Positions 1-14,967 of a DNA stretch of 14,967 bases are shown piece after piece. The notes under the pieces are model-generated. The model had not been told where the DNA came from, searched no databases, and saw only the letters and a list, made by a program, of their open reading frames with translations. Origin of the DNA: Fonticula alba ATCC 38817 (Eukaryota; Protista; Nucleariida); NCBI GenBank assembly GCA_000388065.2, contig KB932211.1; one strand, given 5' to 3'. The position numbers and the translations under genes were made by a program. Every line of letters starts with the position of its first letter. Position 1 is the first letter of the stretch.

Positions 1-71
1 ACACATTCCCTCTCGGCCGGTGAGGACGCCCCTACCAGCCGCCTGCATTTCGTGCGCCGCGAGGGACGACG

Positions 72-98
<27 letters not shown>
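72..98. repeat. (CA)n microsatellite
   Basis: Direct inspection; lies downstream of the uS2m stop codon. Confidence 0.95.
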
Positions 99-103
<5 letters not shown>

Positions 104-403
104 GACAACGACGCAAGCTCAGACAAGAGGCTGTATTCTATATATGGAGATATGAAGGGGAAAGGAGTGGGGAAAAGAAAAGGGAAGAAGGGGAGGAGGA
201 GGAGGAGGAGCGTGGCACCCTCTCGACGCAGCGCAACGCAATGGCGCACGCGCACAGGAGCATGCATATGCACACAGCAAGGAGGCGACGCCCCTCTTCT
301 CCCACCCTCACGAGCGCGCGACGGCAGCAGCACACACCACATATAGATATATGCACACGGGGATGCGCGCTCGCGCGCGCGCGCGTACACAACACGCACA
401 CAA

Positions 404-3400
404 TCACAGAATGCGACCGTTGACGTCGGCGGACATGCGGAAGGGCTTGGACGGGTTCATGACATAGGTGTCGATGAAGCTCTGGGCCAAGTCATTCACC
501 TGATCCGAGGGGTAGTGGTGGGTGTACAGGGCCACGCGCTTGGCGAACTCCGGCCGATGGAGGCGACCCGACTCGTTGACCAGCCCCTCGGCGAAGGCCT
601 CCAGGCTCATGACCGGGGCACCGTTGGCCGGGGCGGCGGCGGCGACCTCGGCCGCGGCCTTGTCCGCCTCCTCACGCCGGAAGACACCGGCCAGGCGGGC
701 CACATCCTCGGGCGAGGGCTCCGGCTGGAGACGACGCTCGGTGAGCCGGTGCGCCTCGGCCGGGTCGGTCTCATGGTAGAACTGCAGGCGCTTGGGCCGC
801 GGGGCATTCCGGTTGGGCGGCCGGTAGTTGTCCAGCTCCCGGGTCTTGGACTTGTCACGCGGGGCCAGCAGATGCGGCCTGGGGTCCATGTACGAGCCAT
901 GCTGGCCGATCACCCGGTCGGCCTGGTAGCTGAGCAGCGGCCGCAGGTAGGGGAAGGTCCGGATCAGGTCCGTGTCGACACCGAGCTCCCGATCGAACTT
1001 GGCCAGGGTCCCAGCCTGAGCATGGGCATCGACATTGTAGATGCGCGAGATCAGGTCGTGCGAGCCCTCCTCCAGATCGGTATGGTCGCCGGCGGAAATG
1101 CCACTCGGCTCGAAGGCCCGGCGCTCCTGCTCATTGATCAGCTCATCCTCCAGGACGGACTGGGCCAGGTTCTCCATGTGCGGCGGCAGCTCCAGCCGCC
1201 AGGCACCCTCCACATAGCGGAGCACGGCATTCGGCTTGGCCGGATCCACCGGCAGGCCGGCCATGCGCTCGAGATCCTTCGGCGCCGGGGCCAAGCCCAA
1301 GCGCCAGGTGCCCTCGCCACCGAGGCTGTCCCCGGCCGTGGCCCGATGAAGCAGGCCCAAACGCGACAGGACGTCCAGCGGAGACAGCGACCCGGAGGCG
1401 ACCACATCGCGGTCCAGATTCTCGAAGGCGATGTTGCAGTGGCGCACGGCCAGATCCAGGCGCACGCGCTCCAGCGGGCTGATCGCCAGCGGAGCCGGAG
1501 CCGCACCACGCGTGGGCGGCGGCGTCAGCGACACACCCTCACGCGCCATGATGGACTCCAGCGTGTCATACACGGCGGTACCCGGCCGGGCAGCCGCCGC
1601 CAGGCCCTTGGAGTTATCGGTATTCAGCTTGCCCTGCAGCCACCAGTCCGACCCGTAAACCATGTGCGTGGTTTGCAGGTTCTCCATGCCGATGTTGGGG
1701 TTCAGCAGATCCGGCATGACCCCCTCGCGCATGCGATACTCATCGCGCAGCACGTCGAACAGCTGCCCCGGGCGCGGGGTGGACCCAGCCTCGGTGGCCC
1801 CATCCGGCAGGAGGTTCAGCAGGCTGGCCAGGGTGCTCTCGCCCTGGCGGGCGTCCTGCTGCGTGAAGGATGCCCGCGCGAAGGCCTGCAGCTGGGGATC
1901 CGAGAAGTCCAACTCCCCGAGGATCTTGCGCCGGACCAAATCCGTCATAATGCGAATGAAGTGATCCAGCAGGACCGACTCCGACACGACCGGCGCATCG
2001 GGCGCATCACCGCCGGGCGTAATCGGCAGCAGCTCCTCCAGCGCGGGAACACCCTCATCGGCGGACTCCCCAGCATTGGCATCAGCACCATCGGCCGAGG
2101 CGGCCGACTGGCGCCGGTTGTGCCGGCGGCGCTGGTCAATCAGGGAGTTGGCGTACTCGGAGTTGGCAAGGCGCTCGTCCATCTTGAACTTGGCATACAC
2201 CTCCGGGCCGAGGGCCTTCTCCATGCGAGCCAGGGTGTCGGACAGGTCCACCTGGTCCGGCTTGGCATAGTACCCCATGTAGTGGGTGCAGTACGAGAGG
2301 AAGGCCTGCTCCTGGTGCGGCGCATCGGCCGGGATGCGCGCCATCGCGCGCTCAATTTGCTGGCTGTCCAGCAGCGACCCGGTCAGCGGGGGCAGCTGGT
2401 TGGTGAAGAAGTAGTGCAGCTGGTCCTGCGGGTCGAGCTGGACAAACTCCTCCAGCTGGTTGTACAACGAGCGCAGGGTGATGTCGATGTTGGTGGTGGC
2501 CGGGGTCAGGTCGGCGCAGGTGGCCGCCTCGCGCGCCAGCAACGGGTCACTGAGCACCGCGCCGGTGAAGGCCTTGACCAGCTCCGGCGTCACGCGCGCC
2601 GCATCCAGGTACTGGAAGATGTTCAGCATGACGCGGTACTGCACGTGGGAAATGGTGGGGGCCAGGCGCGTCAGCACCCGCAGGGCCTCCTGGCACCCGA
2701 CCGGCAGCGGGCCATCATGGCGGATGACATCCAGCACCGTGGCGTTGGGGGCCAGACCGCGGCGCAGGGCGGCCTGGCTGATGGGCGTGTTGATGGGAGT
2801 CCCGATGAGGCTGGCCTCCACCGGGAAGAGGTCCGCATACTGGTGGCGATCGGAGGACTGGGCGCCGGTCAGCAGGTGCGGGTTGAGACGCAGGTACTCG
2901 TCGGAAATGCGCATCGGCGAGTTGCTGCCAAGCAGGTACGGGTGCCCGAAGCGCTCCATACTGGCGATGTTGGCGAAGGACTGCGAGAACTCCGGCACAC
3001 GGCGGAAGCGGTTCAGGACCTTGGCCGTGCGGCTGGCCTGGATCACCGAGTCCAGGTAGAACTCCACCAGCGTGTGGGACCGGTCATTGGTGGGGACCGG
3101 GTAGGCGAACTGCTGGGGGTTGACGTCGGAGTTGCAGAAGGCTGGCGGGGGGGGGGGGGGGGNNNNNNNNNNNNNNNNNNNNNNNNNNNNNNNNNNNNNN
3201 NNNNNNNNNNNNNNNNNNNNNNNNNNNNNNNNNNNNNNNNNNNNNNNNNNNNNNNNNNNNNNNNNNNNNGGGGGGCGGAAGGAGAGGGCAGGACGGAGGA
3301 GGCACACATCAGGGGTCAGTCAAGCAGAAAAGGAGGACACCGCGGGGAGGGGGGGTGCCAAAAGAAAAACCAAAAAGGACCGCCGGAGCCACAGCAGCCA

Positions 3401-4451
3401 CGACGACGACAACGCACCAACAACCGGGATGTTCAGCAGACGGCACTCATTGAAGAGAGCCTCCTGGGAGTTGGGGTCGAAGACGACCACCGCATCCGGC
3501 AGGTGGTTGGGGTTCTCCAGGATAATCTGCCGGTTGGTCAGGGTACCGGGAATCCAGCGGTTGACCACGTAATAGAGCCCGGCCTCGCGGCACTTCTTGG
3601 TGATGAGCTCCTGCGGGATGATTCGGCAAGAGCGGGGCAAGGGGCGGTGTCGGGGCAACGGTCAGAGGCGCGCGAGGAGAGGCCAATCAATGGGAGGAGA
3701 GAGGAGGAAGGGGGAGGGGGGGGAGGGACGACGCGACCAGCGGCCCACGCACACGGTACAGCAGGTTGTTGCAGACAACCAGGATCTGGCCATTGAGGCG
3801 GGAAACCTCCTCGATGAAGGACAGAGCGCGGCGCAGATTCAGCAGAGTGTAGTCCAGGTTGAAGATGGTCCGGTTCTTGCGGGTACCCAGCACGTAGGGG
3901 CGGTTGTTGAAGTGCCAGGTGCTGCGCTCAAGGCCGCGGTGGGCCTTCAGCCGGAAGAGCGTGTTCAGGTTGATCAGGTGGTGCGCCGGCGAAGTGCCAA
4001 AGACGTGCATGCCCTTGAACTCGACCGTCCTGCCCTGTGTGCGCGTGTTGCGAGGGGGGATGGGCATGGAGGAGGTGAGCCGAGATGCGAATATGGTTAG
4101 AGTGGGTCGGTCATGCCGGGGGGGGGGGGGTGATAAGAGATACAAGGGAGGAGCAAGAGGGGCAATCAAAGGATTAGCCCAAAAAGATGGCGACGTGGAA
4201 GGGAGAGGGAGAGAAGGAAGATGGCTGGAGACACGCACCTGAGGCGGATTCTTCTTGTGCGAGACCTGGGACCGGGCCTGCTCGGTCACAGAGCCCAGGG
4301 TGAGCGGGACCGGCCGGCGCAGGCCCTTGTTGTTGGGGGAGGCGGTCGCAAAGTTCCGAGAAGACAGGGACGACACAGCGGCCAGCCTCTGAGTGGAGCT
4401 CAGGGGGTTGGTCGCAGGTCGGAGCGCCAGCTTGGAGAAGCTAGGCAGCAT
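404..4451 (-). CDS. MRPS2: Mitochondrial ribosomal protein uS2m with long C-terminal extension; join(complement(4239..4451, 3753..4034, 3418..3610, 404..3141)), 1141 aa
   Basis: Splicing at GT..AG junctions with matching phases (0,0,1) gives a continuous S2-family domain: LFRLKAHRG..WHFNNRPYVLGTRKNRTIFNLDYTLLNLRRAL, YYVVNRWIPGTLTN, LPDAVVVFDP, EALFNECRLLNIPVV|AFCNSDVNPQQFAYPVPTND. The segment between GTLTN and LPD is short, as in animal MRPS2. The N-terminus looks like a mitochondrial presequence. Exon lengths 213+282+193+2738 = 3426 nt. Confidence 0.9.
3142..3417 (-). other. Spliceosomal intron 3 of uS2m gene (contains N gap 3163-3269)
   Basis: Donor GTTG|GTGCGT, ACTGAC branch motif, poly-C tract, acceptor CGCCAG|CC; phase 1 restores IPVV-A-FCNSD. 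Confidence 0.85.
3611..3752 (-). other. Spliceosomal intron 2 of uS2m gene
   Basis: Donor CGT|GTGCGT, CTGAC branch motif, acceptor CCGCAG|GAG; removal joins NNLLYR to ELITKKC within the S2 domain. Confidence 0.85.
4035..4238 (-). other. Spliceosomal intron 1 of uS2m gene
   Basis: Donor CAG|GTGCGT, internal C-rich tract, CTAAC branch-like motif, acceptor ACACAG|GGC; phase 0. Confidence 0.8.
4340..4451 (-). other. Predicted mitochondrial targeting presequence
   Basis: MLPSFSKLALRPATNPLSSTQRLAAVSSLSSRNF-ATAS is rich in S/L/R/A, has no acidic residues, and has an R-x-F|A cleavage-like motif. Confidence 0.75.
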
Positions 4452-6286
4452 GACGACAGGTTGGTATCAATGCGTGATGGGCGCGCTGAACCGGAGAACG
4501 GGGAGGGGGGAGGACGGTGGGGGGGGGACCGGCGAGGTCAGTCGCGGCGGGAGGGGGAGGGGGCTTTGAGGGAGGAGGAAGAGGAGGAGGGGGAGCCACG
4601 CGGCAGCACGAGCCCAACAAGAACAAGGGAGTCGACCAAAGCAAGACGGGATCTGGCGGGCCGTGGAGCAGTGGCGCCCGGGCGGGTGAGCGCGAGCATG
4701 CACGCGCACGTGCGCGTGCGCGTGCGCTTCCGTGCACGAGCGCATACACACACATACACGCGCCGAAGAGATCCGCTGGCGAGAGGCAGGAAGAAGGGAA
4801 AACATAAACAGAGGGGAGGGGGGCGGAGAAGGCTGGCAGAAGAGCGAGGAGCAGAAGGCTGGCGGCGAGGGCGAGGAGGACAGCGGCAAGAGAGGCAAGG
4901 AAGGAGGGAGGAGATGGACAACCTAAAGTGACCAAACTGAGGCGATTTCCGGGGATATGCTATCCCCCCGGAGGGCAGCGCTTCTTGTTCTGTGCCCTCG
5001 AGCGCGGAGAGGCTCCTGCCTGGTGCCGGCTCCGGCCGGGGAGGAGAATGGGTCGCGTGCGTTGTGTGGCCCTCCGTGTCTGTGTGTGTGTCCCTCGGGC
5101 GCACACCGCGAGGCTGGGACGGAACCACGGGCCGGGGGAGGGGGAAGCCCAGCCCGCGCGTTCCCGGGCCCCGCCAATTTTCGCGCGCCAGTAGCTCCCA
5201 GCCACGCCGACACGCCACACGGAGGCCCTTCCGCGCCTGAACCGGCCAGGGCCGAACGGCCACAGAGCCCTGCCGCCCCGCCCGCACGCCGCCACCGCCC
5301 CCGCACAGCCGTTCACACACAGGGCCCGGCCCGGCGCGCCGGGCCCCTCTTCTACAGAGGGGGCCCCAAGCCTGACCACCATGCCCCGAACCGCGCCGCC
5401 GGATGCGGCCAGGGTTTTTTTAGTATTTTGCCCGGGATCGGTCGCCAGCACAGGGACCGTGAGTGGGCACTCTGGTGAGCATCTCTCGGCGGCGCGGACC
5501 GAGCGCCGGGCTTCTCCCGGTCCAGGACGCCAGGAGCCGGGCCTTCCACGGTGCACAGACCGACCAGACGGACAGACGCACACACCCATGCACACGGAGG
5601 AGACACAGCCGCGGACGCACACGCACACGTTCGGACACCGGCCCAGGCGGGGCGATGGCCGCCCAAATTGCAGACATTTGTGCCTGTGGCTGCATGGTAT
5701 TTGGCCGTGGGAACAGGCGGAACAGTGTTCGAGCATCAGCAGGGCCCGGGTCCACTCGCGTGATCCACCTCCTCACATGCCAATGGAAGTGCGTCGCGCT
5801 CGCCCCTCCGGGGCGGGCGGATCTCCCGATTGATCGGCAGAACGGCAGCGAGCCAGGCACCCGGGGAACTGGCCGGGGGACCGTCTCAAATACATCCTCC
5901 TGTGTGCGCGCGCTGCCATCCATATCCCGGCGCGCCCGGCGGCAGCACGCGAGCGGGGAATAAAAAGTGTCGATTAAATGGGCATCCACTAGCGCCAAAG
6001 CGCGGTGGTTATATCTATTTGGGGGATCGCCAGGGGGGGGGGGGGGCAGTTGCGCTGGGGAGGGAGGCATATCTAGCTGTCGGGGGCTTGGTGGCAAAAA
6101 GGAGAGAGAGAGAGAGGCAGCAAGAGTGGCAGCGGCAGCCGTATACGGGCCCATCTCACACATCTATACAGGCATCCATTTTAGATGGGGTGGCGCGCCA
6201 CACTCCAGCCTGCCCAATACCCATCTACCGGAGGAGGGGAGGGGAGGACAAAAGGAGCGACGGGAAGACCCATGCGCCTCGGCCCG

Positions 6287-7220
6287 TCACACCCCGAAGA
6301 CAATGGCCTTGGGAGAGAAGCCAAGACGCCCGACCTGGGAGTTGTGGAAGCCAATGGCCTCCTGCACCAGGTCCTTGTCGGCCAAGTTCAGCCGGTTGAT
6401 GGTCGGGTGGTTGATGCAATCGCGGATGATGGGAACCGCCCGAGTGACGATGATGTTTGAGCCGGTCTGCTGCGCGGGGACCAGCTCATGGACCACATTG
6501 CGCCCGGCCAGGAAGGCGGTGAAGCGCCCGGACGAGAAGACCTCCTGGCCGGCGGTCTTGATGGATGCCGGCTTGAAACGGTGGAACACATGGCTCATGA
6601 GGGCCTTGCGGATGTCACCGAGGGTGGGAGCGTCCGGCACCGGCACGGCGATGATGAACAACGAGAGGATGTCGAACACGATCAGGTGGTTCTGCCCGTG
6701 GCCCGAGGGCTCGGGCACACGGGACAGCCGATGCAGCCCGATGGCCAGGGCATGCATCGGATTGTCCGGCGTCCGGGTGGGGCCCTGTCGGGCCCCGGGC
6801 GAGGCCTGGCGCGCGGCACAATGGCCACACTCGCTGGTGACTTGGCGCACGATCGGCTTAAAGCCCCCCACGATGAAGAACCCGCGCATGATGCGTAGCA
6901 TGACCGCGATGCTGGGATGGTCCATGTGAGCATCGTGGTGCAGGAAGCGCACCAGCCTCTCGGTCCAGGCTGGCGGAATGACAAGTCGGTCGTCCTCCAG
7001 CAGGAACCCATCGACCATGTGGCCGCGGGAGCGCTGTGCATCCGGGATGTCCCTCTGCGCCTGGCGGATGAGAGTGTTTAGATCCAGTTTGCCGCTCGGC
7101 GGGCTGGCGGGGCTCTTGGCATCAAGCGGCGGGCTCTTTGAGCGGGATGATCCCGGAGGCGGGGGCTTTTGGGAGACCGGCGAGGCGAAAACCCGGGGGA
7201 CGCCGCCAGGCCGCTGTTGC

Positions 7221-7294
<74 letters not shown>

Positions 7295-7313
7295 TTGTTG
7301 TTGTTGTTGTTGT

Positions 7314-7344
<31 letters not shown>

Positions 7345-10300
7345 GCGACTGCGACTGCGGCTGCGACTGCGACGCCGCCTGCGACTGCGACTGCGGCTCC
7401 GACTGCGACTGCGGCGGCGACGGCGACTGCGGCTGCGACTGCGACTGCGGCTGCGACTGCTGCCCGTGATTGACACCGCCACGCGGGCCGGGGCAGGGCG
7501 CGGCCTCGGAGCTCGGGTCGACATCCATGTGGGTCGTGCCGAGGGGGGGCCCGTGCGGCGAGGCACACACCTCGGCACTGCCGAGCCCCGGGATGTACAG
7601 CCGGTCGTCCGGTGTCAAGTTCGAGTGCACGGTGGCCGGCATGCCGAGCCCGGTGGCCGGGAGGACCGTCTCCCCGGCACCAGCATCCCCGGGCCCGGCG
7701 AAATGGTGGTCCCCCAGCGGCACACCGACGATCTGGCCGCCGGTGCGCCGGCCACGAGTTGTCTCATCCAGCGTGGCCGCCAGCGACCCGTCCACCTGCC
7801 GGGTGAAGCAAATCCACCGGGGAATGCGCGACAGATAGTCGGCCGCCGGGTTGTCCTGGCCCGGGACGAAGACAATCTTGGCCAGGGGGAACTCCTCCAG
7901 CCGGGCAATCCACCGGGCCTTGCGCAGGCAAATGTACTGCTCCCGGCGCCAGGTGGAGATGGCCATGTTATCGGTGAAGATGGTGATGGGCAGGCCATTT
8001 TGCACATGCGGCGCCCAGTGCTCCAGGGCCATGATGATGCCGAGCATTTCCTTCTCGTGCACCGGGTAGGCCCGGTGCGCCGGCGGCAGGGCCTTGGAAA
8101 AGAATTCGATCGGGAAGCGCTCCAGCCGGTCGGTCCCCGGCACCGGGCGATACTGCAGCAGCACGGCCCCGACACAATCGCCCGACGCATCGGAATAGAT
8201 GTAGTACGGCTGGTCGATGGCCGGCGCGTGGATGGCACACGCGTCGGCAATCAGGTCCCTCACCGCGCGGAAGGCCTGCGTGGCTTGGGCCGTGGCCCGG
8301 AGCTTGCCGGTGGAATTCCCCCGGAGCAGCTGGTACAGCGGCTGGGCCAGGCGCGCATACTCCGGCAGCCAGGCCACCAGGAAGGAGGCATGGCCGAGGA
8401 AGCGCCGGAGCTCCGCCAGGCACCCGGGGAAGACCAATGCCCGGGCCTGCTGCACCCGCTGCTCGGTCAGGTCGATCTTGCCCTGCCCCATGACGAAGCC
8501 CAGGTACTCCACCTGGGCCAGGCCGAAGTGGCACTGGCCGAGGGCCAGCTCCGCATGGTGGGCATTCAGCCGGGACAGGACCTGGTGCACATGCTGGACA
8601 TGGTCGGCCTCCGAGGCGGAAAACACCACGATGTCCTCCATGAAGAAGGAGCAGAACCCCTCGCAAGGCTGGAGGATCTTGCCCAGCTCGGTGGCCAGCA
8701 CGAAGGCCGAGTGCGTCAAGCCGGCCGGCAGGCGCCGGTACCGATAGTACCGGCCCTGGAATTGGAAGACCAGCAACTGCCGCGATGCCTCATCCACCGG
8801 CACATGGTGGACCCCATGGGCCAGCCGCAGGGTGGTGAAGATCCGGCCGCTGGCCGCCCGCTGCAGCGGCGTATGGCCCACGGCCAGCGACATGCGATTC
8901 GGGCTCGGCACCACGGCATTCAAAGCACGAAGGTCCATGCATGGCTGGACCTGGCCACGGGCCGTGCTCACCATGATCAGCGAGGCCGCATGGGGGTCGG
9001 CCACGGTCGGCTCGATGACCCCGGCTGCCAGGACCTCCTGCAGCCAGGCCTCCACCTTGGGCCAGTGCATCACCGGCACCGGGATGTGCTCCGGCAGGTC
9101 GCGCTCCTTGGCCGAGTCCACCGGGATGACAAAGGGCGTCGTGTGGCGGAAGACCGGATACGCCGGCCGCTGGCGGAAGGCCTCCAGCAGCGGCTCCCAC
9201 GAGGGGTCCCGCATGTGGGCCCCGGTCAGCGGCCGCAGGCGTTCCCNNNNNNNNNNNNNNNNNNNNNNNNNNNNNGCGCTCCTTGGCCGAGTCCACCGGG
9301 ATGACAAAGGGCGTCGTGTGGCGGAAGACCGGATACGCCGGCCGCTGGCGGAAGGCCTCCAGCAGCGGCTCCCACGAGGGGTCCCGCATGTGGGCCCCGG
9401 TCAGCGGCCGCAGGCGTTCCATCCGCGGGGCAATGTCGAACTCGTAGTCCAGCGCGTCGTTGCGCCCGCGCGGCAGGAGGTCCTGGCCGCGTGGCTCCAG
9501 CGTGGCCGTGCCCTCCTTGGGCGGCTCATCGGCCGAGGCCAGCAGGTCCACCAGCCCGGGGACCAAATCCGCGAAAACCTCCGCCTCGAGCATGATATAC
9601 TCGTGTGCCACATCCAGCACCAGGGCCCGGACCGTGCGGCTGGCCCCGGATGGCCAGATCGGAAGAGCACACGCAGGTCCACCAGCCCGGGGACCAAATC
9701 CGCGAAAACCTCCGCCTCGAGCATGATATACTCGTGTGCCACATCCAGCACCAGGGCCCGGACCGTGCGGCTGGCCCCGGATGGCCGGTACACCGCGAAG
9801 GCGCACACATGCGTGGCATTGGACATGCGGCCGTCCAGGCCGCGGAAGCGTGTCAGCTGGCGCTCCAGCTGCAGCCCAAACCGGGCCACCATCCAGTACG
9901 GGATGACCGACACATCGGCCCCGGAATTGAACTTCATCCACACATTCCCATGGAAGGAGGTCCGGCGCCGGACCAGAAACCGCCCGCCCGAGGGGTGCGG
10001 GCTGGGATCCCCGCGCGCCGGGCCGGCCCCGGGCATGGACGAGGGGGGCATCTGCCCGCCGGGGGTGGGCCCGGGCCGGGGCCGCGGGGCATCGGCCGAA
10101 GGCCCCTCCTCCAGGCACATGTCCCCGTCCGGCGTCGTGGTGGTGGCGGGCCCGCCCACCGGCGGGCTGGCGGCGGGCGGCGAGTCCGGGGACGGCCAAT
10201 CGCTCGAGGCCGCCGCGAAGGGGCCCCCACCATCCGGCATCGGGTCGAACCCCTCGCTGGACATCGGCCCCAGGCCGCCGGCGGTGGGGTCGTCCCCGGC

Positions 10301-12127
10301 CATGGGCACGGCGTGCGGCCCCGCGCCGGCCGTCGGGCTGACCGGGCTCGAGTGCCGGCGGGCGTTTGCCCGGAAGCGGACCCGGCTATGGCCGTGGCCC
10401 CCGGCGGCATGGTACCCCGGGCGGTGGTGGTGGTGGTGGTGGTGCTGCTGCTGCTGCTGCGATCGGCCCTCGAGCGAGGTCCCCTCGTGGAAGCGCTTCT
10501 GCATGGGTAGCGGGTCGTGCTCGGGGCCGAGACCAAGGATCACCTCCTCCAGCACCCCGAACACCCCCTTGCAGGGGGAGTACTCGTACAGGTCGCGGAA
10601 GTGGGCCAGCAGCGCGGCATCCCGCCGGGGGGGCGGCATGCTGCCCAGGAGAAGCCCCTGCAGGGGGGAGCTGGCCGTGGCCGTGGCCGTGGCCGACGAT
10701 GGCAGCGCCGGCGGCGCCGGCGGCGGCCCGGCCAGATTCAGGCCGACCAGCGCCTCGAAGGCGGCCCGCGACTCATTGCCCAGGGCGAGGAGAATGCGCT
10801 CGGCAATTTGCTCCGGCGACATGCGCAGGCCGGCACTGGCGGCGATCCACCCGGCCAGGTGCAGCAATTGCGCCTCGGTGGTGGTGAGCGGCGCGAAGAG
10901 GATGAACGTGGCGCTGAAGATGTCCGCGTCCTGGGGCTCCACCAGGACGGCCAGATGCCCGGCCAGGGACATGGCCGCCTCCATGCTGAGGAAGGGGTTG
11001 ATGCTTGCCCGGGTGATGGTTTGGAGGATGGGCGCCACGCGGGCCGTGTATTCCATCCGCCGCGCGCCGCTGATGAGCGCATGGCGCAGGATGAAGTGCC
11101 GGTGGGGGCGCCACCGGCCGTCGATGTGCTCCAGCCCCGGGACACTGTAGATGGGGCCCAGACGCGCGTCCCACGCGCGCGACGGGGCCAGCGCCAGGTA
11201 CAGCTTGGCCGCCGAGTCCGGGGTCAGGGCCAGCCAGTTGAGCCGGCCATCGCCCGACGGGTGGGCCAGGATCATGGCCACCTCCTCCGGGCTGGTCGGC
11301 CGGCTGGTCGGGGTCGAGGTGAAGGGCCCGGCCGGCGGGGCATCCGCCGGGGGGGTGGCCAGGGCCTCGGCCGGCGGCCCGGCGCCCGCGTCCCCCGGCC
11401 CCGGGCCCAAGTTCAGCCGGTCGAAGGCACCCCGGAAGTCGGCGTCCCGAAGCAGGAGGAGGACCTCCCGCGGGGGGTGTCGCCCCCGGCGAAGGGCCTG
11501 CGACACCGGGCCGTACCCCACCTCCGGGTGGCGCTCGGCCATCAGCAGGGCCACCCGGTGGCGGTCTTGCGCCTCGCCATGGAAGCGCGCCACATGCTGG
11601 GCCATGCCGGCACGGGCCTCGGCCGTCAGCAGCCTCGGCAGCCAGAGGGCAATCTGTGCCGGGTCCACCGCCGCCAGGGAGGGCGGATGGCCGCCGGGCC
11701 CGGCCGACGGGGAGGCATTGACCATGGTGTCCAGCGGGGCCAGGGCCGCCTGCAGGTCGGGCCAAGCCTCGGCCAGGGCCAGGTAGCCCTCGACAAAGAG
11801 CCGGCTCGTCAGCAGGGGGTTGTGCGGGTTTTCGGCGACCATGATGCCGAGGAAGACGTGCGCGTCGAGGGCCAGCCCGAGGGCCGGCTCGGACGCCAGC
11901 CACCCCTCGACCAGGGCCTCGCGTGAGGTCGGCACCCCGGCGGCCAGGGCCAGCAGCCGGGCCAGCATATCGCACGCCGTGTCCAATGCCGGGTACTCGA
12001 AGTGGGCCGCGCCCACATGGAAAGGCAGCCCGGCGATCTGGATGACCATGTTCTCGCTGGCATGGAGCTGCCCCGGGGCCGGGCCGGCGCCGGCCGGCGG
12101 GGCGCCGCCATCCGGCAAGTCGCTCAT
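6287..12127 (-). CDS. Ty3/gypsy-derived polyprotein (N-terminal region-PR*-RT*-RNase H-polyQ-IN*), probably a domesticated host gene; 1844 aa after removing assembly duplications 9542-9672 and 9246-9420
   Basis: ORFs 9401..12127, 8790..10199 and 6287..9307 join into one frame when the two duplicated blocks (131+175 nt) are collapsed. Domain order PR-RT-RH-IN is that of Ty3/gypsy (Metaviridae). Codons are GC3-rich like the neighbouring uS2m gene. Confidence 0.85.
6290..6945 (-). other. Integrase domain: HHCC zinc finger intact, DDE triad lost
   Basis: HHDAHMDH-X29-CGHC; the core retains HLIVFDILS, EVFSSGRFTAFL, GSNIIVTRAV, FHNSQ and GFSPKAIVFG, but has G/A/T at the D/D/E positions. Confidence 0.85.
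7223..7462 (-). repeat. Coding trinucleotide/hexanucleotide repeat: (QS/QP)n followed by Q31
   Basis: Minus strand has (CAA)8(CAG)23 at 7223-7315, preceded by CAGTCG/CAGCCG hexamers at about 7316-7462, all in frame in the RH-IN linker. Confidence 0.95.
7820..8210 (-). other. Ty3/gypsy RNase H domain with intact acidic residues
   Basis: YIYSDASGDCVGAVLLQ, PIEFFSKAL, YPVHEKEMLGII, ITIFTDN, RWIARLEEF, GQDNPAADYLSR. Confidence 0.92.
8230..9060 (-). other. LTR-retrotransposon reverse transcriptase domain, degenerate active site
   Basis: EVLAAGVIEP, CMDLRALN, FTTLRLAHGVHHVPV, RLPAGLTHS, FFMEDIVVFS, CHFGLAQVEYLGF and ELRRFLG align colinearly with the RT_LTR consensus. Confidence 0.92.
9101..9420. 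repeat. Exact 145-bp duplication flanking an N gap (9101-9245 / 9276-9420), uncollapsed contig overlap
   Basis: Identical copies lie on either side of 29 Ns (9247-9275); collapsing them restores the reading frame. Confidence 0.92.
9542..9786. repeat. Exact 114-bp duplication (9542-9655 / 9673-9786), assembly artefact
   Basis: Identical copies separated only by adapter sequence. Confidence 0.93.
9656..9673 (+). other. Illumina TruSeq adapter read-through (assembly artefact)
   Basis: AGATCGGAAGAGCACACG is the start of the standard Illumina adapter. It lies exactly between two identical 114-bp copies. Confidence 0.97.
9690..9945 (-). other. Retropepsin-like aspartic protease domain, catalytic Asp replaced by Asn
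   Basis: VWMKFNSGADVSVIP matches the hhhD(S/T)GA motif with N at 9926-9928. Flap-like FRGLDG is present; the hhG motif reads IMLE. Confidence 0.75.
10424..10460 (-). repeat. Coding Q5H7 tract
   Basis: (CAG)5(CAC)7 in frame in ORF 9401..12127. Confidence 0.9.
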
Positions 12128-12427
12128 CTTGCTGCGCGGCGTCAGCGGCGGCCGGGCAGGAGGGGGAGAAAGGAGGGGAGGGGGGGGGGATGCCGGGGAA
12201 GGCAGGAGTTCCTGCCCCTGTGGCGCGTCGTGGCTTGGATGTGTCTGGGCGGGAGGAGATCGGGCGAAGTTGGTTGGTTGGGGGGATCTCCCTCGCGGGA
12301 GGGGGGGGGGGTGCCGAGCAACTCGCGTGCCCTTGTAGTCGCCGGTCTTGTTTGCGTTGGCAGATCAGCGAGGGGCATGGGGCCGATCCGCGACTGGTCC
12401 CCTCGGCCTCCTCCCCCTGGCGGATGC

Positions 12428-12458
12428 ACCCACCCGCCCACCCACCCACCCACCCGCC

Positions 12459-12492
<34 letters not shown>
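12428..12492. repeat. (CCCA)n-like tract followed by (CA)n microsatellite
   Basis: cacccacccgcccacccacccacc...cacacacaca. Confidence 0.9.
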
Positions 12493-12497
<5 letters not shown>

Positions 12498-12916
12498 ATT
12501 CACGCGTGCAGGGCACCGGAAGGTCATTGTCCCCCCTCTTCCGCGCGGCCGGCAGCGGGGCTGTCCCGGCGTGAAACGAGCGTGGGCGGGTGCCGCGACT
12601 CCGGTGTGGCGTGTGCTCGGAGAGCGAATGAGAGCAAGCGCCGTGGCCCCTCCCCTCTCTGGCCCGCCCCCGGTGCCCTCTTTTGGCGAGTCCCACCACC
12701 GCGCCCCTCGCCTGCGAAAACACAGCACCGGCAAAACTTCGATTATTAATGGGAAAAGGGAGGGAGATCGCATGCGCGCGCACGGCGGCGCCAGCTGTCT
12801 CTCTCTTGCGCGCCTTGGGAGCGGGACCCACACATCCGGAAGTGCGCGGAAGAACTACAGAAGGGGGGAGGAGAGAAGGTCAGAAAGAGAGAAAAGAAGA
12901 GGGGAGACGGGAGGCA

Positions 12917-12934
12917 GAGAGAGAGAGAGAGAGC
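12917..12934. repeat. (GA)n microsatellite
   Basis: agagagagagagagag within a purine-rich tract. Confidence 0.85.
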
Positions 12935-13433
12935 GAGCGAGAACAGGAGAGGAGGAGAATTTCCGGCGCGGCATGAGACGGGCGCGGGGAGGCCCCCACG
13001 CTCGTCGGAAAGAGCCGCGACGTGTGGATCTTGCACGAGACTCAAAGGCATAGTCACGGTCTAATCATTCCCCGTGAGGTATAGACCGCCGGCTTATTGT
13101 GCAACATGGATGGGGAGAGGCGGGAGGAAGAGTGGGCAGGAGGAGGGGCATATGTGCAGGGGGGCGAGCGAGGGGGGGCGGGGGGGAAGGGTGGGGAGAA
13201 GGCGCAGGGGCGCAAAAGAAGGGGCGTACAGGGAGGGCGGGGGGGCGGCCGGGCCAAGCGGAGTGGGTAGCCCGATGTGTGCCGGGACTGCCACCGGGCA
13301 CGCATATAAATACTCCCCGCCTGGGAGGTCCGCTGTGACCCATACACAGACACACACGCACACATGGGCGCACACCTCGCGCGGTGGTCTCCCCCTCCCC
13401 CTCGGATGGGCCGCCCCGAGGAGGGGGGCTGGG

Positions 13434-13463
13434 AGAAAAAAGAAAAAAAAAAGAAAAAAAAAA
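13434..13463. repeat. Interrupted poly-A tract
   Basis: agaaaaaagaaaaaaaaaagaaaaaaaaaa within GC-rich intergenic DNA. Confidence 0.85.
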
Positions 13464-13950
13464 GAGTGTGCAGTCGGGCGCCCGATCCGAGGGGGCGGGC
13501 GGACGGGCACAGGGTTTTCCCTGACGCCGCGGGACCGGGGGGAGGGGGGAAAAGTGACATCGGACCCGGAGAACCGATCGGGGCGAGCCGCTCGCCAGGC
13601 CACCATGGACGGGCATCTGTCCTGTTCTGTGGTGCCTGCCAGGGGAGCCGGCGCGAGGGATGCGGCCCCAGATTGTCGTTCTGGTGCGGCGTGGGGTTTA
13701 GGATTGGTGCGGGGCGTGATGCCGGACGGCGTGACGGCCGCCGTGCTCCGTCAGAACCCTCGCCGGTAACCCAGCGCGGCATCCCTCCGTTAACTCGACG
13801 GCTGAGTTCTATTTGCTGGGTACATGTTCCGCCCCCCATCTCTCGGGCATGGACCGGAGGCACGGGCCCAGAGGGCACAACAACAAGCACAGGGCAGAGG
13901 GCAGGGCAAACAAGGCAAGTGGCCAGCTCGGCCACCCCCCGGGCGAGGCG

Positions 13951-14967
13951 TCAAGCCAGATCAAAGCCCCCGCGGATGAGGTGACCCCCGCCGCCGATGC
14001 CGGCCGGTGCGTCGAGATCCCGGCACCCGGCCACCGCCGGATTCACCTGGCCACCTCCCTCGGACAGCAGCAGCACCAGGTCCCCATGCTGCAGGTCTAC
14101 CTCGATGGACCCGTCCCGAAGGGGGTCCATGCGGCAGAGCCCATGGGACCGGGGCGCCCGGCCGGATGTCCGCGGGAGGAGGACCTGCCCGGTGGCATCG
14201 GCCGGGGGCACCACAATGCGCACCGGTGAGCCACTGGCCGCGGTCCAGAGGACGAGCGTCAGCCCGGGGGCCTGCGGGCTGACCTTGGCCTCACTGGGGG
14301 GCGGGGCGGGGGGGGGGGGGGGCGCAGCGGGGCAATGTCGCCAAGCATGGGTCAACGGGTAAGTTACTGAGAGGCCTGAGGCGGGATGTGGGGCCGGGGG
14401 CCGCGAGGCGCATGCAGCAGATGGCGGCATGGGCCGGAGGGGGAAGCGCGCCCTCGGCCCATGCGGGGAGGCCGGCGCCCGAGGCGCGCGGTGCTCCCGC
14501 CAAGCGCGTACCGTTCGAGATCGGCCGCGCGCAGGGGATCGGCCGGGGGCCCGGCGCCGGCCAGCCCGGGCCCGGCCACCGGCACACAGCGCAGGGACTT
14601 GACCCGGTCCAGGGGGGCCGGCCAGTCGGATGTCGGGAAGAGGAGCTGCCGCACCCGGCGGAAGGCCAGGGTGCTGGCGGCTGGGGATGGCGGGCCCGGC
14701 GCACGGGCCAGCGCATGTCGGCCTGTGTCAGCAAGGCGCCGCGGGAGCCGAGCCAAGCCGGGGCATCATGGCACCGGCGGCCGGGGCAAGGCGTGGACGC
14801 GTCGGCGGGGGCGGGGGGGGGGGGCAGATGGAGGGCACGCACCGGGGTCCAGTTGCCGCGAGGCGGTGCCGGTGGTGGCCGAGCACCCGGCCTCCAGCCG
14901 GGGAAGCTCCTCCTGGGTGAACAGGCCGCGCACCAGCAGCGCGCGCGGCTCGGCCGCCGAGAGGAGC
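13951..14967 (-). CDS. 3' part of a spliced gene of unknown function; join(complement(14843..>14967, 14512..14722, 13951..14293))
   Basis: GC3-rich frame LLSAAEPRALLVRGLFTQEEL... Intron 14723-14842 (GTGCGT..CTGACACAG, phase 1) and intron 14294-14511 (GTACGC..poly-C-CAG, phase 2) join in frame to ...EVDLQHGDLVLLLSEG...GFDLA-TGA. Confidence 0.7.

What the first reader, a model, noticed from the sequence alone, without database searches (positions are those of the whole stretch)
404..3030. Mitoribosomal uS2m carries a ~870-aa C-terminal extension
Seen in sequence: the S2 domain ends near LDSVIQAS, but the same exon stays open and GC3-biased for about 870 more codons with no stop or intron, giving 1141 aa. 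Known: bacterial S2 and animal or yeast uS2m are only a few hundred residues. The extension is largely complex sequence, probably helical, with one acidic/Ala linker (SAASADGADANAGESADEG), and I recognise no domain in it. Inference: either a large lineage-specific mitoribosome expansion or a fusion of uS2m to another mitochondrial protein, possibly cleaved after import.
Basis: partly seen in the sequence, partly recalled or inferred. Interest (0 to 1): 0.7.

Follow-up and report, generated by a model that had tools for sequence, protein, structure and literature searches.

The report
Giant-tailed mitochondrial ribosomal protein uS2m
The amoeba Fonticula alba makes a spliced mRNA for a mitochondrial ribosomal protein S2 carrying an 875-residue tail that matches nothing else in public data, probably as part of a wider enlargement of its mitochondrial ribosome.

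Summary
The gene lies on the minus strand and is NCBI H696_05468 of Fonticula alba (1141 aa).

- **Layout:** a mitochondrial-type leader, an S2 domain ending at residue 266, then 875 more codons in the same exon (window 3031..407).
- **Coding signal:** that frame has no stop, GC3 of 0.79-0.96, and A at only 0.3% of third positions.
- **Transcript:** spliced cDNA contigs of 3.6-3.76 kb from four runs (two samples, one study) span the whole ORF with no mismatch. They remove four GT..AG introns and show no joint inside the big exon. They also bridge the 107-N assembly gap, which sits inside an intron. Misassembly and early splicing are therefore excluded; a minor shorter isoform is not.
- **The tail is an orphan:** I found no Pfam, NCBIfam or PDB match, no paralogue in its own genome, and only itself among 1.84 billion representative proteins.
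- **Tail properties:** it is acidic (pI 5.4, against 10.1 for the S2 part), non-repetitive and has no membrane segment. Structure models were too poor to use.
- **Context:** uS10m of the same genome has a similar ~430-aa orphan tail. The mitochondrial small-subunit rRNA is full length.

Most likely this is a lineage-specific extension kept on the ribosome near the mRNA exit. Cleavage after import remains open.

Earlier notes of this scan flag similar giant tails on other Fonticula mitoribosomal proteins elsewhere in the genome.

The parts
4923..4937 (-). 5' non-coding exon; only its last ~15 nt are seen, and its true start is unknown
   Evidence: The 13 loose letters at the 5' end of all four RNA contigs (table 7) match window 4925-4937 exactly. 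None is expected by chance.
4486..4922 (-). 5'-UTR intron, 437 nt, GT..AG
4239..4485 (-). First coding exon. ATG at 4451-4449. Residues 1-71 are a mitochondrial-type presequence (8 basic, 1 acidic, 15 Ser/Thr in the first 60).
   Evidence: The RNA contig piece covers 4238-4487. The translation equals P0001 1-71.
4035..4238 (-). Intron, 204 nt, GTGCGT..CAG
   Evidence: Joint in all four runs
3753..4034 (-). Coding exon 2, residues 72-165, start of the S2 domain
   Evidence: Pfam PF00318 at 42.5 bits, profile positions 3-64. The best PDB matches are mitochondrial uS2m chains.
3611..3752 (-). Intron, 142 nt, GTGCGT..CAG
3418..3610 (-). Coding exon 3, residues 166-229, middle of the S2 domain. The bacterial coiled-coil hairpin (profile positions ~103-144) is absent.
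   Evidence: Pfam PF00318 at 47.6 bits in two stretches, the best at profile 71-102. The own-genome scan places profile 69-101 and 145-180 side by side in this exon.
3142..3417 (-). Intron, 276 nt as assembled, GTGCGT..CAG. It holds the assembly gap of 107 N (3163-3269), flanked by poly-C.
   Evidence: The joint 3141/3418 is in all four runs and bridges the gap
3032..3141 (-). Start of the large exon: end of the S2 domain (residues 230-266, ...LDSVIQAS)
   Evidence: Alignments to bacterial S2 and to mammalian uS2m end here. Weak Pfam match to profile 179-213.
407..3031 (-). Orphan C-terminal extension, residues 267-1141 (875 aa), pI 5.45
   Evidence: Open frame, GC3 0.79-0.96, A3 0.3%. Covered without joint or mismatch by RNA contigs. 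No relatives found.
2105..2701 (-). Residues 377-575: the most consistently helical stretch of the extension, a possible folded domain
   Evidence: AF2 single-sequence models at low confidence: pLDDT 35-48 in the whole-protein model and 52.5 when folded alone. No structural match.
2051..2107 (-). Acidic/Ala low-complexity linker, residues 575-593
404..406 (-). Stop codon TGA
218..403 (-). 3' UTR as far as the RNA contigs reach (218-253)
   Evidence: table 8

Best explanation
This is the single nuclear gene for the mitochondrial small-subunit ribosomal protein uS2m of Fonticula alba.

**Shown.** It is transcribed and spliced (four GT..AG introns) into an mRNA of about 3.7 kb with one 1141-codon reading frame. 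That frame encodes a mitochondrial presequence, an S2 domain of the mitochondrial type that lacks the coiled-coil hairpin, and an 875-residue acidic, non-repetitive tail. The tail has no detectable relative anywhere.

**Inferred.** The tail stays attached and is carried on the mitoribosome. It would be anchored through the S2 domain on the solvent side of the small subunit beside the mRNA exit. There it would add protein mass or a docking surface, bound by protein-protein rather than RNA contacts, given its acidity.

**Inferred, partly checked.** It is one instance of a Fonticula-wide accretion of long orphan tails on mitoribosomal small-subunit proteins. This accretion has happened on a full-length, bacteria-like rRNA, so it is not compensating for rRNA loss.
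For: - **Gene and S2 identity:** Pfam S2 matches above the cut-off in exons 2 and 3. PDB matches are to uS2m of mouse, Neurospora, plants, yeast and human. The database names the 1141-aa record 'Ribosomal protein S2', Fonticula alba.
- **mRNA:** one spliced contig per run in four runs spans 4487..218 with 0 mismatches. It has joints only at the introns and none in the large exon.
- **Coding signature along the whole tail:**
- **Orphan status:** phmmer against 1.84e9 representatives finds only itself. The word search finds only itself. No other protein of 627-1997 aa matched the S2 part in the word search. There is no Pfam, NCBIfam or PDB match and no paralogue in the genome.
- **Charge:** the tail has pI 5.45 and the S2 part 10.1.
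- **Order and membrane:** there is no membrane segment. A charge-hydropathy estimate places the tail on the ordered side.
- **Parallel case:** uS10m has a ~430-aa orphan tail with GC3 of 0.82-0.92.
- **rRNA:** the mitochondrial small-subunit rRNA is 1609 nt and matches the bacterial model end to end at 773 bits.
Against: - No protein-level evidence exists. Presence of the tail on the ribosome is inferred only.
- Contigs cannot show minor isoforms, transcript ends or strand.
- All RNA evidence comes from one study.
- The structure models were unusable (pLDDT 35 and 52), so nothing is known about the fold.
- Plant mitochondrial RPS2 tails are reported to be removed (Perrotta et al. 2002, cited in PMC3464924), so a tail in the ORF need not be in the mature protein.
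- No orthologue from nucleariid relatives was available, so constraint on the tail could not be measured.
- Proteins of 370-626 aa were never candidates in the S2-domain word searches.
- Only one of the other 'giant' mitoribosomal genes was checked here.
Confidence: 0.6

Rival explanations
1. Precursor that is processed. The 1141-aa product is imported and then cut between the S2 domain and the tail, either in the poorly structured stretch 267-376 or at the acidic linker. Only a normal-sized uS2m would then enter the ribosome. The tail would be degraded or would act on its own as a separate mitochondrial protein.
For: - Plant mitochondrial rps2 genes encode C-terminal extensions that are processed (Perrotta et al. 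2002, PMID 12369627, cited in PMC3464924).
- The first ~110 residues after the S2 domain have almost no predicted secondary structure.
- A low-complexity acidic linker lies at 575-593.
- The tail's acidity is unusual for a ribosome-bound extension.
Against: - Strong codon bias and an unbroken frame over 875 codons argue that the tail's sequence is used, not discarded.
- A comparable tail on uS10m, and others noted in this genome, would need parallel processing of many proteins.
- No cleavage motif can be recognised.
Confidence: 0.22
2. Gene fusion with a once separate, non-ribosomal mitochondrial gene, for example an mRNA-specific translation factor or an assembly factor, that now rides on uS2m.
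For: - The tail is large enough for one or more independent domains.
- The helical block 377-575 is separated from the rest by a linker.
- The uS2 site beside the mRNA exit is where such factors could act.
Against: - No free-standing homologue of the tail exists in the 1.84e9 representatives, in PDB, in Pfam or in the Fonticula genome itself.
- There is no trace of a former stop, start or intron boundary between the S2 domain and the tail. The S2 domain's end and the tail share one exon.
Confidence: 0.13
3. Artefact: misassembly across the N gap, a retained intron, or a chance open frame in GC-rich DNA, so that the real uS2m is short.
For: - A 107-N gap lies inside the gene.
- GC-rich DNA gives long chance ORFs. 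The antisense strand shows a 1093-aa one.
Against: - The gap is inside an intron, and spliced RNA contigs join exon 3 to the large exon across it.
- The S2 domain's last 37 residues and the tail lie in the same exon and frame.
- There are no joints in the exon in four runs.
- The frame-specific signature (GC3 ~0.9, A3 0.3%) is that of coding sequence, and P(open) is about 8e-7 under a position-specific null.
Confidence: 0.03

Closest known systems
Fungal uS2m: Saccharomyces Mrp4 (394 aa; PDB 8d8k_B, 5mrc_BB) and Neurospora uS2m (428 aa; PDB 6yw5_BB)
   Same: Same S2 domain (E about 1e-19 to 1e-18). Nuclear-encoded and mitochondrial. From the same supergroup (Holomycota). Carries lineage-specific additions around a bacterial-type core.
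   Different: In the fungal chains the S2 match starts at residue ~159-180, so their additions are largely N-terminal and amount to about 150-200 residues. Fonticula adds 875 residues at the C-terminus, giving 2.7 times the length of the longest solved uS2m. The tail shows no sequence similarity to the fungal chains.
Mammalian uS2m / MRPS2 (289-296 aa; PDB 3j9m_AB, 7pnt_B)
   Same: The best full-domain alignments run from query 31-201 to chain 74-248. The domain is aligned in one stretch, whereas bacterial S2 aligns in two stretches separated by its hairpin.
   Different: Mammalian chains end about 45 residues after the domain. Fonticula continues for 875.
Plant mitochondrial RPS2 with a C-terminal extension (Perrotta, Grienenberger and Gualberto 2002, Plant Mol Biol 50:523, PMID 12369627)
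   Same: An S2 protein of mitochondria whose reading frame runs far beyond the S2 domain at the C-terminus.
   Different: - By the paper's title, the plant genes are plant mitochondrial genes and their extension is removed after translation. I saw only the citation.
- The Fonticula gene is nuclear and spliced, and its tail matches no other protein.
- Whether the Fonticula tail is processed is unknown.
Lineage-specific extensions and extra proteins of protist mitoribosomes in general (for example the trends reviewed in bioRxiv 10.64898/2026.10.06.756942 and PMC7947838)
   Same: The same phenomenon: bacterial-core ribosomal proteins acquire lineage-restricted sequence. As in plants and Andalucia, this is not tied to rRNA loss.
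   Different: The scale for this protein is unusual. I found no mention of Fonticula in that preprint, and no paper in the held library links Fonticula with an enlarged mitoribosome.

Membership tests
Ribosomal protein uS2 (Pfam PF00318) | S2 alpha/beta domain scoring above the curated cut-off of 26.1 bits | tested here: met
   Exon 2 scores 42.5 bits and exon 3 scores 47.6 bits. The own-genome scan gives 39.4 bits, and 51.9 bits for the joined neighbours. PF00318 is precomputed for P0001.
Mitochondrial uS2m (as opposed to cytosolic uS2/RPSA) | Bacterial-type S2 sequence closest to solved uS2m chains, plus a second S2 locus in the genome for the cytosolic protein | tested here: met
   The top PDB matches of exon 2 are uS2m of mouse, Neurospora, plants, cattle, human and yeast. 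A separate S2-family hit lies on contig C6. I did not characterise that locus further.
Mitochondrial uS2m | N-terminal mitochondrial targeting presequence | tested here: inconclusive
   The first 60 residues have 8 Arg/Lys, 1 acidic and 15 Ser/Thr, which is typical. No targeting predictor was available.
Mitochondrial uS2m | Physical presence in the mitoribosomal small subunit | not testable with these tools
   Needs proteomics or cryo-EM of Fonticula mitoribosomes.
Plant-type RPS2 with processed C-terminal extension | The reading frame extends far beyond the S2 domain at the C-terminus | tested here: met
   875 residues follow residue 266.
Plant-type RPS2 with processed C-terminal extension | Encoded in mitochondrial DNA | tested here: not met
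   The gene is nuclear with four spliceosomal GT..AG introns. GC is about 68% on a 637-kb contig.
Plant-type RPS2 with processed C-terminal extension | The extension is removed post-translationally | not testable with these tools
   No protein data.
Lineage-specific mitoribosomal extension | No homologue of the added sequence outside the lineage and no known domain | tested here: met
   Caveat: it is unknown how well nucleariid relatives are represented in the libraries.
Lineage-specific mitoribosomal extension | Other mitoribosomal proteins of the same organism are similarly enlarged | tested here: inconclusive
   Shown at sequence level for uS10m only. Six-frame Pfam scans for mS29, mS26 and bS18 gave no hits, so those notes could not be checked. 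The uS5, uS9 and uL3 hits were not analysed.

The most novel reading that the evidence does not exclude
Fonticula alba has a mitochondrial small subunit of exceptional protein mass. Many of its proteins (uS2m, uS10m and, by earlier unchecked notes, mS26, mS29, mS31, mS45 and bS18m) would carry hundreds to thousands of orphan residues on an unreduced, bacteria-like rRNA. The acidic uS2m tail would form a new platform at the mRNA exit that recruits mRNAs or factors. That would be a previously undescribed mitoribosome architecture within the fungal side of the opisthokonts.
Probability: 0.3. Interest if true: 0.75.

Novelty: new variant of a known kind. Interest (0 to 1): 0.52.

Why it matters
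Mitoribosomes differ greatly between lineages. Why they accrete protein is debated: compensation for lost rRNA, or neutral ratchet-like growth.

Here, in a close relative of fungi, a core protein has grown roughly three- to five-fold (1141 aa, against 212-428 aa for the solved uS2m chains) with sequence found nowhere else, while the small-subunit rRNA remains full length. That argues against compensation.

If the tail, and the similar tails of other subunits, are really on the ribosome, Fonticula would be an attractive cryo-EM and proteomics target. It could show how new ribosomal mass arises and what it does at the mRNA exit, the region where fungal mitochondria are thought to recruit mRNA-specific translational activators (my own knowledge, not checked here).

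If the tail is instead cleaved off, it is a second, independent example of the odd plant RPS2 precursor arrangement.

Tried and rejected
**Searches of the tail that found nothing**
- ESM Atlas feature search of the tail, twice: no usable hit.
- Pfam on the whole tail and on three pieces at E up to 10. Only sub-threshold noise appeared: VMAP-M2 at 15.7 bits and HTH_31 at 12.7 bits.
- NCBIfam: nothing.
- phmmer against PDB at E up to 10: nothing.
- Self-comparison for internal repeats: none.
- Comparison with the uS10m tail: best E 0.032 in a single pairwise test, not significant.

**Structure attempts**
- AlphaFold2 without an alignment gave mean pLDDT 34.7 for the whole protein and 52.5 for residues 365-580. 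Even the S2 domain only reached about 50.
- A Foldseek PDB search with the second model gave no match below E = 1. I regard it as meaningless.
- I therefore did not spend the VIA or atlas structure searches.

**Checks of other mitoribosomal proteins**
- Six-frame Pfam scans of the genome for DAP3 (mS29), MRP-S26 and S18 found nothing, so three earlier notes could not be checked.
- The uS5, uS9 and uL3 scans gave hits that I did not work up.

**Other blanks**
- The look-up of encoding contigs had no record of P0001.
- Paper searches for a published giant uS2m or a Fonticula mitoribosome found nothing relevant.
- There is no canonical poly(A) hexamer inside the large exon. The Fonticula signal is unknown, so this is weak evidence.

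- I did not build a joined protein from the exons. The exons were searched one by one by reference.
- The database record P0001, returned by the search, was used by reference after I checked that each exon's translation is an exact piece of it.
Full report
**Where and what.** The window comes from contig C11 of a 31.3-Mb, 214-contig genome. Earlier notes of this scan name it Fonticula alba. The protein search confirms this: the product is NCBI 'hypothetical protein H696_05468 [Fonticula alba]', called 'Ribosomal protein S2' in UniRef, and is 1141 aa long (P0001). The gene is on the minus strand.

**Gene structure.** Reading the sequence together with the RNA contigs gives the following layout.
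- A short 5' non-coding exon ending at 4923.
- A 437-nt intron (4922..4486).
- Coding exon 1 (4485..4239, ATG at 4451).
- A 204-nt intron.
- Exon 2 (4034..3753).
- A 142-nt intron.
- Exon 3 (3610..3418).
- A 276-nt intron (3417..3142).
- The large last exon (3141 down to at least 218), with the TGA stop at 406-404.

All four introns are GT..AG, and the three introns that interrupt the coding sequence begin GTGCGT. The run of 107 N (3163-3269) lies wholly inside the last intron.

**Checking the observation.** The S2 family is found exon by exon: 42.5 bits in exon 2 and 47.6 bits in exon 3, against a cut-off of 26.1, with a weak match to profile positions 179-213 at the start of the large exon.
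- Alignments to solved structures end at residue ~266, at the LDSVIQAS motif. Bacterial S2 and mammalian uS2m chains end about 25-45 residues after that point.
- The longest solved uS2m chains are 428 aa (Neurospora), 394 aa (yeast) and 296 aa (human).
- In Fonticula the same exon and frame run on for 875 more codons.
- That stretch has no stop in frame, against 17 and 20 in the other sense frames.
- GC is 0.70, 0.45 and 0.88 at codon positions 1, 2 and 3, and A is at only 0.3% of third positions.
- The chance of staying open is about 9e-9 under a base-composition null and about 8e-7 under a null that keeps the composition of each codon position.
- GC3 is 0.79-0.96 in every 100-codon window.
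- The 1093-aa ORF on the plus strand is the expected shadow of such a frame: antisense frame 0 has 0 stops.

**Transcript evidence.**
- Four public runs of 2012 (two samples, one study) each hold one contig of 3625-3760 nt. It lies on 4487..4238, 4033..3752, 3609..3418 and 3141..218-253, with no mismatch and no gap.
- The three skipped parts have CT..AC ends on the plus strand, which is GT..AG on the minus strand.
- The 13 extra letters at the contigs' 5' end match 4925-4937, which reveals a fourth, 5'-UTR intron.
- Genomic DNA cannot give such records, so the runs are cDNA, although the run table only guesses 'RNA?'.
- No joint falls inside the large exon. The contigs run about 150-190 nt past the stop.
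- They join exon 3 to the large exon across the assembly gap, which excludes a misjoin.

Limits: contigs drop rare variants and cannot show transcript ends, strand or abundance, and all four runs come from one study.

**What the tail is like.** I found no relative of any kind.
- Pfam, whole tail and in three pieces: nothing.
- NCBIfam: nothing.
- PDB sequences at E up to 10: nothing.
- ESM Atlas features: nothing.
- The word-indexed search of 5.8 billion clusters: only itself.
- The exhaustive phmmer scan of 1.84 billion representatives: only itself.
- The Fonticula genome in six frames: only itself.
- A search for S2-domain proteins of 627-1997 aa: only this protein.
- The S2 part alone found three ordinary proteins of ~330 aa at 25% identity.

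Proteins of 370-626 aa were not candidates in either S2-domain search.

Its physical properties are as follows.
- The tail is acidic (pI 5.45; 117 Asp/Glu against 91 Arg/Lys), while the S2 part has pI 10.1.
- It has no internal repeat.
- It has no membrane-like segment; the maximum 19-residue hydropathy is 1.24.
- It falls on the ordered side of a charge-hydropathy estimate.
- It contains the acidic/Ala linker at residues 575-593.

AlphaFold2 without an alignment failed: mean pLDDT was 34.7 for the whole protein and 52.5 for residues 365-580. It suggests only that residues 377-575 are helical, that about a third of the tail is helix, and that 267-376 has little structure. Foldseek found nothing below E = 1. 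The fold is unknown.

**Context in the genome.** Earlier notes of this scan flag several other Fonticula mitoribosomal proteins as giant: mS29, mS26, mS45, mS31, bS18m and uS10m. I treated these as leads only.
- I checked uS10m myself. The S10 domain on contig C3 is split by an intron, and the second exon continues for about 430 residues beyond the domain. GC3 is 0.82-0.92 and there is no Pfam match.
- The uS10m tail is not similar to the uS2m tail.
- My six-frame scans for mS29, mS26 and bS18 found nothing, so I could not check those notes.
- The mitochondrial small-subunit rRNA (contig C214, 1609 nt) matches the bacterial model from position 1 to 1533 at 773 bits. It is not reduced.

**How it most likely works.**
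- *Shown:* there is a real, spliced mRNA encoding presequence, S2 domain and an 875-aa orphan tail in one frame.
- *From established knowledge:* uS2 sits on the solvent side of the small subunit between head and body. It lies next to the mRNA exit (PMC12672651) and to the docking site of bS1. The engineered S2-S1 chimera 4toi is among the PDB hits.
- *Inferred:* the tail remains attached and projects from or spreads over that face. Because it is acidic, it probably binds other proteins rather than rRNA. These may be other enlarged subunits or factors that handle mRNA. It arose by accretion on an intact rRNA, not as a patch for lost RNA.

I put this at about 0.6. The main rival, at about 0.2, is processing after import, as reported for plant mitochondrial RPS2 (Perrotta et al. 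2002, cited in PMC3464924). A fusion with a formerly separate orphan gene is at about 0.13; it cannot be excluded and has no positive support. An artefact is at about 0.03.

**Comparison and novelty.** As a uS2m the protein passes the sequence tests. Its physical presence in the ribosome is untested. Long lineage-specific extensions of mitoribosomal proteins are a known phenomenon. What is unusual is the size, about 2.7 times the longest solved uS2m and three to five times the usual, and the complete lack of relatives. It also sits in a close relative of fungi that keeps a full-length rRNA.

The gene model itself is already in public databases. I found no paper in the held library that describes it, or an enlarged Fonticula mitoribosome. 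I class it as a new variant of a known kind, of moderate interest alone and higher interest as part of the genome-wide pattern.

Noticed in passing
window 4486-4937 (minus strand): The uS2m mRNA has an extra 5' non-coding exon (seen from 4937 to 4923) and a 437-nt GT..AG intron in the 5' UTR. The large exon is therefore the fifth exon.
   Followed up: yes
window 515-3796 (plus strand): A 1093-aa open frame lies antisense to the gene. It is a shadow of the GC3-rich coding frame (0 stops in antisense frame 0) and not a gene.
   Followed up: yes
L008 (G000:C3:2685600-2691600), about 959-2385, plus strand: The mitochondrial uS10m gene has its S10 domain split by an intron. The last exon continues about 430 residues past the domain, with GC3 of 0.82-0.92, no Pfam family and no similarity to the uS2m tail.
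   Followed up: partly
L013 (G000:C214:4584-6192, minus strand): The mitochondrial small-subunit rRNA is 1609 nt and matches the bacterial SSU model end to end (773 bits). The rRNA is unreduced despite the enlarged proteins.
   Followed up: partly
window 3163-3269 and 9247-9275: Two runs of N. The first (107 N, flanked by poly-C) sits in the last intron of uS2m, so the true intron length is uncertain. The second lies inside the Ty3/gypsy-like ORF noted by others.
   Followed up: partly
window 60-120 and 4746-4763: CA/GT microsatellites flank the gene. An unrelated, more abundant 1.75-kb RNA contig touches them only through the repeat (records 2, 4, 6, 8).
   Followed up: no
window 4960-5736 (-), 12190-13053 (+), 13054-13935 (-), 5967-6929 (+): Long ORFs with no Pfam match. 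In this GC-rich DNA they may be chance or shadow frames.
   Followed up: partly
L001 (G000:C6:1915550-1915750, minus strand): A second S2-family locus in the genome, presumably the cytosolic uS2 (RPSA) gene.
   Followed up: no

Follow-up and report, generated by a model that had tools for sequence, protein, structure and literature searches.

A candidate exapted Gag-Pol gene from a Ty3/gypsy-type retrotransposon in the amoeba Fonticula alba

Contig KB932211.1 of Fonticula alba, a slime-mould-like, holomycotan amoeba, carries a Gag-Pol gene whose long reading frame raises a question: is it a copy of a retrotransposon, a dead relic that has stayed open by luck, or a gene that the host has retained? 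The initial annotation, made from the letters of the window (the whole analysed stretch of 14,967 nt), favoured domestication. Here we examine the frame, its catalytic residues, its relatives in the same genome and the rival readings in turn.

Reading frame and domain layout

The Gag-Pol-derived frame occupies 6287-12127 on the minus strand and comprises 1844 codons and a stop once two duplications are removed. Two exact direct repeat pairs interrupt it, namely 9101-9245 and 9276-9420 (spacing 175, with an N gap inside) and 9542-9655 and 9673-9786 (spacing 131). Between the copies of the second pair lie 17 nt at 9656-9672, AGATCGGAAGAGCACAC, which we take to be the first bases of the Illumina TruSeq adapter. 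The first duplication (9246-9420) is made up of the N gap at 9247-9275 and the second copy of its pair, and the other (9656-9786) of the adapter and the second copy of its own. The contig of sample X3 joins 9100 to 9276, skipping 175 nt, and its loose end beyond 9655 matches 9787 onward, in agreement with a skip of the second duplication; the contig of sample X2 joins 9541 to 9673 and skips 131 nt. With an adapter inside one duplication and two other samples that skip both, these are assembly artefacts. Without these 306 nt (175 + 131), the frame holds 1844 codons and no internal stop. Both the duplications and the stop-free frame had been proposed in the initial annotation, and the junctions are supported by the two other samples, which are ~99.9% identical to the candidate gene in the part covered by the read and contig check, that is, outside 6287-7499 (integrase and CAG repeat). 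An apparent joint of 10728 to 12142 in sample X11 and a G insertion after 11336 were rejected as short low-complexity matches from other loci.

The domain order is Gag-like N-terminus, protease (PR), reverse transcriptase (RT), RNase H and integrase (IN), all on the minus strand. The Gag-like region (aa 1-470; 10718-12127) is predicted to be all-helical, in two blocks, and belongs to no Pfam family. Its homologues are confined to C14-family elements of the F. alba genome: the ESM Atlas gave no usable match, and a search of 5.8 billion proteins, also with the C14 paralogue as query, found none. Linker 1 (aa 471-720; 9968-10717) is of low complexity, with a Q/H run and a stretch rich in P, G and A. 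The retropepsin-like protease follows, its upstream part at 9787-9967, and extends across the second artefact. The RT domain lies at 8297-9244 and the RNase H domain at 7787-8296; linker 2 (7022-7786) has two features that both paralogues are without, an SQ/PQ repeat insertion and a long tract of poly-Q (CAG/CAA). The HHCC zinc-binding domain and catalytic-core fold of the integrase occupy 6290-7021, and the IN C-terminal domain (~130 aa in paralogues) is missing, with no remnant found beyond the stop codon. The gypsy-type order claimed at the outset is backed by Pfam (RVT_1, 5e-14; RT_RNaseH, 5e-19; Integrase_H2C2, 0.006), by the match to the Ty3 RT (4OL8, 4e-37) and by the alignment with paralogues. 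Structure prediction, suggested earlier for every domain, succeeded in part: the predicted IN structure (pLDDT 79.8) gives matches to integrases of retroviruses and Ty3, and the AlphaFold model of the N-terminal region, built from a two-row alignment, is unusable (pLDDT 36), so that capsid likeness is not established.

Catalytic losses and related elements

Residues were called by alignment with two paralogues that have all their catalytic residues, up to 136 other homologues and the Ty3 RT. The protease active site reads NSG instead of DTG (D734N; codon 9926-9928), RT motif A carries D999R, and the YVDD motif has become FMED (Y1060F and D1062E, with D1063 retained). Four further positions of the polymerase site are lost (K953T, R959Q, F1033A and K1096Q), and the D,D,E triad of the integrase is G,A,T (D1695G, D1757A and E1793T). 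By homology with HIV-1 RT, the losses unique to the candidate gene at strongly conserved columns appear to fall mostly on catalytic or dNTP-binding positions of the polymerase. All four RNase H acids (D1211, E1258, D1284 and D1328) are retained in alignment with the family and Ty3, as are the HHCC residues of the integrase (H1628, H1635, C1665 and C1668). The family alignment therefore bears out the earlier call of substituted PR, RT and IN sites beside an intact D-E-D-D and HHCC. Retention of 4/4 RNase H acids against the loss of 6/7 canonical acids elsewhere has P = 0.015, and the domain is predicted to be catalytically competent, as it carries the D-E-D-D set by which competent retroelement RNases H are recognised. 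Editing or RIP-like hypermutation was rejected as the origin of the dead sites, since the mutation types are mixed and several of the active-site replacements require 2-3 nucleotide steps.

As the initial annotation anticipated, the gene is single copy: one locus is 100% identical besides the artefactual copy, and the next best match reaches 47%. The nearest paralogues, 47% and 34% identical, both possess all catalytic residues. In the RT-RNase H tree, the C14 copy of the same genome is sister to the candidate gene (support 100/100), with maximum-likelihood branch lengths of 0.87 for the candidate and 0.48 for C14. The Ty3/gypsy copies C14 and C42 share the domain order, and their N-terminal region is homologous to that of the candidate; they differ in having DTG, YVDD, DDE and the IN C-terminal domain, and their GC3 (0.65 and 0.72) is below the 0.89 of the candidate. 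The near-identical, LTR-flanked copies that would have spoken for a mobile family were not encountered. No direct repeat joins the flanks of the gene except simple sequence, and their sole match to the flank of any relative is weak (33 nt, 85% identity, E 0.002). An LTR edge of the C42 element, in contrast, recurs at at least six scattered genomic sites with 98-100% identity, which indicates that real elements do leave LTRs in this genome.

Retention by the host and its rivals

We favour the reading that this locus is probably a host-retained (exapted) gene derived from a single-ORF Ty3/gypsy-type retrotransposon of F. alba. What marks an autonomous element, i.e., flanking LTRs, intact PR, RT and IN residues and several related copies, is lacking here, and one mark of a domesticated gene is present: a single, immobile copy with an open frame despite lost transposition functions. 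With LTRs absent, the three active sites destroyed and the IN C-terminal domain gone, the gene can no longer transpose. Compared with the C14 sister, unique changes number 13 vs 13 in RNase H, 41 vs 65 in the N-terminus and 103 vs 61 in PR, RT and IN together. These per-domain rates fit continued constraint, which would be strongest for the RNase H and N-terminal domains. The earlier domestication reading thus holds in part: the gene is single copy and without LTRs, neutral decay is very unlikely, and the rates agree with constraint.

The main challenge comes from neutrality, in which an old dead copy kept its frame by luck because stop codons are rare in GC-rich DNA; we regard this as unlikely. 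Chance ORFs do reach 772 aa in other frames of this GC-rich DNA, but the remaining five frames of the stretch carry 7 to 48 stops each, and other gypsy-like fragments of the genome have acquired 1-8 stops each. In a substitution-only model, the joint probability of losing at least 6 of the 11 canonical acids without gaining a stop is 5e-6 at an equilibrium GC of 0.65 and 7e-4, the least unfavourable value, at 0.89, even before indels are counted. Simple neutral decay of the frame is very unlikely on these figures. Faster change in PR, RT and IN (~1.7 times the intact-motif sister) would suit a relic and counts against exaptation; RNase H and the N-terminus, however, are not accelerated, and the losses cluster at active-site residues rather than across all conserved columns. 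Base composition (GC1/2/3 of 0.72/0.50/0.89, with strong codon periodicity in all domains) also departs from the flanking non-coding GC of 0.64-0.66. High GC3 as such is weakened as proof of domestication, because host genes range from 0.73 to 0.94 (small sample) and a deletion copy of the C14 family drifts likewise, with an AT>GC shift biased to third positions.

Searches outside the genome returned no orthologue, which would suit a relic. Among 1.84 billion cluster representatives the best relative is at most 34% identical, fragment-sized queries and an exact-protein look-up returned nothing, and all loci in JGI metagenomes stay at or below ~30% over long matches. The expression signal, weak but in favour of retention, consists of low-depth contigs (3-5) from sample X11, whose RNA origin is a guess; they match perfectly at 7783-8186, 8512-8668 and 9078-9245, in parts of RT and RNase H. 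Strain differences number six, four synonymous and two non-synonymous, the latter both in linker 1, and their test against a transitions-only expectation is not significant (p = 0.11, n=6).

If the gene is exapted, its product would be one large polyprotein that, with a dead protease of its own, stays unprocessed. The folds of the inactive RT and integrase may act as nucleic-acid-binding scaffolds, and RNase H, as the sole remaining catalytic centre, would cleave the RNA strand in RNA:DNA hybrids. Its most plausible targets would be reverse-transcription intermediates of the related intact-motif LTR elements in the same genome, amounting to restriction or copy-number control; R-loops are an alternative. 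Recruitment to such particles or RNAs could be a task of the conserved Gag-like N-terminus. We offer as a tentative proposal, less probable than exaptation itself, that a host gene of this free-living protist consists of an entire Gag-Pol, with PR, polymerase and IN as inert binding modules around a live RNase H engaged in LTR-element restriction or R-loop clearing.

Exaptation could also have favoured something other than RNase H activity: the protein might serve purely as a scaffold or as a trans-dominant poison of Gag, PR, RT or IN multimers, or the N-terminus alone might matter. Retroviral protease, RT and integrase work as multimers, and dead subunits can poison them; by analogy the same might happen here, and the N-terminal domain is the slowest relative to the sister element. 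Such a role nonetheless seems rather improbable, as the RNase H acids were kept against the trend and the domain shows no acceleration, and as the Gag-like region is only ~25% identical to that of the nearest intact-motif element, a level at which co-assembly with the elements of today is doubtful. Least credible, to the point of being highly improbable, is a non-autonomous retrotransposon under element-level selection, moved in trans and with its LTRs missed or lost in a short-read assembly: the genome does hold intact-motif relatives and an internal-deletion derivative of the C14 family, and this locus is imperfectly assembled, but it is single copy with continuous unique flanks free of LTR-like repeats beyond the weak 33-nt match, the closest relative that could act as a helper shares only 47% identity in RT-RNase H and far less in the Gag-like region, and the near-identity of the two other samples means that no young copies are visible.

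Known counterparts and meaning

The candidate Gag-Pol gene of F. alba has a close counterpart in RTL1/PEG11, a mammalian gene of Ty3/gypsy (Metaviridae) origin with a capsid-side region, a protease and an RT and RNase H that are likely inactive and structurally conserved (PMC11011659). Both are single-copy, LTR-less genes of gypsy-type Gag-Pol origin. RTL1 has no integrase. In the candidate gene, by contrast, the zinc domain and core fold of IN persist, the protease site reads NSG and RNase H keeps its full set of four acids; its host is a holomycotan amoeba, and the searches above found no orthologue of it. The candidate extends the RTL1-type pattern (CA-PR-dead RT-RNase H), and the novelty claimed in the initial annotation was overstated in this respect. 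PEG10, other SIRH/RTL genes, PNMA and Arc have kept Gag/capsid and, in some cases, PR, and lack a complete Pol (PMC11011659). They are gypsy-derived host genes under selection, as the candidate may be, and differ in that its N-terminal region is not demonstrably capsid-like. In the vertebrate genes GIN1, NYNRIN and CGIN1, only a piece derived from IN or RNase H remains, joined to domains of the host; these genes likewise took up Pol-derived domains, whereas the candidate preserves a complete collinear frame from the Gag-like region to IN. The restriction factors Fv1 and Ty1 p22, the latter acting in copy-number control, are element-derived and consist of Gag fragments only, in contrast to this Gag-Pol frame; as inhibitors of the elements to which they are related, they may offer a functional analogy. 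Literature searches turned up neither this gene nor whole-Pol domestication in protists; the S. osmophilus genome paper was rejected as a precedent because it concerns DNA transposases only.

If selection maintains the gene, a whole polyprotein can survive domestication as a string of pseudoenzymes that surrounds one live nuclease. Domestication would then not be restricted to Gag, protease or integrase pieces, and the case would lie outside animals; whole-Pol domestication with RNase H as the single live enzyme would be of a kind without prior description. Without such selection, the gene is a warning that long open relics occur in GC-rich genomes. F. alba is a TE-poor relative of fungi in which repeats are reported to make up 0.36% of the genome (bioRxiv 10.64898/2026.06.24.734286). 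With intact-motif sister elements in the same genome, it would provide a compact system for the re-use of dead RT and integrase folds and, if the gene is maintained, for asking whether a host turns an element's own RNase H against the element.

A reading frame interrupted by assembly artefacts

Two long minus-strand ORFs lie in the same frame (9401–12127 and 6287–9307), and between them an exact direct repeat spans an N gap (9101–9245 = 9276–9420, spacing 175). A second exact repeat (9542–9655 = 9673–9786, spacing 131) has its copies separated by 17 nt (9656–9672), which read AGATCGGAAGAGCACAC, a string we take to be the opening bases of the Illumina TruSeq adapter. Thus, an adapter read-through found its way into the assembly, and the gene model of the public genome is broken at this error. 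Two further samples provide contigs that decide the question. The X3 contig runs from 8211–9100 directly into 9276–9655, its loose end matching 9787 onward, and the X2 contig runs from 9358–9541 directly into 9673–9900. Both duplications, the second 114 nt long, are assembly artefacts. Taking out the 306 nt (175 + 131) leaves 1844 codons with zero stops (6287–12127, minus strand); the five remaining frames of the same DNA contain 7–48. The de-duplicated frame is the sequence carried by the other samples, not the repair of a biological break, and the two assembly duplications and stop-free frame proposed from the sequence in the initial annotation are borne out by the repeats, the adapter, and these contigs.

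Over 7500–12174, the gene is present in the soil metagenome X2 and in four DNA runs whose labels name a different organism (X3, X5, X6, and X9). X2 and X3, the two compared in detail, are ~99.9% identical to the window, indicating that other samples contain this strain or one very near to it. Their contigs differ from it by six single letters within 7680–12174, four synonymous and two non-synonymous, both of the latter in a disordered linker (p = 0.04 against all changes; 0.11 against transitions only). In addition, one X3 contig lacks 3 letters of the window, in frame, somewhere in 9932–10741, probably through a one-codon length change in the CAG/CAC (Q/H) repeat at 10416–10460. Run X11, from the source organism and guessed by the tool to be RNA, yielded perfect contigs at 7783–8186, 8512–8668, and 9078–9245 at a depth of 3–5, compared to 17–60 for unrelated X11 contigs. 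The X11 contigs total 11.4 million letters against a 31-Mb genome, so a transcriptome is the likelier source. Low-level expression of the gene is probable but unproven.

Loss and retention of catalytic residues

Pfam matches comprise RVT_1 (5e-14), RT_RNaseH (5e-19), and weak Integrase_H2C2 and Asp_protease_2, with no rve match in the same search; Ty3 RT (4OL8) is matched at 4e-37. Residues were called by alignment with two Ty3/gypsy paralogues on contigs C14 and C42 of the same genome, up to 136 other homologues, and Ty3. The PR active site is substituted (D734N, DTG to NSG), as are RT motif A (D999R) and the entire IN D,D,E triad (D1695G, D1757A, E1793T). RT motif C reads FMED instead of YVDD (Y1060F, D1062E), keeping only the second aspartate, D1063. 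This gene alone has also lost four other RT residues conserved in the family (K953T, R959Q, F1033A, K1096Q), and by homology with HIV-1 RT these would be dNTP-binding and catalytic positions. The RNase H acids (D1211, E1258, D1284, D1328) and the IN HHCC residues (H1628, H1635, C1665, C1668) are retained. This pattern of three substituted active sites beside a persistent RNase H D-E-D-D and IN HHCC had been read from the sequence initially, including in separate remarks on RNase H, RT, and IN, and the alignment agrees throughout.

The frame ends ~130 aa before the end of the paralogues and lacks the IN C-terminal domain, of which no trace was found downstream of the stop. An AlphaFold model of the IN part (36-row alignment; pLDDT 79.8) matches foamy-virus, HIV, and Ty3 integrases with E down to 5e-14 and TM-scores of ~0.65–0.79 against catalytic-core chains, normalised by target length. 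Because the model leans on the alignment, it demonstrates compatibility with an integrase fold but is no proof of one. The N-terminal 470 aa have homologues only in C14-family elements of this genome and matched no known family in our searches, Pfam included.

Relatives, flanks, and composition

The C14 and C42 paralogues, 47% (over RT-RNase H) and 34% identical to our gene, each carry a long open frame in which DTG, YVDD, the RNase H acids, HHCC, DDE, and an IN C-terminal domain are all present. Contig C42 (locus L014, 6.5 kb) consists almost entirely of a single full-length gypsy-type element in which every catalytic motif is present. The 94 nt after its frame (L014:6409–6502), most likely an LTR edge, recur at ≥6 other genome sites with 98–100% identity, so real elements do leave LTR marks in this genome. 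Our locus is single-copy, as had been anticipated, with no LTR-like repeats in either flank; the sole match of these flanks to those of any relative is weak (33 nt). The remaining gypsy-like fragments of the genome carry 1–8 stops (GC3 0.62–0.78).

GC1/2/3 of the gene is 0.72/0.50/0.89, in every domain, and flanking non-coding GC is 0.64–0.66. We do not take this high GC3 as proof of domestication, since the few host ORFs sampled have GC3 of 0.73–0.94 and a C14-family deletion copy is itself shifting from AT to GC with a third-position bias. That copy, an 834-aa open frame (L092:3678–6182, minus strand; G000:C10:472177–474681), has an internal deletion fusing a Gag-like region to the integrase core; at ~90% DNA identity to C14, it shows 194 AT>GC and 48 GC>AT differences, mostly at third codon positions. 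In a different long open frame (L093:1431–5093, plus strand; G000:C10:42431–46093; 1220 aa, GC3 0.76), another N-terminal region is followed immediately by an integrase that has HHCC, D,D,K in place of D,D,E, and an SH3-like C-terminus; PR-RT-RNase H is absent. This frame could be a second gene of element origin or the product of a deletion. Just downstream of our gene, the ORF at 3687–4451 (minus strand) matches Ribosomal_S2 (6e-10), and a 967-aa ORF of no family (404–3307) follows on the same strand, which fits the uS2m neighbour with a long extension annotated initially.

Constraint and possible function

The expectation that decay alone would hardly leave the frame open is supported. A substitution-only neutral model starting from this sequence, requiring loss of ≥6 of the 11 canonical acids with no stop gained, gave probabilities of at best 5e-6 (equilibrium GC 0.65) or 7e-4 (equilibrium GC 0.89), and its neglect of indels favours neutrality. 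Where the family is most conserved, the residues that this gene alone has lost belong mostly to the polymerase site. Several replacements need 2–3 nucleotide steps, which points to relaxation of those sites long ago. For all four RNase H acids to survive while six of the seven others are lost, P = 0.015. Relative-rate tests (unique changes, ours versus C14, outgroup C42) gave 41 versus 65 for the N-terminus (p = 0.025), 18 versus 9 for PR (p = 0.12), 49 versus 29 for RT (p = 0.03), 13 versus 13 for RNase H (p = 1.0), 36 versus 23 for IN (p = 0.12), and 103 versus 61 for PR, RT, and IN together (p = 0.0013). In the RT-RNase H ML tree, our gene and C14 are sisters (100/100), on branches of 0.87 and 0.48, respectively; part of this excess may reflect GC-driven amino-acid make-up, as flagged by the tree tool. 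Taken as a whole, the tests reject prolonged neutral decay. They are consistent with a constraint still in force, tight for RNase H and the N-terminus but slackened for PR, RT, and IN.

By its sequence, the gene is unable to move on its own, and with a dead protease its product would stay one polyprotein. Ty3 RT-RNase H holds an RNA:DNA hybrid (4OL8), and our gene keeps 61 of 105 non-catalytic RT columns (≥0.7 conserved), C14 keeping 64; the simplest model is thus a putative scaffold that binds such hybrids and whose sole enzyme is RNase H. Its substrate may be reverse-transcription intermediates of related elements, or R-loops. A purely trans-dominant role as a poison subunit is weakened by the Gag-like region, only ~25% identical to that of the nearest element with intact motifs.

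The initial observation is confirmed overall and its interpretation supported in part, and we lean towards an exapted Gag-Pol gene, of which we found no description in the literature searched. The accompanying premise, by which gypsy genes retain no more than small parts once domesticated, was too strong, given that mammalian RTL1 is described as keeping the capsid side, PR, and likely inactive RT and RNase H domains (PMC11011659). In contrast to RTL1, the gene in Fonticula alba also keeps the integrase zinc domain and core, its RNase H acids are intact, and its host is a holomycotan amoeba.
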